Assembly (NCBI GenBank): GCA_965113315.1
Contig: OZ220374.1
Source: Podarcis vaucheri
Taxonomy: Eukaryota
Reading direction: 5' to 3' (one strand)
DNA: 64,000 bases
Shown: positions 1-64,000 of the stretch, one piece after another
Layout of the letters: the number at the start of each line of letters is the position of its first letter
How positions within the stretch are numbered: the first letter of the stretch is position 1
Made by a program: the position numbers and the translations under genes
The notes under the pieces: model-generated
What the model saw: the letters and a program-made list of their open reading frames with translations, nothing else
Told to the model about the DNA's origin: nothing
Databases searched by the model: none

Positions 1-515
1 AACAGTGGCATTTGAGTTCTGCCACATCCTCTTGGCCTCACCTTCTTCCCTTGCTTCCAAACTAACCCTGTGCCTTGTGCTCTCTTTCTCTCTCTCTTTG
101 TGCTGTGTTGGCTGTGTTTTCATGTATCTAGATTTGTGACCCGTCTTAGCACCAAGGTTCTCAAGATGCTACTTTAGGAAAACAGAATTAATATGTGGTG
201 AATGACGAAATGTTTAAGTGACTCAACACAAATCTTAGGATTACCTCTGTTGTACAGTGGGGTACAAATGCTCTTAAGATCTGAAGCTTAGGCATTTTTA
301 TTTTTAAATTTTCTATCACACCTAATTTTCCCGGGGAACTCAAGGTGGCTAACAAATGTGTAGCAGAATAGAAAACAGGTATCAATCCCCAAAACCAACC
401 AACTGTGCAATCAAAATTCTAATGTAAACCTGAAATAAATTTTAACCATTCTAACACGAACATCACCTAAGGTTCTCTTCTTGAGACCAAAGAAAGGATA
501 CAGTGTTTAAACATA

Positions 516-724
516 CAGTCATACCTCATGTTGTGTCCGCTTCAGGTTACATCTTTTCAAGTTGTGTCCCGCGGCAAGCCTGGAAGTACTGGAATGGTTA
601 CTTCCAGGTTTTGCTGCTAAATCGCGCTCCGTGCATGCACAGGCGCGGCGCTTCTGGATGTGAACGCTTTGAGTTGTGGGCATGCCTCCAGGACGGATTA
701 CGTCCGTAACTCAAGGTTCCACTG
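516..724. mobile_element. Tc1/mariner (Tigger/pogo-like) MITE
   Basis: TA|CAGTCATACCTC...GGTTCCACTG|TA imperfect TIRs with TA duplication; CpG-rich interior. Confidence 0.7.
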
Positions 725-1370
725 TAGTGATCTGAGTGTCTGTAAGATGCAGTGTTTTAATTTGGCTCTGAGAATACTAAGCTAAGAAAATTGAAATAAA
801 GTAGTGTCCATTTTGCTGCAGACCAGTGAAAAACTGCAATCCTACGTACACTTACTGGAGAGTAAGCTGCACTGACCACAGCGGAACAGTTCCTGAGTAA
901 ACACAGTATTGCTTTGAAAGTTTGCTTTATAATAAGAGGAGCAGTAGCTGGAATACATATGATAACACCAACTGGGGAAAGCAATTACACGTTTCAATAT
1001 TGCTTTCAACGCAATAGCGCTAAAGCTCCAGGCAGGCAAACTGTTACACAAAGCAGATTCCTTTCTAATTTTTGCATTCATGGTTAGGGGACTTTTGGGG
1101 TGGCATTAATACATGCTTAGGAATTCTGAGATGGGCTATAACTGAAGTAGAATCAGGTGGAACTAAGATGCTGCACCTGAAGAAAAATATAACTCCCATT
1201 TGTTCAACTCCCTGTTCCAGGGAACAAAGCCATCTTTTCCTTCCCTAGCAAAGATAAACACAATCCAGACCATAGAATATCTCAGGCAGGGAGAAGGTGC
1301 CAAACCGGGGGGAAACTCATAATAGTATGACTATACTATAGACCAGACTAGATAAGGAGGTACTCATACA

Positions 1371-1502
1371 ATCATAGACTTGTGGACCTGGAAAGGACGA
1401 CGAGGGTCAAGCCCCTGCAATAGCAGGAATCTTTTGCCCATAGTGTAGTTTGAACCCGCAACCCTGAGATTAAGAGTCTCATGCTCTACTGACTGAGCTA
1501 TT
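1371..1502 (-). mobile_element. tRNA-headed SINE with CR1-like 3' tail
   Basis: Minus strand: TAGCTCAGTCAGTAGAGC (A box), GGGTTCAAAC (B box), then GATTCCTGC..TGCAGGGG..CTATGAT tail. Confidence 0.7.
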
Positions 1503-3945
1503 CTGGAGGGCAGCTTTGTATAGGTACACTCAACACCTCTAACTTGGCATACTCAAGGCAGCATTCAATGTTGGCTTCCCGATTTCCTGCAACTGGCGAG
1601 ATGAAACACGCAGTGAGCCATCTCTCTCATGTGCCCTGAACGGCATGTAGCCCTTTGCTAGCTTTAAATAATAATACTGAATAGCCTTTTGACCCTAGAA
1701 GCCAGAATATTTCCAACAACACATGAAACACTTCATGCCAATTGTCCATGTAATGCCACCTACATCTTTGGCTCTTTTTGACTTCTGCTTGGTTTGCATG
1801 AAACCTTTTTCACCTTTTCTCCTGGATCCTTAGGAGGGGTTATGGTTTCCTTGACGTGCTAACAAACTACATATGCATGGGTGGGAGAAAGTTTTAAGTT
1901 GCCTCTTGTACAATGATAGTTGTCTTCCAAACTCTTGTACTGTGCTATGTTTTTAAAAAAAGACACCTGTGTTGAAAAACAAGTAGTTAATTTGCACTTG
2001 TGATGGCTTTAGTGTGACAGGATAGTAATTCTGATTCTGGAGACTGATACAGTTGGTGTATCAATGGACAGGGCTGCGACATGGAGGCTCAGCAAGGTTG
2101 GCCATTTGCTGGGGGCCTCCTAAAGAGAGCCCCATGGATCTGCTACACTTACTTATTGGGGGGCAGAGCCTGGAAGCTGCCTTGCCCAAGAGCATTCCAA
2201 AAACTGCAGCAGATCTTGCCATTAGACTATGATTGTTATCTAATGTGGATGGAAAATCCTATATTCTCAAATTATGTGACTATACCTTTTTCGTTGTGGT
2301 CCAGCAACAATTTTGCTTGAAGTTGTTTCTGCTACGAACAGACTAAAACTGTAGTCTACCAATGGAAGCAGCTGTTTCCAGGCTTACTCTTTTGACTCTA
2401 TATCTCATCATTGCACATCCCTTTGTAGCCCTGCTGGTCACAGTAACAAGTTGGGAGCACCTTTTTACTGAACTAGCAATAATGCATTTGAAATGCAAAG
2501 GCAAGATCTCTCCCGCAGCCAGTCACTTTTGGAGCCGTTTTTGCAAACCAGGAGTCATAAATGCACCTCAATACACATGAGGACCGTTGTAGTGTTGCAA
2601 GTAGATGCTGGAGCTAACCAGGATGTGGGTGTGGGTGTGTGTGCAGGGGGAAAGGGCTCTTGCAGCAGTCCCTGCTGCCAAAATGCATAAGCTGTGCCAG
2701 CAGACTTACTTAATCCATTTTCAGCAGAAACAGACACCGTTGTACCTCGCAGTGGGAGGTACAACTTCTTTTCCCAGGGTGCTGCCTCTTCAACCACACC
2801 CGGTATTTTGACCTCTTGCTTTTCTCCATTCCTATAAAATAAGGTATTGACTGTGCACATATAAATCCACTTTCGTATCAGTTGCGACATTCAACATCAG
2901 CAGAGACTGAGGATGAGGGGTAGAAAACGCCACCAGCAATATTCTTGCCACCATCTAATCTAATACCAGGTTTGAATGTGATTGTTTTGCAAGACTTCCT
3001 TGCAAGCCACTCTTGAGAGCCTCTTGGGTTAGAAAGAAAAATGTAGCTCTTCTAAATAAACAAGCTCCGAAAGCTATTTACCGTAGGCACCCTGTGTTAT
3101 TTGGGTAGCACAATCAAGTGCCAAGGGATGCCTTGCTGGGCCTCTGCCTTGCCCTGGGGGCTCTCCCTAGGCCATGCCCCTCTTTGCCCCTGCTCCACAG
3201 CCTCCTCCAGTTCTTCTGCCTGGCTGACCTGTGTCCTTGAACTCTAACCATACCCATGGATGAGTGTACACATAAAAACCTCTGGCTTTTGTGTGGCTGG
3301 ACCATAACCTACTGTACCAAGATAAGAGAGTCACTTCCGTTGCCCCACCTTCCACTTAGATGTGACCCCTGAAAGGTTGCTCACTGGAGAATGCAGCCCT
3401 CCAGCTGGAGAAAAACAAAAACCCCACCCGGTAATCAATTGTAATGGTTATACCAGAGGAAGAGGCCTTTCTGAGCTAGCCAGCTTGGAGAACTGGCTTA
3501 AATGTTAGCAGTCAGCATTCTAGTCCAAATGGTGCGGTCACTGTTTCCTAACAAAGTTTAGTCCAACAGCCTAAATGAAAGGTTTCTGTTTCATACAAAA
3601 CAACCGTTGAAAGGGAGGAATATAATCAAGATGGCACAAATGTTGTACAGGATGTAAAGTCTATGGAGGGGTTGCTTAAAGGACTCATTCTAGAACCCGT
3701 GTTGTCTGCCTGCATAGTTTTGTGTGTAATACAAAGTTCTACCAGATTTGGAGTAAACCCCTGGAAGAGGTGCAAAAATCCGCTGAAGACCATGAAAATG
3801 GCTCTGCATTGATGTAGAAAGTGGCCCGTTCACATTATCTGTACTTTATCTGATGATGTGCTAAATAATTGGGGGGAAATAGTCCCAGCCTTAAAAAAAA
3901 AAGTTGTATCCCTCAGTAACTAAGTAATGCAACTCTTCCCCCTAG

Positions 3946-5499
3946 GTGTATGGGGAGGCAACAAAAGATAGTGACCATCCCAAGCACCAGACAGAAGAGA
4001 TGGTCTCGGATGCTCCCAGCATTGCTGAAAACTCTGCCTTCAGCAAAGATTTGCTTTTGGAGAATAAGGAGTATGCACAAACAAATTCTCTTAAGCTGAA
4101 AACAAACTGCTCCATTGTGTTAGACAATGAAAGGAAGACGGGGCCAGAAGAAGCACAATGTCCAACAGTTGAAACTGGAAGACAAAGGTCAGCCAATGCT
4201 GCACTTAGAGAGACTGGTCATGGTTTGCCCCAGAAGGAGCCTCTCAGTGATGCAGGGGCACCTCCTGTCAGTCAAACAGACTCATACACTCAGGAGGCTT
4301 CTCCTAAGTCTCCAGAGGAACAAGAAATGTCTGCTGGGGCCTATAATCAAGTTGTGCTGAGGCATAAAGCACCTAGAAATGTTACCTTAAATAGTATGGA
4401 TGAGGTAGAGTCACCAACTAGCTCTCCAAGTGATGAAAGTCCACCATCAGAGAACATTGCTTTCATGATTACCAAAACAGCAGTCCAGTTTCTGTCCAGT
4501 GGAGAGGTCCACGATATAGTCAACAGGCAGGGAGAGGATGTGCAGACTGTGAACATTGATTCCAGAAGGGAAGCAACATCCCAACAAGGGACGCTAGAGA
4601 ACCGTGAAAGTGAAGATCCCGTGGTCTGCTTGGACAAAAAGCCGGTAATCATTATTTTTGATGAGCCAATGGACATCCGATCAGCTTATAAAAGACTTTC
4701 AACAATATTTGAGGAATGTGATGAAGAGCTGGAAAAAATGATGACAGAAGAGAAGATAGAGGAAGAGGAGGAGGAGGAGGAAGAAGAAGACCAAGAACCT
4801 GAGACACGTGGTGCCCGTAACATAGGAGTTACCAGTGCAGACAGTCCTAGGAGTCATGGGGCTGATGACGCAACAAGCGGCAGATTTGAGCAGGACTTCA
4901 GACAACGCTATCTGTCTAATTCAGCGACTCAAGCCAAACACCTTGAAGGGCAGGAAACAGATGAGATGGATCTCAGGAAATCTCCTTATATTTATGCGCC
5001 ACATCCAGAGTCAAAGCTGGACATTCCTGATACAAAGAAGAAATTCAAGTTTAAATTCCCTAAAAAGCAGCTGGCTGCTCTTACGCAGGCAATCCGCACA
5101 GGGACTAAAACCGGCAAGAAAACTTTGCAAGTGGTTGTGTATGAAGAAGAGGAGGAGGAGGACGGCACTGTGAAACAGCACAAAGAGGCAAAAAGGTTTG
5201 AAATCCCGAGCAGTCGGCCCGATGACGCTTCAGGGAAGGAGGAGCCAAACCTAACTGTACAGACTTCTAGGACTGAAGAAATTAGAAAGAACACATACAG
5301 GACTCTGGACAGCCTGGAGCAGACTATTAAGCAACTGGAGAGCACTATTAGTGAGATGAGCCCCAAATCAGTTTCTGAAGCTCCAGCCCGATCGGAGGGA
5401 ACTTCTGTCCCGGGCTTTTTCTCACCAAAAGAACCCCTAGCGCTGGAAGAGACTATTGCTGATGTTGAACCCCCCTCAATACCGTCAACTTCACGTAAG
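3946..5499 (+). CDS. KIAA1217: KIAA1217/sickle tail homolog, large internal coding exon (518 codons, phase 0/0)
   Basis: Acceptor cttccccctag|GTG at 3945/3946, donor AAG|gtactt at 5499/5500. ORF has recognisable SKT motifs KKPVIIIFDEPMDIRSAYKRLSTIFEECDEELEKM, KKKFKFKFPKKQLAALTQAIRTGTKTGKKTLQVVVYEEEEE and RKNTYRTLDSLEQTIKQLE. Adjacency to ARHGAP21 matches known vertebrate synteny. Confidence 0.95.
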
Positions 5500-6016
5500 G
5501 TACTTTAGTATGAGAAATCACAACTCCAGCTGCTTTCTAAAACAAAATCTGCCGTAATAATCACCATTAAGCAAGAGGTGTCTTCTGATTGGTTTGCTTC
5601 CTTTCGGGTGGCTTGTTTGGTGCATCCATTAGGTGTCTAACAGCTAATAGATTTGTGTGTGGTTTCATTTTTTAAAAATAAAATAAAATCTCTCCTGCTG
5701 ATTGGTGATGGGCAATCAAAGGAAGCTTGGTCAGCTGTGGGCGAATCAAAATACCTGGGACTGCCAGTTAAACGTAGGTTGATCTGTAGTTGAGCCTTTG
5801 ACCTCCATTTTTGATTCCTGTAATTAACACCGGTGGTGTGCCTTGTGGTGTGGATCCTTTTGGTGCTTCCTGTGCATGTCTTGGGGGCTTTGCCTTCTCA
5901 CTCAAAGCAGCTTTGGCCATGGTGCGTGAGCCTCCACCTTGCCCATGCACTGATGCTCACCCCACGTTTCCCTTATCTCTCTCCCCTTCCCCTTGGCACC
6001 CCAACCTTCCTCACAG

Positions 6017-6142
6017 GGTTCAACCAGCACTTCACAGACCAGCAGGATGCCAATCCCTGCAGCCGCAAAAAGTAGACAGCAAAGCAACGCAGACAAAACA
6101 AGCAAACCGCACAAGCTACAGGATCAACGCCAGTACAGACAG
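6017..6142 (+). CDS. KIAA1217: KIAA1217 penultimate coding exon (GSTSTSQTSRMPIPAAAKSRQQSNADKTSKPHKLQDQRQYRQ)
   Basis: ttcctcacag|GGT ... CAG|gtagtt; 126 nt, phase 0/0; resembles recalled mammalian GSSGAPQTSRMP...KLQDPRQYRQ. Confidence 0.9.
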
Positions 6143-6685
6143 GTAGTTTTACCCTAAACCCAAAGCTTGGGTTGGACTTGAAAGCGGATTGTGTGTGTTT
6201 GGTAAATGTGTAAGTCAAGTGACCGACTTGGATGATACCAAATAATGGACTTTTGTCTTCCTGCTGAAATCTGGAATTGGAAATCCAGGGGAATGGGGGT
6301 GGGGCATGAAAATATTTAATGGTAGCATTGTCTCTCCCCCCACCCCATGCTTGCGCATGTCTGCAGTAAACCATCTCCTGCTTTTTTGAGTTTTGTTCCA
6401 GTACTCGGCTGCAGTTTCCTAAATGTCAGCGACAGGAACAGATGCCGTTTGAAGCATTTCAGATGACACTGTCAATACTAACTCCCTGTTTAACAGACCG
6501 CAGTGAGAGCCTATTAACCACCCACCAAAACGTTTCCACCCTCACCTAACAACCCTACAAGCATGGCCAATGTGGTGAACAGCCCAGTTTTTGTGGCGCC
6601 TTCCTTTCCCCACCCTCTTCTCCTGTCAACTTCTCCCACACTCTGTCCATCTTCTGTCCCATAGCTGAGGGAGGGGTGAAGGGGG

Positions 6686-6720
6686 AAGGAAGGAAGGAAG
6701 GAAGGAAGGAGGGAGGGAGG
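6686..6720. repeat. (GGAA)n/(GGGA)n microsatellite
   Basis: Direct inspection. Confidence 0.9.
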
Positions 6721-6884
6721 CCTCCCAGGTCCAGCGCATAGGTGCAAGATTTAGTGCCAGCTTCCGAGAGACTATATCCATTCTTCCTTTCTGCAAGCCT
6801 ATTTTCCCATACAGCTCCTCTTTTTTTAATGTTTATTGTGTATGTTGACTTAAATTGTCTCCCACCATCTTTATTTATTTACAG

Positions 6885-7449
6885 GCTAATGGAAGTGCTA
6901 AAAGAGCTGGTGGGGACAGTAAGGCCACTTCCCTAACCTGTCTGCTTCAAAAATTCCAGCCTTTCCTTCCACCTCTGGGAAAAGTAGCTCTGTTTCTAGT
7001 GGTGATAGCACTAACCTTCTGAGCCCCCCTACTAAAGCCTCTGCCCCTTCTTCTAACCCTCTCAGTCCTCCAACAGGTCGCCCTCCTCATTCCGCTTCCC
7101 TAATCCCCTCTGTCTCGAATGGCTCCTTGAAGTTCCAGAGTCCCGCTCACACAGGTAAAGGTCACCATCCTCTTTCATTCTCAATACAGACTCAAAATGG
7201 CNNNNNNNNNNNNNNNNNNNNNNNNNNNNNNNNNNNNNNNNNNNNNNNNNNNNNNNNNNNNNNNNNNNNNNNNNNNNNNNNNNNNNNNNNNNNNNNNNNN
7301 NNNNNNNNNNNNNNNNNNNNNNNNNNNNNNNNNNNNNNNNNNNNNNNNNNNNNNNNNNNNNNNNNNNNNNNNNNNNNNNNNNNNNNNNNNNNNNNNNNNN
7401 NGTCAGCAAACCCGCCCAATCTTCCTCCGTCACCAAGGAATCAACTTAA
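6885..7449 (+). CDS. KIAA1217: KIAA1217 last coding exon (ANGSAKRAGG...SKIP...NGSLKFQSPAHTGKGHH...gap...VSKPAQSSSVTKEST*), with apparent 1-nt deletion near 6931-6933 and an assembly gap
   Basis: tttatttacag|GCT AAT GGA AGT; homologous frame continues only after a -1 shift at acttCCCtaac; Ns 7202-7401; TAA at 7447-7449 after AAG GAA TCA ACT (recalled mammalian end AKETS*). Confidence 0.85.
7202..7401. other. Assembly gap (200 N)
   Basis: Run of exactly 200 N inside the last KIAA1217 exon. Confidence 1.
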
Positions 7450-8581
7450 AAGCTCTATATCGGCTAGTGCAAGTTGCAGACAAAATCTTCTCAGTTGCTG
7501 ATGTTGACATGCAGCTGAGGAGTGCGTACTGTAAAGTTTCAGGCGGAAATGCGAAACTTGTGCTAAATACTGTGTTATTACAAGTGAGAGACAAAAAGTA
7601 GTTTTGTAGGCATTTGCTGCTGTCAAAATGCCAGAGGGGGGAGGGTGAGGGTGGGGGGTGGTTGGGTTCCCTTCAGCCAGAAACTGTTACAAAAAGTACA
7701 ATGGGAGTATGAATGAAACCAGAAGTATGAGTGCACAGAAATGGATCAAGCATGAAAATAAAGTGTATTAAAGCGAGTTATTTTGTATAAAGCTATTTTT
7801 AAGTATGAGAACTAAACATCGTGTGATAATGCAAAATTATAAAACTGAAACTAAGATATTTTTCTTTTATTTTAGTGTTATCCAAATTTGTTACAGATTT
7901 CTATTTTTGTCAAAAAACAAAAACAAAAAAAACCCTTCATGGTTACTTTCAGAAATCTTTTTTGCCAAAACATTTGATACTATTATAACGTACATTTTGA
8001 TAGTTATGCTGAACACCTTCCTCTGCACAAGCGACAAGAGTTAAGACTGAGACTGACGTGGTAGGAGGCAACGTTACCTATTGCACTGCCATTCAGATTA
8101 TATTTAATAATAATTTGCAATGCCAAGGAAAAAAATGGTTTTTTCATTTAGGCATTTGCTGATTCCCTTTTGCTTCCTTCATTTTTCCATTTTACTGAGA
8201 CCTGGGTAAAAATCATGTAGTACTACCATGTGGATTATTTTTTAAAAGTGTATACTTCTGTACTGTTCTGTATAATGGAAAAACCTCTGTACATATTATA
8301 AATATATAAATATAAATATATAAATATAAAATATAAGTACAGTATGCGGCTGGGCACAGACAAGAGTAGTTTTCGACACCAAAGGTCCATTTTATGCATG
8401 GTTCTCAAGTACACTTTGGGAAAAGGTCAGTGAGGGACAACTGGGAGTTGCCAAGGGGGGGTGGGGTGGGCAGGGATGGGTTTCAAAAAGCAACCTGTGT
8501 GGCAAGGCGAGTGGTTCTTATTGTAAATATCTTATTTGTACAACTCTATAATACAGAAGCGGGGGAAAAAACCTTTGCAAA

Positions 8582-8587
8582 AATAAA
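8582..8587 (+). terminator. Likely KIAA1217 polyadenylation signal (a proximal AATAAA also at 7757-7762)
   Basis: AATAAA followed by GU/U-rich atgttgtggtatgattttgt; ends an AU-rich 3' UTR, after which repeat-derived sequence begins. Confidence 0.65.
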
Positions 8588-11500
8588 GGGCTGCATGCTT
8601 ATGTTGTGGTATGATTTTGTCACTAATCAATTATTTCATAGTTTTCATACCAGCCCCCAATGCACTTGGGTGGAGCCATTGCACATTTTAGTCCCATTGA
8701 TTTCAGTGGGAGAAGTATGCATATTCTTCAGTCTGTCCCACTGAAAGAAAAGGGCATAAGCACTTTAAAGTCATGGTGGGTTGTGTCTGCTGTTTGCTAT
8801 AAACACATACAAAGGTGAGCAACTTCATGCATTGACCAAAATGCACTAGCTTTACATGTGCAGGTTACATTTTGTCAGTGGCAGCTGTCTCAACCCGCCT
8901 AATGGTAGGGCCAGCACCAGCCGTACACAGAGGACAGTGCGTAAATGGCTACTAGGCTATACACTGCCTGTGGCAGGAGGCCCTTGAATGCCTGCTGCTG
9001 GGAATCACATGTGTGGAGTGTTGTTGCACTCAGGTCTTACCTGTGGGTTTCCCATAGGCCTCTGGTTGGAGGGTGGAATAGGATGCTGGACTGGATGGGC
9101 CAATGGCTTGATCCAGCAGGGCAGCAAGTGGCCATTTTGCTGCAGGAAATCATGATGGGAAGCTGAGGACCAATGCAGCTTCCTGTCTCAAATTTTTTTT
9201 TGTTATGCAAGCACCCCAGTTAGCGGCAGCTACCACAGTGGTGGCTGCCACTAACATAGGGACAACATCCTGCTTGTCTTGCTTGTTTTATAATAACGTG
9301 CAGCAGATTATCATGCTGGCCCAATACTGCAATCTGCAAAAATGTAAGTGAACAGGAGCCTCTTACGTGACCTTGTTCAGGAATTTTAAGGAGCCAATAG
9401 TTTTTAAATTAGTGCAGCTTTCAAAGGAACGGTCTCCCATCTGAATCCAAAATGGCAGCCACCTGACTTCAAGACATAATAGAAAACCTGCTCCTTGATC
9501 TCAGGAACCATCACGCAAAATCTGGTTACAATATCGTAAGAAGTGTCCAAATCTATAGTGAAAAAACAACTTTTCCAAATTATATAGTTGATACTTCCAT
9601 CACACACATCTAGCAACTGCATACCTTTGGAAGCAAGTAAAACAACACTCTGTTAAGAGCAAGTCACAAACATAAAGTTCTTGCATATCAGTCCACCCAG
9701 TGGATGGGCTACATTTGCCGCTGCATAAATAAATAAATAAATATCCATATCTATTATCTATATAGGAATAAAGTAAGATTGAAAAACAATTTCAGTTTAC
9801 AGGAAAAAGTTTCTGCTCACTTGGAAGATGGATTCTTAGGTGCTGATGCAGCATGTGAAAGTTCCTTAATTTTTTTAAGGTTCTGAGAGCCCCATGTCCA
9901 GCTAGCTGATATTACTCCTTGTAGACAAAGGCTACCAGAAAAGTGGAAAGGTGAGTGGTAGGCTCACCTTTACCATTTGGGGGAAGAGTTTTAGGAAACT
10001 TCCACCATTACCAATTGTTCAGCATTACAACCACTCATTGCTCCAGAGTGTTACTAACTTTATTTATATCCACCCTCTTCAAATGCTTGAGGCAGCTCTC
10101 AACGTCATTTTAAAAGTCCACACACAAAGCTACAAAACAAAATTATGTTTCTGCCAGCAGAGCCAGCACAATCAACCCACAAATCAAGCAGCCCTTGGGC
10201 AAAATTCTCCCTTGAACATGTACATTTTACGCATTTGCTGAAGGCCTAGAGCAGGGATAACTCTGAGAACTCTGATTTAAGAGAGGGGCAGAGCTTCCCC
10301 CCCCCCCAAAGCAATGGTGGTGACATTCTGGCTAACTCTTGTTTTTTAAGAATGCCAGTGCCTCTTTTTAAAAAAAGCACTGACTGCTGGTATCCATCTT
10401 TTGACCAATCTTGGTGAACCTGGAAATGCTGCGGTCTGGGTAAAGTAGACATAAATCCAAACGCCACGGCAAATACCAAGACAAACTTCTGATAAGCACC
10501 TGAATTTTCAGATTTCGGGGTATATTATTAATAACACAATTGCCATCAGCATGTGTGACACTTTACAATCTAAGAGGGCTCATCCCTTAAGGACCTGACA
10601 ATCTGAAATTTGGCACATGAGAGGCACAAAGAGGCAAACAGTGTGTTTCCGTCGCATATACTCAGTTACAGTAAGGCATGAGATCTGGGGCAGGGGGTGT
10701 TCCAAAGGCTTACAGGGAGACAGATGTCGAGTGGTTTGAAATAAAATATATATGCTGCCATATTATAAAGTATCAGGGTGGCACAAAACAACATGTACAC
10801 AGCAAAACATGACATGATTTAAAACACCACAAAATAATCATTGAAATGGCTCAGCAGTCAAGAACACCTTAGACAACTGCCTAGGCCTATTGGCATAAAA
10901 TGCTCTTCAAGAGAAGCCTGAAGGTAATGCTGCCTGCCGAATCCTCAAGAGTGTCTTCTACAGCATGAGACCAGCGACACAAAATGACTGACATCTATCA
11001 GAAGCCAGTGAGGCCTCTAACACGGGAGACAACTGGCATCATGCAGTAAAGACCAAAAGGGTAGAGGAAGCAATATAGTTTCAGATAGTGGAGGAAGGTG
11101 ACTGAGTGGTAAGAGTGAAGGCTTTACAGGCAGGGATGCTTGTGCCTGTAGTGGACCATAGTCCTCTATGGCAAATGGAGAAGAGGGCAGGGACAGGGAA
11201 GCTACCATGAAAGACATCAAACGGAAGAACTAAGTGCTTGAATTGGCTCTAGGAGCAGACAGGAAGCCAGTCTTGTGATCAAAGGAAATGGGGGGGGGGC
11301 AGTTCATTTTGGAAGTAGTGGTTTGGATAAGAGAGACATGGGCCGTTCCAAGTGGAAAAGGCTGCAAGACGCAACAGACTCAAACCAGGGTTTTCACCAA
11401 AGGGGCAGAGAATAAAGGCCGTATTTTTGCAACGTTGAAATGGTGGAAGCAAGAGAACTTGACAAAGGATGGCACACAGGTAACAAAGGGACAGAAGAAT

Positions 11501-13628
11501 CAAAGACAAAAAGAAGCCTTTCTATCTGCTCAGCTGTATGATAAAGTGGGACTGGGATATATTGAGTATGAGATGACACTGGACATCTCGTGACACTCAA
11601 AATCTTCTGCCTAAAGTTAGGGCTGGCCCCAGATGTGACAGTGAAAGGCAGCTGATTATAAAACACCAAAGAGAAAGTCTAACAAGGAGGGTGTGCACAT
11701 ATAGAATCATAATTACGAACATACACTCTGCATAAAGCATCAGAGATAAAAGTCTGAAGCTGTATCACTTCATAACTAAATTAAAATGAGGGTTCATTAA
11801 CATAACTCTTAGGGGCACAGTGGACTGTTTCTCTCCACATCCCATCCTCACTCCAATCTGGACTGAATACAAGCAAGTTTGTGCAAAGAAGCTTATTTAT
11901 ATACTGCTTTTCACTTATACATTTATGAATCGCAATGCAATTCACAATATACATAAAATCATTAAAACCAGCATTCCAAATATCAAAAGAGTCATAATTT
12001 CAACAACTACAGCTTCAAGAACCAAAAGAGAACTGCATACAGTCAGGAAACACCAAGGTAAGTAGAAAGGTCTTTTAACTGTCTATGAAAGCACCTCATC
12101 ATCAGTACCTGACTGATCTCCATAGGGAACTCAATCCACAAAATGGGAACAAACTCTCTTTTAAACCCTGGCCTAGCACATTTCAATAGGTCATGGTACA
12201 GTCAGGAGAGCACAGCCCGTAGATCAAAGCTGTATGGGCGCACATTATGACTCATTGCAAACAGCTCTAAAATGTGTTGAACTGCAGGCTACTGAAACTA
12301 CTTCTATTCGCTCTTTTCCACAAGTTCCATCAGCTTACATAGAAACGAAGCACCCTGCTACCATTGTGTGAATTGGCCCCAATATGCAACACAATGGTGT
12401 TGGTCTGCAGCTACCAAAAACACTTGTGGCACTTGTCCATGTGTGTCTCCATCTTCGGTCAACCAGCTACTCTGAAGGTATAAATTTCTACACACACATA
12501 CATATATAACCACCTCATCCACTCCACAGCTCTTGAATGAATCGGGATCCTGTCCCTGAAAACTAATAGCACAGTGTTTATGATGGATGCTTGAAAATAC
12601 AGCCTTATAGCATGTAGCAACGGATTTATGTCAAGTTGCTGCTCATGCAAGTTGGGATTTTTTACACCACAGCAACCTCACGGTGAAAACTGAATGCATA
12701 CGTGAACCAGTCCTTATTTTCTTGCAGTACTGTAAATCCTCCTACCCCTAGTAACTGGGAAGAGGAGGTGGGGTGGAGGGAAGAAAAATGTCCTTGCAAT
12801 GGCTTCCTACAAATGGAACTGGAATTTCCATGGAGGTTTGAACAGTGAGGTGACCAAGGAGTTTGCTTTCACGTCTTATAGACTTTGTGCTGTGTTAATC
12901 CAGAATAAATGTCCATCATGCCATACTCCTGTTACCTGATTTGAGACTTGGGGAGTGGGGTCTGAGATGCCTCAAAGTTTGAGAATAATACCTCAGCTCA
13001 GAGCTACAAAAGAGAATCTACTGTAAGGCCTTTAAGACTCGAGACTCCAGACTTAAGACTGCAAGAAACACCGTCCTCTATCTTGCAAACATGTTTATCA
13101 TTTCATCATGGGAATCTGCCCTGATTCACCTGCCCAATGGTACTTGGGTGGTGTTTGGAGGAGATAATGTCAAATTATCTCCTCCAAACACCATCCACCC
13201 TCACAGTAGGGCATACCTCACCCAAAATCCCCAAAGTAACTTGTGGCAGAGCTTGGAAGTCCTTACAATCCAAACAAAACAGACGCCCATTAAACCCGCA
13301 AAAGGCCTTTGATATATCCAAAGCGATTCTCAGTACTGAGGCTTCTGTTTGCAAGAACAATATGACAATAAGAGTGGGCTGCAAAAGAATTAATCCACGA
13401 TAAACCATCAGCCCCATCCCTAAATAAAATTCACAAACAAGCCCTGATCAAGCCTTCTCTTGTCATTTTAATAACCATTTCCTACATCATGGACCTTTTC
13501 GGCAACCACTTTTCATTTTCTCATTACTGGGTGGGTATAGTCAGTGAACTTAGATTATATGAACTTGACATTTTTCATTCTTCCCCCTTTAAGGAAAGTC
13601 AGTCCATGCAAAGAACCATCAAAACAAT

Positions 13629-13634
13629 TTTATT
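13629..13634 (-). terminator. Likely ARHGAP21 polyadenylation signal
   Basis: tttatt on + = AATAAA on -, about 870 nt after the stop, at the end of an AU-rich repeat-free 3' UTR. Confidence 0.65.
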
Positions 13635-14502
13635 TCCAGTGTTTTAAGCGGGTATGCACACAGGCATGATACAGATTTGGATTCATTAAAGTCTTCATGC
13701 AGAATTATATTCTCAATAAAAGAAACCAGTTCCATCCAGGATCCACTATCTACACGCCTATGTTACAACATTTATATCAAATCTGGTATCTGAGGAAAAG
13801 ATACAGATGGAGTATATACATTTAAGTTACTTATTTTACAGAAAGATTAAAAATTCAAGTCACATAAAACTCAAAAACTGTATTAAAACTGGAATATAAA
13901 ACTCAGAAATCCAACTGGAATGCCTAAGGAATGGAAGCTCTGTACCCACCTGTGTTAAAATTTGTAAAATGTCATGAAACGTCTTACCAGTAAAATGTAT
14001 TCATTTGTTGTTTATATTAACATCCTCTAATTTAACAATTATTATGGCACCCTAACAAACCAAATGAACTCTTTTTTTTGATGAGGCACTTGTTAGTGAC
14101 TAAAGCCAAAAGAACATTTTTTTCCTGCATACTAATGCCAGTTGTCAGTCATAAAAAACATGTACACATTACATAACATGTTGCATTAGATGCTTTGTTC
14201 CACATGTGTATGCAGCAATCAAATATACTTTTATTTAAAATAAATTTATTTTTATATATTTATATATATTTATTTATATATATATATTTTAGACTCTACC
14301 CTCCCACCCAATATTGTGGCTGTATTAATGCACCATAAAGACCTTTTCCACAGCGCATATAGATGAAACAAACCTCCTTTGAGAGCTGCAAAAGTAACAT
14401 CATACAGGGGGAAATAAACACATACAGAAAAACTGGGAAAGTGTTAAAAAAGAAGCTGCTAATTGAATTGCTGTAGTGGACATCTGAATTTCTCTCTCCA
14501 TT

Positions 14503-16224
14503 TCAAAGATACTGGTAGAATCGAGATCTAACCACCTGGGTCCCAGATAATTTATGAGGATGGGCATCAACTGCTGGGCTGAAGTTGCTTTTGTTCATAT
14601 TCTGGTAGCTTTCTCCATTAACATGGTCTAGTGGCTGCAGCGATCCTGACACTGGTGTTCGAGGAACCAGAGTCAAACTACTACTAGAAGAAAAGCCACC
14701 TTCCTCTGCCCACATCTCTGCAGATGAAGAGAGGTCTGTCTTTGACGAATCTGCTACTCTGCTAGTGTTCTCCCGCTTGGGTTCTCCGCTTTCCCCCACG
14801 CTAAGGTCGGTTGTGCTAGTGCGTAGACGCTCTCGTGCAAGCCAGTCTGAAATGGAGAGGTCCTGTGCTGGGCATTTGGGCTTCAGCCGGTTCACGGCTG
14901 AAGCGTCTTTCTCCCGGTTGGGATTTTTCTCTTGGACTTTCCAAGAATTCAGAACACTTATTTCAGCAAAATCTCTCTGGCCTCCCAAAGTGTGCCTTCG
15001 CCTGATGTTCTTTCTCTTGGCGGTCTCTGCAGAGTTCGATTTCTGACTGCCTACTCCAAACATATCATCTGCGGACGACTTGAGCCGCAGTTTTAACCTG
15101 TCTGTAATCTTGAGTCTCCATGTGGGCTCCTGCTTTTCAGGCTCACTTCTAGCCGACGCAGCTAAGCTGCTGGTTGACTTTCCTTTCTTCATGATGTCAA
15201 ACATTTTGGTCACCGCTGGAGACTCCTTCTCACACTTGGCATCTCCGGAGCCTTCACTGTCTGTCTTGTGCCGGGCTGATTTCTTCCGGGATAGCGTATC
15301 ACATTCAATAAGTTTGTGTGAGCTAAACAGTCTGCGGTTGTCCAGCTTGGGCGTTGAACTTCCCTCTGTGCAACTGACTTCGCTTTCTTCAGAGTTCCTC
15401 CGGCTTCCCTTTGCCACGTCTTGCGCCTTCCCCCTGAACAGCCTTTCCACTGCAGAGCTCGTGGCAAAAACGGGGAAGTCGCTCTCGCTGTCCGATTCCA
15501 CAGGGCGACCTTCGCTGATCAGCTCACTTCTCTCATCGTCAGCCTCCTCTCCTTTACTCTCCGCAACAGACTGCACCTCAGGGCTTAGCATGGTGGAATC
15601 CAAACCAGCTAGGTACGTGGTAGATGAAGTTGTGGAGTAATCAGAAGTGATGGAGCTGACATCAGCTGCTAAAAACTCACCAGGGTTGGCCAACTTTTTG
15701 CAGGAGAATCTGTGCAGAGAAGCCTGTGAAGAAGTGCTAAGCATCGTGCCTGAGTCAGAGACGGTTTCTTCCAGTTGAGAAGAGGCTTGACAAACAGGTG
15801 GTTTCACACAATCTCTCTGGGTACTTAGCCGGAAGCTGAGATTTGGCGATCTCATGTATTTTTGGTGGTAAGGTGTTGTAGGGTCTTCCGGGGGCTCACA
15901 CTCTTTACTTGGCAATGCAGCCTCCCCCTTGGCTGCCACAGAAGGCTTCTTAAGACTGCTCTCTTTTTCCTTTGGAGCTACCGTTCTCACATTTCTCCCT
16001 GCCATTTCCTTCTCCGGTTCCTCTTTAGGTGGGTTATCTTTTGCCGAGCTGCCGCAAAAGTGCTCCCCTTGCTCCCTCTTGAAAAACACATTATCTAACT
16101 CATCTTCGGAGCTGCTGGGTTGCGGTTTCTCTTTTGTTTTTTTCCGCTTGCGACTGGCTGCTGCAAAGATGGAGGACTTAAGCAGTTCTCTGCTATACTG
16201 ATCCTTTCCAGATCCCCAAGAACC
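14503..16224 (-). CDS. ARHGAP21: ARHGAP21 last coding exon ([15 protein letters not shown]...RSRFYQYL*)
   Basis: Acceptor cccatacag|GGT at 16225/16224; 1722 nt to TGA; motifs [51 protein letters not shown] typical of ARHGAP21/23. Confidence 0.95.
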
Positions 16225-16825
16225 CTGTATGGGACAGACAAGTAAACAAAACGAAATACCGTCAGAGGTTAGGAAACAAAAACCCATGTTTTGTTTGACA
16301 CAAAAAAAGCTTACATTTAAAATGTGTGTCACCTAAAGAAGCATTTTTGGACTCTTACTTTAAATGGGCAAGGTGAGAAAGCTCTACCATTGTCACTGAG
16401 CGGGAATGGGCCAGATGACTTCTTTAATAAATTCACCAATTACTTAATAAGCACAGATCTACAGTCATCTGGTCTGAAATGGCTCCCTTTGTCTTAGGAA
16501 TAAACTACCCAGAGCAAACATGAGGAAGAATATCAGAAGGAAGGTAGTGTGGGCTGAAGAGCCTTTTCCTACTGAGTTCTACTAGGATCTGCTCAGTTGA
16601 AGATATTTCCCTCCCCAAAAGTTGTCAGAATAGATAAAGATGATCATTAAAATGTATTTTGAAAGTCAGGATATTATGTATGCAATATCCAAACAGTAAC
16701 ACTATCTTCTAATGCTAATTCATGACTGCAATTTCCAAATATTTTATTATTGCTGTTATTTATTATTATCCTTTCATATATAGTTCAGGGTGATGTACAA
16801 AATATGCTAAAAACACATAAAAACA

Positions 16826-16828
<3 letters not shown>

Positions 16829-16871
<43 letters not shown>
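16829..16871. repeat. (AAT)n microsatellite abutting a MITE
   Basis: Direct inspection. Confidence 0.95.
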
Positions 16872-16872
<1 letters not shown>

Positions 16873-16874
<2 letters not shown>

Positions 16875-17156
16875 GTGGTGCCTCGCAAGACAAAATTAAT
16901 CCGCGAGTCTCTTCGTCTTGCGGTTTTTTCGTCTTGCGAAGCACGGCTATTAGCGGCTTAGCGGCTATTAACGGCTTAGCGGCTATTAGCGGCTTTAAGA
17001 AAAAGGAAACAAACTCGCAAGAACTCGCAAGACGTTTCATCTTGCGAAGCAAGCCCATAGGGAAATTCGTCTTGCGGAACGACTCAAAAAACGGAAAACT
17101 CTTTTGTCTTGCGCGTTTTTCGTCTTGCGAGGCATTCATATTGCGAGGAACCACTG
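16873..17156. mobile_element. Tc1/mariner-type MITE, family A
   Basis: TA|CTGTGGTGCCTCGCAAGAC...TTGCGAGGAACCACTG|TA; repeated CGTCTTGCGA motifs. Confidence 0.85.
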
Positions 17157-17591
17157 TAATTTAAAAAACAGAAAATGGACACCCATGGCAGAGACCTTAT
17201 CATTAACTATATTACATATATTTTCCTGAATGTACTCAAACCCTTTAATTACAGTACAGTATAGTGCTCCGTTTATTATACTATTCTTCTTGCACCAGTG
17301 GTGCTGCCGGTGCCTTTTGCAATATAATCTATATTTACAATAAAAGACTTTCAATCCTTTTGTGGATTTGACCTTTAGAAGATTATAACTGCAAATCTTC
17401 ACCCTACTCACCTGGGAGAAAGACCCACTGAATTTAATCAGACTTACGTCTGAATAGACATTGTTAGGATTGCACTGAAATGCAGTAAAATACCAGGAGT
17501 GTGGCATTTGTCTACTTCCCCACATCTGTATGCAAGTAACACAGCAGATAAATATTTAGCTAGAAGGAAATTTAAAAGTGCAATGATTTAC

Positions 17592-17623
17592 CTTAGATTT
17601 TGCAGAGTCACTAGTAGCTGAAT
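17592..17623 (-). CDS. ARHGAP21: ARHGAP21 32-nt exon (DSATSDSAKSK)
   Basis: tctctcaacag|AT TCA ... AAG|gtaaat; phase 1/0 fits both neighbours. Confidence 0.9.
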
Positions 17624-18638
17624 CTGTTGAGAGAGAGAAAGTCAAAATAGAGCACTTTAGTCATCACTGCACAGAGCTTGATCTCACTCTATAGACAATG
17701 CCGGACGTATGAAAGAAGACAAGCACAGAACAAAATGTGAGAGCAAACAAGTAACAAAATAAATAAATAATCAGAACAAAGTGGATAAGAAGAGCTCACA
17801 AAGATGCAAGCTGCACCACAGAAAGCCACCGCCATGAAAGGATGCCGTGAGTTGTAGGCAGAATCAGCTCAAATGACAGAAATGGCAAAGGAGCCAAGTT
17901 CTTCTAAATAAAGCAGAACAGAAATACTAATATTTATTCAATGTCCTAATACACAGCCCTGCAAAACCGCAGCTGAGAGACCTTTTCAGGATTGTACTCT
18001 GTACGCTCCTGTAAATGACATGCACAATTTTATTTTCATTTTTTTAAGAGCCTTTGGCTACCTTCTGAAACAATTCTCAAAGGTTCTTTTTGGCAAGTCA
18101 TGTTTGTATGCTGCCAAACTGTTTGCACTGGGGTTTACATGTGAAGGCGCCCCAGTTTCATTTTCAGGTGCTCCTCTGAGCTACACATTAAGGAAATTTC
18201 AAATTGTCGCTCGCTAGATTTCCACAGCTATCAGTTTTGTACTCATCTCAAAAAAGAAGCGCTATTATGAAATGGAAAAATGGACACCATAATTTTACTG
18301 TCTGGCAGAAAACGAGGACAGAGGTTAAACAGCTATAAAGGGGATAAGGATAGGCTAGCACAGTGACCAAACGATGTTTGACTTTGCCATTCTCCAAACT
18401 CTCAGGGGGTCCCCATCCCAACCTCAGAATTCATGAGCTGAGCCCCATGCCATGCCCCTTCTGACACATGGCTAATGACTAGAAAGACTGGTAGACCATA
18501 CCATGCTATTTCTCCTCAGGGTCTGCTTCAGAAATAACAAGAAACAGCAGAAACACTTTTAAAAAGTAGCACTGATCTGTTCAAATACTCTTTAAAAGAA
18601 AAAAATTTACAGTACAGATCAACTAATTCTTTGTGCAT

Positions 18639-18781
18639 TTACAAGAAACGGGGGTTTCTGCAGACAAGGCAGCTACAATGTGGGCAACAGTCCTCCTTCT
18701 TCCTACAGTTCCAGCTGTCCATAAGTGACATCACAGAGTCCACTAGTGACATCACCGTGTGATAGACTCCTCCCACTTCTC
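18639..18781 (-). CDS. ARHGAP21: Candidate ARHGAP21 alternative terminal exon (GEVGGVYHTVMSLVDSVMSLMDSWNCRKKEDCCPHCSCLVCRNPRFL*)
   Basis: gttgaaacag|GA GAA GTG is open in the phase-1 frame of the upstream donor until TAA at 18641-18639; minus-strand AATAAA at 18029-18034 and 17933-17938, before the next exon. Confidence 0.55.
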
Positions 18782-19485
18782 CTGTTTCAACATCAGGATA
18801 GAGGGACTGTTTCAATAAAATGCTGAAAAAAGTCTTCTACGGACTAAAACACAAACTAGAAACAAAGGGATAACATTTGTGATCAACAACATGCTTGGTT
18901 AGTGAAACAGTTATGGTGGCAGTGTGGGAAAACGTCACCAAGAGAGTAAGAGCTTTGCAACAGTAGTAGTACTTAGCAGAATAATAAGGTGGCAGTCATT
19001 AAATAGAAGCAACTTATTTAGCAAAATATGAAACATACCCTATTACAAAATACTTAGGGAAAAATTGTGGTTAGTTTTCAAACAAAGTGAACTTTAAGCC
19101 TTCCTGACTTTGCAAATCAGTGCAATTTGAACAGAACGTGGATGCTAAAGCTTTCTGCCATCCCATCGACCACTTACACACTAGCAGGAATCCTGTTCAC
19201 CTCGTGGTAAGAATTACACGAAAAACCATGGTTAATGACACAATCGTGAGCATGCATAGTTCTCATGGTCTAAGAATTACAATTCGGTTGTCCAAGAATG
19301 CATCCCGAACATAGAACATGCATGCAACATGCCTAACCATTGTTCTCCTTTAAACAAAACACTTTCAATCATTTAGATTGGGGGAAATCAAGTTATTAGC
19401 AAATAAAAGGAAATAGAAGATTATAACAAATCATTAGAAGAGAGTTTTCTAGCCTACAGACTAACACTGTCCAGGCAAGAGTTAC

Positions 19486-19591
19486 CTGATACGTCTCCAG
19501 GAGATACTCCCGTCCTTCCAATGTTGGTAAGTAAATGATCTATGTTTGGCACTGGCTGAGATTCTACTGTGTTTTCCTCCTGAACTGCTGT
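19486..19591 (-). CDS. ARHGAP21: ARHGAP21 exon ([35 protein letters not shown])
   Basis: taactgcag|ACA ... TCA G|gtaact; 106 nt, phase 0/1. Confidence 0.92.
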
Positions 19592-19973
19592 CTGCAGTTA
19601 ATAAACAAAGATCTCTTCATCATTGTGTCAAAGTCAGAGGCTTCATCACGATTCAACAGTATTTACTAAACTGCAATTATTCACCTAAGAACCAATTCCT
19701 CAATAAATCGAACATTTCTGTAAAACTTTAGGGGGGGCACGCCCCCAAAACAGAGGGAAATGGAGAGGGGGAACTATTCTATTTGAGACAACTTCACAGT
19801 GAGTGGCACATTATCTGCTATTTTCATTACTGCACGGTAGTAGAGGGGTAGAAAGTTGCTTGTGATGAGCAAGTTTCACACATATGGAGAATATGTGCTC
19901 GTTGTAGAGATACTTTACTGTTGGGCCTAAATTAAGAGAGGCAGAATCCAAATAGTTAAGGGTCAGTACTTAC

Positions 19974-20015
19974 AAGGGGCTCTTCAGCATCATCTTCTGC
20001 GAAAAACCAGTCATG
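19974..20015 (-). CDS. ARHGAP21: ARHGAP21 exon, end of RhoGAP domain (HDWFFAEDDAEEPL)
   Basis: aattgtag|CAT ... CTT|gtaagt; 42 nt. Confidence 0.92.
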
Positions 20016-20149
20016 CTACAATTTAAAATAAAAGAAGTGAAAAATCCCACAAAAGTGAAATCATGAAAATGTGGACGACGCCGAAATATAAGGAAAGGAG
20101 GATTGAGCAGATCAAAAAAGAAGAAGCAGAATCAAACCCAGTCTAGCTA

Positions 20150-20398
<249 letters not shown>

Positions 20399-20855
20399 TC
20401 ATCTATAAAAGCAAAGACTGACTTTAGATGAATTTATAGAGGATAGGGCTATCGATGGCTACTAGGCATGGTATTATCTCCAGTATAAGAAGCAATGTGC
20501 CTCTATATGACAGTTCCTGGGAAACCTGAGCAGGAGCGCTACTGCATGCATGTGCTGTCGGCTTCCCAAAGGCATCTGGTCTGGTGAGTCACTGTGGGGG
20601 AAAGGATGCTGGGAAAGGCAAAAAGTTTGTTTAATCCAGCAGGGCCCAGTTTATGTTTTTTTTCTGGCAAAAGGGCAAATTTTACTAGTGATTTCTAACT
20701 GTTCACTCTGCAGATTAAAGAACAGCATAGCAACCCTTGGCAACCTCCTGCCCTCCAACCCCAATGTTGACAAGTGTCCAAAACATGGCTCCTTTTAGCA
20801 CACCATTTTCTAATCGTACTGGGAGTAAGCAGAGGTTGGGTGGCCACCTTGAGTT

Positions 20856-20929
20856 GAGATTCCTGTAGTGCAGGGGGTTGAGCTAGATGACCCTCGGGGT
20901 CTCTTGAAACTCCACAATTCTATGATTCT
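20856..20929 (+). mobile_element. 3' part of CR1-tailed SINE
   Basis: gagattcctgtagtgcagggggttg..ctagatgacc..ttctatgattct; same tail as other copies in the window. Confidence 0.65.
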
Positions 20930-21306
20930 TCAGGATGTAAAGAACCGCAAATGTTAGCAAATGAATCCTACCCTTCTCAGCGGCCTCCCAAGCAAAAGAT
21001 GCAGAGCTCAGCGTTGCTCCCCTAAGAAGTTCTGAGGCTCTAAGCCAATGCTGCACACACAACATTCCTAGGCAGCTGCAGTTCTGCAAGCTAACCAGTG
21101 AGTTGCAGCTGCTCCCGACTGAATCTAAAAGGTACATTTCTCCTGGAAAAGGTCTAAATCTTTGGAGAAATAAAGCAAAACATCTCTGGTTCAACACAAC
21201 ACTTCCCCATCCCCATCCCCCTCATCTCAGGCTTGGAATTTCCTTCTTCTCCCCCAAACTTCAACTGGAAAGCAGCTCACTAAGAGTTGGGGTGGCCACT
21301 ATTTTA

Positions 21307-21675
<369 letters not shown>

Positions 21676-21746
21676 TCACACAGCTTTAAAAGAATCATAC
21701 ATAACCACAAATAATTTGCCTAAGTGGGTATATAAAATCAGCATAC

Positions 21747-21820
21747 CAGCCTTTTTAGTGTTTTTAGTCGTTCCACAGGATCTACTTTTCTATTGGCATC
21801 TATGAAATCTGCATATTTGT
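21747..21820 (-). CDS. ARHGAP21: ARHGAP21 RhoGAP exon ([25 protein letters not shown])
   Basis: ttctcttcag|AC AAA ... CTG|gtatgc; 74 nt, phase 1/0. Confidence 0.93.
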
Positions 21821-23430
21821 CTGAAGAGAAAAAAAATTATTTTATTGCAGGACATCATATACAATCGAACAGATTTTTTATTAGGAAAAGAAAAGAAATG
21901 CAATATGACTTGAGCAAAGGAGTGGAATACACATTATAAATTCATCATAAAGCAAGCAGATGATTCAGCCTGCCTGAATCCCTGTATCCTGTCTACTAGA
22001 AATTCAACAAAAACATATTATATAGGCTATAAATTTACTCCATAAGAGGTTCTAATAACATGATGTGAAGTTTAATTGTAAAAAAATCACACTTCATTTC
22101 TATCAAACAGTGATTAAATGAGGCTTAAAATTATACCCTGTCATTCATTTGTACTTTATCTGAAACTATTCCATTTGGACAAAACCATAATGAATGTACA
22201 GAGTCTGCCTGAATAAAACTACATCTGACAATGTTAGGATAAATTTCAGATCATCTAGATGCTACTGGTTAATTTTATTGTAACTATTCACTTTCAAATA
22301 AGGAAAGATTTGTCTGGGGTGGGGGTTGTTCTTAAACAACCAAGTCCAAACCTATTCCAGCATTTGTTGATTTCAATCTCCCCTCTTTCTTTTTGAAAAA
22401 AAATACAACAGTTTCCCAAACTGAAATCAAAGTATAGATTTTACTTAAGTGATTCATTGACCAGGGTCAAATGACTAGCAACTCAAATTCAGATTTTTCT
22501 CAGACATGCACATATTTTTTTTGCAAAAGACTATATATTAATATAAACCATAACCTCCAAGAGCTATATAACTCCACCTTTAACAGCTTCTTTAACCACC
22601 TTTTTTGTGGAATCTGGCACACATAAACTGCAGGTGGTGAAGCCTTGGCTCAATTTCTATCTCAAGCTGCTCTCAAAAGGCACAGGAGCAGGGCTTCTAA
22701 AAAGCAACAACTGCAGAAACAGCAACAAGTTCTGAGCACGTTATTTGTGAGCAACAACTTGTGACCTGCCTACAAGTAGGCCTGCATGTCTTGTGACCAG
22801 CCCACCCAAATACAACTCAACAACCATGAATGGAACCTCACGGGGGCTCACGAAAGCTCCTGCTTATAAAGCCAAACCTCTGACACCCTACAACATATGA
22901 CTGGTGGAGTTGGGCCACAATTTGTGCAGGTCGGTCCAAAGACAGCCACCTTATACCACAGTTACATCTAACTTAGCACTGTCTACTCTGACTGGCAGCA
23001 GCTCTTCAGGATTCTCAGGCAGAGGAAAGACTTTCCCATCGCCTTCTACCTGCTCCTTTTTGCTGCAGGTGTCAGGAATGACCCTGGGACCTTTTGCATC
23101 CAAAGCTGAGTTATTGATCCCATTCCCTGTCTTAAATCCCTTCTAGAAGCTGGTAAATGAAGGTGGTTGGGGTTAAGGAACACTGAAATGAATGAGAGCA
23201 AAGTTTAATGACTGAATTTATGCCTTGGGATAAGCAGAAATGGAAGGAAGAAAATAGTTCATCAAGCATCTAGACTATATATTCAGTAGTGTAACAGGCA
23301 GAAGGACTGGGAGTAAACTAGACACTCTTTAGAAATTATCACAACAGTTATTTGGTTTAATCTACCATAAGGAATTTACAACACGGCTTTTATTTTTAAA
23401 AGGCCATTTTGATTGGAAGAGAAAACTCAC

Positions 23431-23509
23431 CATTAGTGAAGAGGGGTTCTGGAAGCTTTCTGAAGAAGGATTTCAGTAAACTACTTATGACATTCAAGTC
23501 TCTCCATTT
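23431..23509 (-). CDS. ARHGAP21: ARHGAP21 RhoGAP exon ([26 protein letters not shown])
   Basis: attcttag|AAA ... AAT G|gtgagt; 79 nt; LLKxFFRxLPEPL RhoGAP motif. Confidence 0.95.
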
Positions 23510-23596
23510 CTAAGAATTGAGAAACAAGAGCATTCTTGTTAGCCTATAGTTAAGTGAAAACTTTATAGAGGCAGAAATACACATGGCATCACTCAC

Positions 23597-23752
23597 ATCA
23601 TCTTGAACGTCAATGTCAGTCATCCCTTTGTTGAGCTCCTCTTGCATGCTTGAGATAGCAGCATTATTCCCAGGAACCCTATAAATACCGGTATACTCAA
23701 GGCCTCTTTCTTCAACAAGTTTGCAGCATATATCAACTATTAGTGGAATATA
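23597..23752 (-). CDS. ARHGAP21: ARHGAP21 RhoGAP exon with arginine finger ([30 protein letters not shown]...VQDD)
   Basis: atttttcag|TAT ... GAT|gtgagt; 156 nt; intact GIYRVPG catalytic Arg (codon 23680-23678). Confidence 0.96.
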
Positions 23753-23759
23753 CTGAAAA

Positions 23760-23762
<3 letters not shown>

Positions 23763-23796
<34 letters not shown>
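23763..23796. repeat. (AG)17 microsatellite, reads (CT)n on the transcribed strand
   Basis: Direct inspection; 10 nt from the exon edge at 23752. Confidence 0.95.
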
Positions 23797-23799
<3 letters not shown>

Positions 23800-23883
23800 T
23801 TTACTACTTCTTCCCCATAATGTTTTGTGAACACAAGACACATTTTCAAAGCAAAATGTAAATGCGTGATTTTTAACTCAGAC

Positions 23884-24017
23884 CTTGTTGCTCTGAGCAG
23901 GGGGGCAGTCATCTAGCCTGACCCCAAAAGTCCCAGCAGCAGATGGCTTCTTCTCAAAGGTTTTTCTCATGATACTGGGAATGTTTCGCCATGTACCTTT
24001 CGGTGGGCTCGTCTCAC
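23884..24017 (-). CDS. ARHGAP21: ARHGAP21 exon ([45 protein letters not shown])
   Basis: ccctttacaaaaaag|GT GAG ... AAG|gtctga; 134 nt, phase 1/0; FGVRL at the RhoGAP start. Confidence 0.88.
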
Positions 24018-25395
24018 CTTTTTTGTAAAGGGACAAAAGCAACACAGAAAACAGATTTTTTAAAAAATAATAATCCATGATCTAATTGAAGGTGACTCCA
24101 AATAAGTTCTTTCTTGGTAGAACTATCAGAATAAGCAGCAAGACCATATACACAGGAAACCTACACAGATCCAGCAACCACCACAAACATTATCGTTATG
24201 TGTTACCTGTATTTTCTTATTGACAACCCACTTCTGGCTTCCAAACCACCTCCCAACACTTCCCAATTAATAACAAGAAGCAAGTTTCCAACACATCAAG
24301 AAATTCATTTGGAAGTAGCCCTCCCTAAAAAATATTCAGAAACAGCTTCCATTACTTCACCAACCAGTTAAATACATTATACCATCAAATACAATTACTT
24401 GAGAAAATCTTTGTGAAAAAGATTAGGGGGAAAATGACCTTGGACTAAAGCAAATGAATACTTCTGACCATCTTCTGTGATGTCATGGTCCTTGTGTAAA
24501 AAGCACACCTACACTTTGGAATGGTCTAGTTTTGTTGAATATATTTCAATGGTAACTATCTAAAGTTGAATGCACATGTAGAAAAACAGCTTTGATCCAT
24601 GCTGGTTACATATGCTCATCAATTTTTAAAACTTTACCTGCTGATTTGAGGGAATGCAGAAAACCTTCAATAGTAATTAAGGGTAATTGATCTTATTATT
24701 GTAAAATTTATTCAATACTTTCACTGCCAGAACTCACATACACACACAGCACTTGAGCACTGACATATTACATTTTATGTAAATGAGGAAAGGGAGCGAT
24801 TAATTTTAAAAATCATAATGGCAGCAAAGTCTTCTATTAACAAGGTCTGCAACAATACTTGACTGCAATGAATAACAAAGCTATTTTTTTTTCAACAACA
24901 AGAGTGCTAAAGCTTCTTCATTATTCTATAGCAAAACCCAAATCCCCCAACAAAGAAAGTGACTGAGAAAAATAAAATATAACAACACTATTGAGGGTGA
25001 AGGGATACACAATAAAGTATATTTTTAAGAAGACTGAAACCAACAATTCTAAACCGTTTGTGAAACTAAAAGATTCCTGAAATTAAACATGCATTTTTTT
25101 TTGTACTGTGCTATCCAGCGCATCAGGCTGTTCACCTAACCAAGATGCAGCACTTCAGGTCTGAAGTTTCCCTATTACTGGTGAGCAAGAAAAGTTTGCA
25201 GCACAGGAGGGGCTTCCTTATTATTGGCTATATGGAAGGAGTGCCTTGGATACTCGTGTCTTAAGAGTCCATGAAACTCCTACAAGCGCCCAATGACTAA
25301 AAGTCATTTCCTATGTGTTACCATCCTCTTTCTTCTGGTGTTAATCTGGAAGAGCTGAAACTAGTAATGATATTGATACACATTAACCTTTAGCA

Positions 25396-25686
25396 CAATT
25401 TCAGAATTGCTGCTCACTGGAAGGACAGATTGTGAAGCTGAGGCTCCAATACTTTGGCCACCTCATGAGAAGAGAAGACTCCCTGGAAAAGACCCTGATG
25501 TTGGGAAAGATGGAGGGCACAAGGAGAAGGGGACGACAGAGGACGAGGTGGTTGGACAGTTTTCTCGAAGCTACCAGCATGAGTTTGACCAAACTGCGGG
25601 AGGCAGTGGAAGACAGGAGTGCCTGGCGTGCTCTGGTCCATGGGGTCACGAAGAGTCAGACACGACTAAACGACTAAACAACAACA
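25396..25686 (+). mobile_element. 5'-truncated RTE-BovB LINE 3' end with 11-bp TSD AACCTTTAGCA
   Basis: Encodes KLRLQYFGHLMRREDSLEKTLMLGKMEGTRRRGRQRTRWLD (BovB ORF C-terminus); tail CGACTAAACGACTAAAC(AAC)n; TSD at 25385-25395 and 25687-25697. Confidence 0.93.
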
Positions 25687-25689
25687 AAC

Positions 25690-25838
25690 CTTTAGCAAGG
25701 CATTTCCTTTCCGATTCTTCCTTGGGAGAATGAGGACTCTGAGTTCTTTGCTCAGTTTTAGAACCAAGAAGTGTCTGCCTTATACTCAGGGTCTGACGAG
25801 GTGTTTTGGGAGATGGCTCAGTTTTGCCGCTCGAAGCA
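25690..25838 (-). CDS. ARHGAP21: ARHGAP21 exon ([26 protein letters not shown]...ERKCLAK)
   Basis: attttttcag|T GCT ... AAA G|gtttgt; 149 nt, phase 2/1; donor abuts a BovB tail. Confidence 0.9.
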
Positions 25839-25924
25839 CTGAAAAAATAAAATTATATTATTCATAAGCAGAGGGCCAATATTTCAGATCAAATGAGCTA
25901 TTAGACTGCAGCATGGCTGCTTAC

Positions 25925-25989
25925 CTCATCATTGTGTTGTATTCTTTAATTCTCCCCCTAATTAGGTCCCTGCTTGTGACCCCTGCATT
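25925..25989 (-). CDS. ARHGAP21: ARHGAP21 exon, helical part of the Arf-binding region (NAGVTSRDLIRGRIKEYNTMM)
   Basis: cattttacag|AAT ... ATG AG|gtaagc; 65 nt, phase 0/2. Confidence 0.92.
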
Positions 25990-28276
25990 CTGTAAAATGA
26001 ATTGAGAAATATTGTTCAGACCATGCTTTAAACAACTGAGATTATCTAGCCACATTCAGGAGACAGTAAACCATAAGAAAGACAAAGTAGTATAACTATA
26101 AGCTCAGATATGTGCAAGCTTCATGTACCCCCCCCCACTTCCTGCAAGCAAGGAAGCACACCAGGAACCTTAGCTGACCATTGCTACATCCAAACCCAGA
26201 AACTACAGTTATTGGCTTCCAAAGAAACTATGATAGATAACCATGGTTTAAACCTGACTTCTGAATTCTGGCTTGTTTCGTTCATTAAGCCAGGATTTGG
26301 TCATGCATATATAGTCGATGTATGTAACACGTTAAAAAAGGAAAAAGAAAAGCGGGCAGGGAAGACACAGGAAGGGCAGAATTCAGTGTATAAGATGCTG
26401 TGCGTCTTAAACCAGGGTGCCGACCAGATGCTGTGAACTGTAACACCTATCACCTCAGCTAGTGTTGCGAATGGGAGTTGCAGTCCACAACACGGAGGGC
26501 ACCGGGTTGGCGACCCCTGCCTTGAGCATGGACTGCTATTACACACTGAATTGCAGACATAGCTGAAAACATCTGAAAGAAAGTAGAAGTAATTTTACAA
26601 GCCAAAGCACTGAGGACAAAAATCTGTAAACAGTATACCCTTACCCTGAATTGCATTTATCTTCAATTAACTTTATGTGACTAATGGTTCTTAAAAATCA
26701 CAACTAACTGCACACTTATCTGCCTACCAATCTACACAGGCATTGCAACAGCAGTGGAAAACAGCAACACCTTCTCATCATGTTCTTATGACAAATCCTC
26801 TCCGGGAACAATCATAGTATTCCAAGAAACAGAGTAGCTCGAAACTATGACTAATACCTGTGTAAAAGATCACCAACTATTCATATTCACATCTGCCTGT
26901 GTCTGTGTGTGTGTGTGTGTATCTTAAGCGCACTATTCTTATAAATCTATTCCACATCAAACACGTTATCTGCAGATTCACATTCAATGCAGTCCACTTT
27001 TACAAGACACTCTTCCTGGCTGCTATTAACAACTGATAGTGTCAGAAGTAGCCTCAATGTCCATGAGTAATGGATGCACAACAGTGTAATCCTATACAAG
27101 TCTACTCAGAAGTAAAGCCTGGTTAAGTTTAATGGGAATTACTTCCAGGTAAATGTACTAAGATTGCTAGTCCGAAAGGAGTTATGTTAGGACTCTGCAC
27201 CCTGATCTCTGCTACAATTTTAAAATATTTAAACCTCAGTATTGGATGGGATTTTCAGATGTGCAGAAGGTGTGGATGATAGCCAATTAAATTTGGGTTT
27301 CATAGCAACAGGGTACTTCATATGGAACATTACATCATTAAATGGAAATTCAGACCATCTATGATTTAATCATTCACCATTAGAAGTTACATACACCAAA
27401 AATGATTAATGAGAACAGGAAGGAAAAGCACTAATTAGCAAAAATTCATAAAAAACTGCAATCTATACATACATATCTTGGAGTAAGTATCACTGAATTC
27501 AGTGGGACTTACTTCTGAGTAGATATTCATAGACTTGCACTGTGAAAGCAGTTTAGGTACAACCGAAAAAGCAGTGTTAATTAAAGTTAGCTAAGCTTCA
27601 GTAAAAGTAACTGAGCCTACTTTTTAACCAGTCTAAAGAAGTTAAATAATTTTAACCACTTCCCTTGGCAAATGATGTTGTTGTTAAAGAGCTCAAACAA
27701 AACAGTTTACTAGAGCTTATTTATTTATATCCCACCTTTCCTCAAAGGATTTCAAGGTGGAGGAATACATCATACACTCGCCATATTATCCTTACAACAA
27801 CTTTGTGAGGCAAGGTAGGCTGAGAGGTGTTTACTGGCCCAAAGTTACCCAGAGCTTCTTGGCCGAGTTAGGAACCACACAGCACAACTCTATGCAATTT
27901 TACTCAAAAGTCAGTCTCATTGTGTTTACTTCCTGGTAAATGTGCACAGAACTTCTCCCTTAAGACAGTTATCTTACTTGAATAACGTGCAAATTTTCAG
28001 TAGTAGTTAAAAAAGAAAGTTCAATAGTTTTCTCTACTTTCTCTTTCAAAATATTCTAATTAAGACTCTGACTCTGGCACTTATCTGTAAGTTAAGGACA
28101 AGGAACATGTGGAGCTCCATATATCAATGGACTCCATCAGCCCCAGACAGCATTGTCAACAGACAGCAATGCCAATGATGTAGCCCAACAAACATCCAAA
28201 TGGACACAGATCTCCATCCCTGTACCCCTATTTCTCTTACTGACTGATTCAATTTTTTCCCCTTGGTATTTTTATA

Positions 28277-28929
28277 CAGTGGTGCCCCGCAAGACGAACG
28301 CCTCGCAAGACGGAAAACCCGCTAGACGAAAGGGTTTTCCGTTTTGGAGGCGCTTCGCAAAACGAATTTCCCTATGGGCTTCCTTCGCAAGACGAAAGCC
28401 CATAGGGAAATCTCCGGGACAGCGGGGAAGCGCAGTGCATCTTTCCCACTGTCCTCAGACCTCCTCCGAAGGCTGGCGGTGGGGCGGAAAGCCCTTCTTC
28501 CCGCGCCAGCCTTTGGAAGGCTCCTCCGAAGGCTGGCGGTGGGGCAGAAAGCCCTTCTCCCTGCGCCAGCCTTCGGATGGCTGTCCTGAAGACTTGCGGT
28601 GGGAGGAGGGTTTTCCTTCCCACCGCCAACATTCAGAATGCTGTTCTGAATGTTGGCGGTGGGGAGGAAAAACCCTCCTCCCACCGCAAGCCCCGGGAAC
28701 AGAGGAGAAGCGCTGCGCCCCTTCCCCTCTGTTCCCATACCTGTCCTGAAGGCTTGCAGTGGGGAGAAAAGCCCTTCTCCGCACCGCCAGCCTGGCAAGC
28801 GGTTTCCATAGGAACACATTAATTGATTTTCAATGCATTCCTATGGGAAACCGTGCTTCGCAAGACGAAAAACTCTCAAGAAGAAAAAACTTGCGGAACG
28901 AATTAATTTCGTCTTGCGAGGCACCACTG
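28277..28929. mobile_element. Tc1/mariner-type MITE family A, long variant with internal ~60-bp hairpin repeat array
   Basis: TA|CAGTGGTGCCCCGCAAGACGAA...TTCGTCTTGCGAGGCACCACTG|TA. Confidence 0.9.
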
Positions 28930-29408
28930 TACTGAGTTTACAGTGTGTTAACACATAATTATTTAAATAATAGGACTGTTCTCCATAGGGGGTTAAAATA
29001 ATAGCAGACTAACAATGATTATTAAAATAATAATCATTGTTAGTCTACCTACTAACCACTAATAAAACTAGTTCAGCTGCTTTTCATAATGCAGTTGTAA
29101 TTGTGAACCACCCTGGGATCTTCAGATGAAAGGCGGTATATAAATCTAAAAAGTAATAAATAATAATATATTCAATTCAGCTACATGCAAAACAGCTGGG
29201 CTACTGCCCATCATAGAAAGAGAAAGTGCATAGCATTAAGATGAAGAAACCTATGCATGCTGTCAAACTTTAATTATACTTCAGTAAACACCAGCTTCTT
29301 TCAGTTCAGTAGAATGTCACCATATTCATTGGGACTAGTTCTGTACCCTTTGACAAAGTATATAACAGACAACAGAGGGGAGAAATAAAGACTTAACAAG
29401 CACACCAC

Positions 29409-29693
29409 CTCATCATTTAAGTTGCCATTTTCTTGTATAGCCTTAATCCATGCTAACATGTCATCTCTGTCTTCAGCCTGAAACAGGTATTCGCAATCTG
29501 ACGTGGTGAGTCGAAATACATGCTTCCTTTTTGTATCGCTGTACGAAATGTCTATCAAACAAGCATTGATGCTGATGGGCTGCACCTCCTCAGAGGACAG
29601 AGTTTGATCTTTTTTATCCTTGTACAAGTATAAAGAGCAACCTTTCAGGACTACATGCATCTGCTTCCACGGCCGGATGCTCCCACTAACTCT
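29409..29693 (-). CDS. ARHGAP21: ARHGAP21 PH-domain exon ([18 protein letters not shown]...[18 protein letters not shown])
   Basis: attttccag|AGA ... GAG|gtggtg; 285 nt; PH signature [17 protein letters not shown]. Confidence 0.93.
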
Positions 29694-29908
29694 CTGGAAA
29701 ATATGAACCAGCATTATTATTGAATAAAGTAAAACGGACAGACAATATGCTTTACAGAAACAACAACAACGAGTCCTTAGTCTGAATTACTTTGGGTCCA
29801 AATTCAACAGCAGGAGAGAAAAGAGAGGGAGAAGCAACCTCTGACTAGCCTCCTAGGCATTAACTTTTGAAAAGCTATTCTGAAACAAATGACTGTGATG
29901 TTATACAG

Positions 29909-30260
29909 CAGTGATTTTCAAACTTCCTACCCCCCGACCACTTGAAAATTGCTGAGGGTCTTGGTGAACCACTTTATGATTTTTCTGCCCCTTTAGAAAT
30001 TGTAGTGTGCTGCGCTAGATGCTGTAGGATTTTAATCATATTTTTAATGGTTCTTTTATTTCTTATACTGTAGTTTATTGGATTGCAATTCAAATGTCAT
30101 AGAACTTTAAGGTAATACAATAAAATATACTATAAGAATTTAAAAACCATTAAAATGTGAATAAAAATCAATATGATTATTTAATGTTGACATGTGGTGG
30201 ACCACCTGAATGAAACTCACAGACCACTGGTGGTGACAGACCAAAGTTTGGGTACCCCCA
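29909..30260. mobile_element. Old hAT-type MITE
   Basis: Starts CAGTGATTTTCAAAC; flanked by near-identical 8-mers ttatacag / ttgtacag; TIRs degenerate. Confidence 0.5.
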
Positions 30261-30864
30261 TTGTACAGAATACTGTAACGTGCAAAAATAAGTAAGTAGA
30301 CTTTTATGCAACCACACTATTTTCTGACAGATTCACTGACTAGCTGCTGCTAAAATGCTTCCCTAGCCAAACATGACAGTTTCTTTGCAGAGTGCAAAAA
30401 ATACAAGAAGTACTTTTACTGACACCACTTCCATACATTTCATTTTCGGGCTTAAACACTTTCTGGCTAATTCAGTACTGCTGGCAGCCTGGAGAATCAG
30501 CAATTTGTTCTTACTATGGAGCACAGAGAACCTGACATGCAAAAGGATTCCCCTAATTTCATTAATGTTCCCTAGGTTCACTCTAATTGCCAGGGAAACA
30601 GAACACTGCAGCAAGTGTATCAAGTCTGCATGCTTCAATCATATTTGGAAATACAGTCTCAAATACATCCTGATAGATGCTGGGAATGTTTCAAGAGCTG
30701 TTGAAAGAAAAGCAAACAAGTATCTAGCCCTCTCAGCTTGCAATGAAAAACCTGCAAACACGAGTAGTTTCTAGTAAAAAAAGACATACGGACAAGAAGG
30801 CATCTAAATAATTAGCTACACAATTTGTATTTGCTATTAGCTGTATATTAGGGGAAAGCAGTAC

Positions 30865-30990
30865 CTTTCCCTTCTCTGTGCCTAGCTGTCGAAAATGAAG
30901 GCATCCTTCCTTGGAGACATCACCGATGACCTCTGAAGAAGAAGCTTTTCTTGACCCTGAGTTTTCTGAAGATGTTTGGCTATCTGGGGC
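30865..30990 (-). CDS. ARHGAP21: ARHGAP21 exon, PH start ([12 protein letters not shown]...[16 protein letters not shown])
   Basis: ttttctttag|GCC ... AAG|gtactg; 126 nt. Confidence 0.92.
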
Positions 30991-31272
30991 CTAAAGAAAA
31001 CACCATACTGAATCAACTTTGTAATTAAAGAAACATGGTATGATCAACCACCTCTTTACTCACTTGAAACAATATCTCTTCTTTCTTTTTTGGGCAGGAA
31101 GGTGGATGCAAGGAGAAAGCAGGGACAGGTAGCTAACATCAGCTGCACAGTACAATTATTCAGCAGCTTGTTGCTGCTAGTCTCTGCATGCCCCCATTTT
31201 GCCTGTCTTCAAGAGGGACAGATGGGGACAAAGCATAACCAGTCACTGGAGAGCCTCACTGTGTCCCTAGAC

Positions 31273-31730
31273 CAGGGCTCAGCAAACTTTTTCAGTAGAG
31301 GGCCGGTCCACTGTCCCTCAGACCTTGTGGGGGGCTGGACTATACTTTTTGCGGAGGGGAATGATGCAAGAGTACCACGAGCTCCGGTGGCTGCTTACCT
31401 GCGTCTTGTGAGCGGCAGGGGCTGGCGGTGGTGGCGGGATGCTGAGCAGTGCGCGAAAGGGCTCCAGAGAGGGGCTGCTTAAAATGGCAGCCACTCAAGC
31501 ACTGCTGCTGCTGGCACCAACAAAGCCCAGCCCCCTTCCTCCCCTAGGCAGGGCGGGGAGAAGCCAGGAGGAGGGAGGGAGGAGGCGCCGGTACCACCGG
31601 CGCCGCTGTGTGAGGGAGAGGGAAAGAACGTGTGCGCTGGTGATCCACGTGACGATTCCCGGACTGCGGGCCAGATCCAGAAGGCAATTGGGCCTGATCC
31701 AGCCCGCAGACATTAGTTTGCCTACCTATG
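31273..31730. mobile_element. hAT (Charlie-like) MITE
   Basis: CAGGGCTCAGCAAACT...AGTTTGCCTACCTATG imperfect TIRs; 8-bp TSD ccctagac / ccctagcc; GC-rich interior. Confidence 0.75.
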
Positions 31731-32232
31731 CCCTAGCCTAGACCAATCCTACTCACTTGTATCATACATATAGGTGGCTGCAGTTCTTAAGCTGGCTGCA
31801 CACATGATTTGGATACTGTGAACCACTTATCATCCAGCTATATAGGAACATATTAAATTGCTTTATACTTAGGTCAGAATATTTATTCATCTGGTACATC
31901 TGTCTACAGCACTCCAGAGTTATAGGAAGACAAAAGAGTTTTCCATCAACTACCACCTGATCCTTATAACTTGCAATAACGGTGATGAAACCTAGATACT
32001 TTATGCATGCAATGCACTGGCTCTGCCCCCAACAGAAGGTCTCTGCAAGGTATTAGTATCCAAAAATTCAATGTAGTAAAGCAATTCCATTAATAAAGCC
32101 TATATCCTCACATACTTTTGTTCACCATAATGTTTAAACATGCAGCACCACCATCACTGGGTACTCTTATTTTCACAGCTGATAACAATGTTCACAGCTG
32201 ATAACAATTATCTTGAATAAAGAGTTACTGAC

Positions 32233-32269
32233 CTTAATTCCCTTTAAGCTAGATACATGCTTTATGGAC
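32233..32269 (-). CDS. ARHGAP21: ARHGAP21 37-nt exon (SIKHVSSLKGIK)
   Basis: cgtctatag|G TCC ... AAG|gtcagt; phase 2/0. Confidence 0.9.
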
Positions 32270-32370
32270 CTATAGACGGAGAGTAGATATTAGTGTCAAC
32301 ATATCTGAATGCACACTTGGATATAGCATATATTCACAGATGCACTTAGATATTTTCATTCAGGACTTAC

Positions 32371-32470
32371 ATTTTTCCTTCTCGATAGTCATCCAGCCCT
32401 TCATCATAAGATTTGGACCTTTCACTTTTTGCAGGGAACTGACCATCCAGAACACTAGTCCTGATAGATT
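32371..32470 (-). CDS. ARHGAP21: ARHGAP21 exon (ESIRTSVLDGQFPAKSERSKSYDEGLDDYREGK)
   Basis: ttgactgcag|AA ... AT|gtaagt; 100 nt, phase 1/2; ERSKSYDEGLD motif. Confidence 0.93.
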
Positions 32471-32576
32471 CTGCAGTCAAAACAAGTGCATATCCATTTA
32501 TTTAAAAAACAAATAAACACGACCACCACATTTCATCAATGGATTAGCTAAAGAAGCCTTGACAGCTGTGACTTAC

Positions 32577-32732
32577 CATGGTCATGGGATAGTTGGCGCC
32601 GAAAAGGGACAAGAGAGGTAGGGCTAGGAGGAACTGTAGCAATGGTGGGAGCGCGTGAGGCAGATGCTGAAATAACAGCAGAAGCCGGAATGTGGGCGAT
32701 ATCATGGTCAGTACTGGGACTAGCTGGCTCAT
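32577..32732 (-). CDS. ARHGAP21: ARHGAP21 exon ([22 protein letters not shown]...RRQLSHDH)
   Basis: gccttgtag|AT GAG ... CAT G|gtaagt; 156 nt, phase 1/1. Confidence 0.93.
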
Positions 32733-34294
32733 CTACAAGGCAATACACAGCGAATTACTAAATCTTAAAAAGTGTCAATTAATTGGCCCAACCTGGGATA
32801 ATTAGGTGTGGTATGGTGCCCCTGTGCCCTTACTAGACACACCAACACAACACCTCTGTGGCACAGACATTCCAATGCCATTCCAGAAGAGATAGGAGAA
32901 AAATGATTAAAAATAGTTTGCTGCACTTTTGAAGAGGGGGGAAAAATCAAATTAATTAAATAATACATACAATCTAATTCACATTATTAATGAGATAATT
33001 GAATGAAAAGCAAAGATAAGATTGTTACTTTTACAACAGCTGGGGAAAAGAAGAAATGTTAAACTGAACAAAAAATGTACTATTGCAGTGTTCAGTTTCT
33101 TCATGAAATACATTTTTCACAAGATTGTATATAAATCTAACTACATATACATTTGTCAATAAAACAAATCTTTTTTAAAAAAAATATATATCAAGTGTCC
33201 GACTGCTGTCATTTAAGTGAGACTTCAATTAAAATAAACTGGAAATAAGCAAAACAAGCTACTTGAAAGTTACACATAAATAATCAAAACACACATTATA
33301 ATTAATCTCTAGGCAAAGAAGGGAAATTTTTGTTATTTTCACAGAAAGCCTATGCCACTAGCACATATGCACTAACACACCCAATGATCCTGTTACAATA
33401 TAATCAGTTCAGATTCACAGTGCAAGTTCTAGTATGTCAAAAGTTGCTACTGCTACATACCAATTATCACTTCCAGTAATTGCTGATATAAGTTATCACA
33501 ATCTGTACATATCCAGCACCTCGTAGTTTCTAGTGCCACAAGAGTCATCCTGCAACAGTCAAGAAAGCCTAAAAATCCTGAGATTCCCAGATTTGCAAAG
33601 ATGCAGACCAGGCACGTATTCTAGAAGATAATATTAAGCCTGATCTATGAAATTCTAGAAATAACAGGATAAGCAGTTTTCCTAAACTTTCAATGTACAG
33701 GACAAAACTGTACAGCAATCCAGAGCATGTTGCACTCTGATCATTAATATGTATTGATTCTAGGTGCTATGCATTTTAATACGCTGTGCTTCTGAAAGGC
33801 CCATTGAAATATGCAAGCCTTCACAAACAGAGGTTTATTCTTTTCTTTGAATGAACACATCAGCACGTACTGCATTGTGTTTTCAAAGCGTAATTGATGG
33901 CTCTGCTTTAAGGAGGCAGTGCCTGTAGCATCCAAGTTTAGTAGTACATGCACATACAAGCACACAGACTTCTTCAAAATAATAATGACAACAACATTTT
34001 CAAGAATAGAAGGACTTAGATAATTCTCTGACATCTCCCCCTTTAAAACACTGAGACATTGCAGCAAGAGCTTATAGATGGGAGCAAGGCGTGACAATCC
34101 AGACTAAACACACATAAACACTTCACAGCTAAATATGAATATTCTCCCTAATGATTAGAAAACTAGACACTTTAAAAGAAGCTGAATAATTAGCTTGCAT
34201 TCATACAACTGTCACTTATTAACAATGATTTTATTTCCGAATAATTCTTAAAAGCAGGTCTTGAAAACAAGATGCATTGTAGCATACATCCGTA

Positions 34295-34374
34295 CTACTC
34301 CTACTACTCCTACTGAAGAAGACGAAGACGAAGACGAAGAAGAAGAAGAAGAAGAAGAAGAAGAAGAAGAAGAA
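34295..34374. repeat. Compound (CTA/CTC)(GAAGAC)n(GAA)n microsatellite, followed by a probable LINE 3' remnant to ~34523
   Basis: Direct inspection; LINE assignment is inference. Confidence 0.85.
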
Positions 34375-35831
34375 GCTGCCTATCTCGTTGTCCCAGCCAC
34401 TCTGGGCAGCTCCCAACAAAGTATTAAAAACACAAGTAAACATAAATTATAAACTTCCCTATACAGGGCTGCCTTCACATGTCTTCTAAAAGTAAAATAG
34501 TTGTTTATTTCCTTGACATCTGATAATAATAATAATTTTATTCTTATCCAAGTAAACACATTCTCCTCATTAGCTGCTCTTTTTAAAAAAAGCTTTTGGA
34601 AGAGCTGTATTTGCAGTTGTTTAGGTGCCTCAGACTCCAACCAGAGTAAAAACCATTTCCTCTCGTACCCAAGAATTAAGGTAATGTGTGTTTTACGAAA
34701 CAACATGATTTCCCAGAGTACTGTACATGACATTTATCCTACAAAAAAGAGCTTGTGAATCCCTGAAGAATTTGGAGCGGTTATGTCAAGCTTGAATAAA
34801 TGTCATGCTATAAAATATCAAGCATTCATTTTACACTGAGCCAACTTCCTATAAACAACTTCAATGCATTTTTTCACATGCTGTTACTAGTCAGACAATT
34901 GTAAAATCACACACATACAACCTCTCCCCTCTACTTTTTAATAGGAAGGAAAAGATTAACAGTGTTCACAAAATCATCCATTTGCACTGTCAGGCAGAAC
35001 AGCATATGGTGCAGTCAGCTGATAGGCACAATCTTGACAGAAAACACTGCCCATTTGTTCAGGATGTACATAGCACGACTCCTGCAAAGAGCTTCACTGT
35101 GGCCAGTCTGTAAGATAGTGTGAAGGATGTGAAGTCACAATAGAGGAATTGAAATCAGAATACAGTTTAGAAAGATAAGTATGCTTCTGTTATTTTCATG
35201 GAATCCTCAAAACTTCCTAATTGTAAAAATGAGAAATTTGCCTAGGCATAGTCTTCTAATTGAATCACACTAAATTTTGCTTGATGTATCTTAATGCAGT
35301 AAAATAGGATGCCAGAATCAATTTCGCTTTGGTACTTGAGTAATATTCCAGTAAGCTACACCATACACAGAGGCAAACAGCTATTTCAGATAGTCTGCAG
35401 CGATATCAACAAAGGAAAGGCACAAACATCAAAAACAAACTTTCATATATTGTGGAGTAATAATCTTTCATACTACTGTCTTCAGTTTAACATCCATTCA
35501 TAGCTAAGCCTCGACTCTGCAGAGCACCAAATGCCAATGTGAACTTCCTGCCAGATATGTGTTTTAGAGTTCAACATTATGGCCAGGATCCAAAGAACTG
35601 TGCAACTAGTTCTGAACACCCAAGGGCCTTTGATCTGCAGGTTCATGAATAGCAGCCATTCATACAGTATTGACAAACCATTCATGTCACTTTAAGGAGT
35701 TTTCAAAGTAGTTCGCAATATGGCACAGAATCCTGCTATTTGAAAGGGGAGGGGGTGTCAGAATTTTTGAGCCCTATGAGCCTAGACTATATAATTTTGA
35801 ACATGAAGACATTGCTACAACCTCTGAATAC

Positions 35832-35960
35832 AGAATCATGGAATCGTAGAGTTTGAAGGGATCCCAAGGGTCATCTAGTCCAACCCCCAGCAATGCAGGA
35901 ATCTCAACTAAATCATACATGACAGATGACCATCCTCGGCTTAAAAACCTCCCAAGATGC
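35832..35960 (-). mobile_element. CR1-type 3' end / CR1-tailed SINE fragment
   Basis: agaatcatggaatcgtagagtttgaagggatccc..gtcatctagtccaacccc is the reverse complement of the CR1-like tail. Confidence 0.65.
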
Positions 35961-36109
35961 AAGCATCAGTCAGAGGTAATGTAAGAAATGGCCATAAGGT
36001 GGTTGTTCCTGTTATCATTATTGTTGTATCTCCTTTCATGTGAGCCTCAAGACAATTTACAAGCATGCAAAAAAAGGCTTAAAAACAACACAAGTAAACA
36101 TGCTGGAAA

Positions 36110-36570
36110 AACTTAACAAAACAGAAAGGTCTTCAACTGTTTCTGCAAAGTACAAATAATGGGCGCCTGATGTATATCAGAGGGATAAGTGTTCTACAAA
36201 ACGGGGGCAGCCATACTGAAAGTCCTGCTCCAAGTTGCTTGTGCAGTGACTTCTGGTATTTTGGGTACTTCACAGTGATACTCTGCTGCAGAATACAGTA
36301 ACCTAATGTAAGTGGTATGGCAGTCTCTTAAGTAACTTGGTCTCAAGTTGTATAGGGTCTTATATGTTAGTACCAAAACCTGGAACTTGGCCCAATAGCA
36401 GGCAGGCAATGCAAAGCCGGCAAATCATGTGTTATAGGCTGATGACTGTCTGCTACCATAGGCAACCTGTCCATCATACTCAGTATTAGATGCAGCCTCA
36501 AGGGTAGCCCCACAAAGAGCACACTGCATTAATCCAACCTTGAGGTTACCAATGCATGGATGACTGTGAT
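36110..36570 (-). mobile_element. Degenerate L2-type LINE ORF2 3' fragment
   Basis: Minus ORF FQVLVLTYKTLYNLRPSYL...EVP...RTFSMAAP resembles the L2 ORF2 C-terminus (FKxLxLTYKAL..L.P.YL...RAFS.AAP). Ends approximate. Confidence 0.7.
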
Positions 36571-37127
36571 TCAGTGTTACAATCAAGCGCAAAGTCTCAT
36601 AATACCACTGGCATCTTACAGTTCATTCAGGAGGAATTTAATATAGATAAATGAATGAAACCTGGTTCAGCAATATGAGATATTTTTTATCTCACACCAG
36701 AGGGACACTCCGTTGTCACCCGAGACAGATGGAAGCTAACAGCCAACAATAACAACAGCAGGCCCAATCAATACCTGTTTACTTGGAGTCAGTTTAACTG
36801 AACTGAATGGGAATCACTCCAAAGTAAGTCTGTTCAGAAATGCAACCTTATATTCAGTATTAAACATCACAAAAATGTGAATGATTCATGGGGATTAGAT
36901 TACACTCAAACTTTGAACATTTGTTTTATTATTATTGAACCCTTTTTAATATAGCAGGATCATATTGTATTTGAAAATATTCTTGCTGAAAACGCAAGAA
37001 GCAAAGTCTGTATCAAAAAGTTTTTACTGATATTAGAAATAATTGCTTTAAAATTAGCATGAGCTTTTAGGGGTTATAAGCAGCTGAAAAGACTAAAAAT
37101 GGTAGCCAACTAAAACTCATTCAAGTA

Positions 37128-37480
37128 CAGTGGTGCCTCGCAAGACGAAATTAATTTGTTCCGTGAGTTTTTTCGTCTAGTGAATTTTTCGTCTTGCGAA
37201 GCATGGTGTCGGGAAAGTTTTGGAAAAGCTTCAAAAATCACCAAAGTCTTTAAAAACCTCAAAAAGGCTACCACACCGCATGCTATGAGTTGCTCCTCGA
37301 AGTCAAGTTGCAACTGTATTAACGGTGTTAAGAAAAAGGAAACAAACTTGCAAGACGTTTTCGTCTTGCGAAGCAAGCCCATAGGGAAATCCGTCTTGCG
37401 AAGCAGCTCAAAAACCACAAAACCCTTTCGTCTAGCGAGTTTTTCGTCTTGCGAGGCATTCATCTTGCGAGGTACCACTG
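37128..37480. mobile_element. Tc1/mariner-type MITE, family A
   Basis: TA|CAGTGGTGCCTCGCAAGACG...TCTTGCGAGGTACCACTG|TA. Confidence 0.9.
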
Positions 37481-38287
37481 TACTATTTTCATCATATTAA
37501 AAGGGAGGAGAGAAGAATCTTGGGCACAAGCCAATTCCATTAAAAATCAACATACCAGGCATTTGACAGATTATGGCAAGCTGGTTGATGGCCTATTGGA
37601 TGAAATGTTCTTGCGGCTGAAGCTTTTGTTACTTTTTTACTAGGTTTGTTTATGGGTTATTGGAATGGTTTTATTGAAATGTATTGTTTCATAAACTGTG
37701 TCTATTAGCACGTGGCGTCAATACTTCTCAGTACTTCTTCACTTGCAATGGGTGCATGGCAAGTTTGCATCTTCAGACCCTTCAGCCCTGATGACATCGT
37801 GGAGACATGTCTTGGACTACGTAGATGGCAGGGGCAAGCTGTGTTTACCACCTGATTCTAAGGCACTCTAGAGTTCCAATTGGATTTGGACTTAAAGGGA
37901 GGGGAATGAGCAACCTCTACTGATCTCTCACCCCAAAGCCACTTTGGGGTTTCTTCTGGGCTAAAAACTTCAACCACCCAAATTTTAAAACCTTGCTTCC
38001 CTAAGATGGAATTTTTCCTGCAGCTGTTCTTGGAATATTTTATGAATCCATGGGAACTACTTCTCCCCATGAATCCTTGCACCAAGGATGATGGGAGGAT
38101 CTGATGGAGTGCCTACAACCAGCCACTAGATCTTTAGAGAAAGAAAAGAGAGTGGTGCTGCCAGAAGAACTCTTTAACATTTGTTTAATCCATTACGAGC
38201 CAAACCCAAACTCTAAATGAAGTTTGCGGTTTGCCTCATAAAGGAGTCAAGTTGTTTCCCCAATTTGGATCTGCAGTGATATTACTA

Positions 38288-38485
38288 CAGTTTGTTTCCT
38301 TTTTCTTAACACCGTTAATACAGTTGCGACTTGACTTCGAGGAGCCTTTTTTGAGGTTTTTAAAGACTTTGGTGATTTTTGAAGCTTTTCCAAAACTTTC
38401 CCGACACCGTGCTTCGCAAGACGAAAAATTCGCTAGACGAAAAAACTCACGGAACGAATTAATTTCGTCTTGCGAGGCACCACTG
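38288..38485. mobile_element. Family A MITE, partly deleted, inverted relative to the 37128 copy
   Basis: Near reverse complement of ~37128-37350; right TIR ...GAGGCACCACTG|TA intact. Confidence 0.88.
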
Positions 38486-38563
38486 TAATTGGAAGTAAAA
38501 GAGCTCCACATTTGTACGATGAAACCACAATGCCAAGCTACTGCCACCTTTCCAAAGCGCATA

Positions 38564-38789
38564 CAGTGGTACCTTGGGTTACATACGCTTCAGGTTACAG
38601 GCTCCGCTAACCCAGAAATACTACCTTGGGTTAAGAACTTTGCTTCAGGATGAGAACAGAAATCATGCTACGGCAGCACGGCAGCAGCGGGAGGCCCCAT
38701 TAGCTAAAGTGGTGCTTCAGGTTAAGAACAGTTTCAGGTTAAGAACGGACCTCCGGAACGAATCAAGTACTTAACCCGAGGTACCACTG
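38564..38789. mobile_element. Tc1/mariner-type MITE, family B
   Basis: TA|CAGTGGTACCTTGGGTTA...TAACCCGAGGTACCACTG|TA; internal CAGGTTA repeats. Confidence 0.9.
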
Positions 38790-39704
38790 TACTAGTTAGA
38801 CTAGCGGTCCTCTTGAAGAGAACATTAAATCTTTCAATCCTTATTTCCTATTTTACCTCTCAGCTACAGGGATTGCATTTTCCCCCGTAGAGGCCACAAC
38901 TCGGTGGTAAAACTATGGTTTGTCTTTTGGCTTACTAGCCATTTAAATATGTTCTTGACATCTTTTCAGAAATCCCTAGTGAGACACACACACACATTAA
39001 CAGCAGCACAGTGGTTAAAAAGCTGGGCTGAGATGCAATGACAGAATGCCTGAATCAAATTATCACATCTGCCATGAATGTGGGGTAGGCTTAGGCAAGA
39101 GACCTTCTCTCACTTTCAGTACAGAATCTGTAATTCTGAAAGATTTTTACCTTTTTTAATTAAATGTGCTGAGAAATTTATCAGGACTAATTCTGTAACT
39201 TTTTGATCAATCAAAATTTGTTTGTTGCACTGTAACCACTACTGAGTTCATTTTTACAAATTGTTTAGTACATGCAGAAGCTGCTATTCATATTATTATT
39301 AGTTTGGCTGCAACATTTAGTCAATCCATTGGCCAAATGAATCAATTAAAATATTTGGGTCAGCAGATGTTTTAAATGAGATTCTTTAATGGTGCTTATC
39401 TTATGAAAACTGCAGATGGCAAGCACCATCTTCTACACTTTCTCCTCTATCTGAGAGAATGGGAAGTGACCATTCATGCATCACCTGACAACAAAGAAAA
39501 TAAACTTTTTTCTCTTTAGAACTATTGCTTTTTCTCATGTACATACATATGTAGATGGGGCATTATTGTTTTGCTTGTTATTATGCTATGTATTCTTGTG
39601 TATATCATCCTGTCATATTTGGATTAAAGGTGGTATGTAAATTTAATAAACATAAAAATAATAATCAATTAAAACAACTATGATTTATTTAATTAGGTGA
39701 TAGT

Positions 39705-40178
39705 AAAGGTAAAGGTTTGACCAAACTGCGGGAGGCAGTGGAAGATAGTAGTGTCTGGCATGCTCTGGTCCATGGGGTCACAAAGAGTCAGACACGACTA
39801 AATGACTAAACAACAACAAAGGTAAAGGGACCCCTGACCATTAGGTCCAGTCGTGGCCAACTCTGGGGTTGCGGGACTCATCTCGCTTTATTGGCCGAGG
39901 GAGCCGGTGTTTGTCCGCAGACAGCTTCCGGGTCATGTGGCCAGCATGACTAAGCCGCTTCTGGCGAACCAGAGCAGCACACGGAAACGCCGTTTACCTT
40001 CCCGTCATAGTGGTACCTATTTATCTACTTGCACTTGGACATGCTTTCAAATTGCTAGGTCGGCAGGAGCAGGGACCGAGCAACGGGAGCTCACCCCGTC
40101 GCGGGGATTCGAACCACCGACCTTCTGATTGGCAAGTCCTAGGCTCTGTGGTTTAATCCACAGTGCCACCCACGTCCC
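39705..40178 (-). mobile_element. Full-length Sauria SINE with 15-bp TSD TAATTAGGTGATAGT
   Basis: Minus 5' GGGACGTGGGTGGCACTGTGG..GGTTCGAATCCC tRNA-like head; (ACCTTT)n tail; TSD 39690-39704 and 40179-40193. Confidence 0.92.
39716..39817 (+). mobile_element. Short RTE-BovB 3' fragment nested in the SINE tail
   Basis: Nearly identical to ~25585-25686; flanked by AAAGGTAAAGG at 39705-39715 and 39818-39828. Confidence 0.9.
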
Positions 40179-41385
40179 TAATTAGGTGATAGTCTCAATT
40201 ATATACTAAGTGACTGTGATTCAATGAACCATATTCCTTATTCCATGCACTCCTGAGTCTTTGGGCTTCTCTTTCTTAAATTTATATGCCTGCCCACCTC
40301 TACCCCCAGTGCCACAAAGCAAATCACTACTAAACCTCAAAAGCAGTTTATGGCATGGGAACTACTTTCCAAAGGAAAACTTTTTTAAAGATTCCATTGA
40401 GGATGTCTAAGGGCTTAGCACATCTAAGTAGCTCCCTGGATCCAAACGAAACTAAACAGGCCAAGTTAAACTAGCACTTATAGAAAACTATTAAAATTCT
40501 TTAAATAGTTTTTTTTTAAATAATTCATTAAGGCCTCTTAGAAATAAAATACATCACAGCAAGTTCTAAAAGGGGTTTGGGTTGGTAGTAGCAGTCAGGT
40601 CAGCACTGACATGTGGTGCTGTGTCTTTACTGTACTGTATATTTAATTCTTCGCATATCTACGATTTTGCAGAAATTAATAATGCTGACATAAGATGCAC
40701 ATGGTGGGGGGGAATAGAGGCTACTGCCTCTGAGGGGAAAACCTGTACTGGGTGGAATTAGCTATCTAGCAGCTGAATGCCTGCACACTGCTATTCCAGC
40801 CATCTACTGTTTTCAGTATAACCTCTCCTACAGTCTTAAGCAGGGATGGCTAACATGTCACCCTCATATATTGCTGGACCACAACTCCCATCGTCCCTGA
40901 CCACTGGGCCATGCTGGTTAGGCCGATGCAATTTGGAGTCCAAAAATATCTAGAAGATTCACGGGGCATTAATATACCACAAGTAGGTCCAAAAACATTA
41001 TATAGGCTTTCTAAGTCTATTTGGGAAATTGCACAATTTCCCTCACTGCTGCTTGCTGGACATGGGTGCTGTGCGGCAACTAAAGCCTGACAATGAAACT
41101 TGAGTATTTGAGACAAAATTGCTCCCATGAACTTCAGTGAAAGGACAGCATATGAATTATGTCTGTCAACCAATTAAAGAACTGTTAGTCAATTAGCAAT
41201 GTGAGTTTAAGTGAATTAATTCATTGATTTAATTAATTAAATTGAAAACCCATCTATTTTTAACCAGGCCTTTGTGGGTGGGGTAGTTGGTCAGATTTTG
41301 GTTTTTATTGTTATGGTTGCTTCTGCTGTAGTTTCATCTTCTCCTTTTACCTGCTTCACTTTACGACTGGTTTTAATTTATACTA

Positions 41386-41627
41386 CAGTGGTACCTCGGG
41401 TTAAGTACTTAATTTGTTCCGGAGGTCTGTACTTAACCTGAAACTGTTCTTAACCTGAAGCACCACTTTAGCTAATGGGGCCTCCTGCTGCCGCCGCGCC
41501 GCCAGAGCATGATTTCTGTTCTCATCCTGAAGCAAAGTTCTTAACCTGAACCACTATTTTTGGGTTAGCAGAGTCTGTAACCTGAAGCGTATGTAACCTG
41601 AAGTGTATGTAACCTGAGGTACCACTG
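41386..41627. mobile_element. Family B MITE, inverted relative to the 38564 copy
   Basis: TA|CAGTGGTACCTCGGGTTA...TAACCTGAGGTACCACTG|TA; one extra 15-bp unit near the right end. Confidence 0.9.
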
Positions 41628-42305
41628 TATTATACCTTGCCCTGGTATTGCACTGTGATTAAAGTAAAGTTAAAAATATTTTACTATTAATTTATAAAAT
41701 GGGTGATAACCAGTGTTAAGTCATAGGCAGATCTACTGAGATCAACTGACTTAGGTCTTAGTTTGTTATCACCCCCCAAAAATCTTCATAAATATGTATG
41801 TGAGGAAAACCAATAATTCTGAAGCCATAAGTATACTTACTGCATTATTAGACAATGCATGGATATCATATAAGACATTATCTTAGAAGAGGCATTCCCT
41901 GCTTTGTATGTGAAAGAAGGAGGGATGCCTCTTAAGACTAATTAGCACCTGCTGTTTTACAAAGATCTGCATTAAATAGAATAAGAATGTTAATTAGGGC
42001 AGCTATTTAAACGACTGAAAGGTTAACCAATCAATTAAATACTGCAGCCCTAATAAAAATTATTGCCATCTACTTTGCTCTTCTTAATCTCTCCAGCAAT
42101 GTCATGACTTAACTGACCTTCACATGTATCAGCAGCTACTGTCAGCTCTCTGTGCACCTATGCTGCAGCACACCTGTGCATTGAGATATTCTTAGGAAAC
42201 CAACTTACAACTTGAGTTAAAGTATAAGTGTCACAACCACAGCCTCAAAAACCACACATGTAAGCATCTGAAAGCCTGATTAATGTTAACAGTACATCAA
42301 GTGCA

Positions 42306-42306
42306 T

Positions 42307-42338
<32 letters not shown>

Positions 42339-42339
42339 C
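42306..42339. repeat. (AAC)n microsatellite
   Basis: Direct inspection. Confidence 0.95.
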
Positions 42340-43365
42340 TTGTACTTCACCCCCACCCCTACCAATCCCACTTTCAAATTTATTCAGCATATTGCTATGA
42401 CCTTCACTTGCCAGTTCCTCAATGGGGGCCTCTTTTATTACATAACAAGCACAATCTTCTTTTCCTTGCTTCCAAGGCTGCAAACCGACAAACACACTAC
42501 TCCCAGACCACAATTCTTCAATATCTTCTTGACCTCTATGTTCTTAATATTCTGTCTGGTTTTCCCATTTCTGCTTTTTATCCTTACAAATTACCTTATA
42601 TTTTACTCTAGGGTTTTAAAGATATGTGCACATACACAAATTCAATTGTTTCTGTTTTACAAAGCTTTGCAAAAGATTGACAGCAATGACTGAGCTAAAT
42701 AAGGAAGAGCCACACATGGCAATACAGATTCATTCAAATTATTGCAGAATAAACCTTTAAAATCACTTGTAGCAGTGAGGGTGTATAGCAAAACTTTTAA
42801 AATTAAATATTAACTTCTTAAGCATTTATCATGTCACAAAACTGCCTACTACTGTTGTTATAGGTAAATACATATTAGATGCAACACAGAAAATTAAGCA
42901 TGTTTATGTTCTGTTAACATCAGTGGGATTAAGGCCCCATCACTTACACTGTTGCATGGGAGCAGTTTCCCCATGGCATTTCTGCACACAACTGTGATGT
43001 GTCTGTGGATATCGGAACCAGGAAAAAGTCTAATGGCACAGGTTGCTCACATACCTAGGAGGGGCAGTACCAATCAGGAGAAAATCTTTCCCCAGTCAAG
43101 TAGTTGCAATAATCATACATACACTATAGTCACACTGGAAAACATTACAGGAAAACAGCTCCCACACATGCAGCTGTGAAACAGGCCTAGAAATACTGGA
43201 GCTGAACATTGTATTTTCTAGATTATACCCACAAAAATTATGAAACTCAAATAAATTAACTAGAATGATGCATAATAATTAAAAAAAATAAAATAATAAA
43301 ACCAAGTGGCAGATCCAAAGCCATGTATCAGAAGCAGAGAGATGAAAACCAATGGTTTAGCTCAC

Positions 43366-45325
43366 CTATGAATGGAATGCATGCCAAGGAATCACCAGGT
43401 GTGCTGGCGCTGGAAGCTTTCCTTTCTTCTATTATTTTTATATGGACCTCTCGACGTGCATCATTGGGCAACCAACAAGTAGTCTCCGGGGCTGGCTCTT
43501 GATCATTTACTGCTAAGATGTAGGACTGATGCCGCAAAGGCTGTGGTGTCTGATGGCCAGAAGGAGACTTTTCTCGCAAGACAACTGCTTCTGTATCCTC
43601 ATCTACAACATCCCTTGGCTGGCTCTCAGATTCTTTTATATTTTCCTTTTCAAACTCTTGAACCTTCTGTCTAATAGAGACATCCAAGTTAACAGAGGTA
43701 GTTAAATGCTCACTCATCTGTGGGACAAATTTGGCAGAAGCTAAACAGGTAGTAGGGGATAGAGTACTTGTGTCTATTTCTGTTTTGTGGCCTGGCACAC
43801 TTTTTGCTTGTATCCTTGATTGTTGATTCAACAAACCACTGTTGTACATATGATTTAGTTCTCTTTGGTCTGCGGTAGTAACACTATCCAGGCTCTGATT
43901 AAGGGAAAGCGACGGTTTTGCTGCATAGGGTACAGAAGTCTTCAATGAGTTGCTTCTTGTGCTTCTAGCTATTGAGTGAGATGATCTTTCCTGAAAAACG
44001 GTTGTAGGCTTTGAAGTTCCACCAGAGGTTGGCAAATCTCTGGCAGGCTGCAGTGATTTTGCATCAGGTGGAGCCTTCTGGAACTGTGGGGTTGACCCTG
44101 AGGCTCTGCTGTTTATTCGTCTACCATCTGAGCCATAAGCACCCGGAGCCACAGAAAAATTTGAGCCTCGAAGAGACAAGTGAAATGCATGCTGCCGGGG
44201 TCTCTCATAAATACCTCGCCGATCATCTTGCTCAGTAAAGCCAGTCCACTTGTTAGTCTTTTTTCTGTCTCTGTTTGAATCTGCAACAAGATTCTCAGTG
44301 TGAAAATTTTCTAATGTTTCACCCTGCTTTCCTAAATAGTCCCAAGACTGTGTCCTGTGATTCCTGGGGCTGATAGATGGTGAGGTTAGAGCATCTTGAG
44401 AGGCACTCCTTGGCCACTCCTTCAACAATATAGGATCTTCAAGTCTTTCCTGGGACACACTCCTTTGCCGTATCTGAATGGACTGTGGGACCCTATCATG
44501 AGAGGTGCTTCTGCGTCGTACCTGTGAAACACTGCGATTTGGTACCACTTGATTATAATCTGTTGTGTTCTGAGATGCTGCTCTTAAACTATCTAACCTT
44601 TCCTGTATGGTTCTGCAGCCATACATGTGCAAACGTCTATTATCAATGTACTCTTTGTAGGTTTTGTAATTTTTCCAGTCTATGGTTTGGTGGGCATTTG
44701 GAGAAGTGTAGTGATTGGTAGTGACAGAGGGAGAACCTGCACTTTGAGTAGGAGATCTAGTATTTGAGATCCCTTCTGGATGCCCTCCATAGCTTCCAGA
44801 TTTGCTAGGTATTCCATTGGGATCTATTGGCCTTGTGAGTGGCGTCTGAGGAAGTACAATGGCAGTGGGCATTGGAGAAGGTGGTGATGTGGTTCGTGCT
44901 TTTGTTTTAATAGTGGTTTGTTCCTTAAGACCGTATCTTACTTCTTCTATCCGATGTGATGGACCAGTATGATTTATTCTACAGGATGACAAGTCTACAG
45001 CCTTCTCGGAAGGCACAACAACAGTTCTTACAGTCTCGTTGTTGCAAACACAGACAGCTGTGTTAGATTTTGCAATATCTGTTGGGGATGGAGGCACTTG
45101 TATTTCCATTCTGTAGGCCTTTTCTGGTTGTGCTGATGTCCTTACAGGTCTACTAGCTGGCTGCTTACCAAGTGAAGAGTCAGGAGGTGCTTTCTCAATA
45201 TCTTGTGCCTTGACAGAAGGTGGAGATGCTAACCGAGGATAACATATTGGTGGTGGTTCAGGTATGTTGCGGGCATTACCACTGTAAGCTTCATTGCCTT
45301 TCAGGTAGGCATCTTGGGAATATGC
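43366..45325 (-). CDS. ARHGAP21: ARHGAP21 large internal exon ([30 protein letters not shown]...DSLACIPFI)
   Basis: ctttgtatag|GCA ... ATA G|gtgagc; 1960 nt, phase 0/1; in frame with the 593-aa ORF; motifs [42 protein letters not shown]. Confidence 0.95.
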
Positions 45326-46804
45326 CTATACAAAGAGGATTCAAAAAGAAATGAAATTACTAAAAATGTGAATGTGAAATCATCACCATGTTACAGGGAA
45401 ATGAATCCAGTAGACAGCTAAATCCCTTGAAGGGCAAGGACCTCTCATATGAAACAGCTCTTTGCTAGAGGTAACTGTTCAAAGAACAAGAAGTGTCAAA
45501 TGCCTTCATTATTACTCCCTGCGTATGAAAATATACAATGGAAAGTCTCCACATAGTATTAAGCATGTTTTATATAAGTCAAACAGCAAATCCCAGCAAC
45601 TAATGGCAGCTGATTAAGAGAACACAGAGATTTGTAAGCATAAACCCAAACCAAGTATTTCTGTTCATACACATCCTCAAACCCAGCTTCACAATTTCCT
45701 CCTTTTGATCTTTTTTTATGCTGGAAGCTAAAATTATGCAGCAATTGACAGGTTAAATAAGGAATTCTGTTAGCCTCAGAAAATGTGCAGCTCTTTGCCA
45801 CATAGAGAAAACATATAGCCTATGTAAATACTATTGCATTCAATACAGATTGCTTTTCTAAAAGGTACAATTACTATATCTAATGGGAGTAGAGAGTGGC
45901 AATGTCTTTGTTGGCTGCCAACGCCCACCCTCCTTCCAAATAATCTTACATGTTACTTATTCCATGAATTCCATACCACTCACAGCAGTGCCATTTTTTA
46001 ACCCAAATACACCACCAACATACATGCTCAGGCAGCTATTTATAAGCACTTCCTTAGAGCGGAATGCAGACTATCACAAGCCATATATTCTTTAGGCGCT
46101 TCACAATTTCCATCTTACCTTGCATTTTAAGAACCTGACTCCTAAGGAAACCATTTGCTTTACATATTGCATGTTTCCCTTGCATCAAGACATTTCTGAA
46201 ACCATCGTACAACTAATGATGCAAGATCTGCCCGGAACATACAAATGCTATTATTTTAGACTTTGCCATCACTTCCTTTAGTGGCAATATGAAATTAAAA
46301 GAGCTGACAGCACACAGCTTGCCGATGCACAAATCTTTCCCAAACATTTTTTTTAACACAGCTTAGGTGTGGTATCATATTACAGCATTTCCTGCTTAAA
46401 TCATAACATGCTCCATTCAGCCAAATCAACATGCCCTGCCTTAGCATTAGACAGGTTGTAAAAGCCCAAATGCAGCCATAAACATTAGACTAAGAGCAAA
46501 GTGCTGAGGATGAGAAGGGCGAGGTACTTAAAACACACGGCTGCAATAAATATCACTGACAGCATTGGTTAAGTGCAAACGAAATATTAAAAGCAAACTG
46601 GCAAGAAATAAACCAAGTAACTAACAAAAACACAGGCACACATTAAAAGGTAACAGAATCAATATTACAACTGAGATTCAGCTAACCAGCAGATCTAGCT
46701 CGCTTTCAGCAACTTGCAGGCTTTAACAGTCCAGCATCTTGCAGATCTACCAAGAAACACATGCCTTACAAAAATCAGAGAAATGGCTACAGTACATTTC
46801 TTAC

Positions 46805-46834
46805 CAGTGCTGTGACATCCTTTGAAAACTGCAG
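46805..46834 (-). CDS. ARHGAP21: ARHGAP21 30-nt microexon (LQFSKDVTAL)
   Basis: tcctgttttctgccag|CTG CAG ... GCA CTG|gtaaga; phase 0/0; matches recalled LQFTKDVTAL segment after the PDZ domain. Confidence 0.88.
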
Positions 46835-49062
46835 CTGGCAGAAAACAGGAAAACATAGTAAAAGCTGCTTATGAGTGTAAAGACAGAATTATGTGGTCAT
46901 GTTGAAGCGGGATACACAGCAAGCTAAAAATACATCTACACCGATTTCTCTGGAAGATACCAAGAGAGGTAAAGGGCAGTGGAGCATAAACAATAACTTC
47001 AGCCTCCTTGTGAGCATGTCTGTCTCAGGCTTTTACCTGCTTCTTGCATTTATTCCCTAGCCTTCCAGAAAAAGAAAACACAGTTGTGCTGTGTTGCTTC
47101 AGTGCATCTTTTCTGCTGCAAACGGAGCCCTCTGGTTGTGCTACAAGGCGTCCCTTCTACTAGAGCAACATAACGGTCTTTCATCTCCCCTGAGCTGCTA
47201 CCATCCCTGCTTCCAGATGACGAAACAAGGGTTTCATTATGCATTTAAAATCCATGCACCCCTTCCCCACTTGCATCGGAACAGAACCACAAGCTGTCAG
47301 CTGACTGCAGCTGCTTTCATACTCTACGTCTGACATTAGAAGGATGATTTCAGAATAATCCTCAGAGAAAAACAGCCTCCCCATGTGATCGTTTTCATTT
47401 TGTATATCTTTGGTGTTTCTTCAGAGACAGGCTGTGCTTCCAATTGCAAGGTGCATGCTAATACAGCTGTCTGATTTTTGCATGCTCTCTCATGACGGAA
47501 AATGGGGACTCTGCATTCGTGTACTTTTCAGATTAGGAGGGGGAAATAGGAAAGCAGACATAGACGCATGAAAAAGCAAGCTGTGGTACAGTCTAAGGAA
47601 ACAACACATCCGCTCACACTCTGAAATATGCCAATACTGCCTCCCTAGTCCAATTTAGGCATATATACTCAGCCCAAATCTGCAGGTTTGCAAGATACCC
47701 TACTTAAAAACCACAAAAAATGCACCACATTAACTCTGCCTGAATATATATATAATCTGGGAATGACTAAAATGATAAATTATAGGAAATGAACCAGTTT
47801 TGTATTAATGAAAGGAAAGGAAATTCGAAAGTATATCAGAATATAGCATAGTTCTTCTAAATAATTATTTTAGTATATATTTTCATTATTTTTAAAGTCA
47901 ACGAAGAGCATTTTTTATAAAAAAATATTCAATTTACAACTTCAAGTTCAAAACTGCTTAATATAAAATAAATATACAGCAGGGGCGGGGAACCTGTGGA
48001 CTACAATTCCCATCAGCCTCAGCCAGCATGGACTGAGGAGAGTCTATAGTCCAGCAATCAATGGAGAGCCATAGGTTTCCCACCTCTGTGGTACACAGGG
48101 TAAAGTCTTCCCAAGGCTGGTGCAAGGCATAGTACCTCCTGGGAAAGCCGCTTCCAGCCCTCCTCTCCTCTTCTCTCCCCCTCACTTTTGATAAGTTTTG
48201 CTGCTAATGTGGCAGCTTGCCTATGCTTCCTCACTGTGGAAGGGATTCACTCCTCAGAATGAGACATTCTAAGTGAGGTGGCTCAGGAAAGGACCTGCCC
48301 TGCCGCTGCTTTTCTTATGCTTCTAATAATTTTTTAAAACAGGAATTTCTAGCCACCATGAAAAATGAGAGGCAGCAGCACGGGCAACCTCACTCAGAAT
48401 ACATCACTGGGGAAGGAACCCCCTTTGTCAGAGCAAGGCATGAAGAGGGTGGGCACTCCAGTGACCCCAGAAAAAGCCAAACGGGTGACAGCATCTGAAG
48501 CAAGTGTGCGGGTGCCTGGGAGGCACCAATTTGCCGCCCCAGTCCCTGAAGTAATTAGCTGAGTTTGCCCAATGCTAAGGCCACCCATAAGCCTTTCCAC
48601 ACTGTTAACAAGAGAGGCAAACCCAGATTAAAATCAGCTGAACTTGGATCCCACTAAAATCAATTGGACAAATTAATAATGACTTTGGTGTTATTGATTT
48701 TGATGCAAATTTATGGCATAATCCCGAATGAGGAGCAAAGTAGCTGAGTGACTACCACTTCCAAAACCCTGCTGGCTTCATGCTGGTCAGGCTGGAGGTG
48801 GGCTTACCCTCCCACACGTGTAAGGTAATTTAAAACAAATAAAAGGGGGGATTAAATATGTCCCTTTACTTATTCTACACATCTCCATTCCACTGGTACT
48901 GCCTCTCTCCGATGTCACTAGTGCTAACCTGTGATTTATTTATTTTCATATCTGGAGCACAGGGGAAACACATCATGCCACAGAGGCTATAAGAAGATAC
49001 GGGACTTATACACCTCTAAATCAACCAGCTACGTCCTAGCTTCTGGATCTGCCAAATGATAT

Positions 49063-49207
49063 GTAGAATTGTAGAGCTGGAAGAGACCCCGGGGGCCATC
49101 TAGTCCAACCCCCTGCAATGCAGGAATCCTGCCCACAGCCACCCCTGGGTGGGCTCGAACCACCAACCTTCTGGATTATAGCCAGACACACTGCCCCACT
49201 ACGCCAT
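49063..49207 (-). mobile_element. tRNA-headed SINE with CR1-like tail
   Basis: Minus: ATGGCGTAGTGG..GGTTCGAGCCC box, then GGATTCCTGCATTGCAGGGGGTTGGACTAGATG..TTCTAC. Confidence 0.75.
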
Positions 49208-50499
49208 GAGGTTTTCATGGACACTAATATGCTACTGAAGTTATTCAGTATGACTTCACAATTCAAAGCACAAAAAACGTAGATGGTCCCGTAACTGTTT
49301 AGACCAAACGTATCCTCACAGACCACAGAAGGCCGCAAGCCTATCCACAGACAGACACACAGCCATTCACTGTCACAACTGCTTCCGTTTATTGAAATGG
49401 ACGCTAGCAAATTCTGAGCGTGCCTGATAAGGAGAAAACCTGGAGATTTCTAAGAGCAGCTGTGGTAGCATGTCCCCATAGCAACAAGCTGCGGAAATTA
49501 AGCTTCTAGCCAAGACCCAATTAAAACACACACAACTGAGGAGGCCGCACCCTCGGAGGGGAAAGGCCTCAAAGTAACAAGGGAATAAATAAATAAAAAC
49601 CAAAGTAACTGGTGGGGGAAACCCGTCCAGGGTGTGTCCCTTTCAAGGCACCCAGCCTCAAAACACTGGTAACGGAAAGAAATAATTGTACACGGGTTAT
49701 AGGCCTAGTAGGCCTTTCCATTTGTGCAATCTGAAGGTTTGAGGCCTAGGGCTTGCTCTCAGGATCCTTGCCCTTCTTGACTGGCAGTAATGGACTTGCC
49801 ACCCCAAACCTCATAGGTACTGAATGCTTTACCGATGGGAAGGGGAAGTTCACACCGTCTCGAAAAAAAGGCAGTTCTAAGGCCTTTACTGAAAAAATCA
49901 AATTTGCACTTCCAACTATCCTTGATAATTATCACACAGTATCTAATGCATCATTTCAATTTAATTTATTTTTTTTAGTAGGATGATAAGAGTAGTAAAT
50001 GGCCTTAAGGAGCGCCGGAGGAAACAGATGATTTAGGTCTGTTTCCAATCTGGCTTTTATTTATTTATAAAAGCATTGATATACCCCCATCTCATGTAAA
50101 ACACCAAAGCGGTATGCAACAATGTATACAAATGAAACAAAACATAAGCGTACCACGAAAAATATACAAAACAATCATTAAAATGACTGCCTAATTCGCA
50201 GAAAATTTAAACTGAATAGGCCAGCTAGTATAAAGGGTCTTCAAGAAATGCCTGGGAGTTAATCTGAATCTCTTCTCGAAAAGTATTCTGTCTCCACACA
50301 AGATCGCCCTGGTGGATTATTTACACTGGGGAATGGATAAGGAGATTGAGACCTATTGATTCTCATGGACCTCTCAGCGGCTTACAGTACCATTAACCAT
50401 GGTTTTCTTCTGGGATGTCTTGCTAGATTGGGTCTGGAGAGACTCAGGTTTTTTCCTGGCTTTTGAGCTTTGGTTTATACAGTTGCCCCAAAGTTCTAT

Positions 50500-50780
50500 T
50501 CTATTCCCATTTGAAAAACAACAACAGGAAACTGCTGGCGGATGAGGAATCATCCAGAGATTTGGGTTACTGACATCGGCAGGCAGATGACACACAACTC
50601 TATCTCACATTTCCATCTGCTTATTTCAAGGAAGCGGTGGAAATCTTGCACAAGTGTCTGGAGGCAGTTCGATACAAATGAAAGTGAACAAACTAAAATG
50701 AAATCCAAACAAGATGGAGGTGTGAAGACCACCTAATCTGGATGAAGAGATTCAACAGGTTATTATTGCAGGGTCTGGTT
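50500..50780 (+). mobile_element. Degenerate L2-type reverse transcriptase fragment
   Basis: gcagatgacacacaactctatctc = ADDTQLYL (RT yADD motif), followed by NKLK..NP.K-like segment. Ends approximate. Confidence 0.55.
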
Positions 50781-51679
50781 TGGCTCATTTTGGAGAGGCA
50801 GTCCTTGAGGTACTGTGATCCTGCGCTAAGACTTTATAAATGAAAACCTCTTGATTAACACATGCCATCCACTTTAAATTATCCAAAGCTTGCATAGAAA
50901 GCTTCAGAAGGGAATAAGAGCTAGGGAGGTCGTCTTCTAGGGAACTATTTCTTACTATAGTCTTGTTTGCACATAACACTAATTAAACCATGAGTGTTTA
51001 GACGACAAGTCTCTGGCTCATGTGCTTTCCCCTTTCCCTCTGTGGAGCTTTGGACTAACTATACCGTTACCATACGTCTGGGAAATTCCAGACATGTCCT
51101 CTTTTGAGGGGGCCAAAATGCCCATATGGGGGTAGGTTTAAATTTTAAAGGAAATGTCTGAGGTTTTTTGGGAGTGAGGAAAGAGGCTTGGACCGTCCTC
51201 GCCCCCCCCCTTCAAGATATGGCAACCCTAACTAACTATAGCTTGCTTGCTGTGATGTCTGAACTCAGACAAACTTCGGTTAGTGCAAACTACAGTTTAC
51301 TAAAACAAGGCGACTTCAAATTATAACTGTAAAAAAAAAGCTAAGATTAACCACAGGTTACAGTTAAAACACACCACTGAACTGTGGTTAGTTAAAAATA
51401 GAAGTTTTTGGTCTCTCTTGGTCACACAAGAGAAGAGGAAGTCGGGCCTGGAGGGTTATGAGCTTGAGGTTTGCTGCAGCTTGTCTTTGATTTACACCAT
51501 GATTTAGCCTTACATGTGAATACATCATGAATTCATGGAATGATGGCGTATTCTTCCCTAAAGCAATCAGTGAATTGGCAGAAATGCCACACCTTTAACA
51601 TATGAATTGGACTCTCAACCCAGAACGCCTATTATCTGCCAAAGGTACAATTCTCTTCCAGCAGAGTCTGCAATATGTA

Positions 51680-52197
51680 CCGTATTTTTCGCTCTATTGG
51701 ACTCCCATAGGAGGGAGAGAACAGGGGGGGGGGGATTTCTTGTTCTCCCCCTCTAAAACAAGGTGCGTTCTGTGCGTTCAAGGTGCGTTCACCTGAAGCC
51801 TTCTACATGTGAGGAAACAGCTATCCCAATTACCTCAGAGCAACCATGTATTCGCAAGAGTGCACAAAGTTTCCCTAACTGGTTCTCTCAGGAATGACAA
51901 TAGCAGGCATATGGAACAATTTCTAGGTAAAACACTTTGAATAAGTAATGAAACTGCTGCCCAGCTCAAATTCCTCCTGTGCTAAACTACCCCCCAAAAT
52001 GTGCAGCCCACTGCAAGGCTCTGGAGGCTTTGGGTTCCTTTCGATATGCTCTTTGGGGCTGGCGGGGGGGGGGTGCGCACAGACCCTTCTCACTCTCCAG
52101 GCTTCAGCGAAAGCCTGCATTCGCTCCATAGGACGCACAAACATTTCCCCTTCATTTTTGGAGGGGGAAAATGCGTCCTATACAGCGAAAAATACGG
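51680..52197. mobile_element. Tc2-like (Tc1/mariner superfamily) MITE termini
   Basis: TA|CCGTATTTTTCGCTCTATTGGAC ... GTCCTATACAGCGAAAAATACGG|TA; unclear whether one element or two partial ones. Confidence 0.65.
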
Positions 52198-53585
52198 TAT
52201 TTTAAAGGAATAGGAATGTAGCATAGATGTTCCTCTGTGATCTAGGAAAACCAAGTAACCTAACTGAGAAATGAGAATCCATTCATTTAATAATGGGCAC
52301 AACCATAGTGTGTCTAGCAAAGGGAAAATCCTTTCCTTCCACTTCATATTCTTTAAAGTCAATAAAAGAGTGGTGACCGTGACATAGAAGAATGCATTCA
52401 ACAAACTGTTTCCCCTTTCTTCATTTTGTTGCAACAGTTTATTTCAGCAAAAGATAAGACACAGTTTTTCTACTGTTTTGAGAATGACTTTAGTCTTGGT
52501 AAGACACATAAAAACTGAGCAGAGTCATCTTTAAAAGTAAAGTAATTTCCATTGGTTTTGAAAATCCCCACAATAATACCTATGTTACTCAAAGAGGCCA
52601 GACTGGTGCCACTGTATATTGGAAATAGCCCTTAGGGTCATGTTTTCAGCACTTTATTTTAAAACCACAAATGCTAAGATGTGCCTTTAATTTGCTGAAA
52701 TGAAACCTTAAATCCAAACAATATCACTTTCAGCAAGGTGATGTGAAAGCATCTATCAGTTTTGCAGGCAACAAGTGTTCTTCAACAAACCTGGATGGTT
52801 ATTAACTTTTTAAAACAGTTTAAAATGTATCATTTCTTTCCTGTCTATTAAATATTTTTGTACATGTCCACCTTGCTTTCTATTTCACCACCATGTCTTA
52901 AAATATACCCAGAGTTCTTCCACATTCTTTTTTTACAGTGAACTGTAGGACACCTTGAGCCCTGGTTTAGAAGAGGCATCTAACAAAGTTACTAAACAAA
53001 ATGTAATAGTTCTATAAATAAATAAATCATCCCCTTTATTACAGATAAAACATAGATTCACTCTGAGGATTGATTTACACTTCAGGTAGCAAGCCTAAGT
53101 GTAGAGCTATTAAAGCGTATAAAGGGAAATGCATGTTACCAGATGTACACAAGACACACAATAAGAGCCTCAACTAAATCATATTAACATCCATTTTCAC
53201 TAGCATTTAATAAAGAGGAGGGATTGCTTCTGAGTAATGGATGCCTTAACAAGGAAAAGAACTACTGCGGTTTTTCCTGGCAGCTTCTAGCTGTATGGCT
53301 GGGCCCTATACAGGCCATTTACTTGCAGTTTGATAATTAAGGAGAAGCATTATTAGCCCCTCTCCTCCCTTTTAAATGCTCAATTTGGGTTTACTGTAAA
53401 TGTTTCATGTGTTCTGTTAAAACAGACTTTCTACAAGATTTTATGCTTGAAATGCTATCCTATGAAAAAAGTCCACTTAAAATGTCCCAACATCTATCCT
53501 ACATTTCGATAAGAGTCCTCTTGCATTATGAGGTAACCTTTATTTCCTTAGTTGTTACATTGCTTTTGTTTTTAATTTCAAAGTA

Positions 53586-53739
53586 CTGTATTTTTCCGTG
53601 TATAAGACTAGGGTTTTTTTTTTACCAAAAAATTAGGTTTAAAATTGGGGCTCGTCTTATACACGGGTAGTGCTGAGGGGTGTTTTCTTATTTTGGAGTC
53701 CCCAAAAATAGGGGGTGTCTTATACACGGAAAAATATGG
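53586..53739. mobile_element. Tc2-like MITE
   Basis: TA|CTGTATTTTTCCGTGTATAAGAC ... GTCTTATACACGGAAAAATATGG|TA. Confidence 0.8.
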
Positions 53740-54722
53740 TATACCAGAACCTGTTGTAAGATGCCTTGAGTCTTGTTTTAAAAAAAGGTTATATAAGAAA
53801 TTTAATACACAAACCAAACATTTCTGCAGTAAAACCTGGTGTTTACTACCTATAACTTGGTCCAGTTCTAGCTCTTTGGGTCAACATTTAAAGCATTCAA
53901 ATTTAAAGCATATGATGCCTCCTCCTAATTTAAGAGCCAAAGTAATCTCATTTCTCCCCCCCCCCCATTGCACTTGTTCTCTGTGGTTGAAACCAGTTAA
54001 CACAGTATACTGAAGTCCTGCTTCACTGAAAAGGCCATAATAATTTTAGTTCGAATTAACAAGAAATAGAGCTAGCACAGTGAACTACTTTAATCCAAAA
54101 TGAATTCACACTGCTGCAAAGGCAAGGAAGAGTGGCTGCAATTAGCTCTCTCCTTGCTAGGAACATGTGATGAAGGAAGAGGTCTCTATGTACCTCTGCT
54201 TGTATGAATTCCTGAAAAATTGAAGCCAATCAGAGGTGGGTTTGAATGCACACATTCTCCATTAAGAGAATGACAATTGGCCCTTCCTTTTAACAAAGTC
54301 CCAGTGAAAGCAATGAAACTTGTATCCAACTTTCAAGTGGATGCTTACCTGACAGAAAACAAAACAAAATCAAAATTTTGTTTTTTACAGAGTAAAGAGG
54401 GACCTGACTGAGTTCCTTCAGTCCAACTTTTAAAATGAGCCTTAATTTCTTGCTTGAATAACAGCTCATTCATTACTGGCCTTTGTGCACCCATTTTTGC
54501 TGAAGATTATCATCACAGGTATTTCCACCTTCAACTCAGCTCAGAGCATGGCTTTAGATTTTATTCATTGCCATGCCTTAGCTGGGGAGGGTGGGGTATA
54601 GATAAAAAATATTATTATTATTTACTTCATTTCAGTGGTTCGTGGTATATGTTCCTTCAAGAATTCAAAGGGTAGGAAGGCTCCCCGTCCCCACATTTTC
54701 ATTTCATATACAGTTTCATATA

Positions 54723-54957
54723 CAGTTGTATCCTGATACTCGTACGTTTTGCCTTCCGAATGCCGCAAACCCGGAAGTGAGTGTTCCAGTTTGCAAACTT
54801 TCTTTGGAACCCAAACATCCGACGCTGCTTCCACGGCTTCCAATTGAGTGCAGGAAGCTCCTGCAGCCAATCGGAAGCCGCGCCTTGGTTTTCGAATGTT
54901 TTCGGAAATTGAACGGACTTCCGGAACAGATTCCATTTGAGAACCAATGTATGACTG
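54723..54957. mobile_element. Tc1/mariner (Tigger-like) MITE
   Basis: TA|CAGTTGTATC...GTATGACTG|TA; CpG-rich interior. Confidence 0.7.
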
Positions 54958-55154
54958 TATGCTTATTCTTTACCCTGTGTGTTTCTAGAACTAATGAAAC
55001 AGCAAATTAAGAAAAGAAGGCATGGACATTACAACTATAGTAGCAGCATTATTCAGCAATTCAGCTTACTCAAGAGCCTGGTTAAAGAGCCAAAAGTTTT
55101 CTGGGGTGCTTACGGCCATCTTACTTTAGTTTCTATTTCAGAAGTATGACTTAC

Positions 55155-55209
55155 CAGCTGAAGGATGTCTTCATCTTTTGGCATCACACTAAGTTCTAGC
55201 ATGCTGTCA
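55155..55209 (-). CDS. ARHGAP21: ARHGAP21 PDZ C-terminal exon (DSMLELSVMPKDEDILQL)
   Basis: ctctctcacag|T GAC ... CTG|gtaagt; 55 nt, phase 2/0. Confidence 0.93.
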
Positions 55210-56838
55210 CTGTGAGAGAGGAGGAAACATATTGGTATATTAATAAAAAATAAAATACTGCACTATTGATAGGAAATTTAATTGCTGGCTAACATATAAA
55301 GAGATACATTGATTATCTCAGTAGTCACTCTTTCTCAACAACCAGCACTGAATATAATGCTCGCTTTCCTCTTTACTCCCATGGATTGTTGTTCTCCATG
55401 AAATTATGCCTCAAATTCATGACTGCTTCCCTTTAAGAAAATTAAAATTTTCTATGCAGGAAAAAACACACGTCAGTTGCCACTTATAATGTGCGGCACA
55501 GGTGTTTTTAGAATCAAAAGCACACAGATCAAGTAGCTGATATGCACAGAGCCTGTCTTATTCATGTACTCACTATGAGAAAATACACTTGCACCCCTAA
55601 CAATACGGACACTTTTATCCTACATAGAGATTGATTATCCATGTAGATTATTTTTTACATATGGGGCAAGGAGCTAACATTGGTTCTCCAGATGTTGCTG
55701 GTATGGCTGCAAGGAGGAAACTGGGAACTTTTGCTTCCAATTTTGGTTAACCACAGTTTAGTGTGCCATCTGAATCCAAAATATGATTAATGTCAACTAA
55801 GGTTCCAGTTAAACAAGCTGTTTTCATAATCTATGGTTTGAAGTTGGCATGTTTTATAATCCATAGTTTGTCCAGATTCAGATATCATGATAAACTGTGG
55901 TTAACAGAAAATGGAAGCAAAAACTTCCAAACTGCTCTTCATCAGTGGTTGTGGGGAAGCGTACAAGCCCAAGGCTTGCTGCAGCTTGTTCTTATCCCAC
56001 TGGTTTAGTGTGATGTTCAGACACAGCCCCTGTGTATGTCAGGTACAGATATTTATCAGCAAAACATTCTCAGAAACAAATACAGTATTAGATTCAATTT
56101 CCCATCACCACCAAAAAGCTGCTAATAAAATAACTTTTCCTAAATAATTGTTAAACATTCTAAACTGCTCATGGAATAATACCATCAATGTCAAGCCTTT
56201 ATGGAAATGTTATAAGCCATTTTCTTAACAAGCTTTATCTTCCTGCAGTATGGTCATATGAAATGTCACCCACAGAATGTATATGAAAGATTGAACATAA
56301 TATGAGGTGCAGTCCTATGAATTAATTGCTTTTACTTTTACATCTGCTGCTCAGTCAAAGTTGGCTCAGTATCAAAAGAATAAAAAACTTCACAATGACA
56401 TTATCCACAGCACATCCCTACACTTTCAATGGGTTGTATTCCAATTGGTGTCCCTCTGCTGATGGAAGGTGTTTCATCTCAGAAAGCTTTGGTCAGTAGA
56501 ACACGGATTGTGGTGAACTTCTGAGAGTCTCCCTCTTCCATGCAGTTTCTGTGCCACCTCCCACAATGTGCCACTTAAGTTTTGGGGGTGCAGGAGCTAC
56601 AAGGGGATGGAAAATCATCAGAGATCACCTCAATCTTTGTGCAGCTGATGGAAGGCCCTGCTGGTTCTATCAAAGGCTGGCCAATCCTACATTGCGGAAT
56701 GAGTTGAACTGGATTTCTTTTACTCATTCTATGATTCTGATTATCTTGGTAAAAACAGACAAACCACGCACCAATCACCTTTCTCAAAACAAACTACATG
56801 GAATTTAAAATTATGCAGATTACAGACACCCATACTTA

Positions 56839-57000
<162 letters not shown>

Positions 57001-57661
57001 TCAAGTATTACAAAGAAAAACAAAGCAGAAATATTTCAGATGTGTGACTTACAAATAATCCCGAAGAATGAAATCCAGAAGTTTAATTAGGAACTTCATG
57101 CATTCATAAGCCCTGCTTTACATGTAATAAGAGGAGCAGGGAAAGCACAAATGACACTCTTTCCATCTTTTTCTAATAATATGTGAACCATTTATGACTT
57201 TCTAAACCCTATGGGCTGGAGCCAAACTTATCTTTGGAAGGGACTGAGATTCAGCAGAGGTTCCCACTGGAGGAGTGATTCTTACTGATTTCCTGTGCCC
57301 CCTGCAGACCACAGTGTCACCTCCCACACTGGCCCCTCGTGCTCTGGAGCATCTTTACAGGGGACTGCAGAAAGGATCAGCAAAAACCACACCATCCTAC
57401 TGCCTTCAGCAGAGCATCCCATGGATGGAGTCCCACCCACAGGTAATCAGGTCTGGATTCAGCACATAACATCTTCCTTCCATAATGACAACCGAATCCC
57501 AAACCTTTCAGTGATAGCTGAATGGGTTGAAACTCCCAACTAATTAAAAATTTTGTTTCCTTACATAGACACACACTCTGACAACTTCCTTGGAAGTTGG
57601 AACACTCATGACATCACACCAGCCCAGCCAATCAGATATGTCTAGGTAAGGTAACGGTTAC

Positions 57662-57754
57662 CTGTGCATAATCCCGCTTCAAAAGCAGGCCCTCCTTCTT
57701 TAACCTGCTTAACAAATATGGTGTCCATCGGCTCCAATCTGTTTCGTGGCTTCC
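57662..57754 (-). CDS. ARHGAP21: ARHGAP21 PDZ exon ([31 protein letters not shown]); most 5' exon found in window
   Basis: ttttcttttag|GG AAG ... ACA G|gtaacc; 93 nt, phase 1/1. Confidence 0.95.
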
Positions 57755-59499
57755 CTAAAAGAAAATTAGAAATACAGTCATTACGAGAGATTGGAAAGAT
57801 TAATTATACCTCATTCTTCTTTATATTAAATAATAGGATTCAAATGATTTTAATTCATCTGACAATCAGAGAATTAGCATCTGCTCTGTTTAAAGCAAGA
57901 GAACATGACACATTTTACAGATACATGGAAAATATTTGAGCCGTCTTTGTAAAAACCATTAGTAGAGCTAGGGCTCCCCCCCCCCCCGCCAGAACTCAGG
58001 AGGGTGCCACTGCCATTATAAGAAAGCGAGGGAGGTGAGTTTGGGCACTTCTTTTTCTAGAAAAATAGCTCTGGGAATAGCTGTAGGCACAAGAAACTTT
58101 ATTTTTCACAACTGTATTGTGTGTACTATCTTTCATCGCCATTCATACCTCATCTATTCTAATGGGATCTCGTGACTATACATAGTGAAATCATATTTAC
58201 AAACATAATAGCCAATATTCCGAAAACTGCCAAAACTTTGCAGACTCAAGAGCCAATGATATCAAGAGCCAATTACATTGGGATGTTTATATGTAATATT
58301 TCTGGCAAAACTAATTTGAAGAGGTTCAAAATCTTTGCACATTAAAGCTCACAGGGCCAATGTGGAAAAAGTGTCCATAAGACCATAAGAATCAGGCCAA
58401 AGGTCCATCTGTTCCAGTATCCTGTTGCTACAGTGGCCACCCAAGAAACGTTTTGAAAAATACATTGAATTTGGCATAGCTCACTGTCACCATCTAATGC
58501 CACATTTGTATACTGCACTTTACAACACATTTAAAACGTTTTCTTTGCAGCTGTATAGCTGAGTCCTCTGCCTCAAACTCACTATGCTGCCTTTCCTCCC
58601 AACTCCTCATCTACAACATGGAGATAATGATACTGGCCTGTCTTTCAGTGCTGCTGTAAATTTTCCTGACACATGAGAAATGCTTTGAACACTATGAAAG
58701 TGATATAGAAATGGTAAGTATTATTTAATATTACTGAAGTACACCAGGCTGAGTTTATTCATTAATATTTTCTATGAAAATGTTAACATTTTCTGATGGA
58801 ACCTGCTGAACAGCAAGATGAATTCCAAAATTATATCAAAGCCTGCTGTTTATCTTCCTTGCACTTAAAAAAACCACACCAACCAAAACCACTAAGAAAG
58901 AACAATGCACAATAGAACAACAGAATGGAATGGCAAGGTAGATCTTTTGAGGTGTTCTATGGGAGAAATAAGAGTAAATAAAAAGCTACAGTATCCACGT
59001 AGTCTGGGGAAGCTGACCCAAGTGAATATGATTAAGAAAGTAAGAGTCCAGCTAGATCAGACTATCCTGCTCTCTAGAACAGTCCACCAGTTGCTTCCAG
59101 GAAGCTTAGAAGCAGGATGAAGACCTCCTCCCGGGGTTGTTCACCAGCAACTGGAATTCAGTGGCAAATGGTCTCTGAGCCTGATATCATGGCTAATCAT
59201 CATTGTGACTGAGCTATCCTTATGAATTTGTCTAGTCACTTCAAAAGCCACCTAAGCTAGTCAACACCCATCATAACATGGGCAGTCAATCAAATAACTT
59301 AATTATGTCTTGCATGAAGCGCTTTCTCCTACCAGTCCTAACTACGTCAATCAATTTCATGACTCCAAGTTAAAGAATTATGAGCTGGGTTATAAAACTT
59401 ATTTGTATCCACTTTCTCCACACCCTGTTCTAAGAAGTGATATACCAGTGGGAAACTATGAAGATCATCTCAGGTGGTGAAGTACCCAACTAGCAAATA

Positions 59500-59824
59500 C
59501 AGTGGTGCCCTGCAAGACGAATGCCTCGCAAGACGGAAAACTCGCTAGACGAAAGAGTTTTCCATTTTGGAGGTGCTACGCAAAACAAATTTCCTATGGG
59601 CTTGCTTCGCAAGACGACAATGTCTTGCGAGTTCCTGCGGGGTTTTTTCCTCCCCCCCTTTTTTCTAAGCCGCTAAGCCGCTTATCAGCTGATCCGATCA
59701 GCAGATAAGCCGCTAAAAGCCGCTAATCCGCTAATCCTTCAATGGGCTTGCTTCGCAAGATGAAAAAACCGCTAGACGAAGAGAATCACAGAACGGATTC
59801 TTTTCGTCTTGCGAGGCACCACTG
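59500..59824. mobile_element. Family A MITE
   Basis: TA|CAGTGGTGCCCTGCAAGACG...CGTCTTGCGAGGCACCACTG|TA. Confidence 0.9.
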
Positions 59825-62800
59825 TATAAGAGTTTAACAACTGCTTGTTAGAAGGGATTTTCTGTTGTTGTGAATGTCAATGCTTCTGGATATTGTTTTT
59901 GAGCACAGGATATGAAGAGCAGAACAAGGAACAACAATGTAACTAGAGGAATTAACCCAAGAGAAGGATCTGGAGAAGTTTAAATATCGGTAATTCAGAC
60001 TTGTTTATTTACAACCAAGCTTATGCAAGATACATAGTAGCATCTGCAAAGGTTTGAAATAATGACCTCTTTTCCTAAAGAGCCATGCAATAATGCTCAG
60101 TTAATAAGACCGTGTTGGCTTAACATTCTGGAAATTTCCTTTTTCAGTGGACTTCATTAAAAAAAGATGCACTTTCATTTATAAAGCAAACACATAATTC
60201 AAGCAATGGGTAGGGTCCTCCACTACACTTGAGGACAGTAGGGTGGTTATGGAGAGGGCGAGCAAGCACCATGGCCCACGCAGCTTTGCAACAGAAGGGT
60301 ATGGCCAAGGGGCTCCGGAGGAATAGCTGAGGAGCTGCTGTCACTGTCCCCCGTGTCTGCTGCCTGAGAGAAGAATCTTCACTTTGCACAGGTAGCACCA
60401 GCACTGAAAGGAAGTCATTAATGCAACTGAGACAGCAGAAATCTCTCTGATTAGTTACCATTACTGAAAGAGAAAAGCATCAACAAGAATAACTTTTCTG
60501 CCAAATGTTCGATGAAGGAGTATCTGCTCTACTGGGTCTACTGACTTCCATCAATTGTTATGTCCTTCAATCTAGAAAGCCGGGGGCCAGTATTCCACAA
60601 AGCTTACATCTAACAGCTTAACTGTTATTTATGAAAAAGAAATAGGGAGAGAAAACAGAAGCGCATCCCTGGTCCCAGTCCTTGAATGACTCTGATTTGG
60701 TACTTTATTCAACAGATCTCCCTCCCTCTCTGTGTTTGTGTGTGTTTGTGTGTTTGCGTGTGTAATTATAGCTATGAAGTAATAGGGTGGAAAGCATGCA
60801 GAAAATGAAAATGATTCCAGACTGTTTAGAAAGACCTCAACATGAAAGACTTTTACTGCAAAGGAAGGGAGGCAGTGATGACATTTCTGAAACTCCACAT
60901 TATGATATTTGTTTTCAACTAATTGCACACCACCCTGGAATCTATTTTGATGCAGGGTGGTTTAGACATTCCATAAAGAAATAAATGAACGCTTGCAGGG
61001 TATGGTATATAAACAAGTCAAAAAGTCCCACGTGCATCAAGTTAAGAGTTATAGCAACCTGTGTCAGTTCCAGATTTGGGGGCACTGGAAAACATGTTTG
61101 CGGTTGGACCTCTTCCTTGACGTTACTGTTGCCTGTTTGCTTGTCTTCCCCTCTCTGGGAAAAAAGCCACATAGCTACCCAGAGGCAGGTACCACAGCTG
61201 CTATGTCATATTGTGCCATACACTAATTTGTTGCAAATGCAGAACCATCAAGAGGGCAAGAAGAGTGGAAACCGATGCGCCTTCTCACTTTGCTCTTGTC
61301 ATCGCTTGCAGGTGAATAAGCAGCAACAGCAAGATGGAAGTGGTCGCCTGGGGTCCCTGGAAGATCCACAGTGGGCCCCTTAGGTGGGTGTGCCTTCCAA
61401 TGTGTTCAACCATTCTTAACATTATGACTCCTTCCCCAGTGGTATCTTCATAGATACCCCCAAATCTGTCAGGTGAGAAGGCCCCGTATGTGATGCCAGA
61501 AAGCAACCACCTCTTTGTTAACTATGTCTATATTGTACTTTTATAGTGTTAATTTTTGAAATGGTAATGCATATCAATGATATGATGTCTGTCTCTTTCT
61601 CTCTTTTCCCCTTCAAGTATTTCTGGAACAACGACTTCAGGTGGGAAAATTCTAAATGAATAAAATGAGCAGAATATGCCAGAGGGGAGCAGCTTCTGCC
61701 TTTCATATGACATGATACTAGCCCGAGTTCCTCCTATCTCGTATATCTGAAATAAATAGGCATTCAGCCTATGGTTTTACTGGAAATATACACTGTTACA
61801 CCAGCTAAAGATTAGTAAGTGGACATAAAAGAGACTTAATCCTAGTCTGGACAGAATAAAAAAAATAGTATGTACAAGCCTTTCATACAAACTCTAGGGC
61901 ATCTACAATATTGTATACCCAGGTGCCTCATTGTGCAGAAAAAAATTGCAATTAGACAGTTAATTTAATGGTTTGCTCTTCAAGAAAATGGAGCAGCTCC
62001 AATGTATTCTGTAAAAAACACACAGATTGACTAGAGAAGCAGCAAAGATGAGACTTAGCAGTTCACATGGCATGAGTAGTGTTCACCAATAGAGGGGAAA
62101 AGAGGAAATTGAAATGATGGTAGTTGCTATGGATACCGCCACACAAAAATCAGAAGGCAAATTGGAAGGAACAAGAGTATCAGAACACTGAGCGATAAGT
62201 GCCAAAAATATCTTGCGGGGATTATCTACAGTTAGCACACTACTAGGTAAGATGAATCTCTTCTACTTAAGTGGAAAAACTATGTATTTCTTAGGTTCTC
62301 AAAATGATTAAGCCACAGCAACTTGTACACGAACCATTTATCTGTTAAGACGAGAGCAAAAGTATAACTCAGTTCATCATAAATATATGAAATGTATCCA
62401 TCTCTGAGAATTTGAAGTTTATTTTAACACATTATTACTAGCCTTCATTATGATTAAAATGTGTGATCTAATGGATCTGCCTTCTTAAATTTTAGATAAA
62501 ACCCCCACAATTGATTCACTCCTTAATGTCATAAAAGAGGATGCTTCATCTAACCTATGCAACTTAATACCTAGCTACAAAGTTTACAACAATCCCATAA
62601 AAGCATTTTTAAAATAATGTACTAAAAATTAACGGATAATAATTTGAAATGGAATGAAACCATTATCATATACCTTGTACAATTTTGTGATATGTTAAAT
62701 CTTTGAGGAAGGTTTTATTCAGTCATTTTTCTCCCCCCCCCCAAAAAAATATACATAACTATTTGCTTCCCCATTGACTTAAATGTCATTCAGGGTAAGC

Positions 62801-63489
62801 GCAGCCCTCAGTTATTCCAGGCACAGCTTGAATTCAGGAGAGCTGCATTTGTACATTACTTCAACAACTAAAATGAAATAGATCATCAAAGCCTCTAGCT
62901 GTGTTTCCTTACCACATGTGTGCTTTCCCACCAGTCATATTAAATTGTTACTATAGTTGTTCTGACATACATACATTTAAGAAAAGAAAAGAAAAACTGA
63001 CCCGCCTTAAGCAGCGACTGCTTCTTTGCAGACAGGCAGGAAATTAAATATCAGAACTAATGCCTTCAAAATACTGATTCCACATTATTAAATTTCTTTC
63101 AATAAAACAACTGCCAAGACAGTGACATCAGGACCATCAGATAAAATCTTCCGACTGACGTTAACTGTGAGAGGTTTCAGATCAACACAGCAGTGAAATT
63201 ATTACAGGAAAGCAGGTAAAGATTAAAATTATTACAGGAAAGCAGTGCTATGTGGACAAAGCCGGTTTTACAAAATGCCCTGAAATGGCAGCACTAGAGC
63301 CAAGGATCTCTTTGTTCAGCATTGTGCCCTTTAGCCACAGAGCAGCAGAGGCCAACTTAATAATCTCTTTTACCTCTGACTCAGGAAAGGTGAGGGAATG
63401 TCTAGAATCGATAACTGAATGGATGAGGACCAATAAAAAGTGGAACCCAACACAAATAAGTCTGTATTGGGAAGAGTGCTTTTAAGCCT

Positions 63490-63632
63490 AGATAGCTCAG
63501 CTGGTCAGAGAGTGGTGCTGATGATCACGCCAGGGCTACAGGTTCGATCCTGGTATGGGAAAGCTGCATATTTCTGCACTGCAGGTGGTTGGACTAGATG
63601 CTCCCCCTGTTCCCTTCCAACTCTGTGATTCT
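63490..63632 (+). mobile_element. tRNA-headed SINE with CR1-like tail, among L2/CR1 RT remnants
   Basis: TAGCTCAGCTGG (A box), GGTTCGATCC (B box), GGTTGGACTAGATG..TTCCAACTCTGTGATTCTA tail; flanking ORFs CLESITEWMRTNK and RLGKWAAKWLM resemble LINE RT segments. Confidence 0.75.
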
Positions 63633-64000
63633 AATAAAAATAACTTGTCCGTGAATGGTTTGCTGATGGCATCAATTATTCAGGACATGGTAAAGAAAAG
63701 GATTGCAAGGCATATCTCCAGATTGGGGAAATGGGCAGCAAAATGGCTGATGCAGTCCCCCCCTGTAAAAATTATGCATGGAGAAAGTGAACAGAAGAGG
63801 ATCCCTGTTCAACCTTAAGAAGCAGCTGAAGTCAAGACGCAATGGGAAGAGCCCCCCCCACCACCAACTTTGGTTCCCACAAATCAGTGCCCCTTTTGCT
63901 TCTTCTTCTTCCTCCTCCTCCTCCTCCTATTCCTGGATCAGGGGCTGCAAACCCGAGCCTGATCCTGATAATGCTGCGGGGCTCATAGCACAGTGGCTGT

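Follow-up and report, generated by a model that had tools for sequence, protein, structure and literature searches.

A conserved exon within an ARHGAP21 intron, predicted to provide an alternative helix-plus-cysteine C-terminus in bony vertebrates

ARHGAP21 has been studied so far as a 250-kDa PDZ-PH-GAP protein positioned by Arf1 and other partners, and it has been presented as the Golgi GAP for Cdc42 which is recruited by Arf1 (PMC6952795). The locus of the lizard Podarcis vaucheri raises the question of whether the same gene also codes for a shorter protein, the C-terminus of which would be supplied by an exon lying within the intron downstream of the GAP domain. The window analyzed here is a stretch of 64,000 nucleotides (contig OZ220374.1, assembly GCA_965113315.1) which carries ARHGAP21 on its minus strand. 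The exons of the wall-lizard model P0003, which comprises PDZ, PH and RhoGAP domains, align with it one after another between 57755 and 18642, most of them at 85-100% identity. The intron under study (19485-17624) measures 1,862 nt and is in phase 1. Canonical splicing across it leads to a low-complexity tail of 584 residues (11 + 573), with a basic RKRKK cluster near the start of its last coding exon. An initial annotation of this DNA had proposed that a hidden last exon replaces some 585 residues right after the GAP domain. The size of the exchange is essentially as proposed, while its position has to be corrected: the last GAP helix ends at residue 1069 of P0003 and the alternative tail starts at 1116, ~45 residues later.

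The acceptor AG within the intron (Table 1) indeed opens a phase-1 frame of 47 residues and a stop, and the two nearest upstream AGs (18824-18823 and 18808-18807) close after 3 and 4 codons, as had been noted. The tail begins with a putative helix (~residues 3-24), after which the order is C-R-K-K-E-D-C-C-P-H-C-S-C-L-V-C. The six Cys, including the CPHC and CLVC pairs, occupy residues 26, 32, 33, 36, 38 and 41, and the internal repeat exists in an imperfect form, with 16 of 21 bases equal. Of the 20 bases ahead of the acceptor, 12 are pyrimidines, while the canonical acceptor has 16. The features of the frame in a single genome are close to chance: in 500 dinucleotide shuffles of the intron, a frame of at least 48 codons appeared behind a YAG in 82%, and 12% had such a frame with six Cys. 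The chance expectation for AATAAA in the intron is 0.7. The frame is thus unremarkable in one genome, and is settled as real because it is conserved across species.

Table 1. Features of the ARHGAP21 intron and its surroundings in the window (all on the minus strand).
Feature	Position	Strand	Remarks
Common upstream exon	19486..19590	-	phase-1 donor CAG/GTAACT, ends at 19486
V-x-S-Q-P in upstream exon	19486..19590	-	similar to zDHHC17/13 ankyrin-binding motif
(T)GCATG cluster	19252..19332	-	RBFOX-type motif
ACTAAC then GCATG	18889..18904	-	~115 nt upstream of acceptor; common to L010
Cys-tail exon acceptor AG	18782..18783	-	CAG/G; present also in L010 and L011
Alternative exon, coding part	18639..18781	-	47 residues (first codon split) + TAA 18641-18639
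Two 21-nt copies	18714..18755	-	18755-18735 and 18734-18714; VMSLVDS / VMSLMDS heptads
55-nt run identical in window and L010	18479..18533	-	longest identical run after stop
First AATAAA	18029..18034	-	not conserved in L010
Second AATAAA	17933..17938	-	retained in L010 with U-rich stretch downstream
Canonical next exon	17592..17623	-	32 nt, DSATSDSAKSK
Canonical last coding exon	14503..16224	-	573 codons, Ser-rich; absent from short isoform

A search with the tail peptide yielded 17 proteins among 20 candidates, consisting of 11 named ARHGAP21 models and six unnamed read-through frames. Tail identity is 100% in tuatara, buzzard and wall lizard, 98% in tinamou and gecko and 94% in goat, followed by koala, catfish and piranha (85%), cichlid (81%), snailfish (77%) and huchen (75%), the teleosts thus ranging from 75 to 85%. 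Carps, salmonids, grenadier, shad and mosquitofish also carry the tail, in models which include both 21a and 21b. The bony vertebrates represented here span ~430 million years. The tail identities of buzzard, goat, piranha, cichlid and huchen (100, 94, 85, 81 and 75%) compare with 96, 94, 86, 88 and 85% for the GAP domain (the mammal being cattle in the latter case), and with 50-76% for the canonical last exon. Judged from these alignments, the tail is conserved like the GAP domain and better than the canonical last exon. The complete six-Cys pattern, W-x-C-R…C-C-x-[HQ]-C-S-C-L-x-C, is found in 38 of 41 tail-bearing proteins, the other three being models which splice out in mid-exon. The invariant non-Cys residues include W24, R27, L39 and P44, and His35 is replaced by Gln in most fish.

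At the DNA level, two of the three loci found in a metagenome scan are orthologous, one of them bird-like (L010) and one fish-like (L011). The third (L012, 50% over 23 residues) was an unrelated chance match and was left out. The initial annotation had raised the case of orthologous introns devoid of the frame; both orthologous loci retain the acceptor, the phase and the stop, as does the window (3 of 3 loci). Over the exon, the window and L010 differ by five synonymous and no non-synonymous changes. The comparison with L011 gives 9, 1 and 15 differences at codon positions 1, 2 and 3, respectively (pN 0.13, pS 0.38). The other two sense frames of the exon contain 2-4 stops, and the indels among tails are in-frame (one additional codon in P0036, P0037 and P0287, three residues fewer in P0038). 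In the fish-like locus, conservation starts at the AG, ahead of any Met, and stops at the stop codon. An independent micro-ORF from Met11 was also considered, and was rejected since the invariant G4-G5-V6-Y7 precede the first Met.

The conservation is not restricted to the amino-acid sequence. The flanks are likewise conserved with L010 (79% over 815 nt), and among codons for the same residue in the window and L011, 22 of 30 are identical in the exon, versus 8 of 24 in the constitutive exon that precedes it (Fisher p 0.006), the same lizard-bird test giving 38 of 43 versus 65 of 81 (p 0.32). Synonymous sites are thus unusually held, and part of the conservation is therefore at the RNA or DNA level; we read this constraint as splicing signals which may be overlaid on a coding exon. 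None of 48 predicted RNA pairs covaries, in a set of three sequences with little power, and Rfam returned nothing at gathering level (best E 0.81). The conserved flanks and synonymous sites, along with tail models that may share one template, could also reflect a non-coding element, acting in splicing or as an enhancer, with an open frame that gives rise to little or no protein and entered the gene models through automated annotation. Such an element is very unlikely in view of the second codon positions, which change once versus nine and fifteen times for the first and third, the in-frame indels, the conservative substitutions, with which all 20 variants retain the moment of the helix, and the bounding of fish conservation by the AG and the stop. 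The exon is very probably real and coding, and the proposal of a conserved, in-frame alternative exon with its own stop is borne out by the ortholog comparison.

The exon cannot, on the other hand, be called hidden, as it had been initially, since automated UniRef and NCBI models of at least 11 species already join the tail to the upstream exon. These comprise, in UniRef, A0A670JB15 (Podarcis muralis), A0A8D0HMX4 (tuatara), A0A8C0AT43 (buzzard), A0A8C2RGR4 (goat) and A0AAR2J142 (piranha), and, in NCBI, XP_020836159.1 (koala) and TNN44889.1 (snailfish). They share with the window the predicted junction …SPGDVS/G (…SPG[DE]VS) and the 47-residue end, and they are predictions without a functional note; many are devoid of the PDZ domain, and none has the (A)DPEEK-stop option described below. 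The tail sequence itself is thus not new, being present in automated databases, yet the isoform appears unstudied. No description of the short-tail isoform was found in the literature searched, which takes in few subscription journals, and long-read or palmitoylome tables outside it may list the isoform. The portions available of PMC9892061, PMC11186590, PMC10171801, PMC6941957 and PMC10718637 hold nothing informative on it, Arhgap21 is absent from one supplement of PMC6411841, and the human ARHGAP21 isoforms quoted in PMC10249030 differ from the Cys-tail form.

In the 127 proteins which contain the upstream anchor (145 were examined), the sequence beyond it is canonical in 102, enters the tail in 19 and runs into the intron in six. 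The tail occurs in none of the five Logan (assembly-derived) proteins among the 120 of 396 matches listed, all five of which are canonical, and in none of 138 mammalian cluster members listed (ten clusters, at most 15 per cluster). The proteins and cluster members listed include no tail-bearing entry from human or mouse. Its absence from the Logan proteins and mammalian cluster members indicates that the Cys-tail isoform, known from gene models, is probably minor or tissue-restricted. The PDZ domain is missing in 14 of 18 full-length tail models, which mostly start at one internal place, some of them without Met. This common start suggests that the models were projected from one template and do not count as independent pieces of evidence. 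Most tail models (P0001, P0002, P0005, P0007, P0022-P0024 and P0035-P0037) begin at MAQ inside a large exon. The codon aligned to this start is Lys in the window (VKAQ, ORF 43328-45325), and would thus offer this lizard no start for a PDZ-less form. The koala entry (P0015, XP_020836159.1) is a 138-residue "ARHGAP21-like" protein from a 44-kb contig, with a spliced tail and unusual substitutions. It may have arisen by retrocopying of the short isoform, in which case spliced short-isoform RNA would be proven for marsupials. With regard to other proteins, a profile search over 1.84 billion representatives gave 12 matches, all of them the ARHGAP21 tail, and an ESM Atlas search with the tail gave no usable match. 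The lizard genome contains one real copy, the next match (E 0.119) having three stops.

The composition of the tail suggests how it may function. Of residues 6-24, 11 of 19 are hydrophobic and lie on one broad face, with Ser, Thr, His and two Asp opposite, and the hydrophobic moment of 0.45 exceeds that of shuffled sequences (p 0.001), with its peak at 100-105 degrees. The amphipathic helix suggested at the outset is supported by this computed periodicity, which is retained in all 20 distinct tail helices (moment 0.46-0.57, 0-1 Lys/Arg); the AlphaFold tail model likewise places a helix at residues 3-23, at low confidence. ALPS-type helices, which sense curvature, are amphipathic with few charges, moderate hydrophobicity and a polar face rich in Ser, Thr and Gly; the tail helices have an S+T+G count of 3-6 and a K+R count of 0-1, but a mean hydrophobicity of 0.63-0.81 and 1-2 Asp. 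Directly behind the helix, residues 25-47 include 6-7 Cys and 3-5 Lys/Arg. A helix, basic residues and clustered Cys at a free end represent the usual anatomy of S-acylated anchors, and all three adjoin one another in the tail, acylation itself being a prediction. A CaaX box is absent, the tail ending in -CRNPRFL with the last conserved Cys seventh from the end.

The same short isoform might alternatively carry a metal-bound or protein-binding module, with zinc bound by the six Cys and a heptad helix that dimerizes or docks, either onto a partner or onto the GAP domain. Such a module would account for the heptad repeat and for the strict conservation of the six Cys, with their two CxxC pairs, and of W24, R27, L39 and P44, since lipid anchors usually need less. 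We consider it doubtful, however, as the two CxxC pairs (C33-x2-C36-x-C38-x2-C41) are separated by a single residue, too close for the usual Cys4 ribbon, whose two knuckles need a spacer of sufficient length to fold, and the His within the cluster is not kept in most fish. The hydrophobic face, moreover, is wider than the seam of a two-helix coiled coil. The tail has neither a Pfam family at cut-off nor a solved relative, a result which bears neither way on the module, its best matches being non-significant throughout (Pfam E 0.2, PDB sequences E 0.17, Foldseek E 9.8 and, for the low-confidence model, VIA Z 2.8). The structural models themselves are of low confidence (pTM 0.28 and 0.32), and the full-length model, with a mean pLDDT of 38.9, is too poor to assess packing of the tail against the GAP domain.

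The membrane-anchor reading is also consistent with a finding in mouse. S-acylation of ARHGAP21 is reported to be significantly lower in zDHHC17-deficient animals, in a passage that cites earlier work and names neither isoform nor site (PMC4571948). The tail provides a concrete candidate site for it. What counts against this assignment, besides the unnamed isoform, is that 18-23 Cys are present in the long form too. The strict ankyrin-binding motif of zDHHC17/13 is (VIAP)(VIT)xxQP, which the T-V-E-S-Q-P ahead of the junction in the window does not match. V-x-x-Q-P is present in the upstream exon of 19 of 20 proteins, and the strict motif at that site in four of 20, all of them teleost; mammals have a strict motif at another site, near residue 224-232. 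Real zDHHC17 motifs are looser than the strict consensus, according to PMC5655499, and the sequence in the window may therefore still bind. In SNAP25, as described in PMC7247313, a short flexible stretch separates clustered Cys (CGLCVCPC) from a VVASQP motif. ARHGAP21 resembles it in having V-x-S-Q-P ~50 residues upstream of a Cys cluster, yet differs in the reversed order, in a longer spacer that holds the helix, and in the Thr (rather than V, I, A or P) which amniotes exhibit at the first motif position.

An alternative last exon requires a 3' end of its own. Both AATAAA noted initially are present, the first of which is absent from L010, leaving the second as the only conserved one. It is likely the poly(A) signal predicted for the short isoform, which would have a 3' UTR of ~0.7 kb; the comparison rests on L010, the L011 sequence ending 280 nt past the stop. 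The intron thus combines a conserved in-phase acceptor, a stop and a poly(A) signal ahead of the next exon. An AATAAA and a TGCATG behind the stop in L011 were left out of the counts, as they lie in a stretch that we take to resemble a common fish repeat. Around and below the conserved signal, 17582-18011 (-) aligns with L010 over 436 nt at 79% identity, and includes, just upstream of the signal, an identical run of 33 nt (17961-17993, -). This conservation likely reflects 3'-end or splicing control. The 702 nt ahead of the acceptor (19485-18784) contain five GCATG, presumably RBFOX-type motifs, versus 0.58 expected, while L010 has two versus 0.51 (p 0.09) and L011 one. Seven motifs were tried over six regions, and only the lizard GCATG excess is therefore strong. 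The ACTAAC listed in Table 1 is assumed to be a QKI- or branch-site-like motif.

Downstream of the stop, the 55-nt run shared with L010 contains a second acceptor (an AAG/CAG tandem), a phase-1 frame (A)DPEEK closed by TAG at 18508-18506, and one GCATG. The unnamed read-through proteins P0006 and P0012 end in ADPEER and ADDEEK at the same place, and 18479-18533 could possibly encode a third C-terminus or a stop-bearing microexon of 21/24 nt. The run also covers the only donor-like site of the region (ATG/GTATGG, intron start 18501), which is retained in L010. This raises a further explanation, in which the exon, or the 21-nt piece 18522-18502, serves mainly as a regulated cassette: splicing from 18501 to the 32-nt exon would introduce a premature stop, and the resulting RNA decay or truncated GAP would tune the dose. 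The geometry would permit it, given that decay is elicited when a later junction follows the stop at a distance of more than 50-55 nt. With 169 nt between it and the last junction, the TAA would be sensitive to decay, and the TAG of the small piece, with only 36 nt, would escape. The strong synonymous constraint and the lack of the tail in the assembled proteins listed would fit as well. Nevertheless, donor 18501 is weak (2.3 versus 3.2-5.6 for four neighboring donors, by an approximate scoring matrix) and was not seen in L011, a conserved poly(A) signal lies downstream, and purifying selection on 47 residues with invariant Cys implies a protein which is used. A mainly regulatory cassette is consequently regarded as unlikely.

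The paralog ARHGAP23 provides a comparison. Its exon layout in the lizard is the same as that of ARHGAP21, and no homolog of the Cys tail was found in 29.7 kb around the lizard ARHGAP23 intron (best E 0.26). The equivalent intron contains a very long pyrimidine tract and CAG, i.e. a strong acceptor (locus L007:3357-3377, -; G000:C34), leading into AELPEL-stop. Human ARHGAP23 isoform 2 (UniProt Q9P227-2) is truncated at residue 1138 and ends in ADLLEI, as quoted in PMC10249030. It resembles the short ARHGAP21 in that a brief alternative end takes over not far past the GAP domain, yet this end has only six residues, without a helix or Cys. From its position, the human ADLLEI end is inferred to lie in the intron equivalent to that of ARHGAP21, and AELPEL-stop is a candidate counterpart of it in the lizard; the six-residue ends give no more than a hint of homology. 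With short ends of both genes at one intron, truncation there looks like a family trait. The conserved second acceptor of ARHGAP21, with its (A)DPEEK-stop, and the matching truncating-exon candidate in ARHGAP23 are the new candidates to emerge from this analysis.

Taken as a whole, the evidence inclines us, by a modest margin over doubt, to the view that this conserved exon is an alternative last exon and that its 47-residue tail anchors a shortened RhoGAP by means of an amphipathic helix and S-acylated Cys. In such a scheme, donor 19486 would be joined to the weak acceptor 18781 in some tissues, probably under RBFOX/QKI-type control, and the RNA would be cleaved past the AATAAA at 17938-17933. 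The short protein would retain the Arf1-binding PH domain and the GAP domain, and would dispense with the 584 low-complexity residues and their basic cluster. Residues 3-24 of the tail would form a helix that rests on the bilayer by a broad hydrophobic side, its polar face being rich in Ser and Thr, and a Golgi zDHHC enzyme, possibly zDHHC17 by way of the QP motif of the upstream exon, would acylate part of the six-Cys cluster. The GAP thus anchored would act on membrane Cdc42/RhoA in a reversible manner, with less reliance on the partners of the long tail.

The design of a spliced, acylated C-terminus is already known from Cdc42-palm and others. SynGAP is a GAP located by its spliced alternative C-termini, and the STREX exon of the BK channel is an alternatively spliced, Cys-rich, palmitoylated and membrane-binding internal cassette with a polybasic helix. 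The helix of the ARHGAP21 tail is uncharged to acidic, unlike that of STREX, and the parallel is one of design rather than of sequence. Cdc42-palm of the brain is a relocated Rho-pathway protein, palmitoylated on an alternative C-terminus which is spliced along with its 3' UTR (PMC7802216; 10.1101/366369), and Cdc42 is a substrate of ARHGAP21. The two nevertheless differ, in that Cdc42-palm is a GTPase with a CCaX end and a swap of about ten residues, while the GAP would drop 584, has no CaaX, and is acylated by prediction. A broader reading, speculative and improbable in its entirety, would join these lines: the intron, common to ARHGAP21 and ARHGAP23 since their duplication, would act as a C-terminal switch between a long scaffold tail, a bare (A)DPEEK resembling ADLLEI/AELPEL, and an anchor of helix plus Cys which is found across bony vertebrates and unique among proteins. 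The anchored form, which neurons or muscle would produce from a PDZ-less start with RBFOX controlling it, would be the zDHHC17-dependent S-acylated ARHGAP21 of the mouse. Cycled by its lipid, it would be the GAP dedicated to membrane-bound Cdc42, of which Cdc42-palm is one pool.

If real, the short form would have a different cellular address from that of long ARHGAP21, and could escape C-terminal antibodies, tags and knockdowns directed against the long 3' end. Coding variants in a sequence which many annotations designate as intron would also become interpretable. Elsewhere in the window, long frames at 3946-7501 (+) mark a convergent neighboring gene, which we take to resemble KIAA1217/sickle tail, and a run of N occurs within 7200-7400. 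A repeat which starts with TVVPR… and has related frames on both strands (16807-17160, 28096-28840, 37110-37643 and 38236-38589) is probably a small DNA transposon.

Follow-up and report, generated by a model that had tools for sequence, protein, structure and literature searches.

Introduction

The closest precedent that we found for the locus described here lies on the acceptor side. The canine merle SINE is inserted antisense at the PMEL intron 10/exon 11 boundary, where the acceptor is duplicated and the reversed tail acts as a polypyrimidine tract (PMC7349775). Insertions of Alu, L1 and poly(T), mediated by the L1 endonuclease, are reported at NF1 splice sites, with target-site duplications and some sites hit twice (PMC3219598). 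The reptilian Bov-B LINE is described with a (CAA)n tail (section 3.3), 5' truncation and a Tn-TA target signature, its duplications starting with A and having T before them (PMC13295347).

In a 64-kb stretch of Podarcis vaucheri DNA (hereafter the window), a Bov-B-type LINE end lies antisense at a donor of the gene ARHGAP21. As in the available account of merle, an antisense retroposon sits at an exon-intron boundary, the duplication takes in the splice site and the reversed tail stands in the place of a splicing signal; the merle account also includes competing sites and exonisation of the element, which are candidate outcomes here. Merle concerns an acceptor and a poly(T) tail and has a proven tail-length-dependent splicing effect and a phenotype, whereas the ARHGAP21 insertion concerns a donor, has a (GTT)n tail that gives positions +4 to +6, is apparently fixed in a clade and is known from DNA alone. 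The NF1 insertions likewise lie at or beside splice sites and have target-site duplications; those covered by the text available to us came from patients and all changed splicing, whereas the ARHGAP21 insertion appears tolerated and is an RTE-clade element. With the reptilian Bov-B the locus shares the (CAA)n tail, the 5' truncation and a duplication running from A after T; it departs in an imperfect upstream T-run (TATT at −14 to −11), and splice sites are not discussed in the accessible part of that paper. A literature search, judged by its listings and with most subscription journals outside its scope, turned up no publication on this locus or on a donor completed by an element tail. Tail-derived +4 to +6 letters at a duplicated donor are a small twist on a known kind of event.

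Results

An element end and a duplicated donor in ARHGAP21

ARHGAP21 lies on the minus strand of the window, and across its largest exon it shows 99% identity to the Podarcis protein P0001. A spliced alignment to this protein joins 25690 to 24017, with identity at 29 of 29 residues across the junction. Protein comparison indicates that the gene is conserved across vertebrates. The affected exon (Table 1) is preceded by an intron of only 86 nt.

The insert comprises 302 nt, including 15 extra nt at its 5' junction, and is flanked by an 11-bp target-site duplication, AACCTTTAGCA, beyond which the bases differ on both sides. This sequence occurs only twice within the window, and the probability of such a match by chance is ~3e-4 even with 30 x 30 boundary placements. 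The duplication spans the exon-intron boundary of ARHGAP21, covering exon positions −8 to −1 and intron positions +1 to +3, and the empty site found in another organism (below) holds a single copy. As a result, two donors are present. The exon-adjacent donor is AAAG/GTTTGTTG (AAG/GTTTGT; the slash marks the exon-intron boundary), in which TGT at +4 to +6 is by position the element tail, which accordingly stands within the splice signal. The second copy is AAG/GTTAATGT (AAG/GTTAAT), 302 nt downstream. Both donors have AAAG/GTT in common and are unlike at +4/+5 (UG versus AA); the core AAAG/GTT of the exon-adjacent donor is host sequence, not element. An initial annotation, made from the letters of the window, had described this duplication and claimed the tail origin of +4 to +6; all of its coordinates are correct, and the sequence positions bear out the tail origin.

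Table 1. The ARHGAP21 insertion and neighbouring features, in window coordinates
Feature	Position	Strand	Evidence
ARHGAP21 coding exon, 149 nt, ending ...TGCTAAAG	25690..25838	-	Spliced alignment to P0001; tblastn
Target-site duplication, copy at element 3' (tail) end, exon −8..−1 and intron +1..+3	25687..25697	.	
Exon-adjacent donor AAG/GTTTGT, +4..+6 (25686-25684) tail-derived	25684..25692	-	Identical in run X9
5'-truncated Bov-B-type LINE 3' end, antisense to gene, with open reading-frame end	25411..25686	+	Genomic copies at 96-98%
(AAC)3A tail of element	25677..25686	+	(CAA)n tail described for reptilian Bov-B (PMC13295347)
First in-frame stop (TGA) on exon extension into element	25646..25648	-	Computed from frame
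15 extra nt at 5' junction, non-element	25396..25410	.	Without match in 29 other copies
Target-site duplication, copy at element 5' end, T before (T^A nick site)	25385..25395	.	Signature per PMC13295347 (in part) and family survey
Displaced ancestral donor AAG/GTTAAT, 302 nt into intron	25382..25390	-	X12 empty-site contig; intact copy in X3
Next ARHGAP21 exon, acceptor at 24019-24018	23884..24017	-	Spliced alignment

Identity of the element and its target

The element portion of the insert (25411-25686) is 96-98% identical to other genomic copies (40 scored of 985 candidates), and the 5' ends of these copies vary, as in a high-copy, 5'-truncated family. Against the majority of 22 aligned copies (of 29; the remaining 7 were dropped because the anchor was not placed), it differs in 3 of 253 columns. 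On this comparison, at about 1% from its family, the insertion would be young. Exact matches to the tail motif number 24,257 across the genome, and the (CAA)n 3' tail is the one described for the reptilian Bov-B, an RTE-clade LINE. The element also contains a reading-frame end, which we take to be Bov-B's. We call the element Bov-B-type on the basis of its tail, the published target signature and this presumed reading-frame end.

The target signature was surveyed in 57 family copies chosen regardless of donors. Duplications of at least 9 nt were obtained for 20 of the 57, a few of them probably spurious; A comes first in 19 of these 20 and T precedes in 16 of 20, in agreement with Tn-TA. The ARHGAP21 duplication likewise has A first and T before it. 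In gene orientation its T^A insertion site reads GTT^A, which fits the published Bov-B signature, and donors with GT^A or GTT^A may therefore be ordinary Bov-B targets. The identification of a Bov-B retrotransposon at the donor, already proposed in the initial annotation, is thus upheld as Bov-B-type by tail, copies and target signature.

The 15-nt stretch at the insert start had gone unmentioned before; a search for a local template within 24301-26800 gave nothing above 8 nt. The window contains a second Bov-B-type end of 106 nt (39715-39820; 94% identical), likewise antisense to the gene. It has AAAGGT repeats on its flanks and seems to lie within the tail of a Sauria SINE-like element.

Carriers and the empty site

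Four DNA runs were compared. Run X3 bears the same organism label as the best-matching genome and comes from a different sample, and X6 and X9 bear two other labels. The insertion is present in these three runs, which represent three organism labels and three studies, and the fourth, X12 (organism E, one individual), has an empty site. In X3, X6 and X9, contigs run unbroken from unique flank into both element ends at flank depth, and among the contigs listed the insertion looks homozygous in all three carriers. The X9 contig across 25666-26050 has one difference (at 25911) and no gap, and its upstream donor is identical to that of the window; the displaced donor is intact in X3, and the X6 tail contig has one 8-letter gap.

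In X12, a 539-nt contig passes from 25687-26011 directly to 25168-25384 with zero letters between, such that the empty site consists of one duplication copy, AAG/GTT followed by the displaced intron start. From this site AAG/GTTAAT is the ancestral donor, with letters itemised for 3 of the 10 differences of the contig and +5/+6 of the empty donor not among the letters shown. With three of four runs carrying the insertion and one having the empty site, the insertion is not a misassembly, and the ancestry of the GTTAAT donor, which had been proposed from the window, is supported.

The flanks of X3, X6, X9 and X12 diverge from those of the window by 0.84, 0.80, 1.11 and 1.60%, respectively. The data fit an insertion that postdates the split from organism E, represented by one individual, and predates the split among the carriers. 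Given these divergences and the pattern of carrier and empty sites, the insertion is common to a clade and has persisted in a conserved gene. By inference, other lacertids besides organism E are without it.

Consequences of using the displaced donor

Should splicing use the displaced donor, the exon would extend into the element and reach the TGA 258 nt ahead of that donor. The normal junction is at roughly residue 1143, ahead of the RhoGAP domain (residues 1190-1338), so truncation would precede RhoGAP, as had been claimed. By the textbook distance rule, nonsense-mediated decay (NMD) targets premature stops that lie over 50-55 nt ahead of the next junction, and the computed 258 nt exceeds that distance.

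The normal junction is present in each of the 18 lacertid protein models that were inspected, in a comparison not restricted to insertion carriers. The read-through peptide and element-derived C-terminal residues are absent from the 174 proteins searched, which is a weak test: NMD-targeted transcripts seldom appear in gene models.

Relative strength of the two donors

Donors were scored by consensus match counts and by predicted duplex energies, and the two measures point in opposite directions. The predicted contiguous U1 helix favours the exon-adjacent donor (−6.0 versus −4.1 kcal/mol for the displaced donor), whereas consensus matches favour the displaced one (7 plus 1 wobble versus 6). Other ARHGAP21 donors span a similar range and include AAG/GTACTG, AAG/GTCTGA and AAG/GTAGCT.

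These scores bear on the proposal of the initial annotation that the insertion rescued itself by rebuilding the donor. What stands is that the tail lengthens the predicted U1 helix. Against a rescue, the old site has more consensus matches and, in the account of PMC11732430 as far as it is available, AG//GUNNN donors form a class in which −1G permits any +5. The tail adds +5G yet did not build the donor, because the AG/GT class allows any +5. Such rescue as there was is partly luck: three-unit tails ending on MAG/GT in the genome (n = 158) read GTTGTT in 100 cases, GTGTTG in 36 and GTTTGT in only 22. The GTTTGT register is therefore not the default, and the commonest register, GTTGTT, lacks +5G.

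Published donor behaviour adds two considerations. In the accessible part of PMC11732430, m6A:U pairs with U6 tend toward the unfavourable, which disfavours the new +4U; the same source reports that +4U sites gain on loss of U6 m6A, and that +4U and +4A sites respond oppositely in several species. According to the available text of PMC3413131, splicing normally goes almost exclusively to the downstream of two bound donors when at least 45 nt separate them, with the upstream donor active where the downstream donor is weak. This downstream-donor rule argues against easy tolerance of the insertion and lends some weight to the earlier idea of competing 5' sites.

Discussion

A probably tolerated accident

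We consider it probable, from the sequence comparisons and predicted helices, that the locus is a tolerated accident, in which a Bov-B-type LINE landed antisense at +3/+4 of an ARHGAP21 donor and splicing is likely to remain almost entirely exon-adjacent. The element endonuclease would have cut at GTT^A, with priming on the (AAC)n tail falling by chance in the register that gives GTTTGT. The upstream copy would have kept the exon entire, with its strong end of the AG/GT class, while gaining +5G. Of the exon, the downstream copy would have been left with just 8 bases, followed by a weak GTTAAT, its U1 binding too poor to win even though it lies nearer the acceptor. Any rare extended transcripts would meet a stop 258 nt ahead of the junction and be cleared by NMD, and the allele could have spread without need of function. 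Its survival probably owes to the weak GTTAAT and the favourable tail register. The homozygous appearance of the carriers, the difference in predicted U1 helices and the normal junction in 18 of 18 models speak for such tolerance; the intactness of the displaced donor in X3, its greater number of consensus matches and its +4A speak against it.

The main rival, which we regard as unlikely, is an unregulated leak. A steady minority of transcripts would use the displaced donor, which is nearer the acceptor, and their destruction by NMD would leave ARHGAP21 output slightly lower in carriers. The proximity rule for duplicated donors (PMC3413131, in its available part) would favour such use of a site that is, after all, a former working donor, and the stop lies far enough ahead of the junction for decay. 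The upstream intron is also short, and its 86 nt may relax the limit on exon size. However, the displaced site has a weak predicted U1 helix and no exon sequence beyond −8, and the allele looks homozygous in three of three carrier runs.

The initial annotation went further and saw in the competing sites a ready-made poison-extension switch. In such a switch U1 loading, SR proteins or U6 m6A might shift splicing to the displaced donor and NMD would then lower the gene. The opposite responses of +4U and +4A sites to U6 m6A loss across several species (PMC11732430, accessible part) would provide a lever, truncation would precede RhoGAP, and both donors are intact where checked (upstream in X9, downstream in X3). 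However, the insertion appears young and lineage-restricted, so intact donors are no sign of selection, and organism E and, by inference, other lacertids manage without it. Judged on the sequence, regulation of this kind is improbable.

An assembly artefact and an insertion private to one individual are both ruled out for practical purposes, as both junctions occur in contigs of X3, X6 and X9, three other runs from three studies.

The locus illustrates how a LINE can land on a splice site of a conserved gene yet persist. So long as splicing at the second donor is no more than a candidate outcome, the locus is best seen as an ordinary, if well-documented, insertion scar. It is also a natural experiment, with two donors that have the same exon end, differ at +4/+5 and lie 302 nt apart, in a group with carrier and non-carrier relatives. 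The contrast between carriers and non-carriers is a potential test, in a living vertebrate, of the proximity rule and of the U5/U6 donor-class model.

A screen for possible tail-completed donors elsewhere in the genome

It had been suggested that antisense (GTT)n tails may complete donors generally. We screened 141 loci at which a tail adjoins AG/GT, namely all 81 with GTTTGT (two of which appear to be a single duplicated region), 30 of 36 with GTGTTG and 30 of 100 with GTTGTT. A GT-spanning duplication of at least 9 nt is found in 64 of the 141, a few of them spurious. No second coding donor was recognised among the 141 loci in this low-power screen, ARHGAP21 being the only one. Pfam searches of upstream open frames gave two weak sub-cut-off matches among 62 frames and none among 50, and missed the true ARHGAP21 case too; nine other 10-kb neighbourhoods gave no Pfam matches. 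With a home-made exon score, the null 95th percentile was exceeded by only 3 of 14 known exons. Together with the predominance of GTTGTT among the tails, the screen speaks weakly against a common class of tail-completed coding donors and is compatible with a handful of cases, and the suggestion of generality is to that degree contradicted.

Two other loci came close to the ARHGAP21 arrangement. The best other candidate (L034/L182, in an SLC4-family gene) lies 224 nt into an intron and hence is not a donor insertion. In L182 (G000:C10, about 4983-5270 in gene orientation) an antisense Bov-B-type copy with an 11-nt duplication yields CAG/GTTTGT and CAG/GTTAGC, two donor-like sites behind a possible acceptor, which make it a candidate cryptic exon. 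At L087 (G000:C29, about 1420-1502) an antisense Bov-B-type tail makes CAG/GTTTGT in an open frame. An apparent coding-exon donor precedes the tail by about 83 nt, so this is not a donor insertion either, and the site is a possible alternative donor. The L087 exon may be that of a JNK-interacting protein.

A broader scenario can be drawn, although we give it little credence. T^A nicking would coincide with the GT^A or GTT^A of donors, and selection would keep those insertions that combine a weak old donor with the GTTTGT register. A few donors completed in this way, forming a small class with displaced +4A twins, would be expected in squamate genomes, tuned by U1 loading or U6 m6A as newborn poison switches, with ARHGAP21 as the first.

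Other observations in the window

The spliced junction of the two ARHGAP21 exons reads AAG/GTGAGA (24012-24030, minus strand) and is donor-like because the next exon opens with GTGAGA. At −9.6 kcal/mol it is more strongly donor-like than either genomic donor, and it is a possible recursive or re-splicing site. The glycine at the 25690 to 24017 junction is common to Rhineura and other lacertids.

At 24018-24025 (minus strand), K-EK-D stands at the junction in most squamate models and bird models have both K-D and K-EK-D, which suggests, from the protein models, that a tandem acceptor lies 6 nt upstream. EK is missing from lacertid models, and the place reads CA in the window and CG in all four runs (24024). 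The remaining acceptor is unusually A-rich (TACAAAAAAG).

A convergent neighbour gene at 3946-7200 (plus strand) has a long coding exon, and a gap of 200 N (7202-7401) falls within one of its reading frames.
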